In this document: positions 1-64,000 of the stretch, one piece after another | Numbering within the stretch: the first letter of the stretch is position 1 | Layout of the letters: each line of letters starts with the position of its first letter | IMG/VR virus record: IMGVR_UViG_2529292913_000008 | Direction: 5' to 3' (one strand) | DNA length: 64,000 bases | Source of the DNA: a virus | Taxonomy: Duplodnaviria; Heunggongvirae; Uroviricota; Caudoviricetes | Made by a program: the position numbers and the translations under genes | The notes under the pieces: generated by a model | Told to the model about the DNA's origin: nothing | The model's database searches: none | The model's input: the letters and a program-made list of their open reading frames with translations, nothing else

Positions 1-210
1 ATGGCTTTCATTCCACCAACCATCGACGACGTTAGACATTGCTCTAACGCTTTATCTGTAGACCCCGCCGAAACCGACGCTGCCCGCGCCATTGCTGAAC
101 ACTACTCAAAGATATCCAATCAGGAGTACCGCATCACCCAAGACGACCTGGATGATCTCACTGACACAATCGAATATCTCATGGCCACTAACCAGCCAGA
201 CTCACAATAA
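1..210 (+). CDS. coi: C1-inactivator (Coi)-like small protein
   Basis: 69-aa ORF directly upstream of c1 on the same strand, matching the P1 immC layout (coi then c1). It starts at the window edge, so the true 5' end is unverified. Confidence 0.5.
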   Translation: MAFIPPTIDDVRHCSNALSVDPAETDAARAIAEHYSKISNQEYRITQDDLDDLTDTIEYLMATNQPDSQ

Positions 211-226
211 ATGCACTAATAAATCT
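210..226 (+). promoter_or_regulatory. C1 operator-like site (14/17 match to ATTGCTCTAATAAATTT)
   Basis: aatgcactaataaatct lies between the coi stop and the c1 start; the match is to the asymmetric P1 C1 operator consensus as I recall it. Confidence 0.4.
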
Positions 227-320
227 ATTATTTTCGTTGGATCCTTCTATAATGGTGGCCAACAACTCCCAGTGTAATCCGCTGTGAGTTGTTGGCCATG
301 TCAATTCTGGAGGAGGATCA

Positions 321-1173
321 ATGATAAATTATGTCTACGGCGAACAACTGTACCAGGAGTTCGTCAGCTTCAGGGATCTCTTTCTAAAAAAAAGCTGTTG
401 CACGCGCCCAACACGTTGATGCCGCCAGCGACGGTCGTCCTGTACGCCCGGTTGTCGTTCTGCCGTTCAAAGAAACTGACAGCATTCAGGCTGAAATTGA
501 TAAATGGACTTTAATGGCGCGGGAACTGGAACAGTACCCAGACCTCAATATCCCAAAGACTATTTTATATCCAGTGCCTAACATCCTTCGCGGTGTGCGT
601 AAGGTTACAACTTATCAGACAGAAGCTGTGAACAGCGTCAACATGACCGCTGGCCGCATTATTCATCTGATTGATAAGGACATTCGCATCCAGAAAAGCG
701 CGGGGATCAATGAGCACAGTGCGAAATACATAGAGAACCTGGAAGCAACAAAAGAGCTAATGAAGCAGTACCCGGAGGATGAAAAATTCCGTATGCGTGT
801 ACACGGCTTTAGCGAAACAATGCTGCGCGTCCATTACATTTCCAGTAGCCCTAACTACAATGATGGTAAATCAGTTAGTTACCATGTGCCGCTGTGTGGT
901 GTGTTTATCTGCGATGAAACTCTCCGTGATGGAATCATCATCAACGGTGAATTCGAGAAAGCAAAATTTAGCCTTTATGACTCTATAGAACCGATCATCT
1001 GCGACCGCTGGCCGCAGGCAAAAATATATCGCCTGGCAGATATTGAAAATGTAAAAAAACAAATTGCCATCACTCGCGAAGAGAAAAAGGTCAAATCAGC
1101 CGCATCAGTTACGCGCAGCCGTAAAACTAAGAAGGGGCAGCCAGTAAACGACAACCCCGAAAGCGCGCAATAG
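321..1173 (+). pseudogene. c1: C1 repressor gene with an apparent +1 frameshift in an A8 run (386-393)
   Basis: ATG at 321 reads MINYVYGEQLYQEFVSFRDLFLKK and then hits a stop. Removing one A from the run at 386-393 joins it to the 219-aa ORF 514..1173, giving 283 aa, the length I recall for P1 C1. Confidence 0.6.
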
Positions 1174-1197
1174 TTTCTATCCGGCATGGTCAATGAG

Positions 1198-2682
1198 TTA
1201 TTCATTAAGCCATGCCAGAGCTTCATCAACCTGCGCTTCGTCTTCGACGCTAAGCACTTCATCCTGGGGAACATAATCCGCCAGCATAGCGAAACAATAT
1301 GTATCCCAATGGTCTGGTGAGTGCAGGTTGAGTTTTTTCTTCATATCCTCCTTACTCATCACCTTCCATTGACCTGCGGAGTTAATCCCTACAGGGATTT
1401 TCGACGCTTCCTCAATAGTTTCATTACCCTTATCCAGTCTCATACGACCTGATTTTACGGCCTCTGCGGCTTGAACGTTGGCATAAGCACGCTTATCAAA
1501 GTACAGGCTCTTATCTTCACGGCTATGCATCTTTTTACCCCAGCGTATACGCTGTACGGTAATACCATAATACTCGTACATCAGATCCGCCGTTGCTTTA
1601 CCCAGGCCATCGCCGTCTATCGCTATGGTGATATTTGGGAATCGCTCAGGATTACATTCTGCGAAAATTTTGGCGGCAAGCTGCGTTTCTGTAACGTCTG
1701 TGTATTCCAGCATTCGATAGTTGATTACACGGCGTTTATTTCGCTGGCCGGACACCATCATGATATTGATAACTGACTTATCCCGTCCCGTACCACCAGC
1801 AACGTCCACACATGCAAGCCAGCCCCATCCTTTGGCAATCTTAACTTTCCGCCGCGTTGCACGTTCAACCTCATCACGTCCAAGAAGGAAGCCGTCCTGT
1901 GATTTAGGGAATAGGCCACGCACCTTAATCATGTACATAGGGTTATCACGCCCGCCGTACTCCGCCAGCTTCATTTTGATAAATTCTGGCGTTACCAGCG
2001 GTGATTCCTCACTGTTAAGCGTGATCGCCGTATAAACGCCATCTGGGTTACCAGGACGCTTGGCCAGTTTATGGTGAGTATCGTAGAAATAGCCGCTTGG
2101 GCGTGTAGGCTGTGACAGTAATAAGATGCGGTTATCCTGTCCGGTAAGAGCACCGGTGATGATACCGAAAGCTCTATCACTGACACCGGAGGCTTCATCG
2201 ATAATATACAGAAGATGATCTGCGTGTTCACCGGCGAGAGCTTCTTCACTTCCCAGACGAAAGCCCTTCGGTACTACAGTCCATACACCTTTACCAGTAA
2301 CCTCATAGAAAGCGGTTTCTGTCAGAACAAAATAATCAGCAAGCCATGGAAAACGGCTGGTGGCAGTAGCCCAGTTTATCTTGATGTACTTGAATATACC
2401 GGTCATTACCTGCTGAATTTTGTTCGCAACGATAATGGCGCGGGCACCGGGATACATGATTATGAACAACATGATCATGATAGAAGTCATGTCTGATTTC
2501 CCGGTACCGTGACCAGACGAAACAGATGTCTTGCTACCCTGTTCCTGCACAGACTCAATAATCAGATCCTGCTGCCAGGTAGGTGTTTTGCCGAACAAAA
2601 CATCAGCGGCAGCAATCCAGTCATAACGATATAGCGCCACCAGCTCGCGCCAACGTGGATCCGTTACGCAACTTCTGGCCAT
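1198..2682 (-). CDS. pacB: Terminase large subunit (PacB-like)
   Basis: 494 aa with Walker A GHGTGKS and a C-terminal nuclease-like region; overlaps the pacA stop by 1 nt (ATGA); the size matches P1 PacB. Confidence 0.85.
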
Positions 2683-3875
2683 TAATCATCATCCCCGTAT
2701 AGCTTGCGGGTAACTTCTTCGTCTTCCTCCTCGTCTTCGTCCAGGTCTTGTTCCAGCCATGGGTCGTTTGATACACCTTCAGTATCAACATCTCCATAAC
2801 CGCCTGTATCAACGATATCGGCGATTTCTTCCCTACGCTGCTCAATCCACAATGCGGCATCGGCGCGGCGGTTGGCGGCCCGTTCTCGCGCAACTTTGTC
2901 CAGATCTTCAAGAGAAGGGCCACCGACGGCTGTTTGCCTTTCCTCATCATCGGTATTGGTCTTAGGAGCACGCAGATCGGCTTTGATTTGCTCCAGCATC
3001 AGGGGCGGCACTTTCCCGCCATGCGCCTCGATGAATTCAGCTGCTTCCAGCACTGACCAGTTATTTTCACGCTTTCGTTCGTATGCCAGCTTAACAATGC
3101 CAGCTTGCCCCATAGATAAAGCGTGCTTTTCCGCCTCCCGGCTTTCTTTTCGATAGTTATTCCGGATGCTGTAAATGGTGTTGATCAGACTGCTTATCTG
3201 CGCGGAACAGCTGTTTAGCATGCTCGCGATACGGTATTCAGGCGGAGTTCCTTCATCATCGTCTTTTTGCTGATCGCGAATTTCCTGCACCAGGCGAATA
3301 CACGTATCCCTGGCGTTCTCCAGCATAAGGAGATGAGAGAGAGACTTTTCCAGAAGAGTGGTTTCCAGAACATCAGCCCCGGACCGACGCAACATAGCGC
3401 GCGCGGCCTTCCGCGCTTCAACGTTATCTATCAGGTAATCGCCAGCTTCGAATTCAAAGCGTTCACCATCATCATCCAGGGTGTCGCGTTCCAGGCGATC
3501 ACGTAAGGTCCGGCGGGCGCGGGTGATCACGTCATGATCATCTGAACGATCATTTATGCGCTTATTTTGGCGCTTCGCATTCTCGACTGCGGCACTGACA
3601 ACGGCATTAACTCTCTGTTTTTCCGCTATTTCAGCCGCAATATGATCACCTGCATGTTGATCATTAGAGTGATCAATGATCATGCTTTTTAGTGGCTTCC
3701 TGACTGGCTTATTTGGCTTGCGGCTGTCCGCAGTCCTGGTGTCTTCTTTGAAGGCACGGAGATAACGACGTGCGGTATTAGGGTTAAGATTAAACTCGGC
3801 GGCATACTGTGCGATGGTGTAACCACCATCTCGCGCCAGGCGAGCAAAATTCTTTTTGTGATCGTCCCAGGTCAC
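2682..3875 (-). CDS. pacA: Terminase small subunit (PacA-like)
   Basis: 397 aa, basic/HTH-like N-terminus and very acidic C-terminus; immediately upstream of pacB; contains the hexamer clusters typical of the P1 pac site. Confidence 0.75.
3520..3685. other. pac: pac site: two clusters of TGATCA hexamers (Dam GATC sites) inside pacA
   Basis: TGATCA at 3524, 3535 (plus cGATCA at 3548) and at 3643, 3658, 3670, 3677. A 3+4 arrangement about 100 bp apart is as described for P1 pac. Confidence 0.6.
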
Positions 3876-3960
3876 TTATGCTTCCTTTCGTAAAAACTCT
3901 TTTTGACGCGAGGGTAACGAAAGTCACATGTCAAAAGGCCCGGAACGGGCAAGCAATCAA

Positions 3961-4413
3961 TCAGATACGTGCGGATGTGGCATTACCGTAATGACGGTGC
4001 TGACGGGCCACCTTATTGAAAAGTTGACGCGCCATTACCCAAGGCTGGTGCTCCCGGCGTTCCTTTTCGTCCTGCGTCATATAGAGTTCGTTCTGGAGTT
4101 TTTCATCAAACCGGCGCGGAGCGCGGCTACGGCGAAAGAATTCAGGATTCAGAGAGTGGATCTGAAATCTACGTGGGCGTGTACTGTCATCAATCAAAAC
4201 AGACGAATACTTAGACACAGCGATAGCCTTTAAGCGCAGATAAACATCGCGCTTATCGACATCCAGATGCGGGTATTCCTTTTCAAGAATTGCTGCGAGT
4301 TCTTTCGCTGATAGAAGAGATTTAGTGCGGATCATGTAATCCGCAATCTCGTACGATGTTATTCGTGAGTGATTTATTTCCATGAAGTGGCGTCCCTGCC
4401 AGTTAAGTAACAT
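3961..4413 (-). CDS. lpa: Late promoter activator (Lpa)-like protein
   Basis: 150-aa ORF directly upstream of pacA in the P1 gene order, with a C1-operator-like site upstream; assignment is by synteny only. Confidence 0.45.
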   Translation of the reverse strand: MLLNWQGRHFMEINHSRITSYEIADYMIRTKSLLSAKELAAILEKEYPHLDVDKRDVYLRLKAIAVSKYSSVLIDDSTRPRRFQIHSLNPEFFRRSRAPRRFDEKLQNELYMTQDEKERREHQPWVMARQLFNKVARQHRHYGNATSARI

Positions 4414-4483
4414 CCTGTCACCTACTGATTAGCCCATGTCAACTAATCAACGTGGAATATAATACCCTCGATTAAATAAATAG

Positions 4484-4500
4484 CAATACATTAGAGCAAT
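4484..4500 (-). promoter_or_regulatory. C1 operator-like site upstream of lpa (13/17)
   Basis: caatacattagagcaat on the plus strand is the reverse complement of the operator consensus; it lies between the lpa start and the upstream gene. Confidence 0.35.
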
Positions 4501-4501
4501 T

Positions 4502-5545
4502 TTATCTAACGCTCGACGAGTGACTTGTGATAGCGCCGACTCCAAGCGCGTAATCAAAGAACAATCGTTGATGCATCGCCAGCCTACCGTGTGTTTTCTC
4601 CCAATTATCGCGGTCACGCTCAATATCACGCTGGCATGACTGGCACAGAGGAATAGCATAAATGTCATGCGCGCATAATCGACTATGACGAACGATATAA
4701 GGCGTAATGTGAGCGCCAGCTCCCGCAGCTCCACAGCCACAGCATGGACGGGAAGCAACAAAGTCCATGTACTCAGGTAATTTTAGCGATTGAAGTTTTG
4801 GTATTTTGAAATGCGCCATACCTGGGTCGGAGTCAACATCCACAGGACATACTTTTGCACGCATCGGCGCGGCGCGTTCTTCCATCATCTGAACATATGC
4901 TATAGCGCGATCGTCATACGGGCGAATATCCGCCTCTTTCAGAGGTCCGCTATCCTGCGGAGTAGCCTTCATCTTATTTATTGATATGCGGCAGACTTCT
5001 TCCGGCATCAGGTGCATCATGTTGCGCATGAAAGCCCACCAGCACAGTTCCTGAATACTTAAATCATGGCCATCTGAAAGCCCCATTTCCTGACGGGCGA
5101 CATCCAGTATCCAGTTAACGCGATTATTATGCAGCGTTTCTTTCAGCTCATTAAAACCACGCATCCGGTAATGGTTATCGTGATGCCAGCACAACAACAC
5201 CGCGCTATTGTCTCGTTCAGCGTGGACAATATGGTTGTCACACCAACTACGATCTGCGGCCTGGCATTGCCCCTCTTTCCTGCGCAACCACGCCACCAGC
5301 GAGTCAATTCCACCAATACGGCGAAACAGTTCATCGCTGTTAAAAAACGGCTGCAACGCCTCATTTGTTGCCATAGTTTGCTCGGAAACAACGAGGCCGT
5401 CGTCCATGTGCTCGATTAACTCACGCGGCACCGGCTCCATAATAAATTTACGGCCAGCCTCCACCAGCTTTCTGACCTCCTGGTCCACTTTGAACGTGGC
5501 GAGGCCAAGCTCTTTCTGTACAAATGGAGTAATTACGGCTTTCAC
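4502..5545 (-). CDS. Hypothetical protein with Cys-rich C-terminal motifs (pdcB-position)
   Basis: 347-aa ORF downstream of doc; contains CCGCG and CxxC-type cysteine clusters; function unknown. Confidence 0.5.
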
Positions 5546-5572
5546 ATCACACCTTTAATCACTGATTGGGCT

Positions 5573-5752
5573 TTATCTGCTGCCCGGCATTCTCTGTTTA
5601 AGCACAACCATTTCCTGACGGCATAACACAGCAATAGCGGTCCTGGCACCAATTTGCTTACCAACCAGGTATTGCTTTACCTCGCGGCGACTCACGCCAT
5701 CAAGAAGCATCTTTAACGCTTCACGGGACAATTTGTTGTATTTACGTGCCAT
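5573..5752 (-). CDS. Small basic protein (pdcA-position)
   Basis: 59-aa ORF starting at the internal ATG (MARKYNK...) with a GGAG RBS, directly after the doc stop; the longer ORF start at 5773 would overlap doc. Confidence 0.4.
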   Translation of the reverse strand: MARKYNKLSREALKMLLDGVSRREVKQYLVGKQIGARTAIAVLCRQEMVVLKQRMPGSR

Positions 5753-5756
5753 TAAT

Positions 5757-6137
5757 CTACTCCGCGGAACCATACAATCTACGTAACGTGTCGGCGACAG
5801 AAGATACAGATATCTCTCCGGTCGCAGCCCCTACGGTAAGGTCTGCCAGTTCAGGTGAATCAAATACCTGCACCCCGTTACGGCGTAGAAATAACAGCGC
5901 ACTGTTTAGCGCGGTACGCTTATTGGCATCATTGAATATATGCCCTCTCGCTGTAGCCACCAGGTAGGTGGCGGAGACTTCGAAAAGGTCGGTGATCTCT
6001 TCGTAGGCAACTCTGGCCTGAACTCTCCCGATAATGGCCTCTGCCCTACCCGGATCTGACATTCCCGGCAAGCCGCCGTAGCGGTTTATATTCGCATCAT
6101 GAAGCGCAATAAGTTCTTCCGGTGATATATGCCTCAT
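5757..6137 (-). CDS. doc: Doc toxin (Fic/Doc family)
   Basis: 126 aa, essentially the P1 Doc sequence as I recall it ([17 protein letters not shown]...[11 protein letters not shown]...); start overlaps the phd stop by 1 nt. Confidence 0.9.
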
Positions 6138-6358
6138 TATCGGTTAACCAGTTCCTTGTTGGTGGAGTCCAGGGTGTCAAACAGGGATGCAAATTCAGCA
6201 TCCAGCGCCGCTTTTTTGTAGGCTTCAAAAGTAGCCTTGCTGACAATTACTGCTGGCTCACGGCCTCTGCGGGTGATTTCAACCTCTTCCCCGGCTTCAA
6301 CATTGTTGAGCACTTCAGAAAGGTTGCCGCGCGCGGTACGGAAGTTAATGGATTGCAT
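6137..6358 (-). CDS. phd: Phd antitoxin
   Basis: 73 aa from the ATG at 6358 ([17 protein letters not shown]...), GAGG RBS upstream; classic phd-doc operon with 1-nt overlap. Confidence 0.85.
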
Positions 6359-6430
6359 AAACACCTCGTGTACTCGTTATGTGTACACAATTATAAACTT
6401 CACAGGCATAAAGCACCAGCACTTTGCAGC

Positions 6431-6820
6431 TTAAATAACCGGACAATCATCAAATTCCCCACTTCGGGCATCATTGATGACATGAGTGATCACACCAAAA
6501 ACAGCATTACTGCCCGTGTAACCATCGTCATCTACTGGTAACGCCTCTTTCTTCCCGGTGCTTAAATCCTCCAGGTGCTGGCGCGGATACTTTCGGTATC
6601 TCTTTATGCGATATTCACCCTCCATAGCGCACACAAGCAGCGAACCATCAACTGGAGTAAGCGAAGAATCAACCACCAGCAAAGCACCCTGCAATATTCC
6701 CTCGCGGTGATGGCTGTCTGCCGCCCGCATGAAGTAGGTCGCTGATGGATGCCTGATTAGTTGCTGATCAAGAGAAATTCTGCTTTCAACATAATCCGCC
6801 GCAGGAGAAGGGAAGCCCAT
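6431..6820 (-). CDS. humD: UmuD'-like S24 peptidase (HumD)
   Basis: 129 aa with an S24/LexA-like C-terminal fold; LexA box 20 bp upstream of the start; position upstream of phd-doc as in P1. Confidence 0.75.
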   Translation of the reverse strand: MGFPSPAADYVESRISLDQQLIRHPSATYFMRAADSHHREGILQGALLVVDSSLTPVDGSLLVCAMEGEYRIKRYRKYPRQHLEDLSTGKKEALPVDDDGYTGSNAVFGVITHVINDARSGEFDDCPVI

Positions 6821-6839
6821 AGCGTTTTCACCTCAATAA

Positions 6840-6859
6840 TACTGTTCATTTATACAGCA
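6840..6859. promoter_or_regulatory. LexA (SOS) box
   Basis: tactgttcatttatacagca fits CTGT-N8-ACAG; located in the divergent promoter region between humD and the lxr-like ORF. Confidence 0.65.
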
Positions 6860-6994
6860 TACATTAAAGAGACACCTTTGGTGCAAACGCGTTATGTACA
6901 TCAACCACCGCAGATGATTTTGTGCGCTTTGCTACTATTCATCACCAACGGATCAGCGTAACCTCGTTGCCAATCAGTTAATAAGGAATTAGCT

Positions 6995-7528
6995 ATGCCT
7001 GCCCGCATTCCTCTCGATCCTGTATTGCCCAAAAATTTTGACTGCACTCCTAACGAGAAACGCTCTAAAGCTCAGTTGGACGCCTGGTGGGACCATCCAT
7101 ATGGGGTTACACAACCTGACGGGAAAATTGTAGTTTATTGTCTGAATGGTGGGGCGTGGGACCGTCCATCCGTGCTTGGTTTGGCAAATAACTATGATGA
7201 AGCCTGTGAACTTGCCGAAAGACAGCAGGCAAGCTGGGTAAAAACACGTTATGAACCGACATTCATGTTTTCAAAAGAACCGCCATTTATACTGGCGAGG
7301 ATGCCGCAGCGACCGGATCATCAACAAGAAATTGTTGCTGAATTTTCCTCTAGGGATGAGATGAATCTCTTCTCATTAAAGCAGGAAGAAAGGGATCGCG
7401 TCGAAGTGTCTCCAACTCTCGACCACAACCGGATGAACCTGGCCCAACTCGCCTGGTACAGCAAAGAATTAGAGATGTCTATTGCCCGACTTGAAAACGA
7501 AAAAGCCGCTATCCAAGCCCAGCACTGA
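6995..7528 (+). pseudogene. LexA-regulated hypothetical gene (lxr-position) truncated by IS10
   Basis: 177-aa ORF whose last codons run into the IS10 end at 7525. Deleting IS10 plus one duplicated copy of the target restores an in-frame continuation of 18 codons (8863-8917), about 195 aa in total. Confidence 0.5.
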
Positions 7529-8853
7529 GAGATCCCCTCATAATTTCCCCAAAGCGTAACCATGTGTGAATAAATTTTGAGCTAGTAGGGTTGCAGCCAC
7601 GAGTAAGTCTTCCCTTGTTATTGTGTAGCCAGAATGCCGCAAAACTTCCATGCCTAAGCGAACTGTTGAGAGTACGTTTCGATTTCTGACTGTGTTAGCC
7701 TGGAAGTGCTTGTCCCAACCTTGTTTCTGAGCATGAACGCCCGCAAGCCAACATGTTAGTTGAAGCATCAGGGCGATTAGCAGCATGATATCAAAACGCT
7801 CTGAGCTGCTCGTTCGGCTATGGCGTAGGCCTAGTCCGTAGGCAGGACTTTTCAAGTCTCGGAAGGTTTCTTCAATCTGCATTCGCTTCGAATAGATATT
7901 AACAAGTTGTTTGGGTGTTCGAATTTCAACAGGTAAGTTAGTTGCTAGAACCCATGGCTCCTTTGCCGACGCTGAGTAGATTTTAGGTGACGGGTGGTGA
8001 CAATGAGTCCGTGTCGAGCGCTGATTTTTTCGGCCTTTAGAGCGAGATTTATACAATAGAATTTGGCATGAGATTGGATTGCTTTTAGTCAGCCTCTTAT
8101 AGCCTAAAGTCTTTGAGTGACTAGATGACATATCATGTAAGTTGCTGATAGGTTTCCAGTTTTCCGCTCCTAGGTCTGCATATTGTACTTTTCCTCTTAC
8201 TCGACTTAACCAGTACCAACCCAGCTTCTCAACGGATTTATACCATGGCACTTTAAAGCCAGCATCACTGACAATGAGCGGTGTGGTGTTACTCGGTAGA
8301 ATGCTCGCAAGGTCGGCTAGAAATTGGTCATGAGCTTTCTTTGAACATTGCTCTGAAAGCGGGAACGCTTTCTCATAAAGAGTAACAGAACGACCGTGTA
8401 GTGCGACTGAAGCTCGCAATACCATAAGTCGTTTTTGCTCACGAATATCAGACCAGTCAACAAGTACAATGGGCATCGTATTGCCCGAACAGATAAAGCT
8501 AGCATGCCAACGGTATACAGCGAGTCGCTCTTTGTGGAGGTGACGATTACCTAACAATCGGTCGATTCGTTTGATGTTATGTTTTGTTCTCGCTTTGGTT
8601 GGCAGGTTACGGCCAAGTTCGGTAAGAGTGAGAGTTTTACAGTCAAGTAATGCGTGGCAAGCCAACGTTAAGCTGTTGAGTCGTTTTAAGTGTAATTCGG
8701 GGCAGAATTGGTAAAGAGAGTCGTGTAAAATATCGAGTTCGCACATCTTGTTGTCTGATTATTGATTTTTCGCGAAACCATTTGATCATATGACAAGATG
8801 TGTATCCACCTTAACTTAATGATTTTTACCAAAATCATTAGGGGATTCATCAG
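7525..8853 (-). mobile_element. IS10 (IS4 family), 1329 bp, with 9-bp target-site duplication AGCCCAGCA
   Basis: Ends CTGAGAGATCCCCTCATAATTTCCCC (7525) and CTGATGAATCCCCTAATGATTTTGG (reverse complement, ending 8853); direct repeats agcccagca at 7516-7524 and 8854-8862. Confidence 0.9.
7538..8746 (-). CDS. IS10 transposase
   Basis: 402 aa, full length, recognised as the IS10/Tn10 transposase sequence. Confidence 0.95.
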   Translation of the reverse strand: MCELDILHDSLYQFCPELHLKRLNSLTLACHALLDCKTLTLTELGRNLPTKARTKHNIKRIDRLLGNRHLHKERLAVYRWHASFICSGNTMPIVLVDWSDIREQKRLMVLRASVALHGRSVTLYEKAFPLSEQCSKKAHDQFLADLASILPSNTTPLIVSDAGFKVPWYKSVEKLGWYWLSRVRGKVQYADLGAENWKPISNLHDMSSSHSKTLGYKRLTKSNPISCQILLYKSRSKGRKNQRSTRTHCHHPSPKIYSASAKEPWVLATNLPVEIRTPKQLVNIYSKRMQIEETFRDLKSPAYGLGLRHSRTSSSERFDIMLLIALMLQLTCWLAGVHAQKQGWDKHFQANTVRNRNVLSTVRLGMEVLRHSGYTITREDLLVAATLLAQNLFTHGYALGKL

Positions 8854-8917
8854 AGCCCAGCATGAAGTAGTTCTGAACCGGATTAGAGAAATGCAAAACG
8901 ATAACAGGGGATTTTGA

Positions 8918-9280
8918 ATGGCTAAAATCGAGTACCATCGCGATCGCGGTAATTACCTGGAAATATACGATCATGAATCTCTTAACGATATCAACGATGC
9001 GTTATATGAATACTGTGAAAAAATGAGCATCACAGATGCACCTGACGCATTTGTCGAGCTACCGGTATATCTCCGCGACATCTATGCAATACGGACGCCG
9101 CCCGTATCGGTAATTCACATTGGCTATGTCCGCCTGTCCATCGAAGAAGATGAAGATCGTTATATCGTACGCCACTATACATTGGACAGAAAAGAGCTTC
9201 CCAATGAATGGAACATGAGTAATTTCTACAACGGTGAATATGGCTTAAAACCCGCTATGAATGGCGCGGGCATTGCGTAA
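8918..9280 (+). CDS. Hypothetical protein
   Basis: 120-aa ORF starting at TGAATG overlap with the reconstructed end of the IS10-interrupted gene; no recognisable motif. Confidence 0.45.
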   Translation: MAKIEYHRDRGNYLEIYDHESLNDINDALYEYCEKMSITDAPDAFVELPVYLRDIYAIRTPPVSVIHIGYVRLSIEEDEDRYIVRHYTLDRKELPNEWNMSNFYNGEYGLKPAMNGAGIA

Positions 9281-9291
9281 TAGCCTAACAA

Positions 9292-9543
9292 CTATTCTGT
9301 TTTCTGATATGCCGGATCGTTCCCTTTTGGCAACTGGAGGCTTAACTGCCGGTAGTGCCGTAGACGTTCCATGAAATAGGTGCGCAGATTCTCTGGTTGC
9401 TCGCGGGCTACCTGTTCAGCTATGACAGGTATGTTCAATCGCTCTTTGTAGGCAACCCCCCTGGCAGCCAGGTCAACGTTAACTTTATTCCTTTCTTCCT
9501 GGCTTTTGGCTGCTATGTTCCATTCGTTCATATTAAATCCCAT
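9292..9543 (-). CDS. hot: DNA polymerase III theta-subunit homolog (Hot)
   Basis: 83 aa; the [35 protein letters not shown] stretch is clearly homologous to E. coli HolE (theta). Confidence 0.75.
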
Positions 9544-9999
9544 CCAGAATAATTGAATAACGGCTATTATTTAGTCGCCGCAATATCTTCAAAGTTTTTT
9601 TCTCACCCCATTGCTTTTTGCGCACAGCTTATCTGGCTTGCGGTGCGCCGAAATGTAAATTCGCCTTCAGAGTTATCCACAAAGTTATGCACTTGCAACG
9701 AGGCCATTTTCCTCATACTGTGTTTGCACACACAGGAAATGGATATTTTATTAATTGAATTTTATTAAATAATAATGATAAGGAGAAAATTTGAGATGTA
9801 ATCATGACATTAATAGATAGGGCCTGCATTACAGGCCCCAACTACATCAAGGAATTCACAGTTCCCTGATTTTTATACCGAAAACATGTGCCGTAAGTTC
9901 ACGTTAACGACTTTCTTTCACCGAATCCAACTATATAGAGGTTGGGTTTCTACGTCAACGTGAGAGCACACAGCTTTACATTTGACGAGGATTACCCTG

Positions 10000-10137
10000 A
10001 TGATTGTATTTTTTCAGTTTCTAAGTGCATTTTTAAATGCGCCTGTTCTTAGCCAAGTGCTGGCGATTGTCTTCATCGTGGTTCTGATATGGTTTTTCAA
10101 GTCAGTGATAAACAGAGGCGTGCGCTGGCTTATTTAA
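10000..10137 (+). CDS. Candidate small hydrophobic membrane peptide (45 aa)
   Basis: ATG 9 nt after a GAGG RBS; MIVFFQFLSAFLNAPVLSQVLAIVFIVVLIWFFKSVINRGVRWLI; below the ORF-track length cutoff; speculative. Confidence 0.25.
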   Translation: MIVFFQFLSAFLNAPVLSQVLAIVFIVVLIWFFKSVINRGVRWLI

Positions 10138-10675
10138 TGTCGCGCTGAGATATTAATTCCCTTGCTGTTTAACCATTTTTTGTGTGTGCTGGTGAGCGTG
10201 TGAAGGCTCAATTTGTTGCCCACCAGTATTTACTATTTCTAAGCTCCACAGTGTCACTTCCGCACAAACAACTTAGCGCGGAATCAGTATTCGGCCCAAG
10301 ATGTAAAAAGCCAACCTGCGTTATGGTTCGCATTTCCAAATAGTGTTCTGAACGCCCGTGCCGGGCGCGAGATGTGGATTAGCGTTCGCGCTATGCTGAT
10401 ATACGGCTTTAGACTTTCCATATTGCTGACAGGCTTTATCTGCGGTTTTTTGCAGGCTATCCAGCCCATACCAGCCATCAGACTGGATGCTTACCTTTTC
10501 ACCGTCATTGTATTGCACCATCGCGAACCCAAACATAGCTATCATCGCACCGACAATACCGCTTTTCCAAAAAGCTCTAATTAGGTCATTCGTTGCCTAA
10601 TGTCCGAACTGCTAAAGCATCAAAGTTGCTGTAGAATCACCGCCAATTACTTAAGCCTGAAATAAGTGGAAGAAA

Positions 10676-37055: not shown

Positions 37056-37844
37056 ATGCTGGAAAAAGACTACCAGTTATCCGCATATAAAAAATTGGCC
37101 GCCGCCGGTGGGATGAAAACACCTGGTGCCATAACATCGGCACGAAACAGTGCTAACACAGCAAAACTGCTTGCAGAAGAATTGACCGGATTAATTCTGG
37201 ATACAATTGTCTATCCCGACACTATTACCAGCTATGTTTCAACGATCAGAACAACCGCAACCGGTTTAACGAATATTGGAGGGCTGGCAACTCAGCACGC
37301 GGACCTGTTGGCTGGTTATGCTGATCTGTCAATGCTCCTTCAACTCGATATTGGTTGGGATGTTTACTGTCGTGCTAATGAGCGAGAAGTTTCAGAACTG
37401 CCGATCTCTATTGCCATTGGTGACGCGACTACAACGAAATCGCTTGAGGACGCTGTAAATGCGCTTAATGCGTCGAGTTTAGTCGCTGCTATGGGGGACG
37501 TTAACCAGACCCTTAACACAGGCTCAGGAAGCTCGTCAGGCTCTGATTCAGGTGGCGGCGCAGTCACTCCCCCACCAGCACTGACAGAACAACAAGTTGA
37601 AGCACTGAAGGAAGCTACTGAACAATTTGGTGCTTTTTTCGACCAGACAACAGTACCGGTAGCAGCATTGCAACAGCAGTATGAACGAGCGAAGGAAAGC
37701 GCCAGCGTAGCCATAACTGCTTATAACCATGCTATCGGAACCGCGCTGGCGGAAGCATCAGCAAATAAGGCCAGCACCGCCAGCGCAGTCGCAGCTTTGG
37801 TTCCTGATTCTGTTCTTGATGAATTAAACAAGGCGACACTTTAA
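37056..37844 (+). CDS. Hypothetical protein with Ser/Gly-rich linker
   Basis: 262 aa from the internal ATG preceded by an AGGAG RBS. Confidence 0.5.
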   Translation: MLEKDYQLSAYKKLAAAGGMKTPGAITSARNSANTAKLLAEELTGLILDTIVYPDTITSYVSTIRTTATGLTNIGGLATQHADLLAGYADLSMLLQLDIGWDVYCRANEREVSELPISIAIGDATTTKSLEDAVNALNASSLVAAMGDVNQTLNTGSGSSSGSDSGGGAVTPPPALTEQQVEALKEATEQFGAFFDQTTVPVAALQQQYERAKESASVAITAYNHAIGTALAEASANKASTASAVAALVPDSVLDELNKATL

Positions 37845-37883
37845 CAAAGGACTTCACAGATAATTTTTCTTCAGGAGGAAGAA

Positions 37884-38306
37884 ATGTCGTTTTTTTCAAC
37901 GTTAAAAACAGCTTTGTCTTTGAAGGAGAAACTTGCTGTTACTGGTGTTCTTGTCCTGATTTGCGCACTTGTTGGTGCTGGGTTTGCATGGGAACGTTAT
38001 CAGTTAAAGCAAGCCTTGGAAAAAATTGGCAGCCTTGATCAGGCTGTTAAGGAGCGCGATAAGTCAATCATTGATCTTAACCAGACCATTGAGACGATGA
38101 ATAAAGCGGATCAACATTTTCACAGCCAGGAAGTGAAAAATGAATCAGAACAAGCGAAGTATGCAGACAGACAAATGGAACGAAAAGCTGAAGTTCAGAA
38201 ACAACTGGTTGCGTCGGGTAGTGTTCGCCAGCGCATTCCTGTTGACACTCAGCGGTTGCTCCGGGAGTCGATCAGCGAATTTAACGCCGACGCCGACAAA
38301 GGTTAA
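37884..38306 (+). CDS. Rz-like inner-membrane spanin (i-spanin)
   Basis: 140 aa with an N-terminal transmembrane segment and a charged coiled-coil periplasmic domain. Confidence 0.55.
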   Translation: MSFFSTLKTALSLKEKLAVTGVLVLICALVGAGFAWERYQLKQALEKIGSLDQAVKERDKSIIDLNQTIETMNKADQHFHSQEVKNESEQAKYADRQMERKAEVQKQLVASGSVRQRIPVDTQRLLRESISEFNADADKG

Positions 38307-38472
38307 TCACCCTGCCCCCAAAAGTGCATTTATGTGCAGGATGCCAGAGTTTAGCAGTGAATATTTTGATGATCTGCCAGCCTATATCCTTGATACAGAA
38401 ACGATGCTGATGGGGATTAACAGGAAGAATCGCAACGTTAATGATTACAACCGCGCTATCAGCGGTAACTAA
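38140..38472 (+). CDS. Rz1-like outer-membrane lipoprotein spanin (o-spanin), overlapping the i-spanin out of frame
   Basis: AGGAAG RBS; signal peptide with lipobox LSGC followed by a Pro-rich mature region (TPTPTKVNHPAPK); starts inside the i-spanin gene in another frame and extends beyond it. Confidence 0.5.
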   Translation: MNQNKRSMQTDKWNEKLKFRNNWLRRVVFASAFLLTLSGCSGSRSANLTPTPTKVNHPAPKSAFMCRMPEFSSEYFDDLPAYILDTETMLMGINRKNRNVNDYNRAISGN

Positions 38473-38483
38473 AAGGGATTTTT

Positions 38484-38876
38484 ATGTCTGATAAAGTAAC
38501 AGTAAAGCAAACTATCAACAAAGCGACTTCAATCTACAAAATTGAGCAAATCACTGTTGGCAAGCCAGGATCTGAACAATACCGTCGTGCTTTCGAGCTT
38601 GCCGATCAGCTTGGTTTAAAACACCCGGATTGCATTGAGCATGTATTTCCGACCTATGCTGATGAGCAATGTACTCATGTTCTTACCGAAGAGGATTTTT
38701 TCTGCACTGAAGAACGAGAAGGAGTTGATCGCTGCATTGGTGTGATTTGCTCTTCAGTGAGTTATGAGTTATTCCCTAATGTCCATGAAGATGGTGGTGT
38801 TGGATACCAATTCCTGTACGAAGGCGATGAGCTTAAATGTTATGAACATGGTCTTCTTATCGAGAGCGTAGAATAA
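38484..38876 (+). CDS. Hypothetical protein (upfA-position)
   Basis: 130-aa ORF immediately upstream of oriR. Confidence 0.5.
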   Translation: MSDKVTVKQTINKATSIYKIEQITVGKPGSEQYRRAFELADQLGLKHPDCIEHVFPTYADEQCTHVLTEEDFFCTEEREGVDRCIGVICSSVSYELFPNVHEDGGVGYQFLYEGDELKCYEHGLLIESVE

Positions 38877-38914
38877 TACGGCTTCCTTCCAACCGGCTTT
38901 ATTGGCCGGTTTAT

Positions 38915-39134
38915 TCAACTTATCCACAGCATAGATCCAATAAACAGATCCTAAAGAGAACCTAGGAAGATCCAAAGAAGATCCCGGATCGCTGTAAGCC
39001 GCGCCATTTCTGGCCTGAAATGGGATCAACATTGACTATACGCGATTTTATGTTGACTGTGCACGATTTATTGTTGACTGCACGCGATTTATTGTTGACT
39101 ATACGCGACAGAAACATTGACTGTACGCGATTTT
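38915..39134. repeat. oriR/incC: DnaA box, GATC cluster and five 19-bp RepA iterons
   Basis: TTATCCACA at 38921-38929; five AGATCC-type GATC sites; iterons (A/G)TTGACTNNNCGCGA at 39031, 39052, 39073, 39094 and 39116 (21-bp spacing). Confidence 0.8.
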
Positions 39135-39210
39135 AGAGCCTGACTATTCACAGTTGTTGATAACTGCAATCCAGATGACGCCAGGCCGCGCCACATATGG
39201 AGAAACCACG

Positions 39211-40095
39211 ATGCCGGAAGAAAATAAAGGCTTCCTTAGCGTTGAAGAAGTTGCAGGAAATACAGGAGAAATCCACAGCCTGAAACCCAATAACAATAGC
39301 ACTATACAACCCATCGCTTTGTTGCGCTTAGGTGTGTTTGTGCCAACCTTAAAATCTACCAATGTGGCACTACGTCGCGGATCGTCAGTTACTACAAACA
39401 CAACGAACGCAACCGAAGAACTATCAAGCCTCAAAATTGTTGAGCAGGAAGGCTATGAGGGAATTGAAATACATGGTCCACGCCTGGATATGGATACTGA
39501 TTTTAAGGTGTGGGTGGGCATAACCTCCGCGTTGTTTGACTACGCACCTGATGATGACGGCATAATCACCCTGCCATTCTCCGAGTTTGCCGATCGATGC
39601 GGCTATCCACGTAAGCGCCTTTCAAAGGCGTTCCGTAAAAGTATTGATGACTCTCTGACACGCATTCAGCAGACAGTTGTCAAATTCCGCTTCCCGGCGG
39701 CAAAAGGTCATCTCAATAACATTAACGTCAACTTGTTGGCATATAGCAGCCTGAATACCGAGCTTGATGTTATCGAGATCCAGCCGCAGAAACAGCTATC
39801 TGAACTTTACTATGTTGACTATAAGCGAATCCTGAAGCTGAAGATGCTGGATAAGCTCGGGCGCAAAGAGACGGCCAAGGTGCTGTATACATTCTTTGAG
39901 GCTCTACCCGCCAACCCGGCACCTGTCAGCATTGAGCGCCTTAGAGCAAGGCTTAATCTCAAATCATCCGTTAGCGTGCAAAATAGCGTTATCAGAAAAG
40001 CTATGAAAGATTTGGAAGCTATTGAATATCTTAAATTTTCAGAGATAAAAAACGGCAGGAAAATCGGCTTCCAGATCCATAAGCGCAATCCATAA
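39211..40095 (+). CDS. repA: Plasmid replication initiator RepA (P1 family, divergent)
   Basis: 294 aa from the ATG at 39211 (GGAG RBS); flanked by iteron arrays on both sides. Confidence 0.7.
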   Translation: MPEENKGFLSVEEVAGNTGEIHSLKPNNNSTIQPIALLRLGVFVPTLKSTNVALRRGSSVTTNTTNATEELSSLKIVEQEGYEGIEIHGPRLDMDTDFKVWVGITSALFDYAPDDDGIITLPFSEFADRCGYPRKRLSKAFRKSIDDSLTRIQQTVVKFRFPAAKGHLNNINVNLLAYSSLNTELDVIEIQPQKQLSELYYVDYKRILKLKMLDKLGRKETAKVLYTFFEALPANPAPVSIERLRARLNLKSSVSVQNSVIRKAMKDLEAIEYLKFSEIKNGRKIGFQIHKRNP

Positions 40096-40096
40096 T

Positions 40097-40356
40097 ATTG
40101 ACTATATGCGATAGCGAGAAGTTGACTATAGGCGACATTCGTTGACGCTGGTGGATTTTTGCTGGCGTCAATATTCTGCAAGTCGCTATTGAGATGGCTT
40201 TTAGGGTCATTTCATCGCGTATAGTCAACGTTTCTCCCGACAATATCTTACATAGTCGATTTTTGGTGGAGTTAAATCGACTACAGTCAACTTTTGACTG
40301 TAGTCACATCGCGCATAGTCAACTATTCACATTAACTTTCGCGCATAGTCAACATT
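40097..40356. repeat. incA copy-control iteron array (about nine iterons, both orientations)
   Basis: Repeated TTGACTATANGCGA and TCGCGNATAGTCAA motifs directly downstream of repA. Confidence 0.75.
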
Positions 40357-40387
40357 TGCGCGGTTCTCATCAAGCAGTGGTATTGAT

Positions 40388-40915
40388 ATGCAAGAAGAGA
40401 AACAACACTACCTCTACGTTCTGGTGCCGGAGAACGGAGATACTTTTAAAATCGGCATTTCATGTGGTCCATTGGCACGGTTTAAAGGGCTACAAGTGAG
40501 TCCCGATTTTGCGCTTTCACGGGTCTATCGTGGTACGCGTTTGGCAATGGTTAATCTTGAGCGGGCTTTACACGCAACCTTTTTCCCCTGGAATGCGCCG
40601 TGGGAGAAAAGCGCAGGTGGCGGGCATACTGAATGGTTTACACGAGAGTGTCTTGATAAGGTTTTGGCTCATATCGAATATCTAAATGATATGTGGGGAG
40701 GGATTCTCGAGCGCATTAAGTCGAATGATTTACTTCAGCGTCCAGTAGATGCTGCTTGCTCTTTCGAAAAAGAGCTGGATGTTACTTCTATCGTGACTTT
40801 CAAAGATGACGCAGGAATGAGGGACGTGGCTTATGTCTCCATATCTGGCTATGAACCGGACGCGATCCGCGCTCAGTGTGAATTGCTGAAAGCAATGTTT
40901 ATGCTTCGGACTTAA
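40388..40915 (+). CDS. T5orf172/GIY-YIG-like domain protein
   Basis: 175 aa; N-terminal YLYVLVPENGDTFKIGIS...TEWF resembles the T5orf172 motif set; sits between incA and parA. Confidence 0.5.
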   Translation: MQEEKQHYLYVLVPENGDTFKIGISCGPLARFKGLQVSPDFALSRVYRGTRLAMVNLERALHATFFPWNAPWEKSAGGGHTEWFTRECLDKVLAHIEYLNDMWGGILERIKSNDLLQRPVDAACSFEKELDVTSIVTFKDDAGMRDVAYVSISGYEPDAIRAQCELLKAMFMLRT

Positions 40916-40936
40916 TATCCCTGGGATACAGGGCGG

Positions 40937-41197
40937 GTGTGCTTCCCTATGGAAGAGTTAACCGCCACCATTGATTCCCAGCTTTACCACGATAATCCAG
41001 AGAAGTTTTTTAGCCTTTTAGCCGGTAATGGGCTTAACTGTGTGTCCGGGCTGGGGCGAAGTAGAATCCAACATGCCTCGCTCTTCGGTCCCATCTTTTA
41101 CGATCGACATGGGTACTTTGAGGCTGAACTTCCGGCGCTTACGCGTGCTATAGATACTATCGATTTCGAACGATTATTCGCTGCTCTTAGCAAATAA
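40937..41197 (+). CDS. Hypothetical small protein
   Basis: 86-aa ORF following the T5orf172-like gene, with a terminator right after. Confidence 0.4.
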   Translation: MCFPMEELTATIDSQLYHDNPEKFFSLLAGNGLNCVSGLGRSRIQHASLFGPIFYDRHGYFEAELPALTRAIDTIDFERLFAALSK

Positions 41198-41204
41198 CAC
41201 TGAT

Positions 41205-41226
41205 GCCCCTGAACGGGGCTTTTTTG
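41205..41226 (+). terminator. Rho-independent terminator
   Basis: gcccctgaacggggc followed by a T-run. Confidence 0.65.
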
Positions 41227-41365
41227 TGCCCTCCTTGTAACTCTCAATCGTGCAAAATGAACCAAACACGCAGAGAATGCTATGTACAAGCATCTACGCA
41301 TACATTATTATTTTATGCAGCTTTTTTAATTAAATTCAAAAATACAGCATAAAGGATGACTTTCG

Positions 41366-42562
41366 ATGAGTGATTCCAGCCAGCTTCACAAGGTTGCTCA
41401 AAGAGCAAATAGAATGCTCAATGTTCTGACTGAACAAGTACAGTTGCAAAAGGATGAGCTACACGCGAACGAGTTTTACCAGGTCTATGCGAAAGCGGCA
41501 CTGGCAAAATTGCCTCTACTGACTCGAGCGAACGTTGACTATGCTGTAAGTGAAATGGAAGAAAAGGGTTATGTTTTCGATAAGCGCCCTGCTGGCTCTT
41601 CAATGAAATATGCGATGTCAATTCAGAACATCATTGACATATATGAACATCGCGGAGTGCCAAAATACCGGGATCGCTACAGCGAAGCGTATGTGATTTT
41701 CATCTCCAATCTTAAAGGCGGTGTGTCAAAAACTGTATCGACGGTTTCTCTGGCGCATGCAATGCGTGCTCACCCTCATCTTCTGATGGAAGATTTAAGG
41801 ATTCTGGTTATTGACCTTGATCCGCAATCTTCAGCAACGATGTTTTTAAGCCATAAACACTCTATTGGTATCGTAAACGCAACATCTGCACAGGCTATGT
41901 TGCAGAATGTAAGCCGTGAAGAGCTGTTAGAGGAGTTTATTGTTCCTTCTGTTGTACCTGGGGTTGACGTTATGCCTGCGTCGATTGACGATGCCTTTAT
42001 TGCATCCGATTGGAGAGAGCTGTGCAATGAGCATCTACCGGGTCAGAACATCCATGCTGTCCTGAAAGAAAATGTGATTGATAAGCTGAAGAGCGATTAT
42101 GATTTTATCCTCGTTGATAGTGGTCCTCACCTTGACGCCTTCCTGAAAAATGCTTTGGCCTCGGCCAATATACTGTTTACACCTCTGCCGCCAGCAACTG
42201 TCGATTTCCACTCATCGCTTAAATACGTTGCCCGCCTTCCTGAGTTGGTGAAACTCATTTCGGATGAAGGCTGCGAGTGCCAGCTTGCGACTAACATTGG
42301 TTTTATGTCCAAGTTGAGTAACAAGGCAGATCATAAGTATTGCCATAGCCTGGCTAAAGAAGTGTTCGGTGGGGATATGCTCGATGTCGTCCTCCCTCGC
42401 CTTGACGGTTTTGAACGTTGCGGCGAGTCTTTTGACACTGTTATTTCAGCTAACCCGGCAACGTATGTTGGTAGTGCTGATGCATTGAAGAACGCGCGAA
42501 TTGCCGCGGAAGATTTTGCTAAAGCAGTTTTTGACCGTATTGAATTTATCAGATCTAACTGA
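41366..42562 (+). CDS. parA: Partition ATPase ParA
   Basis: 398 aa with deviant Walker A KGGVSKT and an N-terminal HTH extension; same length as P1 ParA. Confidence 0.85.
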   Translation: MSDSSQLHKVAQRANRMLNVLTEQVQLQKDELHANEFYQVYAKAALAKLPLLTRANVDYAVSEMEEKGYVFDKRPAGSSMKYAMSIQNIIDIYEHRGVPKYRDRYSEAYVIFISNLKGGVSKTVSTVSLAHAMRAHPHLLMEDLRILVIDLDPQSSATMFLSHKHSIGIVNATSAQAMLQNVSREELLEEFIVPSVVPGVDVMPASIDDAFIASDWRELCNEHLPGQNIHAVLKENVIDKLKSDYDFILVDSGPHLDAFLKNALASANILFTPLPPATVDFHSSLKYVARLPELVKLISDEGCECQLATNIGFMSKLSNKADHKYCHSLAKEVFGGDMLDVVLPRLDGFERCGESFDTVISANPATYVGSADALKNARIAAEDFAKAVFDRIEFIRSN

Positions 42563-42578
42563 GGAGTAAGAAACCCCC

Positions 42579-43580
42579 ATGTCAAAGAAAAACAGACCAA
42601 CAATTGGGCGAACCCTTAATCCTTCAATATTAAGCGGATTTGATAGTTCTTCAGCCTCTGGCGATCGAGTCGAGCAGGTATTCAAGTTATCAACTGGTCG
42701 CCAGGCCACATTTATTGAAGAGGTAATACCTCCGAACCAGGTAGAAAGCGATACCTTTGTTGATCAGCATAACAACGGGCGTGACCAGGCATCTCTTACG
42801 CCAAAATCATTAAAAAGTATCCGAAGCACTATTAAGCATCAGCAATTTTACCCTGCAATAGGTGTTAGACGGGCAACAGGGAAAATTGAAATTTTGGATG
42901 GTTCCCGGCGTCGAGCTTCTGCCATCTTAGAGAACGTAGGGTTGCGGGTTTTAGTCACGGACCAGGAGATCAGCGTTCAGGAAGCGCTAAATTTAGCGAA
43001 AGACGTTCAGACAGCATTGCAGCACAGCATTCGAGAAATAGGTCTGCGTTTGATGCGAATGAAAAATGATGGGATGAGTCAGAAGGATATTGCAGCCAAA
43101 GAAGGGCTGTCTCAGGCGAAGGTCACGCGTGCTCTCCAGGCAGCGAGTGCTCCGGAAGAATTAGTCGCCCTTTTCCCTGTGCAGTCGGAATTAACCTTTT
43201 CGGACTACAAAACGCTTTGTGCTGTTGGCGACGAAATGGGGAACAAGAATTTAGAGTTTGATCAGCTTATTCAAAATATATCCCCGGAAATAAACGACAT
43301 CTTATCCATTGAAGAAATGGCCGAAGATGAAGTTAAAAATAAAATCCTGCGCTTGATAACAAAGGAAGCCTCACTACTCACGGATAAAGGTTCTAAAGAT
43401 AAGTCCGTAGTTACTGAATTATGGAAATTTGAGGACAAGGATCGCTTTGCAAGGAAGCGCGTGAAAGGCCGTGCATTTTCTTATGAGTTTAATCGACTTT
43501 CAAAAGAGCTACAGGAAGAACTCGACAGGATGATTGGGCATATCCTTAGAAAGAGCCTCGATAAAAAGCCGAAGCCTTAA
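42579..43580 (+). CDS. parB: Partition protein ParB
   Basis: 333 aa, ParB/Spo0J-like, directly downstream of parA and upstream of parS; same length as P1 ParB. Confidence 0.85.
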   Translation: MSKKNRPTIGRTLNPSILSGFDSSSASGDRVEQVFKLSTGRQATFIEEVIPPNQVESDTFVDQHNNGRDQASLTPKSLKSIRSTIKHQQFYPAIGVRRATGKIEILDGSRRRASAILENVGLRVLVTDQEISVQEALNLAKDVQTALQHSIREIGLRLMRMKNDGMSQKDIAAKEGLSQAKVTRALQAASAPEELVALFPVQSELTFSDYKTLCAVGDEMGNKNLEFDQLIQNISPEINDILSIEEMAEDEVKNKILRLITKEASLLTDKGSKDKSVVTELWKFEDKDRFARKRVKGRAFSYEFNRLSKELQEELDRMIGHILRKSLDKKPKP

Positions 43581-43582
43581 AC

Positions 43583-43670
43583 TTTCGCCATTCAAATTTC
43601 ACTATTAAACTACTGTTTTTAAAGTAAATCCCTCTAAAATTTCAAGGTGAAATCGCCACGACTTCACCTT
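43583..43670. other. parS: parS centromere (box A/box B motifs around a central AT-rich IHF-like region)
   Basis: TCGCCA and ATTTCAC on the left, GTGAAATCGCCACGACTTCAC on the right, as in P1 parS. Confidence 0.7.
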
Positions 43671-43804
43671 GGATTTTACCTTCCTCCCCTACTCCCGAAA
43701 AAATAAAAAAATTGCTTGTCACGAGAAAGTCAACAAGTGACTTTCAATAAAATCTCTTCCGAAAAGGGATTCACACAAGTGCCTTGTGTTTAAGGAAGAG
43801 TAAA

Positions 43805-45511
43805 TTGAGTAACTTACGCGAATACCAGAATCGTATTGCAGATATCGCAAAACGCTCTAAAGCTGTGCTTGGCTGGGCAAGCACTGCGCAGTTCGGTACT
43901 GATAACCAATTCATTAAAGATGATGCCGCGCGTGCCGCATCTATCCTTGAAGCTGCACGTAAAGACCCGGTTTTTGCGGGTATCTCTGATAATGCCACCG
44001 CTCAAATCGCTACAGCGTGGGCAAGTGCACTGGCTGACTACGCCGCAGCACATAAATCTATGCCGCGTCCGGAAATTCTGGCCTCCTGCCACCAGACGCT
44101 GGAAAACTGCCTGATTGAGTCCACCCGCAATAGCATGGATGCCACTAATAAAGCGATGCTGGAATCCGTCGCAGCAGAGATGATGAGCGTTTCTGACGGT
44201 GTTATGCGTCTGCCTTTATTCCTCGCGATGATCCTGCCTGTTCAGTTGGGGGCAGCTACCGCTGATGCGTGTACCTTCATTCCGGTTACGCGTGACCAGT
44301 CCGACATCTATGAAGTCTTTAACGTGGCAGGTTCCTCTTTTGGTTCTTATGCTGCTGGTGATGTTCTGGACATGCAATCCGTCGGTGTGTACAGCCAGTT
44401 ACGTCGCCGCTATGTGCTGGTGGCAAGCTCCGATGGCACCAGCAAAACCGCAACCTTCAAGATGGAAGACTTCGAAGGCCAGAATGTACCAATCCGAAAA
44501 GGTCGTACTAACATCTACGTTAACCGTATTAAGTCTGTTGTTGATAACGGTTCCGGCAGCCTACTTCACTCGTTTACTAATGCTGCTGGTGAGCAAATCA
44601 CTGTTACCTGCTCTCTGAACTACAACATTGGTCAGATTGCCCTGTCGTTCTCCAAAGCGCCGGATAAAGGCACTGAGATCGCAATTGAGACGGAAATCAA
44701 TATTGAAGCCGCTCCTGAGCTGATCCCGCTGATCAACCACGAAATGAAGAAATACACCCTGTTCCCAAGCCAGTTCGTTATCGCGGCTGAGCACACGGTA
44801 CAGGCGGCGTATGAAGCACAGCGTGAATTTGGTCTGGACCTGGGTTCCCTACAGTTCCGCACCCTGAAGGAATACCTGTCTCATGAACAGGATATGCTGC
44901 GTCTTCGCATCATGATCTGGCGTACTCTTGCGACCGACACCTTTGACATCGCTCTGCCGGTTAACCAGTCCTTTGATGTATGGGCAACCATCATTCGTGG
45001 CAAATTCCAGACTGTATATCGCGACATTATTGAGCGCGTTAAATCTTCTGGTGCGATGGGGATGTTTGCTGGTGCTGATGCAGCATCTTTCTTCAAACAG
45101 TTGCCGAAGGATTTCTTCCAGCCAGCCGAAGACTATATCCAGACTCCGTATGTTCACTACATCGGTACCCTGTTCGGTAACGTGAAAGTGTACGAAGTAC
45201 CTGCTGGTATTTGTAAGAACTTAACGACAGAGAACATTCAGTTCAGCTCGATGGATGTGCTGTGCTACGTCCGTGATGAAAATCCGGGTAAAGCAGGCTT
45301 CGTGACTGGTGATGCTGTCCCGGCCATCCCGTTCCAGCATCCGACCACTCCGGCGCTGGTCAACCGTACCACGCTGTGGGGTTCGGCTATCAACGATATG
45401 CACCCACGCAACGGCGCTGATTACTTCACTCGTGTAACGCTGACAATGGCCAAAAAAGGCGGGCTTAACTTCATTAGCGGCGACACGATTGATGCCGGTG
45501 ACTCTGAGTAA
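43805..45511 (+). CDS. Major structural (head) protein-like (gene 23-position)
   Basis: Long ORF after parS; likely TTG start at 43805 behind an AAGGAAG RBS (the ORF track starts at 43784, also TTG); start uncertain. Confidence 0.5.
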   Translation: MSNLREYQNRIADIAKRSKAVLGWASTAQFGTDNQFIKDDAARAASILEAARKDPVFAGISDNATAQIATAWASALADYAAAHKSMPRPEILASCHQTLENCLIESTRNSMDATNKAMLESVAAEMMSVSDGVMRLPLFLAMILPVQLGAATADACTFIPVTRDQSDIYEVFNVAGSSFGSYAAGDVLDMQSVGVYSQLRRRYVLVASSDGTSKTATFKMEDFEGQNVPIRKGRTNIYVNRIKSVVDNGSGSLLHSFTNAAGEQITVTCSLNYNIGQIALSFSKAPDKGTEIAIETEINIEAAPELIPLINHEMKKYTLFPSQFVIAAEHTVQAAYEAQREFGLDLGSLQFRTLKEYLSHEQDMLRLRIMIWRTLATDTFDIALPVNQSFDVWATIIRGKFQTVYRDIIERVKSSGAMGMFAGADAASFFKQLPKDFFQPAEDYIQTPYVHYIGTLFGNVKVYEVPAGICKNLTTENIQFSSMDVLCYVRDENPGKAGFVTGDAVPAIPFQHPTTPALVNRTTLWGSAINDMHPRNGADYFTRVTLTMAKKGGLNFISGDTIDAGDSE

Positions 45512-45571
45512 TCAGGGGAAGTTCTCCGTTTAACATAGCGCCCCCGTGCGGGGCGCATAACAGGGAAAGTT

Positions 45572-47161
45572 ATGTCTCAATATTCAATTCAACAGTCATT
45601 AGGTAATGCATCCGGCGTCGCGGTTAGCCCGATCAATGCCGATGCGACGTTATCTACCGGTGTTGCATTAAATAGCAGCTTGTGGGCTGGTATTGGCGTA
45701 TTTGCGCGTGGCAAGCCGTTTACTGTTCTTGCGGTTACTGAGTCCAATTACGAAGATGTTCTCGGCGAACCGCTGAAGCCGTCTTCCGGCCCACAGTTCG
45801 AACCAATTCGCCATGTATACGAAGCTATTCAGCAAACGTCTGGTTATGTTGTCCGTGCTGTTCCGGATGATGCGAAGTTCCCGATTATTATGTTCGATGA
45901 ATCAGGCGAACCGGCTTACAGTGCGTTGCCATACGGTTCTGAAATTGAACTTGATAGCGGCGAAGCCTTTGCTATCTACGTTGATGATGGTGATCCGTGT
46001 ATTTCACCTACCCGTGAGTTAACCATCGAAACGGCAACAGCGGACAGCGCGAGTAATGAACGCTTCATCTTAAAACTGACCCAGACGACTTCGCTTGGTG
46101 TGGTAACGACCCTGGAGACACACACTGTGTCTTTGGCGGAAGAAGCGAAAGATGACATGGGCCGCTTGTGTTATCTGCCTACGGCTCTGGAAGCTCGTTC
46201 TAAATATCTGCGCGCGGTTGTTAATGAAGATCTGATTTCTACAGCGAAAGTAACAAACAAAAAATCGTTGGCGTTCACTGGTGGTACCAACGGTGATCAG
46301 TCGAAAATCTCAACCGCTGCGTACCTGCGTGCGGTGAAAGTGCTGAACAATGCGCCGTACATGTACACCGCTGTTCTTGGCCTGGGCTGCTATGACAATG
46401 CGGCTATCACCGCATTAGGTAAAATCTGTGCAGATCGCCTGATTGATGGCTTCTTTGATGTCAAACCGACATTAAGGTACGCAGAAGCACTAACAGCTGT
46501 TGAGGGTACCGGTTTACTTGGTACCGATTATGTAAGCTGTTCTGTCTATCACTACCCGTTCTCCTGCAAAGACAAATGGACCCAATCCCGTGTGGTCTTT
46601 GGTCTGTCTGGCGTGGCGTATGCGGCGAAAGCTCATGGCGTCAAGAAAAACTCTGATGTCGGCGGTTGGCATTACTCACCGGCTGGTGAAGAACGTGCCG
46701 TCATTGCTCGTGCGTCAATTCAACCGCTGTATCCGGAAGATACCCCGGACGAAGAAGCAATGGTCAAGGGCCGTCTCAATAAAGTATCTGTTGGCACCTC
46801 TGGCCAGATGATCATCGACGATGCTTTAACTTGCTGCACGCAGGATAACTATCTGCACTTCCAGCACGTCCCATCCCTGATGAATGCAATCAGCCGTTTC
46901 TTTGTCCAGTTAGCCCGACAGATGAAGCATAGCCCGGACGGTATTACTGCGGCTGGCCTGACTAAAGGGATGACCAAACTTTTAGATCGCTTTGTCGCCT
47001 CCGGCGCTCTGGTGGCTCCTCGTGATCCCGATGCTGACGGTACAGAACCGTATGTGCTGAAAGTTACGCAGGCGGAATTCGATAAATGGGAAGTAGTCTG
47101 GGCCTGCTGCCCGACTGGCGTAGCCCGTCGTATCCAGGGCGTACCGCTGCTTATTAAGTAA
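45572..47161 (+). CDS. Structural protein, possibly tail sheath (gene 22-position)
   Basis: 529-aa ORF; assignment by size and synteny only. Confidence 0.45.
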   Translation: MSQYSIQQSLGNASGVAVSPINADATLSTGVALNSSLWAGIGVFARGKPFTVLAVTESNYEDVLGEPLKPSSGPQFEPIRHVYEAIQQTSGYVVRAVPDDAKFPIIMFDESGEPAYSALPYGSEIELDSGEAFAIYVDDGDPCISPTRELTIETATADSASNERFILKLTQTTSLGVVTTLETHTVSLAEEAKDDMGRLCYLPTALEARSKYLRAVVNEDLISTAKVTNKKSLAFTGGTNGDQSKISTAAYLRAVKVLNNAPYMYTAVLGLGCYDNAAITALGKICADRLIDGFFDVKPTLRYAEALTAVEGTGLLGTDYVSCSVYHYPFSCKDKWTQSRVVFGLSGVAYAAKAHGVKKNSDVGGWHYSPAGEERAVIARASIQPLYPEDTPDEEAMVKGRLNKVSVGTSGQMIIDDALTCCTQDNYLHFQHVPSLMNAISRFFVQLARQMKHSPDGITAAGLTKGMTKLLDRFVASGALVAPRDPDADGTEPYVLKVTQAEFDKWEVVWACCPTGVARRIQGVPLLIK

Positions 47162-47170
47162 GGGAATACA

Positions 47171-47986
47171 ATGAGCAAAAACTTTTTTCAATCCGGGGCA
47201 TTTTTGGGGAATGGACTGTCCCGTTTCGCTTTGAACTCTGATCCTGTGCAGCTGATGGAGTCTGCCCGAGCAAGCGCCGAACCGCCAACAGATCCGGTTA
47301 TTAATAATAATCCGGAACCGGCGGCACAGACTAACGATAATGTTCCATCTGATCCGGCTCCTGAGCAAATCCTGGAAGGGAAAGATGGTAAAGAATGGAC
47401 CGTCGAACAGGCGCACCAGATGATTCTGGAAGCTGCAAATCGAAGTGCTATGCAGAATGCGTTGAGTGATGCGGCCGACGCCGTTTTCTCCTGGGCTGAT
47501 AGCGGTGATCTGACTTTCGACTCCCTTGATGGTTTCGTTCAGGCTATCGCTGGTATCTCTGATGACGACGACTCCGAAGTTACAGAAGAACAGGACGATG
47601 CCTATAACGAAGCATGGGCAAATGTTGCTGACTTCCTCGCAGCATGCGGTGTAGATGATGACCTGATCGAAGCACTGGCTGACGATGAAGACGACGACGC
47701 TGCTGCTGATGTTGGTGCCTCTATCGCTGGTTTAGATAGCGACGACCGCGACGAACTGGAAGCGGCGTTTGTTGTTGCTGGCACTTCTGATGAAATGCTG
47801 ACTGAAGCATTTAAGAAGGTTGTTCGTAACGGTGAGATCAAACTCATCCGTAAACGCCTGCGTAAAAAACGTCTGACTGCGGCTCAAAAATCGGCGCTGA
47901 AAAAAGCGCGTCGAAAAGCCCAGACCGGCGCGGCAAAACTTGCCCGCAAAAAGTCAATGAAACTGCGCCGTAAGCGCCTTGGCTAA
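47171..47986 (+). CDS. Acidic protein with basic C-terminal tail
   Basis: 271 aa; Asp/Glu-rich centre and Lys/Arg-rich C-terminus. Confidence 0.5.
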   Translation: MSKNFFQSGAFLGNGLSRFALNSDPVQLMESARASAEPPTDPVINNNPEPAAQTNDNVPSDPAPEQILEGKDGKEWTVEQAHQMILEAANRSAMQNALSDAADAVFSWADSGDLTFDSLDGFVQAIAGISDDDDSEVTEEQDDAYNEAWANVADFLAACGVDDDLIEALADDEDDDAAADVGASIAGLDSDDRDELEAAFVVAGTSDEMLTEAFKKVVRNGEIKLIRKRLRKKRLTAAQKSALKKARRKAQTGAAKLARKKSMKLRRKRLG

Positions 47987-48021
47987 AGGAGGAGGCCGGA
48001 GAACTCCGGCCTTTAACTTGA

Positions 48022-48603
48022 ATGGCACCTATACCTTATGGGGTTTACAGCCAGGCTGACGGTGTATCGCCATTTCTGAAAGTTACTTTAACGAACTCTC
48101 AGTACCAGGTTACCGGATATATCAGCCAGGGGGCAGCAATGAACATGGCCCAGAATTGGGAAGCGCCGTTTACCGGTATGTCCATGGGGTCTGTTGCTGG
48201 TGCTTTCAGTGGTTTTGCGCAGGTTGGTACTGAAACAACGTCGGTGGCCCGTTGGAACAGCTTAATGGTTTGGGAGGGGGGAACACCGCCGACTTTCACG
48301 CTGCCAGTAACTTTCATCGCTTTGTTTGACCCATTCACGGAGGTTTCAGGAGCTATCGCCGCATTGTCAGCGATGATTAGCCCGGAACTTAAAGATGCCA
48401 GCATTGGTGGTCGAATCCCGGAGCGTGTGACGCTAAACATTGGTCGCCGGATCAACATCATTGATGTCGCTATCCAGGACATAAGTTTCGATCTCGATGC
48501 GCCCAGGGACAGCAATGGGCATTTCCTGAAAAACACCGTCAACCTCCAGTTGACCGGTTCTTCGATATATAATAGCTCCGATATTGTTCGGGCGTTCCAG
48601 TAA
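48022..48603 (+). CDS. Hypothetical structural protein
   Basis: 193-aa ORF in the late-gene block. Confidence 0.5.
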   Translation: MAPIPYGVYSQADGVSPFLKVTLTNSQYQVTGYISQGAAMNMAQNWEAPFTGMSMGSVAGAFSGFAQVGTETTSVARWNSLMVWEGGTPPTFTLPVTFIALFDPFTEVSGAIAALSAMISPELKDASIGGRIPERVTLNIGRRINIIDVAIQDISFDLDAPRDSNGHFLKNTVNLQLTGSSIYNSSDIVRAFQ

Positions 48604-48614
48604 AAGGATTTTAT

Positions 48615-49124
48615 ATGGGGCACAATAACACTAAGGGAAACCGTAAATTTATTAAGGGCCGCTATACTGCCAACGCGGCCAAAGGCGAACGACTGGTATC
48701 TTCTGAATTCCAGCTCACTTTTGCAGGCCATGAAGATATCAGCGTACTGGTTCGCACGTCGCAAATTCCTGAAATGACCCGCGAGGATGTGGAGGACTAT
48801 GGTCCGAATGGTGTGAAGTTCAACCAGCACGGTCCAATCCGTAACTCCGGGGAAATCCAGGTCCAGTGCGTGGAGACTATCGAAGGCGATATTCTTCAGT
48901 TCATTAAAGATCGCATTGCGGCGAAGGACTATGTTGATATCACGATGGCTGCTACCCCTGAATCCAAATCTTCCGGGGTTAACGCTGTGACAAAAGCTGC
49001 TACAACAATTGAAATGTTGGACTGCAAAATCTACAGTGATGCAATCGACTTTAGTACCGAAGATGTGACTGCTGCTGTGCGCCCGTCACTTCGTATCGTC
49101 TACAACTGGATTGATTGGGATTAA
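48615..49124 (+). CDS. Hypothetical structural protein
   Basis: 169-aa ORF followed by a strong terminator. Confidence 0.5.
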   Translation: MGHNNTKGNRKFIKGRYTANAAKGERLVSSEFQLTFAGHEDISVLVRTSQIPEMTREDVEDYGPNGVKFNQHGPIRNSGEIQVQCVETIEGDILQFIKDRIAAKDYVDITMAATPESKSSGVNAVTKAATTIEMLDCKIYSDAIDFSTEDVTAAVRPSLRIVYNWIDWD

Positions 49125-49143
49125 GAGTCATCCCTTGTATTTT

Positions 49144-49170
49144 AAAGCTCCTTCGGGAGCTTTTTTATTT
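49144..49170 (+). terminator. Rho-independent terminator
   Basis: aaagctcc-ttcg-ggagcttt followed by ttttattt. Confidence 0.7.
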
Positions 49171-49228
49171 GGAGAGGAAAGGGTGCATTGAGGATACCTG
49201 ACACACGAAGAGTGGCGGGGATCTCTCC

Positions 49229-50567
49229 CATAAGCGCTAACTTAAGGGTTGAACCATCTGAAGAATGCGACGCCTCGGTGCCTCGTTAAGACGATGCCTC
49301 GCGTTCTTCAATTGCGTTTTGTAGGCTGTCAGGGATACTGTCCCACGAATGGCCACCTGTAAGCTCCAGATGACCATTTTTGTTATTCTCCACAACGAGT
49401 TAGTTCTTCTTTTCGGATCCGGCACTTCTGGGGGGGAAATCCAGCGATGGCTGGATTATGTCGTCAATTAAAAATGCGGCGAGTAGATTAGCAAATATCC
49501 ACGCTTTCGCGAGTTCAGGTTCCTTTGCACGCAAAGCATCCAGGTGCAGCAAACTTTTGAGCCGCTTAAAAGCCAGTTCAATTTGCCATCGCAGACGGTA
49601 ACAATCAGCCACTTGCTCTGCTGAATATTCATCTTCCGGTAATGATGTTAGCAATAGCACATGGCCCGCTGCTTCCAGCGTTTCCGCCTGAACTACTCGT
49701 CCTTTTCGACGATTCTCGCTGAGCAGTCGGGTTTTACTGATTAATGCTTTTTCGGGAGGAAGTGATACGGCAATGAGACGTGCCGGAAAGGGAGCTCCGG
49801 CTTTTTTATTACCTGAATTGCCTATCATTACAGTGGTTTCACCGTTCTTACCGCAATCCAGCCCGCGCAGAAAACCCATCATGTCAAAGCGCATTCCTTC
49901 TGCAGTTAACCAGCGCAATCCTCGCCAGTGAACCCGGACGATATAATCAGCTTCTCCAAAAGCAAGTGAGCGGATACATTCGGGACGCGAACCGAATCCC
50001 CGGTCAGCAATGCGTATCTCGTCTGCCGTTTGCGCAAATCGGTCCAGCCGTTCAGCGTCTCTGCTGTCGGTTAGCTCAAAATCAGTGAACTGACAGGTAT
50101 GAGGATCATATCCCATATGTAGTCGCCATTCAGCGCTGCCGCCCCCGGGCGCACTGATTGCTGTTCCATCGACAAGACGCAATCTCTTTCCGCTTGTACA
50201 ACCCGTAACTGCGGCGCGTACAGCAAGTGTTTGTGCGGCAAGTATGCCAAACCAGTCGGCGGCATTCCGCAGCCGCTTCAGGAGAGCCACGTCAGATAAT
50301 GTTGCAACGTCATGGAGCTGAGCCCATGCAGTGACTTCACGTAATGACATCCCCCCGGGGCCGTAAGCCAGCCCCAGACGTAGCAGAGTTGCAGCATCAC
50401 GAATTTCGCGGCGGCGGGTTAGAGCCCCGGCATTACGTGCCGAAGTATCCAGTTCTTCGGGCTTACCAATATGGGCCAGAATTGCTGACCAGTTATCGTG
50501 AGAGTAATTCATCGGCACGTTAAATCATATCAGGCGTAATACCACAACCCTTAAGTTAGCGCTTATG
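49229..50567 (-). mobile_element. IS186 (IS4 family), 1339 bp, with 10-bp target-site duplication GGATCTCTCC
   Basis: Terminal inverted repeats CATAAGCGCTAACTTAAGGGTTG at 49229 and its reverse complement ending at 50567; identical flanks at 49219-49228 and 50568-50577. Confidence 0.85.
49400..50518 (-). CDS. IS186 transposase
   Basis: 372 aa, recognised as the IS186 transposase (MPMNYSHDNWSAILAH...). Confidence 0.9.
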   Translation of the reverse strand: MPMNYSHDNWSAILAHIGKPEELDTSARNAGALTRRREIRDAATLLRLGLAYGPGGMSLREVTAWAQLHDVATLSDVALLKRLRNAADWFGILAAQTLAVRAAVTGCTSGKRLRLVDGTAISAPGGGSAEWRLHMGYDPHTCQFTDFELTDSRDAERLDRFAQTADEIRIADRGFGSRPECIRSLAFGEADYIVRVHWRGLRWLTAEGMRFDMMGFLRGLDCGKNGETTVMIGNSGNKKAGAPFPARLIAVSLPPEKALISKTRLLSENRRKGRVVQAETLEAAGHVLLLTSLPEDEYSAEQVADCYRLRWQIELAFKRLKSLLHLDALRAKEPELAKAWIFANLLAAFLIDDIIQPSLDFPPRSAGSEKKN

Positions 50568-50589
50568 GGATCTCTCCCCGCCAGGTCTC

Positions 50590-50745
50590 TTACCTTTCAG
50601 ATTCGTAGGCTGTGAAGACAGTGACCTCCGTCTGGCCGGTTCGGATTCGTACCTCGCAGAGGTCTTTCCTCGTTACCAGTGCCGTCACAATGACGGTTAA
50701 ACAGATGACGATCAGAGCGATTAATATCGCTTTATGCTGCTTCAT
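50590..50745 (-). CDS. Hok/Gef-family membrane toxin
   Basis: 51 aa, MKQHKAILIALIVICLTVIVTALVTRKDLCEVRIRTGQTEVTVFTAYESER, near-identical in pattern to E. coli HokC/Gef; below the ORF-track cutoff. Confidence 0.75.
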   Translation of the reverse strand: MKQHKAILIALIVICLTVIVTALVTRKDLCEVRIRTGQTEVTVFTAYESER

Positions 50746-50926
50746 AGCCTGCTTCTCCTTGACCTTTTGGTCGGTAAGAGGCTAATCTACGTATGCTAAG
50801 CATAGATATGGCCTCAGATTAATGTTAAGCGTCTTGCAGGACGCGTAATGTTATCTGGGGCTTTCTTCTATCTGCTTTTCGGGTAATGCCTGAAGCAGAT
50901 AGCCTCAAGCACCCGCAACGATTGTA

Positions 50927-51174
50927 TCAATGTCTGGCTTTTTTTCTATAGAAATCACCTGGAAGGGTGAATATCCACATCAGAAGAAATGTTGCAGCAA
51001 ACATGATCCCTAATGGCCAGACCGCGCCAAAGAAAATCCATACTAAGATCTCCTCTGCTTGTTCTTTGCGGTCGATATCGACAAGCATTTTTCGGCTGAT
51101 CATGTATACACAGAAGCCAATACAAACATATCCTGCAAAAGCGATCGCTAACTGTAAAAAATCAGATTGCATCT
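50927..51174 (-). CDS. Small membrane protein
   Basis: 82 aa from the internal ATG with a GAGG RBS; two hydrophobic segments. Confidence 0.4.
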
Positions 51175-51222
51175 CCGACCTCAAACCGAAAACGCCAGGT
51201 GACTCCAGATTAGAGCAATCTA

Positions 51223-52067
51223 TCACCCTCTGAATCCTGCCGGTATACCCCATTGTTCGTTATCTTTATTTTTGGCTAAAACCGCATTAAGAGCTTCGTT
51301 TACCGTCATGCAATGCGGCAGATTATCGAAGTTTGATATCCCGCCAATATCAGGAGAACGCTTGTCCTTCAGGTAAGCATATTTCCGCGCTGCCGCCTCT
51401 ACTTTCTGCTTGAACTCATGTTTTTGAGCGCGTTTTTTGGATAACCGCAGATTGTCAGCCTTTGCTTTTGCCTCAGCGATCCATGAAGTCAATTTTTTGA
51501 GTCTGGTCGTTCCGGCACCGCCGGAAACTGATCTTTTTGTTTTTTAACTTGTGACTTCTTATTCTTTATTGCCACGTCATCCTGACAGGGGGAGGGGGTA
51601 TCATTTTGACATGGGGGTGTGGATAAAAAATTAAATAAAGCCAATGTCTTAGCGAGAACAGCTTTAACCTTGGTTGCCGCTGAAGAGATCTTTAATTTGC
51701 TTTCAATCAGCGCATTTTTGGCTTGTTGTGCGAAGGCCAAAAAGGATGGTGTAAACCGGTACAGGTTAGCGCGACGTTCACGGTGATCGCCGATAACAAT
51801 CTCTACAGACAGGATTCCTTTGTTTACAGCTTCACGGAATGCACGAACGACGGTTGATTGGCTATAACCAGTTTCTGCCGCGATCAGGCGGTGAGGCTTG
51901 TGAATGAAGTATTCACTGGTTGTTGCCGCGAGATTTGCACATTGCGACAAGATATGCCCGGCGCTACGGGATAGACCGGAGTGTGTTACAAAGCAGGCCA
52001 ATTCATAGCCAGAAAAAGTAAAATCGCTCATCGTTATACAGCTCAGGAAAGTGACTTTAGCCAGCAT
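51223..52067 (-). pseudogene. repL: Lytic replication protein RepL gene split by a -1 frameshift at a T6/A6 run (51493-51498)
   Basis: The 192-aa and 89-aa ORFs abut; adding one A to the run fuses them into 281 codons, the length I recall for P1 RepL; kilA lies immediately upstream. Confidence 0.55.
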
Positions 52068-52096
52068 TACAATGCTGGTGGTTCTTACTACGTCTG

Positions 52097-52897
52097 TTAG
52101 CGCGTCGCCGCGACAGGCACCAGCACACCAGCATCAAGCAATCGCTTCATAAGCCACTGCTGACCTTTGCCGGTTATACGAGTCGTGAAAGAAATCCTGC
52201 TTCCATTGCTTGTATCGATCACGGTTTCTTTAAGGGTGAAATACCCACGGGATATGTATTCTTGTTTGGGGACGTTCCTGCGTTCACCGGTTGCGATCAG
52301 AATTCCGTTATCACGCAACCAGGTGAAGAGATAGTTTTGGCCCAGGCCGAGCACTTTGGCATAGTTGCCGATTAGAACCCCGCTGGCGGTAGCAACGCGT
52401 TCGGCGAATTCGACTTTAGGTGCATCCATAAGCATTTTTTGCTCCAGCCGTTGCTTTTGCTCTGCCAGGTCGGCAGCCAAACGGAGAGCTTCAGGGAGAC
52501 TCTGCGGAATAGCAGGTTGTAATCTTCCAGCTCGATAGTCGATAAATGTCTGGTTTACCTTCAGCCGAAACGCGGGAGAAATCCAGCCTGCGTACTCCAC
52601 AGCGAGCAATTCATGGGCAAAAGTGCCGCCGCCACGGCCTTCGAACGAAACTATGCAATTCTGCATAGTTTCTTTTTCAAGCTCTTCGATGAGCTGTTTA
52701 GCTGACAGCGTTCTTAGCCATTGAGCTGGCGCTTTATGGGCACCGAGTCCGCTCGCTCTGTGTAGAGCATTAAGGTTGTAACGGCCAGCGCGGTCGGTCG
52801 TAATTTCAACACCACAAATAACGGGCAGAGTGGTTGAAGGATCGACATTTTGATGAAGGTTTGATATATTCATATCCGCATTGAATGTTTGTTGCAT
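52097..52897 (-). CDS. kilA: KilA (KilA-N domain plus Ant-like C-terminal domain)
   Basis: 266 aa; its C-terminal ~130 aa are paralogous to the C-terminus of the ant gene upstream. Confidence 0.7.
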   Translation of the reverse strand: MQQTFNADMNISNLHQNVDPSTTLPVICGVEITTDRAGRYNLNALHRASGLGAHKAPAQWLRTLSAKQLIEELEKETMQNCIVSFEGRGGGTFAHELLAVEYAGWISPAFRLKVNQTFIDYRAGRLQPAIPQSLPEALRLAADLAEQKQRLEQKMLMDAPKVEFAERVATASGVLIGNYAKVLGLGQNYLFTWLRDNGILIATGERRNVPKQEYISRGYFTLKETVIDTSNGSRISFTTRITGKGQQWLMKRLLDAGVLVPVAATR

Positions 52898-52966
52898 TTT
52901 TTCTCCAAATTTGCATCAACCTTCAATCACCAGCTCGAAATGGTGATTCTTTGCACTTAGAAAACG

Positions 52967-52983
52967 AAATTTATTAGAGCAAA
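52967..52983 (-). promoter_or_regulatory. C1 operator-like site (16/17; Op53-position) upstream of kilA-repL
   Basis: aaatttattagagcaaa between ant and kilA. Confidence 0.6.
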
Positions 52984-53060
52984 TTTTTCTGACTCGATCC
53001 AGATCGGGTTGGACGATCTGCTCAGAAACCTGCCAGTTTGCTGGCAGGTTTTTTCTTTTG

Positions 53061-54104
53061 TTAACCTATTGCTACTGGTTTTAACAAACCAGCATCAAGT
53101 AGCTTGCGAGTTAACCACTGCTGGCCTTTACCCGTTAATTGGGGCGTCAGCCGTATCTGGTAGCCATTTTCATCATCCAGCACCACTTCTTTCACCGTGA
53201 AATACCCGGCGTTGATGTACTGTTGGCGCGGTACGTTTTTGCGCGCACCAAAAGCCATGAGAATGCCGTTCTGGCGCAACCATGAGAAAAGGGCGTTTTG
53301 CTTAAGTCCAACGACCTTTGCAAAGTTCCCGATCAGGATTCCATTAGCCGCTGATACCCGGTCGGCAAAATCGACTTTAGGGGCTGCGGCCACCAGCTGT
53401 TGTTCCAACTGCATTTTCTGTTCTGCCAACTCGGCAGCCAGGCGTAGAGCGTCTGGTAATGTTTGGGGGATCGATGGGGCAGGGGAGTTTGCCTGCTGCA
53501 ATTCTTCCAGTTTGTCGATCAGCGAACGGCGGACTGCTTTTGACTCGCGCGCGGCGACTCGCAGGGCTTGTTTGTAGGTCATGGTTATGACAACCATAGG
53601 CGTACCGCCACCTGGCGGCACGGTTGCACTTTTTGTGTAACCGTCCTCACCTTCTAATTCGTCGAGTATTTTTTTGATGAATTTGTTGTTCCGAACCTCT
53701 GGTTCCCCACATAACTTACGCGCTTCATTGACCATCTTTAACAGCGTCTGGCTGTCGATTGTGTCTCCAGTGTTGGAGATAACATTCACAGCTGGTGATG
53801 GCGTAGCTGAAGCAACAGATGCTGGTTTTTTAACATTCAAATTATTACTGGTCATTCTATGTGCCTCCTTTCTCATTTCTGCTGCCACCGTTGCGTAACG
53901 TAGACGTCCTTGTTCAATCAAATAATCCCTGATCTCGGCTATCAGTAGCCTGTTGATCACAGCCTTATCTGTTCGGGTATAAAAACGTCTGGTTATCATG
54001 AAATAGTTGGCAATTGCGCCGGGGATCTCCCGTGTCGGCATACAGGCAGTATGCAGGGCGATCGCTTCGGCTATGTCATTACGGGTGACGAGAGGTTTTT
54101 TCAT
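53061..54104 (-). CDS. ant: Antirepressor (Ant-like)
   Basis: 347 aa with a KilAC/Ant C-terminal domain; the icd ORF overlaps its start. Confidence 0.7.
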   Translation of the reverse strand: MKKPLVTRNDIAEAIALHTACMPTREIPGAIANYFMITRRFYTRTDKAVINRLLIAEIRDYLIEQGRLRYATVAAEMRKEAHRMTSNNLNVKKPASVASATPSPAVNVISNTGDTIDSQTLLKMVNEARKLCGEPEVRNNKFIKKILDELEGEDGYTKSATVPPGGGTPMVVITMTYKQALRVAARESKAVRRSLIDKLEELQQANSPAPSIPQTLPDALRLAAELAEQKMQLEQQLVAAAPKVDFADRVSAANGILIGNFAKVVGLKQNALFSWLRQNGILMAFGARKNVPRQQYINAGYFTVKEVVLDDENGYQIRLTPQLTGKGQQWLTRKLLDAGLLKPVAIG

Positions 54105-54322
54105 AAAACCCCCTGAACGTCGGCAGAGAAGGGGAGGTTCCAGTAACTAAGTGAATTGCGCGAGTTAGTTGAAAAACGGGCAGTAAAAATGCAGGGGCCA
54201 TCAGGCAATTGAGAGCGTGCTTCGTCTTCTGTTGCTGCGATGACGAAGTGATAGTGGTGTTTTTTGCAGGAATAGAAACGCCAGATGAATTCTTGGCGTG
54301 CGCAAGGATTGGCATTAACCAT
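54101..54322 (-). CDS. icd: Icd-like small protein
   Basis: 73-aa ORF overlapping the ant start by 4 nt, with the predicted c4 RNA just upstream; 73 aa matches P1 Icd as I recall it. Confidence 0.55.
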   Translation of the reverse strand: MVNANPCARQEFIWRFYSCKKHHYHFVIAATEDEARSQLPDGPCIFTARFSTNSRNSLSYWNLPFSADVQGVL

Positions 54323-54361
54323 AGTTACGGCCTCGTAAGTTGATAAACAACCTGCGACCCG

Positions 54362-54438
54362 CTGCTAAACAGGTGGCAGGACGTGACGGGGTTAGCAGAC
54401 TGGCACTTACGAAACCAGCAGGCCGAAGCCTCCCCATC
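54362..54438 (-). ncRNA. c4: Predicted c4 antisense RNA (77 nt)
   Basis: On the minus strand, GGTGGGGCGTGATGGGG... to ...CCCCGTCACGTCCTGCCACC has roughly complementary ends and is exactly 77 nt, the size reported for P1 c4; boundaries were inferred by eye. Confidence 0.4.
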
Positions 54439-54634
54439 ACGCCCCACCATAATTCGGGCGTAACGTGGTTTACGGACACAAAAATACCGCAATATCGGAA
54501 ATCTGCGGTTGTCCGCGTAAGTATTCAGGCTGCTAAACCCGGTCGCAGAATTTGCTACGACGGCGAAACTATAAGCCTGAACGATTAAAAGGTCAATATG
54601 ATGCAAAAAGATAGCATTCGCGACTTAAAAATAC

Positions 54635-54651
54635 AAATTTATTAGAGCAGA
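54635..54651 (-). promoter_or_regulatory. C1 operator-like site (15/17; Op51-position) upstream of c4-icd-ant
   Basis: aaatttattagagcaga. Confidence 0.55.
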
Positions 54652-54932
54652 TTAGTGTCGTGCAATAGATATATTATTTGTGATGAAAAATAATGCAGAT
54701 GGATATTGTAACTTTAAGATGGATATCAATAGTCGATACATAAATTAAGTTAGCAATAAACTATTAACTTAAGAAATAATGCAGATGGTGAACTTGTCTC
54801 TGACTTTTCAGCTATACACAATAAGTTAGGGATAGCTTATAAAAAGTTGATTAATTGATATAAGTCAATGGGAGTATTCTTGTTTACTTTCCGTTCTTGT
54901 GGTAACTTCTCGCCGGTTTTTGTTTTTCTGGG

Positions 54933-55454
54933 ATGATTCTTATGTCTAAAAAGTATACTTTATGCGCTCTTGTTGTATCTGCAATTCTTCTTTCTGGGTG
55001 TCAATCTAGCGGTGCTGATTATGCTGCCGATGTTTATGATACCGCTCAATTGAATTCGAAGCAGGAAACAAAGACAGTCAATATTATCTCTGTGCTTCCA
55101 GCTAAAGTGAAAGTTGATAATAAAGCTAATAAAGAAGCGGCACAGACATTTGGTGCGGTACTGGGAGCTGTTGCTGGGGGCGTTGCCGGTTATAATGTTA
55201 AAGGCACATCGACACTGGGTGCTGTAGCTGGCGGTACTGGTGGTGCGGCTCTTGGTGCAGCGGCTGGTTCTTTGGTTAGTGATAAAACAATTGTTGAAGG
55301 TGTTTCACTGACTTATAAAGAAGGAACTAAGGTGTTCACTTCAACTCAAGTTGGTAAAGCATGCCAGTTTACAACGGGGCTTGCTGTGCTTATTTCAACT
55401 AAAGATAATGAAACTCGAATTCAGCCAAATGCTACTTGTCCAGAAAAGAAATAA
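54933..55454 (+). CDS. Glycine-zipper lipoprotein (SlyB/Pcp-like)
   Basis: Lipobox LSGC; Gly/Ala-rich GAVAGGVAGY...GAVAGGTGGAALGAAAGS repeats. Confidence 0.6.
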   Translation: MILMSKKYTLCALVVSAILLSGCQSSGADYAADVYDTAQLNSKQETKTVNIISVLPAKVKVDNKANKEAAQTFGAVLGAVAGGVAGYNVKGTSTLGAVAGGTGGAALGAAAGSLVSDKTIVEGVSLTYKEGTKVFTSTQVGKACQFTTGLAVLISTKDNETRIQPNATCPEKK

Positions 55455-55457
55455 TTT

Positions 55458-55997
55458 ATGAATAAAATTATTTTATTTCTAATCTTTTCTACGTTTAGTG
55501 TAGGCACTGCCTTGGCTAACTCGTTGCAAAGTCAAATTGCTGCTATTGCTCAAGCGGAAAATGAAGGGCGAGCTAAAGAGCAGCAAGCTGAGGATGCCAG
55601 AAAAGAACTTATTCGCCAACAAGCACAAGCTGAACGTATTAGAAGAGAAAAAGCAGCATCTGCCGCTGCTGCACGCGAAAAACAGCGTGTTGCTGCAGAA
55701 AATGAACGTAGAGCGAAACGAGAAGCCGAGCTAGCAAATGACAAGAAGCGAGATCAAGCTTATGAGGATGAGCTTCGCAAGCTGCAACTCGAAAGCATGA
55801 AACTCGAACTGCAAGCAAAAGCGGCTCGTGTCCAGCGAGAAAACGATTTTATAGAGCAGGAGTTGAAGGAGAGAGCAGCTAAGACAGATGTAATTCAGTC
55901 TGAGGCTGATGCAAATAGAAATATTTCTACAGGAAGTAAAGATTTACTGCAAAGCGAAGGAAAAGCTAGAGAGAAGAAAGCTAGCAGTTGGTGGTAG
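55458..55997 (+). CDS. Secreted coiled-coil protein
   Basis: 179 aa with a signal peptide and highly charged Ala/Glu/Arg/Lys-rich helix. Confidence 0.55.
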   Translation: MNKIILFLIFSTFSVGTALANSLQSQIAAIAQAENEGRAKEQQAEDARKELIRQQAQAERIRREKAASAAAAREKQRVAAENERRAKREAELANDKKRDQAYEDELRKLQLESMKLELQAKAARVQRENDFIEQELKERAAKTDVIQSEADANRNISTGSKDLLQSEGKAREKKASSWW

Positions 55998-56053
55998 TAA
56001 TCACTACGATTGCGAGCATACTGTCACAAATGACAACTCGTAGAATCTGTTAA

Positions 56054-56644
<591 letters not shown>

Positions 56645-56654
56645 GAGGGCTGAT

Positions 56655-57266
56655 ATGGGGTTTAATGTTGCTTCAGTAAAGTCTTATGTATCTTCGGCAT
56701 TAACGACGACATTATTTGGCTCCGGCGTTGGTGAACGGGAAGTTGGTAAGCTGACGTCAATCATCATGAACAAAATGCTGTTCGCGCAAGGATGGCAGTT
56801 CTCTGTCGAAGTTGATGGACTGGAGGGGGCAGACTTCTTTGCCAAAGATATTACCTACCACGATTACAGCATCGAATATGAAACGATTAAAATCGGCGGA
56901 GGGAATATCCTTCAACCAACGGAGCGTTCGCCTGGGCAGATAACAATGATGGTCAGGGATACCGTTGATGGCCTCGTTTTGGACTGGTTTAAGACGGCAA
57001 AAAGTCGGGTGATCAATCCGGACGGTACCGGGAATATACCGTCTAAATATTTGCTCAATGTGCGTATTTATCGGTTGCTGTCTTCCGGCTTAACCAAACT
57101 GGAAAATGAGATGACGGTATTCCCGGTCACTACCGGCGATGTCACCTATGCGCGAGATCAGGTTACTGAATTTAAGTCATTCCCAATGACCTTCGCATTG
57201 CACAGCACGTTTAACCAATCCTCAAGTTCTTTGGCTTCCCTTCTGGGCTTTAGCTTTTCTCTTTGA
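56655..57266 (+). CDS. Hypothetical late protein
   Basis: 203-aa ORF. Confidence 0.5.
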   Translation: MGFNVASVKSYVSSALTTTLFGSGVGEREVGKLTSIIMNKMLFAQGWQFSVEVDGLEGADFFAKDITYHDYSIEYETIKIGGGNILQPTERSPGQITMMVRDTVDGLVLDWFKTAKSRVINPDGTGNIPSKYLLNVRIYRLLSSGLTKLENEMTVFPVTTGDVTYARDQVTEFKSFPMTFALHSTFNQSSSSLASLLGFSFSL

Positions 57267-57280
57267 ATTAAGGAGCAAGG

Positions 57281-58162
57281 ATGCTTTTACCTCTTTTCCC
57301 GCTACCATCGCGGCCAACTGAATTGATCCAGTTCCGTCAGCCAAATATTGCTGATGCGATGCGTTTCAACTCGATAACACCGGAGGAACAAGAACAACAG
57401 ACAACGGCGTATTTAAAAGCCTTGCTGGCTGAACCCGCGAAACATGATCCCCTGACATGGACGGCGCAGGACCGGATTACCGCGTTATGGTGGATATTTA
57501 CCGGCTCCCGTGAAACACCGGTCGAGACATTCACCTACACCTGTAAACATTGCGGTAAAGAGCATTATTACGATTGCGATATGAATGCTCTGGCTGAAGA
57601 TATCCAGGTCCTGGAAGTGGAACCTTTCATTGACGATATTGAGGTGTCTGTAGAGGGAGTACCTTATCAATGGCGTATCGTGCCGCTTGATGGTTGGGCA
57701 ATGGAAATGCTGGAGATGCGCCGTGCAGCATTGCCACCTGAAGACGACGCGGAATTCAAAGAAGCGATCGTTGATTTGCGTTTTTGGGAATTCGCTTATC
57801 AGTGTGAGCTTTATAACGATGTTAGCGGTACTCGTGAAGATCAGGCTGAGCGTCGTTATGAAACGATTAAACGGATGGCCATTGATACTGAATTTATGAA
57901 GCTGGCGGCACACATCCGACTGGCTCATGAAAAGCTCGAACATGGTTTACCGTGCTACATCGATAAAGGTGAAATGCGTCTTCGTCTCCCGCCGCATAAA
58001 TGCCCAAATCAGGATAAAAAGGAGTCCACAGAGGGTGCATATACCCGTCTGTGGGTGCCCTTTCGGGCTACCGACTTCATTCCACAGGTGGGGATTGAAA
58101 AGCTATCAGACCTTAGTGTCCAACCTGGTTTTGTATGGGGGTATACCGATTCAGGACGCTGA
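57281..58162 (+). CDS. Hypothetical late protein with CxxC motifs
   Basis: 293 aa with CKHCGKEHYYDCD. Confidence 0.5.
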   Translation: MLLPLFPLPSRPTELIQFRQPNIADAMRFNSITPEEQEQQTTAYLKALLAEPAKHDPLTWTAQDRITALWWIFTGSRETPVETFTYTCKHCGKEHYYDCDMNALAEDIQVLEVEPFIDDIEVSVEGVPYQWRIVPLDGWAMEMLEMRRAALPPEDDAEFKEAIVDLRFWEFAYQCELYNDVSGTREDQAERRYETIKRMAIDTEFMKLAAHIRLAHEKLEHGLPCYIDKGEMRLRLPPHKCPNQDKKESTEGAYTRLWVPFRATDFIPQVGIEKLSDLSVQPGFVWGYTDSGR

Positions 58163-58243
58163 AAGGCTTACTGAATCCTATGCGTTTTTCCTGTTGGAGA
58201 AACTGGAAGAAAAACTTAAACCGAAACGGTAGGCGATAAGATC

Positions 58244-58903
58244 ATGGAAAGAAAAAACGCCAATATTGACGATGTTATAAGGACAGTTGAAACCGCCAGC
58301 GCGAAAGAGCTGGAAGAGCTTGCAGGTATTCGGGAAGCTGTTGAAGATTTGAAAGGGGAACGAGTTGCAACTGTTGATCCTGTCTCTCGCAGTGTGTCGG
58401 CATTAAATCGCACAATCGAAAATTCACGTCCTGACTTTGTGACCAATGCGCCATCAGTGGACCCTATTGTTGACGCAATAAAACGGCTTAATTTAGGGGA
58501 CGTTTCTCGTATACGGGAGGACAAAGTCACTAACCGTGCACAGCAGGCTGCACCAACAGCGCACAATCCCCCAAATAGACGAAGAGAGGCAATAACAGAG
58601 GATGTTAAAGCACAGCGGTTAGAAACGGTCAAACTCGCTCGTGATTTGAAAGGGGAACGCGTTGCAACGGTTGACCCAGTATCTCGCAGTGTGTCGGCAT
58701 TAAATCGAACAATCGAAAATTCCCGGCCAGACTTTGTGGCCAATGCGCCATCAGTAGACCCTATTGTTGACGCAATGAAACGGCTTAATTTAGGGGACGT
58801 TTCTCGTGTAGTTCAGGAGGGCATTGCTCAACAGGAACAGCAGGCCAAATCAACTACACCAAAGGGTAAAAACGACGCAGGAAGGCTATACCAGAGGATA
58901 TAA
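58244..58903 (+). CDS. Hypothetical protein with an internal ~54-aa tandem duplication
   Basis: 219 aa; GERVATVDPVSRSVSALNRTIENSRPDFV.NAPSVDPIVDA.KRLNLGDVSR occurs twice. Confidence 0.55.
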   Translation: MERKNANIDDVIRTVETASAKELEELAGIREAVEDLKGERVATVDPVSRSVSALNRTIENSRPDFVTNAPSVDPIVDAIKRLNLGDVSRIREDKVTNRAQQAAPTAHNPPNRRREAITEDVKAQRLETVKLARDLKGERVATVDPVSRSVSALNRTIENSRPDFVANAPSVDPIVDAMKRLNLGDVSRVVQEGIAQQEQQAKSTTPKGKNDAGRLYQRI

Positions 58904-58941
58904 AGGCACAACGGACCGAAGCAGCCGAACACGCTCGCGAA

Positions 58942-61932
58942 ATGTTCGATCAAAAAGGCGGTGCGCAAAAAAGCCAAAACCAACGCGATGCGCGTGGTCG
59001 TTTTATTGGAAAGTCAGGGAGTAAGGCCGCAGCGGAAGATGCCCGTGCTGAACGTGCTGAAAAGGCCAGGCGCAAAGAGGATGATGAGCGTCTAAATGCT
59101 GAATCAGGTTTATTAAAAAAACTGTCAAAAGTAGCTGAAGGCATAGGTAACCCTTCAGAGACTCGTGCCGTTGATGCGTTAGGTTATGCCGTTGCTGGTC
59201 CATTGTGGGCAGCAGGGAAGGAGCTTGGCGGGATATCAAAAGAAGTTGGTGGATCGCTTAATGGTGCCAGAAAGTCTATTGCCGATGTGATTCGTGGCAA
59301 TGACGATAACAGCCGTAGAAAAGGTTTTTTTAGGCGTAAATCGCAAAATAGTGCCGATGTCGTTCAGGTTAACACCCAAAAACGGACAGTTCAGGAACTT
59401 CAGGAGCAGACCAGCGAAATTAAAGAGGGCAATGACAAGATTCTCAGCGCCCTTGATCAGATAGCCAAAAACACCGGGAAAAAGAAGGGCGGCTTGCTGT
59501 CCAAACTATTTAGCCTGTTAGGGAAGGGGGCCGGTGGCGTCGCGTCGTTGTTAATGGGGCGTGGCATGCTGAAAAAAGCTGGAGCACTCGCTTTTGGCGC
59601 TCTGGGGGCAAAGAAACTTGTAGGAATGCTACGCGGTGGTGGCAAGAAGACTATCGCCCATGAAGGTGGAGATTTGGCTGCCCGGGCAGCAGGTAAACTT
59701 GGATTAAAGGCAGTTGGTAAAGGGGCGTTACGCGCAATTCCCTTAGTCGGCACAGTGGCTGGAGGTATTTATGATGCGGTAACCGGTTGGAATGATACAG
59801 AAGCGCAACGTCGAGCGTTTGGGCTTAAATCAGGACAAGATCCATCATTCCAGCAAAAAGCCGCTTATACGTTAGCCAATGTTCTTGATATGGGGGGACT
59901 GGTATCTGGTATTAGCAGCGCCATTGGTGAGGTTCTCAAATCACTTGGATTTGAGGATATCGGCAATATGTTGCAATCATTTTCGACGGAAAGTATTGCC
60001 CAGGCCATTGATAGTGGGATTACCAACTTAGAAACATATATTTCTAACCTTGGCGACACCATTTCTACCAAGTTCGAAGATTACACAGCAAAGATTGGTG
60101 ATGCTGTTTCAGCATGGTTTAGCGATACATCTAATAAGCTGCTTGAAAAGCTGGATGCCATCAAAGACTTCTTTACTGTTGATAACCTGAAACAGGTTTT
60201 CAGTGATGCAATTGATAGTGCAATTGATTTCATTAAGAACCCAGGGAAACACATTAAAGAGGCGGCTGGTAATATTTGGGATGGGGTTAAAAATTTACCT
60301 GGTAAAGCATTAGATGCAGCGGTTGATGCCGTTAAAAATACCCCTGCGGCAATGATTGTATCAAAAATACCCAATCCGATCGGCGAGGCTAATGCGAAAG
60401 AAATCGCTCCAGAGTTAAAAGCTCCGGTTAATAGCCACCAGGAGACATCTGATTCTAAAACTGAATCCGATGCCAAACAGACTAATATTGTTACCCGCGT
60501 GATAAATGCGGCACTGGACACGGCGAAAGATAGCAATAAAACAGTTAAAGAAACTGCGAATCAGATTATCAATGCAAATGCCGCAGAAACGGGCAATAGC
60601 GCGTTGCAGAAAATTGATAAAGCTATTGGTCAAAATAGCTCGTCATCATCGTCGCTTAATACCACTGGCACCAGGAATGACATTCAGAAAGCTGCGGATA
60701 CCTACAACAATGGCCGCTTGGATGTAAAAGTCGGAAGTCTTGGATCTGAAGGTAAGGCAAATCTCGATAAGTTGGCTCCGTATTTTGCTGAACTAGAGAA
60801 TAAATATGGTCTTCCAGAAGGCACTCTTTACGCGATTGCTGCAACTGAATCTGGTGGTAATCCGTATGCAAAATCCCAAACCGGTGCTCTGGGAATGTTT
60901 CAGTTCACGGGGATTGCTCGTGAAGAGACTGGCTTAGCTGAAGGTGAATCGTTTGATCCTGTGAAATCGGCAGAAGCTGCGGCTCTTCTCATGAGCAAGT
61001 ATCTGAAGCAAGCCAATGGAGACTTAAACGAGGCCATCACTGCATATAACGCTGGGTTTGGCACTATCAATAAGTGGAAAAAAGGCACAGGTGACTTATC
61101 GAAAGAAAACCGTGAGTACGCGATCAAGGTCAATACTCATCGTGCTCGCTATTTAGGTGGTGAAATCTATACACCTGGAGCAGGAGCACAGGGTGGGGCG
61201 CAATATGGAGTGAGGGGACCACTGCCTGATAACGCTGTTATCGATCAGTCTACTGGCCTGGCGTTTACCCCTGGTGATAGCCCGTTTGAGAAAGGCGGTC
61301 TGGTAGACAAAATCGGCAATGCTGTTGGCGTTAACGATCTGGTCAACAAATTCATGAATGGCCGGGGTATGCGTCGGGAAGTCGTTCAGGGAACGCTCGA
61401 AGAACGTGCACGAGGGAAGGGGACCGCAACAGCAGCTGGCAATGTGTATGTTGATACTCCGATGCCAGTTGAAGAGGCGCGTCCGGTGACCAGCAACTCA
61501 AGTTACTTTGACCAACTCGGCGCACAAATGGGGATTGATGGACTATTCGATAAACTCCGCAACTCGCCGGGGATGCGGAAAAATAATGCGCCTGAACCAG
61601 CCTCCACGTCCCAGGTGACGACTGCCGCCAACGATTTGCAGCAACCAACCGGTCGTATGCAGATAGACGGACAGGTTATTAGTGACCTTGGTGGTTCCGG
61701 TGCCAAGCCGACAATGCAGTTGGCTGATAATACCGTTTCACTTGATGGTGAAACGAAGCGGCTGTTTGCGCAGATGACCTCATTACTTGCCAGGATTGAA
61801 GAGCACACCAAAGACTCGGCGAAAGGCCAGGGAACTGTCGTAAAGGTCAGCACGCCTCAGCCGGGCGTTATGCGCACGGTACCACTGTCAATTGATGATC
61901 CGTTGATGAATGACTACGCGAGAGTTGATTGA
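58942..61932 (+). CDS. Sit-like structural protein with a lytic transglycosylase (SLT) domain
   Basis: 996 aa; SLT motif region GTLYAIAATESGGNPYAKSQTGALGMFQFT; Gly/Lys-rich N-terminal half. Confidence 0.7.
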   Translation: MFDQKGGAQKSQNQRDARGRFIGKSGSKAAAEDARAERAEKARRKEDDERLNAESGLLKKLSKVAEGIGNPSETRAVDALGYAVAGPLWAAGKELGGISKEVGGSLNGARKSIADVIRGNDDNSRRKGFFRRKSQNSADVVQVNTQKRTVQELQEQTSEIKEGNDKILSALDQIAKNTGKKKGGLLSKLFSLLGKGAGGVASLLMGRGMLKKAGALAFGALGAKKLVGMLRGGGKKTIAHEGGDLAARAAGKLGLKAVGKGALRAIPLVGTVAGGIYDAVTGWNDTEAQRRAFGLKSGQDPSFQQKAAYTLANVLDMGGLVSGISSAIGEVLKSLGFEDIGNMLQSFSTESIAQAIDSGITNLETYISNLGDTISTKFEDYTAKIGDAVSAWFSDTSNKLLEKLDAIKDFFTVDNLKQVFSDAIDSAIDFIKNPGKHIKEAAGNIWDGVKNLPGKALDAAVDAVKNTPAAMIVSKIPNPIGEANAKEIAPELKAPVNSHQETSDSKTESDAKQTNIVTRVINAALDTAKDSNKTVKETANQIINANAAETGNSALQKIDKAIGQNSSSSSSLNTTGTRNDIQKAADTYNNGRLDVKVGSLGSEGKANLDKLAPYFAELENKYGLPEGTLYAIAATESGGNPYAKSQTGALGMFQFTGIAREETGLAEGESFDPVKSAEAAALLMSKYLKQANGDLNEAITAYNAGFGTINKWKKGTGDLSKENREYAIKVNTHRARYLGGEIYTPGAGAQGGAQYGVRGPLPDNAVIDQSTGLAFTPGDSPFEKGGLVDKIGNAVGVNDLVNKFMNGRGMRREVVQGTLEERARGKGTATAAGNVYVDTPMPVEEARPVTSNSSYFDQLGAQMGIDGLFDKLRNSPGMRKNNAPEPASTSQVTTAANDLQQPTGRMQIDGQVISDLGGSGAKPTMQLADNTVSLDGETKRLFAQMTSLLARIEEHTKDSAKGQGTVVKVSTPQPGVMRTVPLSIDDPLMNDYARVD

Positions 61933-62288
61933 TGGCCAACAATAACGAAATTGATCCTTTGCTGACGCTGGAGTTATCCGGCGTAAAAACGTATGAGTCC
62001 CAGGAGGAGGCCTGGGGCGCTCGTTTATATGAGTGGCTAAACACTTATCAGGGTGAGGTATACGGGGATCCGTCATGGGGCAATGTTTTACCGCAGTTTA
62101 AACACGAACCGACCAACTTGTCGCATGTTCAAATTGCGGTTGAGGCAATGCTGTTGCAAAAACTGACGGTAGATTTACCTGACATACCGATTTCTGGCTT
62201 GTCAGTTGCCGAGGGAGATGCTTTTGATAAGTTGAAAATATCCATTCGTATCAGGGATATAACTATCACACAGGACGTGGTGCTATGA
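61929..62288 (+). CDS. Hypothetical late protein
   Basis: 119-aa ORF overlapping both neighbours by 4 nt. Confidence 0.5.
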   Translation: MMANNNEIDPLLTLELSGVKTYESQEEAWGARLYEWLNTYQGEVYGDPSWGNVLPQFKHEPTNLSHVQIAVEAMLLQKLTVDLPDIPISGLSVAEGDAFDKLKISIRIRDITITQDVVL

Positions 62289-63718
62289 GTAAAACAACAC
62301 CGACTAAAGACAGTATTCGTGCAGAGTTTGAAGAGCTTGTCGAGAAAGATTCATTCTGGTCGAAGTTTGTCGGCTCTCAATTTGTCTCGATGCTGACATT
62401 GTTTATTACCCAGATTGTCTACAGGTGCTTTCAGTATGCCGATGCGGCGCTGGCTGAAGGCTTTATATCGACCGCGACGCGGCGTTCCTCTATCCTGGCA
62501 GCGGCAGAAACGAATAGTTACGTTGGTACCAAGCCAACACCGTCATCGGGGATGATTGAGATCACTGCCACAAGTGAAGACGCCCCAGCGGTAATCCCCA
62601 AAAACATGCCTTTAATATCTGACGACCAGTACCCTTACATGACTATGGATGTATGCAGGTTGGTTGACGGCACCGGTACGGTAGAAGTGGCACAGTTGGA
62701 AATCCAGGAGGTGACATATACCGTTACGGCAGCCAAAGAATTTCTGGAAGTCGTGTTATCAAAGGCTCTCACTGCTGTCTGCTATAAGCTGGAAGTATTC
62801 GTGACGACCGATGGTAAGACCACGCAGTGGTCTTCCAGCACTATGTTCCGGTTAGCCGGTAGTAAAAGCCAGGTCTACGTTGAGTTTTATAAACCATCCG
62901 AGCAGTTGGGGGTTCGATTCGGCGATGGGCTAATTGGGCAAATACCGCCAGAAGGCTCGACAATTACGCTTAAGGTATGGTGCACCAACGGCGATATAAC
63001 CCTGGTTGCTGGCCAAAACCTGACGCCTGTCGATTCTGCGGCTAATTTAGCTAATTTGATTTCAGTTAAGACAACGACACCTATAACCGCAGGTACCGAT
63101 GCTGAAACAACGGAGATCACACGTAACCGTGCACAATATTACCTTGCCTATGATGATCAGGTCGTATGGGGCGGGGATTATACGTATTTTCTGGTGCGTA
63201 ACATCCCAGGCCTGTCCTGGGTAAAGGCATGGGGTGAGGGCCAGCAAGAGAAATTAGATGGTGCTTATAATGTTCAGAATATCAATAAGATATTTATTTC
63301 AGGGTGGCATCCAAATAAAAGTCAGTCAGAACTTGAAGAAATGATCCTGGCTGCCTTTAAGAAGGTGCCGAATGAGCTGAACAAGAAATTCTCTTATAAA
63401 GAGGTCAGAAAACTACCATTTAAGATAACAATCACCGGGCGGATATCGGCAAGCCTGACCATTGAAAACGTGACCGATGAACTGACGTCGGCGCTGGAAA
63501 CAAAATTCGGGCGTGACTCAGCTTTCTTCGACCCAAACCGCGTTGGTAAGTACATCCTGATTAAGAAAAAAGACGTTTGGGCGTATATCGAAACGCTTGG
63601 CTATTTCCGCGATTTTTATCTGGAATTTGTCGAGTGGAATGAGTCCAACGGATTTTTCGATTTCGTTTATCTGGATACAGAAAACTCCACCTTTAATATT
63701 TCGTATGAGGAGGAGTGA
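62285..63718 (+). CDS. Baseplate/tail structural protein-like
   Basis: 477-aa ORF in the late operon. Confidence 0.5.
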   Translation: MSKTTPTKDSIRAEFEELVEKDSFWSKFVGSQFVSMLTLFITQIVYRCFQYADAALAEGFISTATRRSSILAAAETNSYVGTKPTPSSGMIEITATSEDAPAVIPKNMPLISDDQYPYMTMDVCRLVDGTGTVEVAQLEIQEVTYTVTAAKEFLEVVLSKALTAVCYKLEVFVTTDGKTTQWSSSTMFRLAGSKSQVYVEFYKPSEQLGVRFGDGLIGQIPPEGSTITLKVWCTNGDITLVAGQNLTPVDSAANLANLISVKTTTPITAGTDAETTEITRNRAQYYLAYDDQVVWGGDYTYFLVRNIPGLSWVKAWGEGQQEKLDGAYNVQNINKIFISGWHPNKSQSELEEMILAAFKKVPNELNKKFSYKEVRKLPFKITITGRISASLTIENVTDELTSALETKFGRDSAFFDPNRVGKYILIKKKDVWAYIETLGYFRDFYLEFVEWNESNGFFDFVYLDTENSTFNISYEEE

Positions 63719-64000
63719 TGCAACGTTCCTGGTTTAATAACCGGCTTACATCAGCTAAGCAAAAGTCATTGCTCTATAAATCATTGGCTGATTTGGTTCA
63801 GTCAATGATGGACACTTTTGTTGACCCATGGTTGGAGCGAATTACCAACCGGAAGTCTATTTTCTCCATGAGCAAGGAAGATCTGGAGACCAGGACAAAT
63901 GAACTTGGCCAGTTCTTTACTATCAGAACGTCGAATTCGTCTTCCGTACCAATGCTGTTACAACAGCGGCTTGACGAGATCCACTTTAAGGGAACTGAAC
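63718..64000 (+). CDS. Hypothetical late protein, 3'-partial at the window edge
   Basis: ATG overlapping the previous stop (TGATG); open to the end of the window (94 codons, no stop). Confidence 0.45.
   Translation, partial: MQRSWFNNRLTSAKQKSLLYKSLADLVQSMMDTFVDPWLERITNRKSIFSMSKEDLETRTNELGQFFTIRTSNSSSVPMLLQQRLDEIHFKGTE

Follow-up and report, generated by a model that had tools for sequence, protein, structure and literature searches.

The frameshift recorded in the c1 repressor gene of the analyzed P1-like plasmid prophage is very probably a homopolymer-length miscall in the consensus of a single draft assembly, GCA_000249735.2. The window, i.e. the whole analyzed stretch of 64,000 nucleotides, has a run of eight adenines (A8) within c1 at positions 386-393, while P1 and every close relative examined have seven (A7). 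The eighth A would have arisen through base-calling or consensus error, with no corresponding mutation in the culture that was sequenced. In the cell, the plasmid most likely carries A7 and specifies a normal 283-aa C1, which would repress the lytic operators of the P1-like plasmid prophage and keep it as a stable plasmid.

The run, AAAAAAAA, is located on the plus strand between the flanking motifs tctttct and gctgttg. From the c1 start codon (ATG at position 321), the recorded frame comprises 32 codons (MINYVYGEQLYQEFVSFRDLFLKKSCCTRPTR) and ends at a TGA stop codon (417-419); the product expected from positions 321-419 of the plus strand is therefore a 32-aa peptide. The break falls after codon 24. 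The remainder of C1 sits one frame over, where the first in-frame start opens an ORF of 219 aa (514-1173, plus strand) corresponding to C1 residues 65-283. This is the form in which gene callers report the broken gene, and it was also called on the source contig. An uninterrupted c1 frame is absent from the record, since A8 at 386-393 shifts it. Deletion of one A yields a 283-aa product that matches the NCBIfam profile NF041318 (phage_rep_C1, “phage repressor protein C1”) along positions 1-283 of 283 with a score of 610.9 bits, the equivalog cutoff of this family being 500 bits. After the repair, the DNA matches c1 of NZ_CP122822.1 and NZ_MN510446.1 base for base; the product of these two genes is annotated as WP_000611656.1. 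A Pfam search of C1 gave no match, and precomputed hits list PF27008 for this protein; its identity is settled by the NF041318 match. The sequence-only reading had recognized c1, the break of its frame by an extra A in the A8 run and the one-base repair to 283 aa, and the profile match and the predicted ORFs confirmed each of these points. The possibility that a functional, N-terminally truncated C1 is translated from the ATG at 514 was rejected, as this codon is not preceded by a recognizable Shine-Dalgarno-like sequence and lies 95 nt past the upstream stop.

The genetic context of the broken gene (321-1173, plus strand) is that of the immC region. Upstream there is an intact coi gene (1-210, plus strand) encoding a 69-aa C1 inactivator, annotated as coi or C1 repressor inactivator in matching phage records, and downstream a convergently transcribed pacB (1198-2682, minus strand). 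The same layout is found in P1, P7 and SJ46, and because the coi-c1-pacB context is as in P1, the broken c1 does not represent a chance pattern of ORFs. When compared with P1 c1 (283 aa, NF041318), the analyzed locus is thus the same gene in the same context, with a repaired product that matches the family over its full length. It differs in the run, which is A7 in P1 and its relatives and A8 in the window record, where the gene encodes only 32 aa as written.

The window corresponds to bases 380-64379 of contig AIGC01000010.1 (91,644 bp) of draft assembly GCA_000249735.2, and the A8 run to bases 765-772 of this contig. This source was identified by exact-sequence lookup of the proteins encoded within the window. 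Two of the contig records compared (L144 and L138) both represent AIGC01000010.1 itself and show 100% identity to the window over 17,528 and 20,579 bases, respectively, with a constant offset of 379. An insertion of the IS10/ISVsa5 type (about 7529-8857; transposase ORF 7538-8746, minus strand) truncates an lxr homologue to 177 aa (6995-7528). Only four contigs on record, from AIGC01, SRR12827270, SRR124118 and SRR18275432, encode the resulting lxr::IS10 junction protein, and the junction was used as a lineage marker.

The Logan contig SRR12827270_244 (L145) carries the lxr::IS10-truncated ORF and matches positions 1-7549 of the window without a mismatch. The sole difference over this segment is A7 in place of A8, and c1 is called in this contig at 283 aa. 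The C at position 6858 is shared by the window and L145, and is absent from CP122822 and MN510446. Independent sequencing of the same replicon therefore gives the canonical A7, and because this independent run has an intact gene, the A8 of the window is almost certainly a miscall. L145 may derive from another isolate, which leaves room for a very recent A8 mutation in the sequenced stock. A second Logan contig, from SRR12827410 (L148), has zero mismatches to the window over 21.3 kb, and its c1 is likewise called at 283 aa; its only differences from the window are T6 in place of T5 at 18209 and the lack of the IS10. T6 at 18209 is also found in SRR1118453 (L152). The window is separated from its closest relatives L145, L148 and L152 by 0, 0 and 1 substitutions, respectively; between it and the nearest independently sequenced relatives essentially only homopolymer lengths differ. 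The Logan sequence SRR124118, which has the IS10 junction, shows a discrepancy of its own, A5 versus A6 in pdcB.

One of the two near-identical plasmids, NZ_MN510446.1 (pSvP1_F), is a 139-kb P1/IncF hybrid with the enterotoxin genes eltAB, stb and astA, two icd-ant regions and many IS91 copies. The plasmid represented by the window belongs, like pSvP1_F, to a porcine ETEC-associated group of P1-like plasmids. The literature search found no c1 frameshift in P1-like plasmids, and nothing on pSvP1_F either.

A 1,300-base query covering the c1 region gave P1-like matches in 21 phage, 704 plasmid and 722 E. coli genome records. The best of these were NZ_CP122822.1 and NZ_MN510446.1 (99.9% identity, one base of length apart), and identity to P1 was 98.0%. 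With a 121-base query centred on the run, no exact A8 match was found among 701 E. coli genome records or among 702 plasmid records; the best matches reached 120/121 over a span of 120 bases, and therefore have A7. In IMG/VR, a 30-mer containing A8 occurs once, versus at least 120 occurrences of the A7 29-mer, and neither the species genomes of GTDB nor the JGI metagenomes contain the A8 30-mer. Only one other IMG/VR contig (L001) has A8 at this site, and this contig includes Ns as well as about nine indels in homopolymers over 9.3 kb.

A public protein-position index lists the 219-aa C1 product in 86 blocks, compared with 15,273 blocks for a neighbouring P1 protein. The c1 run was read in ten contigs in which this product had been called: it was A6 in six of them and A8 in two, and the remaining two had A7 together with a lesion elsewhere. 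Further indels (1 to 8, mostly homopolymer, within 6.6 kb) were present in seven of the eight contigs with A6 or A8, several of which also have split cre, pacA or pacB genes. Among these ten places A6 is commoner than A8, and c1 “pseudogenes” at this run recur in public assemblies.

Homopolymer-length errors in the consensus of draft and long-read assemblies are the usual source of “frameshifted” pseudogenes in annotation. The c1 lesion resembles them in being a one-base change in a run of at least six, found in one assembly only and absent from independent sequence; in having other such changes alongside, with almost no substitutions; and in affecting a run that is miscalled in other error-rich assemblies. 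It differs in the modest density of the changes, five in 64 kb. This count was obtained by aligning the window to CP122822, MN510446 and P1 and scoring differences at sites where the relatives agree. Five one-base run-length changes were distinguished, versus three substitutions, at least one of which (6858) is a lineage SNP common to L145. All five affect runs with a length of 6 or 7 in the relatives (101 runs of at least 6 are present in the window), and the c1 change is the only insertion among them. Of the four others, three are located inside genes (pmgS, repL and sit). Co-occurring homopolymer indels and a deficit of substitutions, as expected of an assembly artefact, were thus both observed, with two of the five changes (repL and sit) recurring in other samples. 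These two are not unique to the assembly, and some of the companion differences may be real.

The change in pmgS (T5 at 18209-18213) is found only in this assembly: CP122822, MN510446, P1, L148 and L152 all have T6, and in this region the window shows no substitutions relative to L148 and one relative to L152. The intergenic change, A6 in place of A7 at 43698-43703, lies between parB and gene 23, beside parS. Among nine sequences compared over the A7-T-A7 tract (43698-43711), the only deviants are the window (A6-T-A7) and AIGF01 (A6-T-A6), which comes from the same accession series as the AIGC01 of the window. In repL (51223-52067, minus strand), T6 at 51540-51545, where the relatives have T7, splits the gene into parts of 192 and 89 aa. 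This T6 allele is on record in nine contigs, and the six of them listed represent six assemblies: AIGC01, AIFB01 and AIGF01, which form one accession series, DADGTQ01, JAEEGD01 and JAJANK01. The AIxx01 accessions presumably stem from a 2012 draft-genome project on diarrhoeagenic E. coli, and DADGTQ01 and JAJANK01 have a different backbone in common. Either the repL T6 is miscalled repeatedly, or P1-like plasmids have repeatedly suffered a genuine loss of the lytic replication initiator.

In sit, A5 at 58868-58872 (A6 in the relatives) splits the gene into ORFs of 219 aa (58244-58903) and 996 aa (58942-61932). The ORF is continuous in CP122822, comprising 1237 codons from stop to stop and 1229 aa from the first Met. 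Logan SRR063724 has the A5 allele as well; this is a different sample, whose sequence shows one SNP and one 12-bp indel relative to the window. The recurring repL, sit and parS-side differences could be systematic platform errors or real alleles; they bear nothing on c1, where the same-lineage sequence has A7. The N-terminal part of sit contains two 165-bp repeats (58346-58510 and 58643-58807) that are 92.7% identical, and the length of Sit among P1-like plasmids ranges from 1110 to 1273 aa. Despite the continuous ORF, PGAP annotates only the 996-aa C-terminal part of sit on CP122822.

A further run-length difference, common to independently sequenced relatives, provided a contrast to the c1 lesion. 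A8 at 18700-18707 breaks pmgS (minus strand) into ORFs of 47 and 381 aa. The run is A8 in the window, in CP122822 (where the gene is annotated as “frameshifted”), in SRR12827410 (L148) and in SRR1118453 (L152), and A7 in MN510446, P1 and two further contigs (L150 and L151). Since A8 is kept in L148 and L152, this frameshift is real and inherited: within this sub-lineage of plasmids, a gene with a putative role in head morphogenesis has become a pseudogene. The pmgS A8 serves as an internal control; the approach separates shared, real run-length changes from those found in a single assembly.

Two other features distinguish the window from its relatives. The hsdS gene (ORF 12229-13497) contains a 12-bp unit, CTTACCGCTGAG, present 3.3 times at 12787-12826, with one copy fewer in CP122822 and MN510446; HsdS is accordingly 422 aa long in the window versus 418 aa. 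The repeat difference is a real polymorphism, because the 422-aa allele is on record in ten contigs. We take the repeat to resemble the TAEL-repeat switch of recognized spacer length that distinguishes EcoR124I from EcoR124II. At 49213-50583 there is an IS421/IS186-like element with a 370-aa transposase gene, which has a G7 run and is intact in the window. CP122822 and MN510446 carry the element at the same site in the opposite orientation, with terminal overlaps of about 39 bp, which could reflect inversion in place, independent insertion into a hot spot, or a choice made during assembly. In CP122822 the run is G6, and the annotation marks that copy as frameshifted.

Clear-plaque c1 mutants of phage P1 are not known to maintain lysogeny. 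A frameshift after codon 24 would likewise be a null allele of the same gene; the window differs from such mutants in that it comes from a 91.6-kb contig of a bacterial assembly with repA, parA, parB and phd/doc. C1 binds 22 operators and represses, among others, repL and lpa, the latter encoding the activator of the genes for late morphogenesis and lysis (PMC8546580). The coi, kilA, ant and lpa genes of the window are all intact. Because C1 represses repL and lpa, and coi, kilA and lpa are intact, a true c1 null would be expected to derepress lethal functions and should not persist as the majority plasmid sequence. A real and very recent c1 frameshift, survived because the prophage was already defective in pmgS, and perhaps in repL and sit, or because C1 was supplied in trans by another P1-like element, is on these grounds improbable: from P1 biology derepression should be lethal (PMC8546580), the same-lineage L145 has A7 and nothing else different over 7.5 kb, and c1 has no further mutations, although an inactive gene would be expected to gather some. 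The five indels among eight changes also fit poorly with ordinary mutation (binomial P = 0.0004 if indels make up about 10% of mutations, or 0.027 if 25%). Both proportions are reportedly those of E. coli mutation-accumulation data. Homopolymer frameshifts do get fixed in this lineage, as illustrated by the pmgS A8 at 18700-18707 in four independent sequences; other samples also have the sit A5 and repL T6 alleles; and relatives carry IS elements in phage genes (the tail fibre gene and hsdR in CP122822, sit in MN510446). Should the defects in repL, sit and pmgS be real, the plasmid would be a decaying prophage that could conceivably have acquired other lesions too. It is nevertheless quite improbable that A8 is real and that a P1-like prophage devoid of its master repressor persists because the repL, sit and pmgS frameshifts have disarmed the lytic programme. 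A mismatch-repair-deficient mutator host as the source of real homopolymer indels was also considered and is improbable, as it is a poor fit to the indel/substitution ratio and leaves A7 in L145 unexplained. A mixed A7/A8 culture, generated by replication slippage or by amplification of induced c1-mutant genomes, from which the consensus took A8, would agree with the occurrence of A6, A7 or A8 at this run across many assemblies. Most of these length variants co-occur with other homopolymer errors, however, and a c1-null subpopulation would lyse and hardly reach a majority, which makes such a mixture very unlikely. The sequence-only reading had left the choice between a sequencing error and a biologically important lesion. 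The former is borne out by A7 and the 283-aa c1 in L145 and by the other run-length differences, while the proposed clear-plaque mutant or additional layer of immunity gained no positive support.

The recorded A8 might also be genuine and harmless, if full-length C1 were produced from it by transcriptional slippage in which one A is dropped, or by ribosomal slippage (+1/-2) of tRNA-Lys on A AAA AAA A. Such a run is slippery in principle, and a +1 slip would yield exactly the wild-type protein (L K K A V A). The c1 run shares with known slippage systems, i.e. Thermus dnaX (A9), Shigella mxiE and IS elements (PMC1088944), an A run at the point where two frames join; it differs from them in being only 8 long, in requiring a deletion, in the lack of conservation of the allele and in the lack of such rescue by E. 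coli RNA polymerase on poly(A). In reporters transcribed by E. coli RNA polymerase and needing a one-base deletion on poly(A), no rescue was observed, and on poly(A) runs shorter than eight no activity of any kind was detected (PMC6260861). Slippery runs usually show evidence of being selected against once they reach about nine bases (PMC1088944). The A8 allele is not conserved, as about 1,400 related records contain no exact match to it. Hence neither a conserved arrangement nor, judging from the literature, a run length and direction suited to the host RNA polymerase was found. Slippage rescue of c1 was rejected on account of this lack of conservation and of the E. coli RNA polymerase data (PMC6260861). 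Recoding at this site is thus extremely unlikely, and even leaky expression of C1 from A8 appears unlikely.

If the c1 frameshift were true, the element would be an unusual plasmid prophage surviving without its primary repressor, and the window would offer a snapshot of a phage-plasmid decaying to a plain plasmid through slippage at A/T runs. Given that the A8 is in all likelihood a miscall, the c1 frameshift is no ground for classing the element as repressor-less or defective, and the artefact matters only for curation. Neither c1 nor, probably, sit and repL should be counted as pseudogenes, and the same probably holds for part of the damage to pmgS. Public assemblies frequently miscall the A7 run at c1 codons 22-24. 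When P1-like phage-plasmids are surveyed for “degraded” members, frameshifts of c1 at this run should therefore be treated as suspect and not as loss of immunity.

Follow-up and report, generated by a model that had tools for sequence, protein, structure and literature searches.

A 64,000-nucleotide stretch of a P1-like phage-plasmid (IMG/VR record IMGVR_UViG_2529292913_000008; the whole stretch is referred to here as the window) contains, between hot and hsdM, a 45-codon open reading frame at coordinates 10000–10137. We tentatively interpret it, at a little under an even chance, as a genuine and essentially unannotated gene of the P1 backbone that encodes a single-pass membrane peptide, within a new cassette resembling type I toxin-antitoxin systems in which the peptide, possibly a toxin, would be controlled by an antisense RNA. 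That the small ORF is translated has a likelihood of roughly two in three, judging from its behavior among diverged lineages.

Few phages are as well studied as P1, and in E. coli and Salmonella resistance genes are spread by P1-like phage-plasmids. In the reference annotation this conserved cassette is probably represented on the wrong strand, and in most records its place is blank. If the peptide is expressed, it would be a new small membrane protein of P1, possibly forming a second RNA-controlled module, for addiction or stress, alongside phd/doc and hok/sok; the locus would also be a case of a phage copying a DnaA-regulated promoter of its host, and would provide a handle on hot expression in lysogens.

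The small ORF and its genomic setting

The surroundings of the small ORF in the window correspond to the backbone of a P1-like phage-plasmid. To its left are lpa, pdcB, pdcA, doc, phd, humD, an lxr-like gene, and hot, and the order from lpa to hot recurs in an identical plasmid and in P1 itself. The hot gene (9292–9543, minus strand) codes for an 83 aa phage homologue of the theta subunit of DNA polymerase III, as indicated by its translation and the annotation of its relatives; to the right, hsdM starts at 10676 on the plus strand. Replication and damage stress may be the common theme of the neighbors humD, a LexA-regulated lxr, hot, and phd/doc. The locus belongs to 'highly variable region 8' of P1-like phage-plasmids (PMC9603915), and upfN, upfO, and hot were scored as non-essential for lytic growth, with upfM not being among the genes tested (PMC10695390).

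The small ORF runs on the plus strand from an ATG at 10000 to a TAA at 10135–10137, and is extended to 9982–10137 in the ORF listing through use of an upstream in-frame TTG. It is preceded by a Shine-Dalgarno sequence, GAGG, at 9987–9990, 9 nt before the ATG. The predicted 45-residue product, MIVFFQFLSAFLNAPVLSQVLAIVFIVVLIWFFKSVINRGVRWLI, has an N-terminal helix, an N-A-P break, a helix of transmembrane length, and a basic C-terminus; its GRAVY score is 1.72, with 15-residue windows reaching 3.08, and an AlphaFold2 model (mean pLDDT 85) places helices at residues 2–12 and 16–44 on either side of the N-A-P break. An earlier sequence-only reading of this DNA had singled out a short, strongly hydrophobic 45-residue ORF with a GAGG ribosome binding site, and this is confirmed by its coordinates, its hydropathy, and the conservation described below. 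With fewer than about 60 residues, a hydrophobic composition, and a predicted membrane helix, the peptide has the size and hydrophobicity of type I toxins. By itself, the ORF is within chance expectation, because 56 ORFs of 20 aa or longer overlap the surrounding 3 kb (8500–11500) and because T-rich DNA easily gives hydrophobic frames; it is the comparison among lineages that lifts it above that level.

Downstream, a hairpin spans the stop codon (10134–10156; UUAAUGUC...GAUAUUAA) and is stronger in P1. It is followed by a terminator-like element at 10182–10243, the putative 3′ end of the mRNA, in which CTGGTG (10189–10194) pairs with CACCAG (10221–10226) ahead of a T-rich tail, TATTTACTATTTCT; the stem in the lineage designated L006 is CTGGCGGGTA/TACCCGCCAG, the changes being compensatory.

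Conservation of the small ORF among diverged lineages

Five diverged lineages were compared (the window type, P1, P7/SJ46, and the types designated L006 and L012), and the statistics are thin because there are only these five, all of them enterobacterial. The L006-type peptide is 78% identical, and the L012 locus is an island flanked by T6SS (VgrG) and H-NS genes and lacking the P1 backbone. The small ORF is intact in 68 of the 72 loci collected, with a homopolymer frameshift in one and no ORF call in the other three. The positions of the ATG and the TAA are the same in the window, P1, P7, and L006, with no insertion or deletion over the intervening 138 nt, and the flanks are full of them. Among the six frames, the small ORF is the only one free of stops across all four diverged lineages tested. 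Its identity to the window is 75–86%, compared with 36–57% in neutral-looking flanks (the AT-rich spacer and the 3′ flank), and a Shine-Dalgarno of the form AAGG(A) or GAGG is retained at constant spacing across the lineages.

Several measures point to constraint at the level of the peptide. In every lineage T makes up 54–61% of second codon positions and 24–33% of first positions, and dN/dS (NG86) is 0.29–0.47 for every diverged pair. In a permutation test the observed substitutions were redistributed among sites of the same base; the frame was still open in 8–18% of trials, and the share of trials in which it was open and its hydropathy shifted by no more than the observed amount was 3.5%, 6.3%, and 0.2% for the three lineage pairs. 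The hydrophobicity of the peptide is preserved across lineages, and the number of amino acid changes between the window and P1 (18) is close to the 19 expected at random in the permutations. Constraint thus appears to act on the hydrophobic character of the peptide and not on the identity of its residues. In L012, a 20-nt deletion leaves the peptide with nine unrelated residues in place of the last 12 of the window version, and the sequence around the stop codon is still conserved despite this frameshifting deletion. Broken natural copies also exist (P0003–P0006), and a non-coding block upstream is better conserved than the small ORF itself.

A copy of the nrdAB promoter and a predicted long leader

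The block at 9661–9725 is homologous to the ypaB-nrdA intergenic region of E. coli, which is regulated by DnaA, Fis, and IciA; a 47-bp block matches it in 5425 of 5426 genomes of that species. P7-type elements and the sequence upstream of nrdA are nearly identical over about 115 nt. Two DnaA boxes, TTATCCACA (9673–9681) and TTATGCACT (9685–9693), are identical to those of E. coli nrdAB and are also mentioned in a note in the P1 record. They abut a sigma-70 promoter at 9693–9721 on the plus strand, with a −35 hexamer TTGCAA (9693–9698), a 17-nt spacer, and a −10 hexamer TACTGT (9716–9721). The sequence therefore has the elements of an nrdAB-type promoter, i.e. two high-affinity DnaA boxes abutting TTGCAA, a 17-nt spacer, a TAnnnT hexamer, and the corresponding orientation.

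E. coli nrdAB has exactly the same DnaA boxes, −35 hexamer, and 17-nt spacing, but the similarity ends at the −10 hexamer (TACTGT or TATTGT versus TATCTT in nrdAB), whose form TAnnGT is kept in all lineages, and the transcribed region is unrelated, with the small ORF in place of ribonucleotide reductase. In E. coli HS the TTGCAA (728–733) and TATCTT (751–756) hexamers are on the same strand as nrdA, whose ATG is at 870; because nrdA lies downstream on that strand, the copied promoter is directed at the small ORF, with hot behind it. The nrdAB leader is about 110 nt long, in line with these coordinates. Whether DnaA activates or represses nrdAB depends on its nucleotide state (PMC8203912). Directly upstream of the small ORF, the only promoter candidate is a weak TTTACA-18-GATGAT overlapping the ATG, and the nrdAB-like promoter is preferred to it. 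The DnaA boxes and the AT-rich stretch were also considered as a replication origin, a reading that was rejected since the block reproduces the nrdAB promoter precisely and is oriented as a promoter.

Transcription from this promoter is predicted to start near 9728 and would give a leader of about 270 nt (9728–9999), comprising a variable AT-rich segment (9726–9774) and a conserved one (9775–9965). Within the conserved part there is a start-stop mini-ORF at 9780–9801, in which AAGGAG (9780–9785) is followed after 10 nt by ATG-TAA (9796–9801; GTG-TAA in L006). Beyond it is a 21-aa upstream ORF (9804–9869) that overlaps the predicted antisense RNA. The window and P1 both have this upstream ORF; in L006 it has no start codon, and in L012 it forms one continuous frame with the small ORF, giving a 106-aa product (P0007).

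A convergent promoter and a predicted antisense RNA

A sigma-70 promoter on the minus strand (9930–9958) faces the nrdAB-like promoter from a position 42–70 nt upstream of the ATG at 10000. Its −35 hexamer TTGACG (9958–9953) and −10 hexamer TATAGT (9935–9930) are separated by a 17-nt spacer and have 10 of 12 consensus matches in a promoter scan, and it corresponds to 'PupfN' as predicted in P1. The hexamers are identical in all five lineages, within a block that is 83–95% identical to the window, and no other conserved sigma-70 promoter lies upstream of hot.

An RNA of about 110 nt is predicted from this promoter, at 9812–9923 on the minus strand; its ends are estimates, and it would fold into stem-loops SL1 (9910–9878), SL2 (9870–9846), and SL3 (9845–9813). 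It is perfectly complementary to the middle of the predicted leader and covers neither the Shine-Dalgarno nor the ATG of the small ORF. The minimum free energy is −37.5 kcal/mol for the minus strand (z = −4.1) and −24.5 kcal/mol for the plus strand (z = −2.9). Across lineages, 94.7% of the cells in the per-pair table are paired, three pairs have compensatory double changes, and G-U pairs, which on the plus strand would turn into A-C mismatches, account by hand count for about 45 of 244 cells. These z-scores, compensatory changes, and strand-specific G-U pairs argue that RNA structure has been selected on the minus strand. The core of SL3 (9820–9838) is GC-rich, and the stem-loop is followed by UAUCUAUU (UUAUCUUUU in L006), a tail that is only weakly terminator-like; minus-strand transcription may therefore continue in part into hot, and the minus-strand RNA may simply be a leader of hot.

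The small ORF travels with hot and not with hsd

In P1, P7, SJ46, and other P1-like lineages, none of which has hsd genes at this position, the small ORF adjoins hot, and a theta relative (PF06440) is a neighbor at every related locus. In P7 an IS903 is inserted between the small ORF and the theta homologue, and in the T6SS/H-NS island of L012 the small ORF is likewise beside a hot homologue, such that the linkage between the two is found in four genomic contexts. The hsd block, by comparison, begins at approximately 10585, where similarity to otherwise unrelated hsd-bearing replicons starts, and in window-type plasmids lacking hsd the shared sequence ends at approximately 10579 with other genes beyond. 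The hsd junction was found in 792 plasmid records, many of them conjugative, and the small-ORF region in 229, mostly non-mobilizable and P1-like; the two are adjacent in about 18 among the matches listed. The co-occurrence and co-transfer expected of a partner of hsdMSR were not found.

These comparisons indicate that the small ORF travels with hot, and that its hsd neighborhood in the window is incidental, which is a caution against reading function from that neighborhood. The sequence-only reading had suggested that the peptide could be a small membrane toxin or regulator moving with the hsd module. The first part is plausible in view of the conservation and the toxin-antitoxin-like layout, whereas the link to hsd is not supported; conservation of the ORF across other plasmids was looked for and found, but at hot loci.

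The region is also less gene-poor than it had been taken to be. A 74-aa ORF at 10321–10545 on the minus strand, convergent with the small ORF and located between it and hsd, is a full-length match to phrog_7757 (E = 3e-54), and overlapping minus-strand ORFs are annotated around it in RefSeq plasmids. It was one of three longer ORFs that had been passed over as less convincing; its dismissal is unjustified because of the full-length phrog_7757 match, whereas the other two (9553–9768 and 10372–10584) have no family support.

Annotation of the locus in P1 and in plasmid records

The counterpart of the small ORF in P1 is at coordinates 85995–86129 of NC_005856, on the complementary strand, and is unannotated. 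Instead, upfM, upfN, and upfO are annotated opposite it, with predicted promoters. These genes occupy the same DNA, and PupfN is the minus-strand promoter of the cassette, but they read from the opposite strand and lack conservation, whereas the small ORF is conserved on the plus strand. The upf calls are probably wrong, because their counterparts carry in-frame stops or have no start in the window, L006, and L012; in the window, the upfN frame ends after four codons. In most of the plasmid records inspected the small ORF is missing from the gene table, and one record has a PGAP call on a frameshifted copy of it (WP_162883679.1).

Searches for relatives

A search of 5.8 billion proteins returned four clusters, and a profile search of 1.84 billion representatives returned five proteins, all of these matches being the same P1-family peptide or broken copies of it. 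A metagenome scan with the peptide alignment gave only window-type and P1/P7-type variants, and a tblastn search of plasmids with the L012 variant gave no match. As defined by the exhaustive protein searches, the range of the peptide is P1-like elements and one T6SS/H-NS island. The most likely reading is that it is a new and narrowly distributed case of an antisense-controlled small membrane peptide, unusual in its captured nrdAB/DnaA promoter. Against Pfam and NCBIfam the peptide has no match at E ≤ 1 beyond noise, and its best matches have E-values of 0.056–0.11 to PHROGs families of unknown function and 0.11 in PADLOC. There is no Rfam match in 9540–10680, either at the gathering threshold or at E ≤ 10, and no sequence or covariance match to Hok/Sok, Ldr/Rdl, Ibs/Sib, TisB/IstR, ShoB/OhsC, Zor/Orz, or DinQ/AgrB. 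A first DNA pattern scan of genome contigs gave no matches; a second gave eight, in unrelated phyla, which is about the number expected by chance (18 specified bases in 596 Gb, estimated by hand), and these were set aside. A literature search found no paper describing the cassette, and the small-ORF region is not mentioned in the P1 RNA-seq papers.

Proposed mechanism and alternatives

From the comparisons above we infer a scheme in which both promoters would fire, the RNAs would end as predicted, and a toxic peptide would be translated under antisense control. The nrdAB promoter copy, with its two DnaA boxes, would give an mRNA consisting of the leader of about 270 nt, the ORF, and the terminator-like stem. 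The conserved minus-strand promoter facing it, being the stronger of the two, would give the structured RNA of about 110 nt, with part of this transcription possibly reading into hot. This antisense RNA, if abundant, would pair with about 110 nt of the leader, including the start-stop element and the upstream ORF, and the pairing would either block translation, via a standby site or the upstream ORF, or create a substrate for RNase III and lead to cleavage. Converging polymerases would add transcriptional interference and damp the weak plus-strand promoter. The peptide would then be made only if the DnaA-controlled promoter is boosted by a change in replication status or if the antisense RNA drops, and would insert in the inner membrane.

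A substantial minority possibility is that the small ORF encodes a real membrane protein with a benign or regulatory role, such as modulating another membrane protein, lysis timing, or exclusion, that there is no toxin-antitoxin pair, and that the minus-strand RNA is a leader or attenuator of hot acting in lysogeny, the promoter interference being incidental. The coding evidence (dN/dS, permutations, T periodicity, and identity) fits this as well as it fits a toxin. The hot gene is reportedly expressed in lysogens as well as late, to judge by the title of Chikova & Schaaper 2007, and the minus-strand promoter is the sole conserved sigma-70 candidate for it; SL3 also lacks a good U-tract. The ORF is dispensable, as disrupted natural copies show, and the P1 region is non-essential for lytic growth (PMC10695390). 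The overlap of about 110 nt, however, is conserved far beyond the needs of a mere leader, and the architecture, with a strong antisense promoter, a weak or regulated sense promoter, a long leader, and a cationic hydrophobic peptide, is that of type I systems. Nearly as likely, in our view, is that the ORF is untranslated and that its conservation reflects regulation of hot at the nucleic acid level, through antisense or interfering activity of the plus-strand transcript or through DNA sites, with the open frame and hydrophobicity arising as by-products of T-rich sequence and shared ancestry. The higher conservation of the upstream non-coding block, the random-like count of amino acid changes between the window and P1, the conserved surroundings of the stop codon in L012, the rarity of ORF calls (four clusters in 5.8 billion proteins), and the abundance of short ORFs in the region would all be accommodated. 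They are countered by the T bias at second codon positions in every lineage, the uniquely open frame, dN/dS values below 0.5 in all pairs, joint permutation P values down to 0.002, the conserved and constantly spaced Shine-Dalgarno, and zero indels over 138 nt in four lineages whose flanks are riddled with them.

The two readings that assign the locus to other genes fare less well. It is very improbable that upfM, upfN, and upfO are real and the plus-strand ORF their antisense shadow; their annotation and predicted promoters in NC_005856 speak for them, but the in-frame stops and absent starts in the window, L006, and L012, and the window upfN frame of four codons, speak against. It is hardly credible that the peptide serves the hsd type I restriction-modification module as an accessory toxin or regulator and moves along with it. 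The ORF is on the same strand as hsdM, 540 nt upstream of it, in the window, but the convergent 74-aa gene intervenes before the hsd block starts, most of the 792 hsd-junction plasmids do not have the ORF, most of the 229 ORF plasmids do not have hsd there, and P1, P7, L006, and L012 all have the ORF with no hsd at that position; this reading is contradicted by the co-occurrence data.

A more specific form of the antisense-controlled membrane peptide that we favor, and one that we regard as rather improbable, is that the cassette is a sensor of replication status, in which the captured nrdAB/DnaA promoter drives a membrane-active peptide and the antisense promoter also feeds hot. A face-to-face switch of this type would make the behavior of the prophage-plasmid (killing, growth arrest, or replisome modification) depend on the level of DnaA-ATP, and if true would define a new family of type I toxins with a DnaA-controlled trigger.

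Relationship to known type I systems

The cassette resembles tisB/istR-1, zorO/orzO, dinQ/agrB, and hok/sok in the small size of the peptide (fewer than 60 aa), its single hydrophobic helix and basic tail, and its location on a plasmid-prophage. Further likenesses are the long structured 5′ leader, predicted here, and a strong opposing promoter for a predicted structured small RNA directed against the leader, well upstream of the Shine-Dalgarno. These known systems use standby-site or mok-type control, which the predicted arrangement resembles. The coupling of the putative toxin promoter to stress or replication has a parallel in tisB and dinQ, which are under LexA control, but in the cassette it is predicted to act via DnaA boxes copied from nrdAB and not via LexA. 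The cassette also differs in having no sequence similarity to the toxins or RNAs of these systems and in having convergent promoters, with an overlap of about 195 nt, and not divergent ones. Elsewhere in the window, Rfam identifies the P1 immI C4 RNA, three tRNAs, the RNA-OUT of IS10, and a sok RNA; this genuine sok is at 50740–50914, away from the small ORF.

Leader of the small ORF and origin of the cassette

The predicted leader of the small ORF (a 45-aa hydrophobic membrane-peptide frame; 10000–10137, plus strand) contains two elements present in all of the lineages compared. One is a start-stop mini-ORF on the plus strand (coordinates 9780–9801), with ATG-TAA (GTG-TAA in the L006 lineage) placed 10 nt after a strong Shine-Dalgarno sequence, AAGGAG. 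Within the leader, this element could serve as a site where ribosomes stand by or are sequestered. The other is a palindrome, GAATCCAAC-TATATAG-AGGTTGGGTTT (9923–9949, plus strand), which would form a 10-bp hairpin on the plus-strand mRNA and whose loop contains the -10 of the minus-strand promoter facing hot.

Further upstream, the near-identity between P7-type elements (about 2395–2510 in L002, the P7 locus) and the region upstream of nrdA in E. coli HS (643–756 in L017) spans about 115 nt. It reaches well past the DnaA boxes, which suggests that this stretch was captured from the host chromosome, or recombined with it, relatively recently.

The cassette of hot and the small ORF is also found beyond the P1 backbone, at positions 1–6300 of L012 (a contig of logan:SRR16987663, also in NCBI as GCA_012294745.1), where it is flanked on one side by a cluster of T6SS VgrG, VRR-NUC effector and TsiV immunity genes, and on the other by an H-NS-family gene. 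In this version the peptide frame is joined in frame to the upstream ORF of the leader, giving a 106-aa gene call (P0007).

Neighboring genes and other RNA elements

A 74-aa ORF (10321–10545, minus strand) lies between the small ORF and hsd, convergent with the former, and is matched over its full length by phrog_7757 (E = 3e-54, PHROGs profile search); in some RefSeq plasmids, minus-strand ORFs overlapping it are annotated as hypothetical proteins. Comparison with plasmid NZ_CP122822.1, to which both flanks are 99.7–100% identical, shows that a 194-aa lxr-like gene is split in its 3′ part by an IS10 insertion (7529–8853) that includes the transposase (7538–8746, minus strand) and RNA-OUT (8739–8808).

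Elsewhere, there is a genuine sok antitoxin RNA (50740–50914, minus strand; Rfam RF01794, 114.9 bits), so that besides phd/doc the element is already equipped with a classical hok/sok type I system. Rfam also identifies the C4 antisense RNA with its a1/b1 target sites, corresponding to the P1 immI region (54369–54574, minus strand), and there are three minus-strand tRNA genes (30287–30359 and 32568–32718), as in P1.

Follow-up and report, generated by a model that had tools for sequence, protein, structure and literature searches.

A predicted overlapped spanin gene pair, ppfA/mlp, beside the replication origin of a P1-like phage-plasmid

Gene arrangement at the ppfA/mlp locus

Within the 64-kb window (the whole stretch of DNA that was analysed), the six-frame ORF list contained two overlapping ORFs on the plus strand, at 37884-38306 and 38140-38472, exactly where the original prediction had placed them. 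The upstream ORF starts with ATG, encodes 140 aa and, from the ORF list and orthology to P1, corresponds to ppfA, the predicted inner-membrane subunit (i-spanin). It is preceded by the Shine-Dalgarno sequence AGGAGG (37873-37878, plus strand), which was read from the sequence and is also marked for P1 in the supplementary table of Kongari et al. 2018 (PMC6139136). The downstream ORF, the ortholog of mlp, also starts with ATG and encodes a 110-aa precursor with a mature part of 71 aa, the predicted outer-membrane lipoprotein subunit (o-spanin). Its Shine-Dalgarno sequence, AGGAAG (38128-38133, plus strand, likewise read from the sequence), lies inside the ppfA codons for Q82-E83-V84; Q82 and E83 were invariant in the PpfA alignment, and in divergent relatives the mlp Shine-Dalgarno sequence was present as AGGAGG.

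The mlp gene starts 256 nt into ppfA, in the +1 frame, and extends 166 nt beyond the ppfA stop codon, so that 167 nt (38140-38306, plus strand) are covered by both the ppfA frame and the mlp +1 frame. The architecture is therefore overlapped, not embedded, in the sense defined in PMC6139136. Spanin genes are embedded, overlapping or directly successive, and out of frame with each other; here the overlapping, out-of-frame arrangement was conserved in all relatives.

Genomic setting of the pair

The gene order, on one strand, was upfC-upfB-ppfA-mlp-upfA (36763-38876) followed by oriR, and the order in the P1 record is identical. The first gene of the cluster, upfC (36763-37047, plus strand; phrog_281, 2.5e-30), is PAAR-like and scored 26.0 bits against the Pfam PAAR_motif model, slightly below the 27-bit cutoff. 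Synteny around upfC was kept in all relatives compared, and its product is presumably a PAAR-like virion protein. The cluster also contains upfB (36999-37844, plus strand; phrog_1559, 1.3e-133), whose homologs begin at an internal MLEKDYQ, and upfA (38484-38876, plus strand; phrog_1453, 2.4e-60), the last gene before oriR; searches of UpfA and UpfB against Pfam-A and NCBIfam returned no family above threshold. One flank of the cluster is the divergent, C1-operated dmt promoter region, and the opposite flank is a hairpin (AACCGGC-N7-GCCGGTT, 38891-38911) directly before the origin. The origin contained a DnaA box (TTATCCACA, 38920-38928), a cluster of five GATC sites (38932-38997) and five iterons at 21-bp spacing (39030-39130); repA ends at 40095, with more iterons beyond it. 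This replicon (iterons and repA) was of the RCS47/SJ46 type, not the P1/P7 type. The original prediction had put the pair next to the replicon, upstream of oriR, which was right as to position, except that upfA intervenes.

Comparison of positions 36000-41000 with phages P1, P7, RCS47, SJ46 and their relatives gave nucleotide identities of 95-97%, and the same region was also matched in 737 Escherichia and Salmonella plasmids, most of them non-mobilizable. The whole 64-kb window mapped colinearly onto RCS47 in reverse orientation, from coi/c1 to the baseplate genes. Because of this colinear mapping and the 95-97% identity to the P1 group, we assign the window, on sequence grounds, to a Punavirus-type (P1-like) phage-plasmid. 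In P1, P7, RCS47 and SJ46, the same two genes (140 and 110 aa) occur in the same +1 relationship, with the mlp start 256 nt into ppfA, and have the same neighbours, with upfC-upfB upstream, upfA downstream and oriR adjacent.

When the window was mapped onto RCS47, the positions of lyz/lydD and of lydA/lydB/lydC fell outside it, which bears out the claim that the pair sits away from a holin/endolysin cassette. Spanins belong to phages of Gram-negative hosts that carry a holin and an endolysin, and the close relative RCS47 has lyz, lydA and lydB, together with more holin genes, in other parts of its genome that lie beyond the window. A place inside a lysis cassette with holin and endolysin is typical of spanin genes, not obligatory, and the neighbours of this pair are upfC, upfB, upfA and repA. 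The location is the standard Punavirus layout and no peculiarity of this element, and the position beside oriR is conserved Punavirus gene order without a demonstrated link to replication.

PpfA has the features of an inner-membrane spanin subunit

PpfA had a single hydrophobic segment, residues 17-35 (codons 37932-37988, plus strand), with a maximum 19-residue Kyte-Doolittle mean of 2.48, and the rest of the protein was charged and rich in Q, E and K. An AlphaFold2 model built from 13 homologs (mean pLDDT 72) showed two helices, residues 13-110 and 120-138, separated by a break at 111-119. Residues 37-75 (37992-38108, plus strand), helical in this model, formed a periplasmic heptad-repeat, coiled-coil-like segment in which 73% of a/d positions were hydrophobic, compared with 11% of positions elsewhere (p = 0.0005 against shuffles). 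In the same shuffle test, heptad periodicity was not significant for residues 76-110 and 120-138. Since periodicity was significant for residues 37-75 only, these results support a coiled coil in the membrane-proximal half alone; the earlier description of a transmembrane coiled-coil protein thus held for the membrane helix and for residues 37-75, and was not supported for the remainder.

The C-terminal helix, residues 120-138 (38241-38297, plus strand; from AlphaFold2 and alignment column conservation), showed the strongest conservation within PpfA and, on the model of lambda Rz/Rz1, is a candidate contact site for Mlp. PpfA had no periplasmic cysteine, its sole cysteine (C27) lying within the transmembrane domain. 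An i-spanin has a single N-terminal transmembrane domain and a mostly alpha-helical or coiled-coil periplasmic domain, and both were found in PpfA. Its predicted features make PpfA a type-II-like inner-membrane protein, in which an N-terminal membrane helix is joined to a periplasmic domain that is elongated and alpha-helical, and its topology would be N-in/C-out.

Mlp has the features of an outer-membrane lipoprotein subunit

In the Mlp signal, an n-region with positive charge precedes the h-region VVFASAFLLTL, and the lipobox LSG|C follows, with Ser at +2. The lipobox L-S-G-C (38248-38259, plus strand) was found by regular-expression match together with the h-region, and the codon of its Cys40 lies at 38257-38259. 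The predicted lipoprotein thus starts out of frame inside the first gene, as the original prediction had it. Cys40 was invariant in all nine aligned o-spanins (9/9), P2 LysC included. Lipoprotein-signal ORFs numbered 3 when all six frames of the window were counted; 100 shuffles gave 0.08 ± 0.27, which makes lipobox ORFs about 40 times rarer by chance. Mlp thus carried the lipobox Cys of an o-spanin and lacked the Asp at +2 that serves for inner-membrane retention. By established lipoprotein rules, Mlp would be processed and acylated at Cys40 and, because the +2 residue is Ser and not Asp, sorted to the outer membrane through the Lol pathway.

In mature Mlp, 6 of the 71 residues were prolines (8.5%), 4 of them within the Pro/Thr-rich linker TPTPTKVNHPAP (38284-38319, plus strand), which aligned to PPAPTPVIVPNACP of P2 LysC. 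The lipoprotein had been called Pro-rich, a term that applies only modestly when set against lambda Rz1, with 10 prolines in 40 residues (PMC6139136). The linker is followed by a conserved core, AFMCRMPEFSSEYFDDLPAYILDT (38326-38397, plus strand), which contains Cys66. The nine-sequence o-spanin alignment had the lipid Cys, Cys66, Pro69, Asp78-Leu79 and Leu90 as invariant positions, and within the core C66, P69, D78 and L79 varied neither among the P1-like lineages nor in P2 LysC. Cys66 was the only periplasmic cysteine of Mlp besides the lipid Cys40. Spanins have at least one periplasmic Cys for a homotypic disulfide; the invariant Cys66 would supply it, the disulfide itself being predicted.

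The start of mlp deserves comment. Its 39-aa signal peptide is unusually long, and the first ~25 codons were without constraint in the mlp frame, so that the start given here is provisional. Candidate alternative downstream starts occurred at TTG 38209 in the window and as GTG or ATG at the equivalent spots in relatives, without a conserved position and without a Shine-Dalgarno sequence, whereas the upstream ATG and its Shine-Dalgarno sequence were conserved. We therefore kept 38140 as the best candidate start, not a proven one.

The pair is retained in divergent lineages

Divergent loci were collected from Cronobacter phage JK004 (L003) and from three metagenomic or genomic contigs (L004, L005 and L007). 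These Cronobacter, Salmonella and Klebsiella-type relatives had PpfA identities of 57-62%. Two remoter lineages (L015 and L017), found by a profile search of 1.84 billion representatives, kept the pair at 49% and 33% Mlp identity. Every divergent locus had a PpfA-like ORF of 140-151 aa and a +1-frame ORF of 108-111 aa with a lipobox (LSAC, LNAC or LSSC in the relatives), and in the nearer relatives the start of the +1-frame ORF shifted by no more than 3 nt. In L005, upfA was missing and the spanin pair was still present.

The PpfA profile search of the 1.84 billion representatives gave 35 matches, indicating a narrow family. Most of these were same-family fragments or coiled-coil repeats, the latter (P0083, P0087, P0090-P0092, P0094 and P0095) being disregarded, and 3 full-length remote relatives were kept. 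The remote full-length members matched only Rz-like spanin PHROGs. In a survey of 77 P1-like phage-plasmids, mlp and ppfA were among 21 extremely conserved genes, and the adjacent repA-upfA segment was one of eight hypervariable regions.

Both frames of the overlap are under selection

Codon-position identity was computed between the window and the divergent relatives with 57-62% PpfA identity. In the DNA covered by ppfA only, identity was 0.35-0.56 at the wobble position and 0.61-0.78 at positions 1-2, as for single-frame coding. Where the overlap begins (Mlp residues 1-25), the DNA resembled this ppfA-only stretch, with a wobble identity of 0.28-0.36. Alignment columns 331-423, the 3' part of the overlap, encode the PpfA C-terminus in one frame and, in the other, the Mlp h-region and lipobox with the first 15 residues of the mature protein; here all three codon positions were 0.77-0.90 identical, which points to dual constraint; single-coding DNA of the same relatives was only ~0.6 identical. 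The ppfA wobble position itself was 0.84-0.90 identical in these columns, against ~0.4 elsewhere in ppfA. Past the ppfA stop codon, the variable position became the mlp wobble (~0.5), with the other positions at 0.82-0.90, as for coding in the mlp frame. The idea of a spurious mlp ORF was rejected on this codon-position evidence, because the conservation pattern follows the ppfA frame at first, then shows dual constraint and finally follows the mlp frame. These patterns indicate that both the ppfA and the mlp frames are translated and under selection.

Relationship to P1 and to other spanin families

Nucleotide identity to P1 was 94.7%, with 94% identity in PpfA and 71/71 identical residues in mature Mlp; PpfA had 8 substitutions in 140 residues, and Mlp had 5, all within the signal peptide. 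By these identities, the pair is orthologous to P1 ppfA (gp064) and mlp (gp063).

Against PHROG profiles, PpfA matched phrog_89 'Rz-like spanin' (E = 6.6e-23, residues 21-139) and two further Rz-like PHROGs. The match of Mlp to phrog_30284 (2e-74) carries a partly circular annotation, this being essentially Mlp's own family; Mlp also matched the independent phrog_456 'Rz-like spanin' (6e-5). Against Pfam-A, neither protein matched any family above threshold, nor a spanin family at E ≤ 1, those of lambda Rz/Rz1 included, and against NCBIfam neither reached the threshold of any family. The NCBIfam search did give weak paired matches to the P2-type models LysB (TIGR03495, 0.002) and LysC (NF038368, 0.033), with scores of 18.4 bits (cutoff 92.75) and 14.3 bits (cutoff 27), respectively. 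A PDB sequence search with PpfA yielded nothing meaningful, comparison of PpfA with P2 LysB by hhalign and BLASTP revealed no significant similarity, and hhalign of the PpfA alignment against lambda Rz gave a non-significant probability of 1%. The similarity of Mlp to lambda Rz1 was marginal (E = 0.008) and limited to the signal peptide and Pro region. Mlp and P2 LysC, in turn, were 37% identical over 68 aa (pairwise E = 2e-8), and from this similarity Mlp is distantly homologous to P2 LysC.

The P2 LysB/LysC genes are also overlapped, encoding 141 and 96 aa and sharing 146 nt, compared with 140 and 110 aa and 167 nt here, and Mlp and P2 LysC have in common the lipid Cys, a PTP-rich linker and a C-x-(M/L)-P motif. 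The P2 pair sits within the lysis cassette Y-K-lysA-lysB-lysC, unlike ppfA/mlp. With lambda Rz/Rz1, the pair shares an i-spanin with a transmembrane domain and a helical periplasmic part, a small +1-frame outer-membrane lipoprotein as o-spanin and, as may be supposed for ppfA/mlp, membrane fusion after wall degradation. Lambda Rz1, however, is fully embedded in Rz within the S-R-Rz cassette, whereas mlp is overlapped and unlinked; mature Mlp has 71 residues compared with 40 in Rz1 and is much less Pro-rich, and lambda Rz has two periplasmic cysteines (PMC6139136) where PpfA has none. The pair can further be likened, by description, to T4 PseT.3/PseT.2, whose i-spanin lacks periplasmic Cys and whose cysteines are in the o-spanin only (PMC6139136); the T4 pair has a separated architecture and two o-spanin cysteines.

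Previous annotation of the P1 pair

The pair is already known as a catalogued P1-family spanin pair and occupies its usual genomic location. The P1 reference record has ppfA as P1_gp064, 'possible periplasmic function', and mlp as P1_gp063, 'membrane lipoprotein precursor ... possibly involved in regulation of lysis', with the RefSeq name 'Rz-like spanin'. The supplementary table of Kongari et al. 2018 (PMC6139136) classes the P1 pair as 'ovl', with gp064 as i-spanin and gp063 as o-spanin, in line with the overlapped Rz/Rz1-like architecture that the original prediction had proposed. There, gp064 has 140 aa, a 104-aa periplasmic domain and no periplasmic Cys ('one in TMD'), and gp063 has 110 aa, of which 71 are mature, a 39-aa signal, the lipobox TLSG and one periplasmic Cys. 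LipoP cleavage of gp063 is given at position 39 and flagged 'Too long signal sequence', and no second spanin candidate is catalogued for P1 (PMC6139136).

Bednarek et al. 2022 (PMC9025707) describe ppfA and mlp as partially overlapping genes whose operon is separate from lyz and lydA/B; the assignment of the two as P1 spanin genes, they state, rests on the predicted features reported by Summer et al. 2007. The Summer et al. paper, too, has P1 gp064/gp063 as an overlapped pair of i-spanin and o-spanin. In a genome-wide CRISPRi screen of P1vir plaque formation, both genes were non-essential, with EOP values of 0.24/0.19 for mlp and 1.3/1.2 for ppfA. Because spanin mutants plate under many conditions, this non-essentiality is uninformative and not contrary to a spanin function.

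Promoters and timing of expression

The only ppfA promoters in the P1 record are predicted sigma-70 promoters, P1ppfA and P2ppfA. Upstream of the cluster, a search for an Lpa-type -22 late-promoter box (AAGTNACTT) gave no match, a weak negative with a motif taken from one annotated promoter, LP23. A generic scan for sigma-70 promoters and terminators on the plus strand upstream of ppfA returned nothing convincing, and the supplement of an hfq preprint names both genes and offered no usable expression timing.

Because no Lpa late promoter was recognisable and the predicted promoters are sigma-70 only, it is conceivable, if distinctly unlikely, that the P1-type spanin would be made constitutively in the plasmid-prophage state, either 'pre-loaded' in the envelope or with a second role in the lysogen (exclusion or envelope tethering). 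If so, the linkage to the replicon, conserved as it is, could not be put down to historical accident alone. By the lambda model, timing would not be critical for a spanin, since the complexes stay inactive up to the point of wall degradation (PMC6139136, PMC9025707).

Proposed function and alternative explanations

Orthology, protein features, dual-frame selection, retention across lineages, family similarity and the literature together make it very probable that ppfA/mlp encodes a functional two-component spanin of overlapped architecture in a P1-like phage-plasmid. PpfA and Mlp would form a complex through the PpfA C-terminus, probably stabilised by a homotypic disulfide via the single conserved periplasmic Cys, Mlp Cys66. 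The peptidoglycan mesh would keep these complexes apart and allow their harmless accumulation until the P1 holin and SAR-endolysin system (LydA/Lyz) degrades the wall. On collapsing, the complexes would then fuse the inner membrane with the outer one, breaking the outer membrane as the last step of lysis and releasing the virions.

The pair lies at a distance from lyz and lydAB, with the C1-controlled dmt operon to one side and the repA/par maintenance region to the other, a setting that would also suit an envelope module of the prophage state (for example one for superinfection exclusion or lysogenic conversion, or an envelope link that the plasmid uses), expressed constitutively from sigma-70 promoters and serving no part in lysis. 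The sigma-70-only promoter predictions without an upstream Lpa -22 box, and the dispensability of both genes for plaques in the CRISPRi screen, are consistent with such a role. We nevertheless consider it unlikely, given that each partner independently resembles spanin families, that the +1-frame overlapped i-/o-spanin architecture is a spanin hallmark conserved in every lineage examined, and that P1 has no other catalogued spanin candidate. Distance from the lysis genes has a precedent in T4, where the spanin genes PseT.3/PseT.2 are likewise unlinked to the holin and endolysin genes (PMC6139136), and the upstream neighbour upfC encodes a PAAR-like, presumably virion, protein. A genuine spanin might, on the other hand, be redundant or vestigial under the P1 SAR-endolysin system, as could be suggested by the same non-essentiality and by a P1 lysis system that is unusually complex, with several holin-like proteins (PMC9025707). 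Purifying selection on both frames across genera, membership among the most conserved genes of the 77 P1-like elements, and an invariant lipobox and Cys66 make this very unlikely.

That only ppfA is real, with a fortuitous +1-frame ORF and a short 43-47-aa ORF as the true downstream gene, is what the annotations of RCS47, MH422554, JK004 and several metagenome gene calls would imply, and the unconstrained first ~25 mlp codons fit it. The ppfA wobble conservation in columns 331-423, however, is expected only if a second frame is selected, and every lineage, even at 33% identity, has retained the ATG, Shine-Dalgarno sequence, open frame and lipobox Cys. Together with the rarity of lipobox ORFs by chance, and with overlapped o-spanins being a known blind spot of gene callers (PMC6139136), this renders the short-ORF explanation exceedingly improbable. 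A functional two-component spanin remains the reading that we favour.

Consequences for annotation

The importance of the pair beyond correct annotation is small, its unlinked position being a textbook peculiarity of the scattered lysis genes of P1. In PMC9025707 and in a table of a 2025 preprint, ppfA carries the o-spanin label and mlp that of i-spanin; judged by the predicted membrane helix of PpfA and lipobox of Mlp, these labels are reversed. Many database records carry a truncated 'Rz1' of 43-47 aa or list both genes as hypothetical, and in RCS47, MH422554, JK004 and several metagenome gene calls the 43-47-aa ORF, which lacks a signal peptide, was the only one annotated. The codon-position analysis supports the full 110-aa mlp frame, at least from the h-region onward.

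Annotation, start site and labelling of the spanin genes

The overlapped o-spanin gene mlp is systematically mis-called. Numerous database entries and automated annotations reduce it to a 43-47-aa 3' fragment with neither signal peptide nor lipobox. Among the loci compared with the window, short calls of this class, covering only the 3' part, were found in RCS47 (69191-69322, corresponding to L010 19191-19322), L002 (3333-3473), Cronobacter phage JK004 (L003, 6373-6507) and the divergent P1-like contigs L004 (3049-3186) and L007 (6449-6589), while mlp was wholly omitted from the annotation in L005 and L008.

The 39-aa signal peptide of Mlp is conserved in length and free in sequence, and its first ~25 codons (residues 1-25, window 38140-38214) evolve as though constrained in the ppfA frame only. 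The true mlp start could lie further downstream, for example at TTG 38209. Among the start candidates, only the upstream ATG with a Shine-Dalgarno site is conserved.

In the introduction of PMC9025707, ppfA is called the o-spanin and mlp the i-spanin, and the same labels appear in supplementary file 6 of bioRxiv 10.64898/2025.12.28.696737. Both sets of labels are opposite to the roles predicted from sequence features and to the Kongari 2018 table, in which ppfA is the i-spanin and mlp the o-spanin.

Gene cluster and origin junction

The cluster that includes the spanin pair opens with upfC (36763-37047, + strand), whose product is PAAR-like: it matched phrog_281 at 2.5e-30, and its Pfam PAAR score fell just under the cutoff. 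This protein is presumably a tail-spike tip, and to find its gene sharing one transcription unit with spanin genes is unusual. At the other end of the cluster, upfA was absent from L005 (6423-6978), a Klebsiella-aerogenes-type P1-like contig in which the spanin pair directly abuts the origin and repA. By this absence, upfA is dispensable for whatever the upfC-upfA cluster does.

Comparison of window 38860-39160 with L001 5861-6161 revealed that P1/P7 homology spans upfA, the DnaA box and the oriR GATC cluster and ends at ~39025, exactly at the start of the iteron array. On the basis of this endpoint, the left junction of the replicon swap is placed within the origin, where it separates the host-factor part from the initiator-specific part. 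RCS47 and SJ46 share the window's TTGACTnTACGCGA-type iterons and a repA of the same type, whereas P1 carries TGTGCTG-type iterons and a different repA.

Other features of the window

Between repA and parA, a GIY-YIG/T5orf172-like gene (40388-40915, +) encodes 175 aa, compared to 269 aa for its RCS47 homolog. Its match to the 269-position PHROG profile is confined to positions 1-175, and a truncation or frameshift may have shortened the gene in this element. RCS47 lacks the ~10-kb segment 6898-16811, which carries a complete type I restriction-modification system (10676-16735, +; HsdM 518 aa, HsdS 422 aa, HsdR 1058 aa) and an adjoining DDE transposase gene (7538-8746, -). Likewise not in common with RCS47, the ~2-kb segment 49166-51188 contains a 372-aa DDE-transposase ORF (49400-50518, -); an IS has probably inserted here, close to the structural genes on their repL/kilA side.

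Near the tRNA/ban region, the sole other large lipoprotein gene (30387-31214, -) encodes a 275-aa SPFH/Band-7 protein with an LTGC lipobox followed by Asp at +2, the classical inner-membrane retention signal. A 173-aa predicted lipoprotein with an LSGC lipobox (54933-55454, +) resembles TraT weakly, scoring 23.1 bits where the cutoff is 31; its gene is flanked by the structural genes on one side and the immunity region on the other.

Follow-up and report, generated by a model that had tools for sequence, protein, structure and literature searches.

The window analyzed here is a stretch of 64,000 nucleotides from a virus of the Caudoviricetes (IMG/VR record IMGVR_UViG_2529292913_000008) and the locus under study lies in its plasmid-maintenance region, where a replicon module precedes parA and parB. 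The module and the elements that border it are arranged as follows:

39015 to 41263, + strand: replicon module without homology to reference P1 (blastn against P1), made up of iterons, repA, iterons, a nuclease-like gene and a terminator
39030 to 39130, + strand: five incC-like iterons upstream of repA, with core TTGACTnnnCGCGA and a spacing of 21-22 nt (repeat search)
39211 to 40095, + strand: repA, coding for a p0111-type initiator of the Rep3 family (Pfam Rep3_C, Rep3_N), 294 aa from the ATG used in RefSeq relatives
40096 to 40358, no strand assigned: incA-like iterons, two of them direct (40096-40111, 40120-40135) and four inverted (40213-40358) (repeat search)
41283 to 41311, + strand: par promoter (Ppar), a promoter-like site matching the annotated Ppar of P1 (L001 4014-4042) and the first P1-homologous feature past the module
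41366 to 42562, + strand: parA, 99.7% identical to P1 ParA at the protein level, with parB downstream

The homology between the window and P1 ends at 39014, where the incC iterons begin, and restarts at 41264 (41264-41270), about 38 nt beyond the T-run of the terminator (blastn). Between these limits the window RepA, encoded by a CDS annotated with 885 nt in relatives, is 41% identical to P1 RepA, and outside them ParA and ParB are each 99.7% identical to their P1 counterparts. The module is the p0111-type replicon known from SJ46, RCS47 and JL22, and the nuclease-like gene is its last element, located between the last incA iteron and the par promoter. A preliminary description of this DNA had read the locus as a cassette of two genes between incA and parA, possibly an insertion in the replicon. 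Its placement agrees with the end of the incA iterons at 40358 and the start of parA at 41366; the notion of an insertion had to be given up, as the whole of 39015-41263 is a different module that replaces that of P1. An iteron-like 16-mer, TGTTGACTATAAGCGA, occurs within the repA coding sequence (39813-39828) and is 94% identical to the reference iteron.

The features of the nuclease-like gene, as found in the window, are:

40388 to 40915, + strand: upstream ORF, 175 aa, ATG start
40937 to 41197, + strand: downstream ORF, 86 aa, GTG start
40388 to 41197, + strand: single T5orf172 plus winged-helix gene, 269 codons in relatives (alignment with RCS47 and 673R5; residues 1-269 of PHROG 2876)
40388 to 40702, + strand: N-terminal T5orf172/GIY-YIG-like nuclease domain, residues ~1-105, intact in the window
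40769 to 41194, + strand: C-terminal domain of predicted winged-helix fold, residues 128-269, divided by the stop
40913 to 40915, + strand: premature stop TAA, Lys176 to stop (AAA in relatives)
41205 to 41225, + strand: intrinsic-terminator-like hairpin (GCCCC-TGAAC-GGGGC) followed by TTTTTT, closing the gene before the par promoter

Both ORFs share one frame and the TAA at 40913-40915 is their sole separator; in the alignment with the window, codon 176 of RCS47 and 673R5 is AAA (Lys). RCS47 carries one annotated CDS of 810 nt for a protein of 269 aa, named "GIY-YIG nuclease family protein" as is the gene in RefSeq, and the 86-aa ORF aligns to positions 184-269 of the 269-position profile PHROG 2876 (function unknown). 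Because of the shared frame, the single stop, the 269-aa CDS in relatives and the full-length agreement with PHROG 2876, comparison at the sequence level establishes that 40388-41197 is one gene and not two. As judged from these alignments, the window copy is a nonsense-truncated allele of an already annotated, functionally unstudied gene. The same gene occurs in SJ46, RCS47, JL22 (gp57) and about 400 p0111-type plasmids at 97.5-100% nucleotide identity; the PHROG 2876 and RefSeq entries represent this same gene, from which the window differs by the rare K176* allele. A literature search found no functional study of it, and its database entries are annotations only.

The ORFs, the T5orf172-like N-terminus and the terminator that the preliminary description had reported were all recovered (ORF list, PF10544 match and hairpin at 41205-41225, respectively); the 86-aa "partner" proved to be the last third of the protein with that N-terminus, severed from it by a nonsense mutation. 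A true operon of a 175-aa nuclease and an 86-aa partner is very improbable. Both ORFs are open in the window, a weak AGGG stands ahead of the GTG at 40937 and RefSeq sometimes calls the second piece a "hypothetical protein", against which stand the common frame, the one stop that is Lys in relatives, the position of the split within one predicted domain and the absence of the 86-aa product as such from a collection of 15 billion proteins. The terminator hairpin is identical in RCS47 and 673R5 and a comparable one lies downstream of the homologue in locus L010 (see below), and no terminator was detected after the homologues in L004 or L009. A sigma-70-like site was not found on the + strand between 40096 and 40388, and the gene may be transcribed from the repA promoter.

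The frequency of the stop was determined with a 55-nt megablast query centered on the T of the TAA, which counts this allele because seeding is possible only when that base matches. The TAA allele was detected in 3 of 401 gene-carrying PLSDB plasmids and in 7 of the 412 gene-carrying genomes among 5,426 complete E. coli genomes, leaving ~98% of gene copies without the stop of the window. Truncated products are recorded on 264 and 139 contigs, the former figure being that of the exact 175-aa product, and NZ_MN510446.1 and NZ_CP122822.1 are 100% identical to the window across 839 nt. From its counts in plasmids, genomes and contigs, K176* is therefore a real circulating allele and not a sequencing error, yet a rare one. 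Degeneration of the gene by stops and frameshifts is recurrent: other independent nonsense alleles are W72* in NZ_CP069714 and L93* plus W103* in NZ_CP062827, examples that were chosen for their split-looking annotation and so show recurrence, not frequency, and the copy of phage 673R5 has two frameshifts. The disrupted alleles in L019 and L020 (2601-3410 in each) have amber codons produced by single-base changes, TGG to TAG at W72 and W103 and TTG to TAG at L93; L019 carries two stops and is therefore a decaying pseudogene. RefSeq at times labels the second piece of such split copies "hypothetical protein". One carrier of the allele identical to that of the window, the 139-kb plasmid pSvP1_F (NZ_MN510446.1, L005), is typed IncFIB/IncHI1B and has an IS91 transposase ~550 nt upstream of repA, which suggests a P1-like replicon module housed in a larger hybrid plasmid.

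Residues 8-85 of the 175-aa product match Pfam T5orf172 (PF10544) with 28.7 bits (E 2e-6; curated cut-off, 20 bits), so that the domain similarity proposed in the preliminary description is borne out by profile search. The product also matches the endonuclease profile PHROG 681 (E 5.5e-9) and Pfam MUG113 (E 0.016). Of the features of the T5orf172/GIY-YIG superfamily, the profile match, the GIY-YIG alpha/beta fold and the residues of the catalytic motifs (first Tyr, Arg and metal-binding Glu) are present. Y10, K21, G23, R31, E58, H62, E82, W83 and F84 are invariant across 15 relatives, in which the Tyr/Arg/Glu pattern (Y10, R31, E82) is kept; the equivalence of these three residues to those of I-TevI and Odn derives from the motif pattern and not from superposition. 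The predicted model of the full-length protein, built on a four-sequence alignment and with a mean pLDDT of 73, consists of two domains joined by a disordered linker (residues 115-127), and on this model the intact protein is shown as an N-terminal T5orf172 (GIY-YIG-superfamily) nuclease domain followed by a predicted C-terminal winged-helix fold. Matches of the C-terminal fold include WH1 domains of Rep families and an oriT-binding protein. Sequence search returned no meaningful relative of solved structure, and the C-terminal domain compared with the cognate RepA family gave nothing by profile-profile alignment (hhalign, probability 0.2) or BLASTP. In the model Lys176 comes directly after a long helix (157-173) and ahead of the helix-turn-wing core; therefore, the truncated product retains the nuclease domain and drops most of the presumed DNA-recognition module. 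The nuclease domain of the window stays joined to only the first part of the C-terminal domain, and targeted activity is most likely lost in this copy.

P1-like phage-plasmids, which disseminate ESBL and mcr resistance genes, are typed by two replicon types, IncY and p0111. Besides repA, the nuclease-like gene is the sole coding difference between the IncY and p0111 modules. Reference P1 has an unrelated non-coding spacer of ~190 nt from the last incA iteron to Ppar, with no CDS between incA and parA, and neither the ORFs of the window nor any remnant of the nuclease-like gene was found in that spacer (tblastn, short-word blastn), which upholds the earlier statement that parA follows the iterons directly in P1. 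PLSDB plasmids show strictly two states: the junction from the gene to Ppar is present in about 400 and the repA-incA-gene junction in 394, and the empty spacer of P1 type is present in 144-145, which match the window only from 41264 on. In the 545 PLSDB plasmids that share this par region, every copy of the gene accompanies a p0111-type repA and its pairing with an IncY repA does not occur; nothing thus indicates that the gene has moved alone into the empty site of P1.

A search of 1.84 billion representative proteins gave a single end-to-end match by score, P0004, encoded in locus L004. Two further proteins, P0010 from Salmonella and P0011 from a faecal metagenome, were recognized by alignment, as they align over the whole length and have C-terminal motifs in common. 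About 70 additional proteins of the representative set share the T5orf172 domain alone, two profile searches of a set of 5.8e9 proteins added no full-length members, and a scan of genome contigs gave just one near-identical locus and one unrelated match to the N-terminal domain. The four full-length members all occupy one slot of P1-like phage-plasmids, between repA/incA and parA and in the same orientation, the homologues of the three other P1-like lineages being divergent (25-44% identity). Homologues fill the slot across lineages; thus, reference P1 is a variant without the gene there. Three types of RepA neighbor these genes. The window and L004 have the p0111 type (84% identity between the two), L009 has an IncY-like RepA that shares 83% identity with P1 RepA, and L010 has a third type, at 41-48% identity to the rest. 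The slot measures 213 nt of unrelated spacer in P1 and 1017 nt including the gene in L009, which is also IncY-like, so that presence and absence at one locus between homologous flanks are seen in P1 versus L009 as well as in PLSDB.

Some details of these loci were recorded apart from the above. In L009 (6813-8882 on a 93-kb contig of Salmonella enterica GCA_007478465.1) the T5orf172 plus winged-helix gene of the incA-parA slot codes for P0010, of 293 aa, and this variant has no copy in PLSDB. Residues 1-41 of P0004 (L004 8001-8123) are translated incA iterons with a repeated AYSQH; its start was called too far upstream, and in the sequence alignment the true start falls opposite Met1 of the window protein. 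The distant N-domain relatives P0014, P0123 and P0124 were considered for a link to replicons and rejected, sitting among small ORFs of mobile elements with no rep neighbors. The metagenome contigs L011, L013 and L015 code for relatives of 296-302 aa that share only the N-terminal T5orf172 domain and lie in long same-strand runs of small ORFs; GmrSD_N, Band_7, SNase and DUF3085 genes are among their neighbors, an arrangement that recalls the early or leading regions of mobile elements.

The exchange of the module is also apparent between L004 and L009, whose ParA and ParB are 99.7 and 98% identical but whose RepA and nuclease proteins are only 41 and 28% identical. The non-homologous block extends from the incC iterons to just beyond the nuclease gene, the same limits as between the window and P1, and these limits indicate that repA, its iterons and the nuclease-like gene are exchanged as a unit. 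In both swap comparisons the nuclease-side junction is sharp, identity being 98.3% up to the breakpoint, and on the far (oriR) side identity falls to 87-91% across the last 300 nt; no co-conversion gradient was seen in the identity of the flanks (regions compared: window 38617-39014 and 41264-41563; L004 6503-6830 and 9020-9319).

The gene evolves faster than its neighbors. Across seven p0111-type sequences pN/pS was 0.30 for the nuclease gene, 0.01 for repA, 0.00 for parA and 0.07 for parB. Comparison of L004 with the window gives 44% identity for the nuclease protein, 84% for RepA and 89% for ParA, and the C-terminal half of the nuclease protein diverges faster than the N-terminal half (33 versus 64% identity). 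The gene is best read as dispensable for plasmid maintenance. Some purifying selection on it is evident from these rates, and the intact ORF is conserved over a long divergence.

The interpretation preferred here, which is held tentatively and with somewhat less than even confidence, is that the gene codes for a selfish or competitive site-specific endonuclease of the phage homing-endonuclease type, linked to the replicon and acting on related P1-like genomes. Site choice on the DNA would fall to the winged-helix domain and cutting to the T5orf172 domain, and the nuclease would take no part in the replication or partition of its own plasmid. Its targets would be related P1-like genomes without the module, or with a rival module, encountered at co-residence or co-infection, and the gene, along with the repA and iterons next to it, would spread when the broken DNA is repaired on the template of the genome that carries the nuclease. 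We infer catalysis, the choice of target and conversion. An endonuclease of this type is proposed because the genomic signatures match the set used for the putative T5orf172 homing endonuclease genes of vibriophage ICP1 and other phages, for which homing is likewise unproven (Barth, Dunham and Seed, 2023; PMC10448857). These signatures are a T5orf172 domain with a separate presumed DNA-binding domain, a free-standing position beside the essential genes repA and parA, variable presence among close relatives, frequent breakage by stops or frameshifts, and a place at the edge of the exchanged segment, observed here in two independent comparisons. Unlike the ICP1-type genes, whose DNA-binding parts are CapR, DUF723 or DUF4397 zinc-finger domains, the gene of the window has a presumed DNA-binding half of predicted winged-helix fold without Pfam family, is single-copy with no paralogues, is never apart from repA and resides in the plasmid-maintenance region of a temperate phage-plasmid.

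Phage T4 Seg proteins and I-TevI have an N-terminal catalytic domain of GIY-YIG type, a linker and a C-terminal DNA-binding domain, and the free-standing GIY-YIG homing endonucleases of T4 promote the preferential inheritance of flanking markers in mixed infections. The protein described here resembles them in the order of nuclease domain, linker and C-terminal domain, and differs from them by belonging to the T5orf172 subfamily, with Lys replacing the second motif Tyr, and by another fold of the presumed DNA-binding domain. The only biochemically tested T5orf172 nuclease is the origin-directed nuclease Odn (ICP1 gp88), whose cleavage activity depends on the Glu equivalent to E82 (Barth et al., 2021; PMC8263062). 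Odn and the protein described here have in common a T5orf172 nuclease domain with a conserved catalytic Glu, and would share a functional link to a replicon and its iterons and a specificity that follows the replicon type. The DNA-binding domain of Odn is N-terminal and clearly homologous (42% identity) to the RepA_N of its target, unlike the domain described here, which is C-terminal and has no detectable sequence relation to the neighboring RepA; furthermore, the gene lies beside its own replicon and not in a predator of that replicon. A chimera of Odn type with the neighboring RepA was considered and rejected, as BLASTP and hhalign of the C-terminal domain were negative and no DNA-binding domain homologous to the initiator was found.

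Several observations speak against homing. The gene is never separated from a p0111-type repA in the 545 PLSDB plasmids, and among 1.84 billion representative proteins the full-length family, single-copy, occurs in just one slot of four lineages, which resembles a long-resident rather than a spreading gene. A position at the edge is expected of any gene in a non-homologous block with conserved flanks, and the identity of these flanks is without a co-conversion gradient. Movement independent of the neighbors was not observed either, 394 of about 400 copies keeping the repA(p0111)-incA junction. The mobile, nuclease-like character given to the locus in the preliminary description consequently stands as regards the closest known kind of gene and falls as regards independent movement. 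The unusual property of this T5orf172 homing-endonuclease-like gene is its conserved replicon-linked position in P1-like phage-plasmids.

The main rival explanation, which is unlikely, is a domesticated replicon accessory that would regulate copy number, handcuffing or the expression of par by binding the par operator or the incA iterons of its own module, or an Odn-like weapon that would cut the origin iterons of a rival replicon type. It accords with the swapping of the gene together with repA and with the unchanging slot and orientation next to incA that the gene has in all four lineages, across three types of RepA. The Rep-family WH1 domains and the oriT-binding protein among the fold matches point in the same direction, and precedents are Odn, which combines a T5orf172 domain with a RepA-derived DNA-binding domain and cuts iterons (PMC8263062), and the T5orf172-related repressor CapR (PMC10448857). 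Such a role is difficult to reconcile with the function of the IncY replicon of P1 and of 144 PLSDB plasmids without the gene, with nonsense alleles that persist on complete plasmids and with a pN/pS ~30 times that of repA; the probability of 0.2 for the C-terminal domain against the cognate RepA family and the domain order opposite to that of Odn also argue against it. A functionless relic, i.e., an old decaying insertion that survives solely by tight linkage to repA, would explain the recurrent nonsense and frameshift alleles and the elevated pN/pS. It is quite improbable in view of a pN/pS of 0.30, still well below 1, of the persistence in four lineages, 25-44% identical, of full-length ORFs whose catalytic-motif residues are invariant, and of the ~98% of copies free of the stop of the window.

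T5orf172/Mug113-type domains occur in conflict systems, and the preliminary description had accordingly considered defense cargo. As a stand-alone anti-phage or anti-defense nuclease, the gene would be accessory cargo in host-phage conflict, a role that fits the MUG113 match (E 0.016), the fast evolution, the variable presence and the distant N-domain relatives among small mobile-element genes adjoining GmrSD_N-type genes. This explanation is improbable: PADLOC gave no match at E up to 1 (P0001, P0004), NCBIfam gave none, partner genes and neighboring defense genes are absent from the module, the gene sits in the plasmid-maintenance core and not in the variable cargo regions of P1-like elements, and its linkage to repA is strict.

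Returning to the selfish or competitive endonuclease, an active site-specific nuclease at this locus could drive the replacement of replicon modules and competition among co-resident phage-plasmids, and would extend to plasmid maintenance regions the idea, developed in lytic phages, that nuclease genes mark the boundaries of exchange. A more specific proposal, rather unlikely, is that the incA-Ppar slot holds a fast-diversifying replicon-linked nuclease which cuts rival P1-like elements at the origin iterons or at the empty site. If so, the rival would be eliminated or converted to the replicon type of the nuclease, which would account for the module swaps (IncY, p0111 and others) on a conserved P1 backbone and for the p0111-type elements now outnumbering IncY.

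Other features of the window were noted outside the replicon module. A complete type I restriction-modification operon is present at 10676-16735 (+ strand), coding for HsdM (N6_Mtase), HsdS (Methylase_S) and HsdR (HSDR_N, SWI2_SNF2, EcoR124_C); reference P1 has the type III EcoP1 res/mod genes in its stead. The region 7538-8808, with a DDE transposase ORF of 402 aa (- strand), the end of which overlaps a match to the RNA-OUT antisense RNA (8739-8808, 98.8 bits), probably represents an IS10-type insertion sequence. A second DDE transposase (49400-50518) adjoins a strong match to the sok antitoxin RNA (50740-50914, 114.9 bits) on the - strand, and the region 49400-50914 suggests a hok/sok-type addiction module that an insertion sequence may have introduced or disrupted.

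Follow-up and report, generated by a model that had tools for sequence, protein, structure and literature searches.

An IS186 Insertion in the 3′ Stem-Loop of a P1-Type hok Gene Probably Disarms the Toxin

What becomes of a hok/sok cassette when an insertion sequence enters the tail of its toxin mRNA? The question is raised by a 64,000-nucleotide stretch of DNA (below, the window), in which a copy of IS186 lies directly behind a small toxin gene. For chromosomal loci, IS186 copies that stand beside hok genes and part off the fold-back inhibition element (fbi) have been on record since 1999. The insertion in the window is a further example of this known event, at a P1-type plasmid site. From the comparison of this locus with its relatives we conclude that IS186 probably disarms the Hok toxin here.

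Genomic Position and Intact Parts of the Cassette

Judged by its sequence, the window is a P1-like phage-plasmid. Its region 48600-51300 is 99% identical to P1-like phages (phi456, "Punavirus P1" MH422554, and Ro157c2YLVW) and to IncY plasmids. The toxin gene had been placed originally between late genes and repL, and it does lie there: its neighbours are the tail-tube/baseplate gene bplB (48615-49124, plus strand) to one side and, to the other, repL and kilA. The hok/sok cassette occupies the variable bplB-repL region of this phage-plasmid, where canonical P1 has rlfA-rlfB-pmgF and the lineage of the window has the cassette and a 108-aa ORF. A hairpin terminator at 49144-49163 is common to hok and the convergent bplB; it is strong in the direction of bplB and has a weak U-tract in the direction of hok. 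On the other side, repL is split where an A-run, at about 51546, lacks 1 bp.

The hok gene (50590-50745, minus strand) is an intact ORF of 51 aa. It matches the Pfam family HOK_GEF (PF01848) with E=1.3e-21 and 76 bits against a cutoff of 22, so that its first assignment as a Hok/Gef-type toxin holds, and its counterpart in related records is annotated as hokD or Hok-Gef. The hok ORF is undamaged in each of the seven IS-bearing plasmids that were examined and hence gives no sign of decay.

The mok leader ORF (50732-50803, minus strand) starts at an ATG at 50803, upstream of hok, and overlaps the hok start. It has 23 codons in the window, with UAA at 50734-50732, and 68 codons in close relatives. 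The difference comes from a SNP at 50734, present in the window and in 0 of 12 relatives, which cuts mok to 23 codons and also changes Hok by Q4H. Stop codons downstream of the hok AUG have been reported to have no effect on hok translation (PMC9841398), and this literature predicts that the SNP is harmless. A second, IS-linked inactivating lesion was considered for this mok nonsense mutation and rejected, because the SNP is private and such stops are harmless according to the same source.

The 5′ leader of the hok mRNA (50740-50914, minus strand) includes tac, ucb, the Sok target, and the ribosome-binding sites of mok and hok. It is a full-length match to the Rfam family sok (RF01794), from 50914 to 50740, with 114.9 bits against a gathering score of 59, and this match spans 175 nt upstream of and into hok. 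Together with the mok ATG, it bears out the mok/sok-like leader of the original prediction. Other Rfam matches here (CRISPR-DR46, ceN48, sbrA, and a plus-strand sok) were weak, fell below the gathering score, and were taken as chance. The tac element GGGUGCUUGAGG (50903-50914, minus strand) is the 5′ terminus of the hok mRNA; it stands at the first position of the Rfam model and pairs with fbi in the predicted fold. A promoter-like site for hok (TAGAAA, a 16-nt spacer, TG-TACAAT; 50921-50948, minus strand), a match to consensus only, ends 7 nt upstream of the first base of the leader at 50914. Sok antisense RNA is placed at 50795-50872 on the plus strand, with approximate ends, by the position of K-12 sokC relative to mokC and by the Rfam match. 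Its putative promoter (TTGACC at 50759-50764 and TAATCT at 50783-50788, plus strand) lies upstream of Sok and is assigned by homology only; a consensus promoter scan did not pick it up. The promoter, tac, ucb, the Sok target, the sok gene, the mok start, and the hok ORF are all untouched by the insertion.

Structure of the Insertion

The inserted element is IS186 of the IS4 family, 1,339 bp long (49229-50567, minus strand), and its transposase gene shares the strand of hok. Across 1,339 bp the element is 100% identical to IS186A of K-12; on related plasmids, RefSeq labels the identical element an IS421-family transposase. The inverted repeats are perfect: the 23-bp CATAAGCGCTAACTTAAGGGTTG lies at 49229-49251, on the transposase 3′ side distal to hok, and the reverse complement of CATAAGCGCTAACTTAAGGGTTG lies at 50545-50567, on the transposase 5′ side adjacent to hok. 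The transposase ORF (49400-50518, minus strand) encodes 372 aa from a GTG at 50518, or 370 aa from the annotated ATG at 50512, and its product is a DDE transposase (Pfam DDE_Tnp_1, E=1.6e-26).

The hok stop codon (50590-50592) and the end of the element at 50567 are separated by 22 nt, exactly the distance noted originally. The perfect 10-bp duplication in a G-run/C-run target was also found as described: GGATCTCTCC is present at 49219-49228 on the bplB side and again at 50568-50577 on the hok side, and stands as a single copy in the empty site of relatives. It was duplicated inside a GGGG-ATCTCT-CCCC target, and counting the terminal C and G of IS186 as well would lengthen the repeat to 12 bp.

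When IS186 and one copy of the duplication are deleted, the remaining sequence aligns without gaps over 1,352 bp and with 99% identity to MH422554, a P1-like record with an empty site. The insertion is therefore not a chance pattern. A clean empty site is also present in phi456. An assembly artefact was rejected as well, since the very same junctions recur across dozens of independent assemblies.

Elements of the hok mRNA Separated by IS186

Which part of the hok mRNA has been hit? The insertion point is the loop of a GC-rich hairpin, GGCGGGG-AGAGAU-CCCCGCC, in the hok 3′ UTR. The restored sense strand reads UAA-GAGACCU-GGCGGGG-AGAGAU-CCCCGCC-(20 nt)-CCUCAAUGCACCC-...-terminator. In the window the 5′ arm GGCGGGG (50576-50582, minus strand) remains next to hok, and the 3′ arm CCCCGCC (49214-49220, minus strand) lies on the far side of IS186; both arms were identified from the sequence and from the hairpin in the fold of the reconstructed mRNA. 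The hairpin is unbroken in empty-site relatives. IS186 not only displaces fbi but also breaks apart the terminal stem-loop of the processed hok mRNA.

The fbi element CCUCAAUGCACCC (49181-49193, minus strand) is complementary to tac. It follows the hairpin by 20 nt in the restored sequence, and in the window it lies wholly beyond IS186, 1,349 nt further off. The view that the insertion disturbs the 3′ fold-back element has been upheld by this position, which is the opposite of an element lying entirely upstream of the insertion point. In the fold of the reconstructed 426-nt mRNA, nt 1-12 (tac) pair with nt 373-385 (fbi) with a probability of about 1, and the 3′ hairpin is formed. The 12-bp tac-fbi complementarity is still present in the window, but a contiguous end-paired mRNA of about 0.4 kb is not, and the hok/sok cassette of the window is a disrupted member of its family.

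The assignment of fbi was compared across nine hok loci: two P1-like, four from Rac-type prophages, hokC, hokE, and flm of the F plasmid, the last brought in by accession for the covariation comparison. At all nine, a segment that begins 20-27 nt beyond the hairpin is complementary to the 5′ end, with energies of -15 to -21.5 kcal/mol. Compensatory differences occur within the helix: U4-A in the window is C-G in F, and U7-A in the window is C7-G in hokE. The homology between P1-type and Rac-type cassettes stops directly after fbi, which therefore marks the 3′ edge of the functional unit.

Comparison with Related Loci

The parallel drawn originally with hokC and hokE of K-12 proved accurate in the K-12 genome, where IS186 lies 22 nt past the stop of hokC and 21 nt past that of hokE, at the same hairpin position. 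One close case is hokE::IS186B of E. coli K-12, which was reportedly treated by Pedersen and Gerdes in 1999. Here, IS186 has entered the loop of GCGGGG-AGUAAU-CCCCGC, again with a 10-bp duplication, with the same orientation relative to hok, and with fbi on the far side. This locus differs from the window in being chromosomal (ybdK-entD), in its Hok sequence, and in its duplication, GGAGTAATCC; its tac-fbi helix is shorter than that of the window and has the compensatory C-G pair.

Another case, hokC (gef)::IS186A of K-12, also shows a duplication of 10 bp, reading GGAGTGATCC in the hok sense, and a displaced fbi, and its IS copy is 100% identical to that of the window. In contrast to the window, the IS stands in the opposite orientation, hokC is a chromosomal locus, and its mok shares the reading frame of hok. 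Strain SCEC020023 carries IS186 at the identical hokC site and with the identical duplication in the orientation of the window, opposite to that of K-12. A chromosomal hok between cysH and cas3 of O104:H4, adjoining CRISPR-Cas I-E, has IS186 21 nt past the stop in GCGGGGG-UAAAA-CCCCGCG; the duplication is again 10 bp, and the orientation is that of the window. The hok/sok and IS186 pair between cysH and cas3 has been treated with regard to the loss of cas genes, not to hok function (PMC3903273).

The hok/sok (parB) locus of R1 and flm of F share with the window the 5′ tac, a leader with the Sok target, mok/hok coupling, a GC-rich terminal stem-loop past the stop, fbi about 25 nt beyond it, and then a terminator. 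Their hairpin, GGCGGGC-GCAG-GCCCGCC, is uninterrupted and, unlike that of the window, lacks the G4/C4 runs and the 6-nt spacer. A distant blastn search of plasmids with the reconstructed hok mRNA returned only relatives of at least 67% identity and no R1-type loci, whose nucleotide sequences are too dissimilar for blastn. Outside the hok family, PMC3861542 cites recurrent site-specific insertion of IS186 into a G-run/C-run target at lon in independent lineages; in the lon case, IS186 disrupts a promoter and not the 3′ structure of an mRNA.

Consequences for the Toxin

How would such an insertion act on hok? In R1, pairing of tac with fbi keeps the full-length hok mRNA stable and untranslatable, and slow 3′ processing yields the active form that is targeted by Sok; the counterpart of the split hairpin stabilises this processed, translatable mRNA (PMC9841398). 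Of 22 substitutions in the R1 hok 3′ UTR that cost toxicity, 19 disrupt a C-G pair in the terminal stem, and the processed mRNA vanishes (PMC9841398). In K-12, insertion elements are regarded as having inactivated hokA, hokC, and hokE (PMC12214031); reports of such a loss of activity concern chromosomal loci only. For gef (hokC), IS186 is thought to disrupt fbi, and transcription of the IS-disrupted K-12 locus persists, as does its control by antisense RNA (PMC3562002).

We propose the following course of events. IS186 would have landed in the loop of the GC-rich hairpin within the 3′ UTR of hok, duplicating 10 bp, as one of many independent hits at a hot spot of this element. The split stem-loop would no longer shield processed, translatable hok mRNA from 3′ exonucleases, and the removal of fbi by 1,349 nt would disrupt the pairing with the 5′ end that makes the long-lived inert mRNA. 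Transcripts of hok would run in the sense direction into the transposase gene. The stable mRNA reservoir needed for post-segregational killing would then no longer form, and the locus would be silent or much weakened, with sok still made. We consider it likely that these steps together, a hot-spot insertion that splits the stem-loop, displaces fbi, and silences or weakens hok while sok is kept, are the best explanation of the locus. The favoured outcome is that post-segregational killing is lost or strongly weakened, with the 5′ half of hok and sok intact.

Could the insertion be functionally neutral instead? Transcription might read through past the transposase to the old fbi and terminator, tac and fbi might close the long RNA, and the addiction module might still work. 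The minimum-energy fold of the 1,775-nt read-through RNA does retain the tac-fbi pairing, and the arms of the split hairpin pair again across the IS. No strong terminator was predicted inside IS186 in the orientation of the window, where a single weak terminator-like site was found on the minus strand, and IS-bearing plasmids retain an undamaged hok ORF and leader. Because the read-through RNA could be closed by tac and fbi and IS186 offers no strong terminator, some regulated function could survive. However, a ribosome-loaded mRNA of 1.8 kb is unlikely to match the half-life of a compact end-paired RNA of 0.4 kb. The hairpin now has a "loop" of 1.3 kb, which makes processing back to the hairpin-protected active form impossible, and the K-12 loci with the same lesion are treated as inactive (PMC12214031). 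Full neutrality is on balance unlikely.

The original prediction had left room for deregulation of the locus. Could hok then have become more toxic, as an mRNA that is translatable at once when fbi is missing? In the predicted fold of the RNA without fbi the end-paired closed form is indeed gone, but nt 1-12 fold locally with nt 20-34, in a hairpin that resembles the metastable structure of R1. A pairing of tac about 290 nt into the IS appeared at one transcript length only, was gone in longer RNA, and was taken as chance; the best duplex of tac inside IS186 reaches -16.6 kcal/mol against -21.0 kcal/mol for the native fbi. The sok gene is intact, and the open form of the R1 mRNA is the form that Sok binds and RNase III destroys; a broken 3′ stem in R1 leads to toxicity lost, not gained (PMC9841398). 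Sequenced plasmids with this arrangement of IS186 and hok number more than 200, and chromosomes about 900, which fits poorly with a toxic allele. Increased toxicity is therefore very improbable. Inactivation is more likely than toxic deregulation, since disruptions of single base pairs in the R1 stem-loop abolish both the processed mRNA and toxicity.

Recurrence of the Insertion and Target Preference

How often has the site been hit, and why? In PLSDB, the P1-type hok site is empty in 217 plasmids, occupied by IS186 in the orientation of the window in 32 plasmids, and occupied at the same junction in the opposite orientation in 176 plasmids, the last count coming from a synthetic query matching at 100% identity. 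At least 208 occupied sites thus stand against 217 empty ones, which is about half. Several hok haplotypes occur both empty and occupied. The P1-type hok site is a recurrent hot spot of IS186 and not the place of a singular event. On chromosomes, a junction query found IS186 in the orientation of the window adjoining a hok gene in 937 of 5,426 complete E. coli genomes; judged from an evenly spaced sample of the matches, hokC accounts for most of them.

IS186 is said to prefer a target of the GGGG-N6-CCCC type, as reportedly found by saiSree et al. in 2001. The hok hairpin matches this G-run/C-run type, and a search of the window without the IS for at least four G, 3-7 nt of any kind, and at least four C gave only two sites, one of which is the hok hairpin. 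As the hairpin fits the target and the window has just one other such site, mutational bias is sufficient to account for the occupancy.

We also considered that the high occupancy reflects selection beyond target preference, either because disarming hok is beneficial or because the hok promoter feeds IS186. The occupation of about half of the P1-type sites would agree with this, as would the fact that at least four hok paralogues have been hit and the position of the transposase start, which in the orientation of the window follows the hok stop by 78 nt on the shared strand. However, IS186 on plasmids stands more often in the convergent orientation (176 against 32), which speaks against a benefit from promoter capture, and the fit of the hairpin to the known target needs no selection. 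A role of selection in the high occupancy is thus improbable. A wider form of the same idea makes the terminal stem-loops of hok mRNAs a family-wide landing pad of IS186, entered independently at four or more paralogous loci and in both orientations, with a frequency that selection rather than target preference alone would maintain. Such selection may consist, for example, in the disarming of a costly or phage-interfering addiction module, or in hok-promoter transcripts that enter the transposase gene. We hold this extension, too, to be improbable.

Implications for P1-Like Phage-Plasmids

Records of these plasmids already list "hokD" beside "IS421-family transposase", and our literature search found no paper on the P1-type hok site or on its occupancy of about 50%. 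The finding reveals no new mechanism, and its import lies mainly in annotation and interpretation. In P1-like phage-plasmids, "hokD" next to "IS421-family transposase" should not be counted untested as a working addiction or defence module. This bears on surveys of toxin-antitoxin systems and on predictions of stability for these plasmids, which carry antibiotic-resistance genes. At the same time, the empty site, the site with IS186 in one orientation, and the site with IS186 in the other form a natural allelic series on nearly identical backbones. This series could be used to study the function of the hok 3′ stem-loop and fbi and the strictness of IS186 targeting.

Sequence variation within the hok cassette

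A single nucleotide change at window position 50734 (A to T on the sense strand) affects two overlapping reading frames of the locus at once. It converts hok codon 4 (Q4H), His4 being the natural residue of HokC, and it creates UAA at codon 24 of the leader frame mok, which is thereby reduced to 23 codons versus 68 in its relatives. The change was found in none of the 12 other P1-like hok loci compared and is private to the window. Stops in mok that lie 3′ of the hok AUG have been reported to be harmless (PMC9841398).

Codon 47 of hok (window 50605-50607) is UAC (Tyr) and is followed by G, giving the context UACG. At this codon position the hokC, hokD and hokE transcripts reportedly undergo A-to-I editing by TadA, which changes Tyr to Cys (PMC12214031). 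By analogy, the phage-plasmid hok transcript could be edited here too.

Neighboring reading frames

Between hok/sok and repL lies an ORF of 108 aa (window 50927-51253, minus strand), for which the Pfam search gave no match. RefSeq records describe it as "membrane domain protein" in some cases or annotate a shorter hypothetical protein of 81 aa. The repL gene itself is split into ORFs of 192 aa (51489-52067) and 89 aa (51223-51492), both on the minus strand, by a 1-bp deletion near 51546. Compared with the P1-like relative MH422554, whose RepL frame spans 281 aa, an A-run is thereby shortened from A7 to A6. Either repL, the gene for lytic replication, is truly frameshifted here, or the homopolymer was misread during sequencing.

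IS186 and hok loci in other replicons

In the O104:H4 locus L022 (NZ_CP064387.1, 661-2174), a hok gene flanked by cysH and cas3 carries IS186, which lies 21 nt past the hok stop and within a G5-N5-C4 hairpin; the duplication is GGGTAAAACC. In the IS-less window the IS186 target pattern (at least four G, three to seven nucleotides of any kind, at least four C) has only one match besides the hok hairpin, GGGGCATCCCCC at window 12931-12942, and it is unoccupied. Locus L008 (NZ_CP025950.3, 1362-4344) is hokC of strain SCEC020023, where the downstream IS186 has the reverse orientation to that in K-12 hokC; this locus also has IS150 directly upstream of mokC.

In pCP53-92k (locus L009, NZ_CP033095.1, 2321-4640) the IS186 junction on the bplB side is the same, but IS186 lies in the opposite orientation and is followed by a tyrosine recombinase gene in place of hok, an arrangement that points to IS186-associated deletion or rearrangement. 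In several P1-like plasmids matched by the reconstructed hok mRNA in blastn (H239-H247), the hok ORF is missing and all that is left of the leader is its initial 90-135 nt, the tac/sok part; these look like remnants of the hok cassette.

Follow-up and report, generated by a model that had tools for sequence, protein, structure and literature searches.

One-base shortening of a homopolymer run in repL of a P1/P7-type plasmid prophage contig, probably a length miscall

The lytic replication gene repL is interrupted in a 64,000-nucleotide contig of a P1/P7-type plasmid prophage (the window, meaning the whole stretch of DNA that was analysed) by the absence of one A from a run of seven, and we infer that this base was most likely lost in the assembly and is present in the DNA itself. 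The lesion lies in a single run (Table 1), and one A restored there yields a protein of 281 amino acids that is 100% identical to RepL of P7 and to WP_001379176.1 of plasmid NZ_CP122822.1. The contig carries several private or rare ±1 changes in its longest homopolymer runs, out of proportion to the six SNPs that separate it from its nearest complete relative, and the shortened repL allele is associated with one sequencing batch. A homopolymer-length miscall, in an assembly from reads prone to homopolymer errors, is therefore the probable origin of the A6 allele. Most probably the split of repL does not exist in the DNA itself; were it real, repL would be a routine pseudogene. It concerns a known gene in a known element, and a one-base frameshift that is an assembly error or a routine pseudogene has little biological weight.

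Sequence comparison identified the window as a plasmid prophage of the P1/P7 type. A 1-kb query around repL matched P7 with 99.8% and P1 with 98.1% nucleotide identity. The annotation of both phages gives repL 846 nt and 281 amino acids, places oriL within the gene and states that the product 'initiates lytic replication at oriL'; repL/oriL of P1 is the textbook lytic replicon. The synteny in the window is that expected of a P1-type RepL, with repL as second gene of a kilA-repL operon downstream of icd/ant. Precomputed matches to PF26868 (Phage_P1_RepL) are present on both repL fragments. A Pfam scan of the 192-aa and 89-aa ORFs gave a sub-threshold match to MarR_2 as the sole match and did not return the RepL family. 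Judged by its sequence and gene order, this kilA-repL lytic replicon is an ordinary one for a plasmid prophage of the P1/P7 type.

A single uninterrupted ORF of 281 codons is not found in the window. Two ORFs of 192 and 89 codons are present, as the preliminary description had reported; they overlap by 4 nt and together span the P1/P7 repL. That description had also attributed the split to the loss of a single base in a homopolymer, and alignment with P7, P1, Ro157c2 and 673R5 bears this out, as the only indel of the window repL is a change of GTT-A7-CAAAAAG to A6; the gene shows no other indel in comparison with NZ_CP122822.1 either. The loss had been placed in another run, however, and this site is off by 47 nt: the run named there is A6 in all five aligned genomes, has normal length and merely precedes the TGA reached by the shifted frame. 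The proposed repair by one added A stood with regard to the codon count, since 281 codons result at either run, but an A placed at 51493-51498 gives 13 wrong residues at positions 177-190. The sum of 192 and 89 equals 281 because the stop of the shifted frame overlaps a TTG at codon 193, although the 192-aa ORF ends in 16 out-of-frame residues. Users of the contig should repair repL at 51540-51545 and not at 51493-51498.

The A7 run is the longest homopolymer in repL. In the middle of the gene (51490-51650) homopolymers are clustered, and about 150 nt hold T6, three C5, A7, A5 and A6. Public records also contain repL genes broken at other runs, namely at C5 in 673R5 and at a second locus (L061), at A5 in L016 and at T6 in L319. 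The gene is also broken in CP042617.1, which lacks the C that separates A7 from A5, and in JAPWWC01, at five runs.

Table 1. Features of the window that bear on the interruption of repL and on the other homopolymer changes
Feature	Position	Strand	Description
c1 repressor gene	321-1173	plus	219-aa C-terminal ORF remains at 514-1173
c1 repressor run	386-393	plus	A8, relatives A7; frameshift after codon 24, stop after about 32 codons
pmgS	17579-18841	minus	two frameshifts
pmgS, second frameshift	18209-18213	minus	plus strand T5, coding strand A5, relatives 6; private to the window contig
pmgS, first frameshift	18700-18707	minus	plus strand A8, coding strand T8, intact pmgS 7; same in NZ_CP122822.1, 'frameshifted' in RefSeq
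Intergenic run	43698-43703		A6; A7 in NZ_CP122822.1 and 8 other loci
IS transposase ORF	49400-50518	minus	G7 in the window
repL	51223-52067	minus	lytic replication initiator with oriL inside the gene, interrupted; assigned by P1/P7 identity and annotation
repL C-terminal ORF	51223-51492	minus	89 aa, TTG start; equals codons 193-281
ORF overlap ATTGA	51489-51492	minus	4 nt; TGA (51489-51491) of the shifted 192-aa ORF over TTG, RepL codon 193
repL N-terminal ORF	51489-52067	minus	192 aa; codons 1-176 native, then 16 out-of-frame codons and TGA
Run first named as the lesion	51493-51498	minus	coding A6, same in all five aligned genomes; normal length, not the lesion
Frameshift run of repL	51540-51545	minus	coding A6 (plus T6), relatives A7; context GTT-A(n)-C-A5-G
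kilA	52097-52897	minus	intact, 266 aa; upstream gene of the C1-controlled kilA-repL operon by P1/P7 synteny
ant	53061-54104	minus (repL strand)	intact, 347 aa
Intergenic run	58868-58872		A5; A6 in NZ_CP122822.1 and AIGA01000018.1

Over 6.5 kb, including an IS junction, the window is 100% identical to AIGC01000010.1 (GCA_000249735.2, 91,644 bp). This contig was reached by exact-protein look-ups; PLSDB and the complete E. coli sequences of RefSeq contained no 100% match to the window. The accessions AIEV-AIHS are drafts of the E. coli DECA collection from 2012 (PMC3558956). The nearest complete relative is NZ_CP122822.1 (plasmid unnamed6 of E. coli ETEC1731), with 99.95-99.99% identity over almost all of the 64 kb, and the two differ by the six SNPs, seven one-base homopolymer indels, one copy of a 12-bp repeat and the orientation of the IS. 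Five of the seven indels are private to the window or rare (c1 +1, pmgS -1, repL -1 and two intergenic -1). They include both signs, three of them are genic and two intergenic, and all affect runs with a true length of 6-7. Sorted by true length, about 3 of 20 seven-base runs and about 2 of 85 six-base runs are off in the window, and none of length 5 or less. The private homopolymer indel rate of the window is about 7.8 per 100 kb. A further indel, G7 to G6 in the IS transposase, is confined to NZ_CP122822.1. The sister draft AIGA01000018.1 (L069) shows 0 SNPs and two homopolymer differences to the window in 14 kb; it has its own private change of A5 to A4 at window position 57003.

The gene c1 and the gene at 17579-18841, which is pmgS, had been listed in the preliminary description as likewise broken at homopolymers. 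Both are, which makes three conserved genes in total, but pmgS has two frameshifts. The A8 allele of c1 was found in 0 of 702 plasmid records and in 1 of 122 IMG/VR contigs, and other public assemblies, in which nearby genes are broken too, miscall the essential c1 A7 run as A6 or A8. By established P1 biology, a c1-null prophage should not be maintainable while its kilA, ant, lpa and pac genes are functional. All four genes are intact in the window, and the c1 frameshift is therefore almost certainly an error in the contig. Public records contain the exact 219-aa c1 fragment on 55 contigs; in these the run is A6 or A8, and other broken genes mostly lie nearby.

The A5 allele of pmgS is absent from 613 plasmid records and 116 IMG/VR contigs. 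The change from T7 to T8 is visible only against intact pmgS, as NZ_CP122822.1, which was sequenced independently, has the same allele; this shared change may be a real inherited pseudogene. A compensating double frameshift in pmgS was considered and ruled out, because the approximately 494 nt between the +1 and the -1 change are full of stops.

At the repL run A7 is the prevailing allele, with 508 of 511 plasmids, 63 of 68 IMG/VR contigs and all 38 metagenome contigs. The A6 allele occurs in three plasmids, all of them in noisy assemblies, in five IMG/VR contigs and in 2 of 514 RefSeq complete E. coli records; it was not found among the metagenome contigs (0/38). All five IMG/VR carriers stem from IMG genome ids 2529-2534xxxxxx, and four of them were matched to the DECA contigs AIFB, AIFV, AIGA and AIGF. 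Of the 6 contigs in the DECA batch, 5 carry A6, versus 0 of 62 other IMG/VR contigs (Fisher p = 5.8e-7) and versus 0 of 38 metagenome contigs (Fisher p = 5.9e-8), so that all 100 IMG/VR and metagenome contigs outside the batch have A7. By their SNPs, the A6 carriers fall into at least three backgrounds, and for two of these a zero-SNP A7 twin from another project exists. The recurrence of A6 therefore tracks the sequencing project and not phylogeny or descent. An old inherited A6 allele of single origin was ruled out by the same backgrounds and twins. Near-identical replicons are mixed at the run, with A7 in NZ_CP122822.1 and A6, at 0 SNPs, in AIGA01000018.1 and AKNH01000050.1.

To judge from the error pattern, the reads of the DECA project were presumably of the 454 type. 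The run-level Logan assembly SRR490662 shows 0 SNPs and two extra indels compared to the deposited DECA contig AIFB, and the reads of this project are thus noisy at homopolymers. Generic assembly noise was rejected as the full cause of A6 in the DECA batch: other long runs are normal in these genomes (the c1 A7 run is correct in 8 contigs, the pmgS T6 run in 7), and private homopolymer indels excluding repL amount to about 3.5 per 100 kb versus 2-3 in other assemblies, which is near background. Since generic noise is insufficient for five of six at one site, either a site-specific systematic undercall or a real mutation is needed. The miscall reading must assume a context-specific undercall, perhaps linked to the A7-C-A5 context.

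According to the miscall reading, one A of the repL A7 run would have been lost as a length miscall and carried into the consensus. The deposited outcome would then be a 192-aa product of 176 native and 16 out-of-frame residues together with an orphan 89-aa C-terminal ORF, and the real plasmid would have A7 and an intact RepL of 281 amino acids identical to that of P7. This intact RepL would start lytic replication at oriL once C1 repression of the kilA-repL operon is lifted. Platform error had been the preferred reading in the preliminary description, and it is the one best supported by the excess of private indels, their two signs, the c1 change and the batch-tied repL allele.

It is possible, although we regard it as rather unlikely, that the A7 run lost one A by genuine slippage in the plasmid lineage and that repL is a pseudogene, the other homopolymer changes still being errors. 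Indeed, A6 is shared without SNPs by AIGC, AIGA and AKNH01000050.1, and the Logan contig SRR490739 has A6 with 0 SNPs to NZ_CP122822.1 in the repL region; the clearly random errors, by comparison, are not common to AIGC and AIGA, and the genomes of the DECA batch call other runs correctly. The same allele was also found in clean independent assemblies on at least two to three other backgrounds. No differences separate DADGTQ01, JAJANK01 and SRR10310403, which have no other indel, and the clean assembly JAEEGD01 is close to CDDILZ01. NZ_CP090325.1 looks clean as well, with repL annotated by RefSeq as the sole frameshifted gene in 8 kb. Because A6 is present in clean independent assemblies on other backgrounds, the deletion of one A from A7 does occur for real, with a frequency well under 1%. 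The genes broken at other runs (673R5, L016, L061, L319) would fit as well, if loss of RepL is tolerated, as it seems to be, or would reflect a run-rich gene. A search of the literature for repL frameshifts already described in P1-like plasmids found nothing relevant.

Nevertheless, genuine slippage would require at least four independent identical mutations concentrated in one sequencing project of 2012, and it has to be reconciled with the 0 of 100 A6 contigs outside this batch. The three A6 matches among the 511 plasmids are all in noisy assemblies. Noisy carriers of A6 include NZ_CP016549.1, which is riddled with homopolymer errors and in which nearly every gene beside repL is 'frameshifted', CP042641.1 (49 features on 95 kb), and CP121349.1 together with several Logan contigs, which show multiple homopolymer deletions. 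Furthermore, A7 is present in the closest complete relative, which shows no SNP in the repL region and six over the 64 kb, and the window contig demonstrably holds other homopolymer errors, one of them in c1. If slippage were true, the plasmid would be kept by RepA/oriR and ParAB, which are encoded elsewhere in the window, but replication would not start at oriL after induction, and the element would be a lytic-defective ('domesticated') P1-like plasmid.

An extension of this view appears improbable to us, namely that the repL A7 run is a recurrent slippage hotspot at which P1-like phage-plasmids repeatedly lose lytic replication, the A6 of the DECA batch being one real event. Such a hotspot would offer a simple one-base route to phage-plasmid 'domestication' with plasmid maintenance kept. 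If A6 were real in several lineages, it would be a small, clean example of phage-plasmids losing lytic competence.

Very improbable is a switch or a mutator, i.e. a phase-variable A-run, programmed frameshifting or transcriptional slippage, or a mismatch-repair mutator host in which all five changes are real. In its favour, all six SNPs are transitions and the indels are confined to A/T runs of 6-7, a spectrum that a host deficient in mismatch repair would be expected to produce; A6 also recurs on several backgrounds, and public assemblies differ in the c1 run as well (A6/A8). Against it, six of six transitions are not significant alone given the usual transition bias, the sister draft AIGA01000018.1 differs from the window only at homopolymers, a genuine frameshift in c1 should kill its carrier as long as the lytic genes are intact, and recoding is unnecessary as the relatives encode one continuous ORF. 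Phase-variable contingency tracts typically comprise 8-9 or more bases for A/T runs. The wild-type tract of repL, with 7 bases, is short by this measure, and its length is near-uniform among the plasmids. The phase-variable alternative raised in the preliminary description was not sustained, since the metagenome contigs and the 62 IMG/VR contigs outside the batch reveal no population polymorphism. The six substitutions are located at 4600, 6858, 18487, 23757, 54649 and 54898.

For users of the contig, the homopolymer miscall as preferred reading means that c1, pmgS and repL are to be treated as intact genes with homopolymer miscalls. Fragments of split repL spread in databases as named proteins. 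The orphan 89-aa fragment is listed in GenBank as 'replication protein RepL'; its exact sequence is present on 75 contigs and a close variant on 210.

Two further features distinguish the window from its nearest complete relative. In hsdS, encoding the specificity subunit of a type I restriction-modification system, the 12-bp unit CTTACCGCTGAG (TAEL) is present three times at 12787-12822, while NZ_CP122822.1 has it twice. This resembles the difference of two versus three TAEL repeats between EcoR124I and EcoR124II, which changes the target spacer. The repeat difference could confer different restriction specificities on two almost identical plasmids. An element of the IS421/IS186 family (IS4 family) is located at about 49230-50568 between bplB and hok, with a target duplication of about 10 bp. 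This site is also occupied by IS421 in NZ_CP122822.1, but there the element points the other way and its transposase is frameshifted (G6 versus G7 in the window); CP099239.1 and NZ_CP196313.1 are among the plasmids with the orientation of the window. The difference in orientation could be due to independent insertion at a hotspot, to inversion, or to a mis-oriented repeat in one assembly.

Exactly the change of A7 to A6 seen in the window is present in the DECA drafts AIFB, AIFV, AIGA and AIGF, in NZ_CP090325.1 and in CP121349.1. In phage vB_EcoM-673R5 (ON470615.2), by contrast, the break in repL is at another run (C5 to C4), and this genome has other singleton indels in addition. The annotation of all these records shows repL as two pieces or as 'frameshifted'. 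Relatives with the same split as two real genes had been named as the observation that would speak against a lost base; the same split was indeed found, but as a pseudogene or in error-ridden assemblies. NZ_CP122822.1, with 0 SNPs to the window in the repL region, has A7 and an intact product of 281 amino acids, which is annotated as 'MarR family transcriptional regulator'. Its c1 is intact, whereas that of the window is frameshifted, and the T8 frameshift of pmgS is common to both.

The lytic replicon of P1 and P7 corresponds to that of the window in the order icd/ant, kilA, repL as well as in position, and a C1-operator-like motif, ATTGCTCTAAT, follows the repL stop in all of them. What lies downstream of repL differs: a hok-type toxin gene and the IS421/IS186-family element in the window, rlfA/rlfB in P1 and rapA/rapB in P7. 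The RepL ORF is continuous in P1 and P7 and split in the window as deposited, which is one A short in the A7 run. After repair, RepL of the window is 100% identical to the P7 protein (AF503408.1, repL AAQ07519.1) and differs from that of P1 (NC_005856.1, P1_gp050) at 4 residues.
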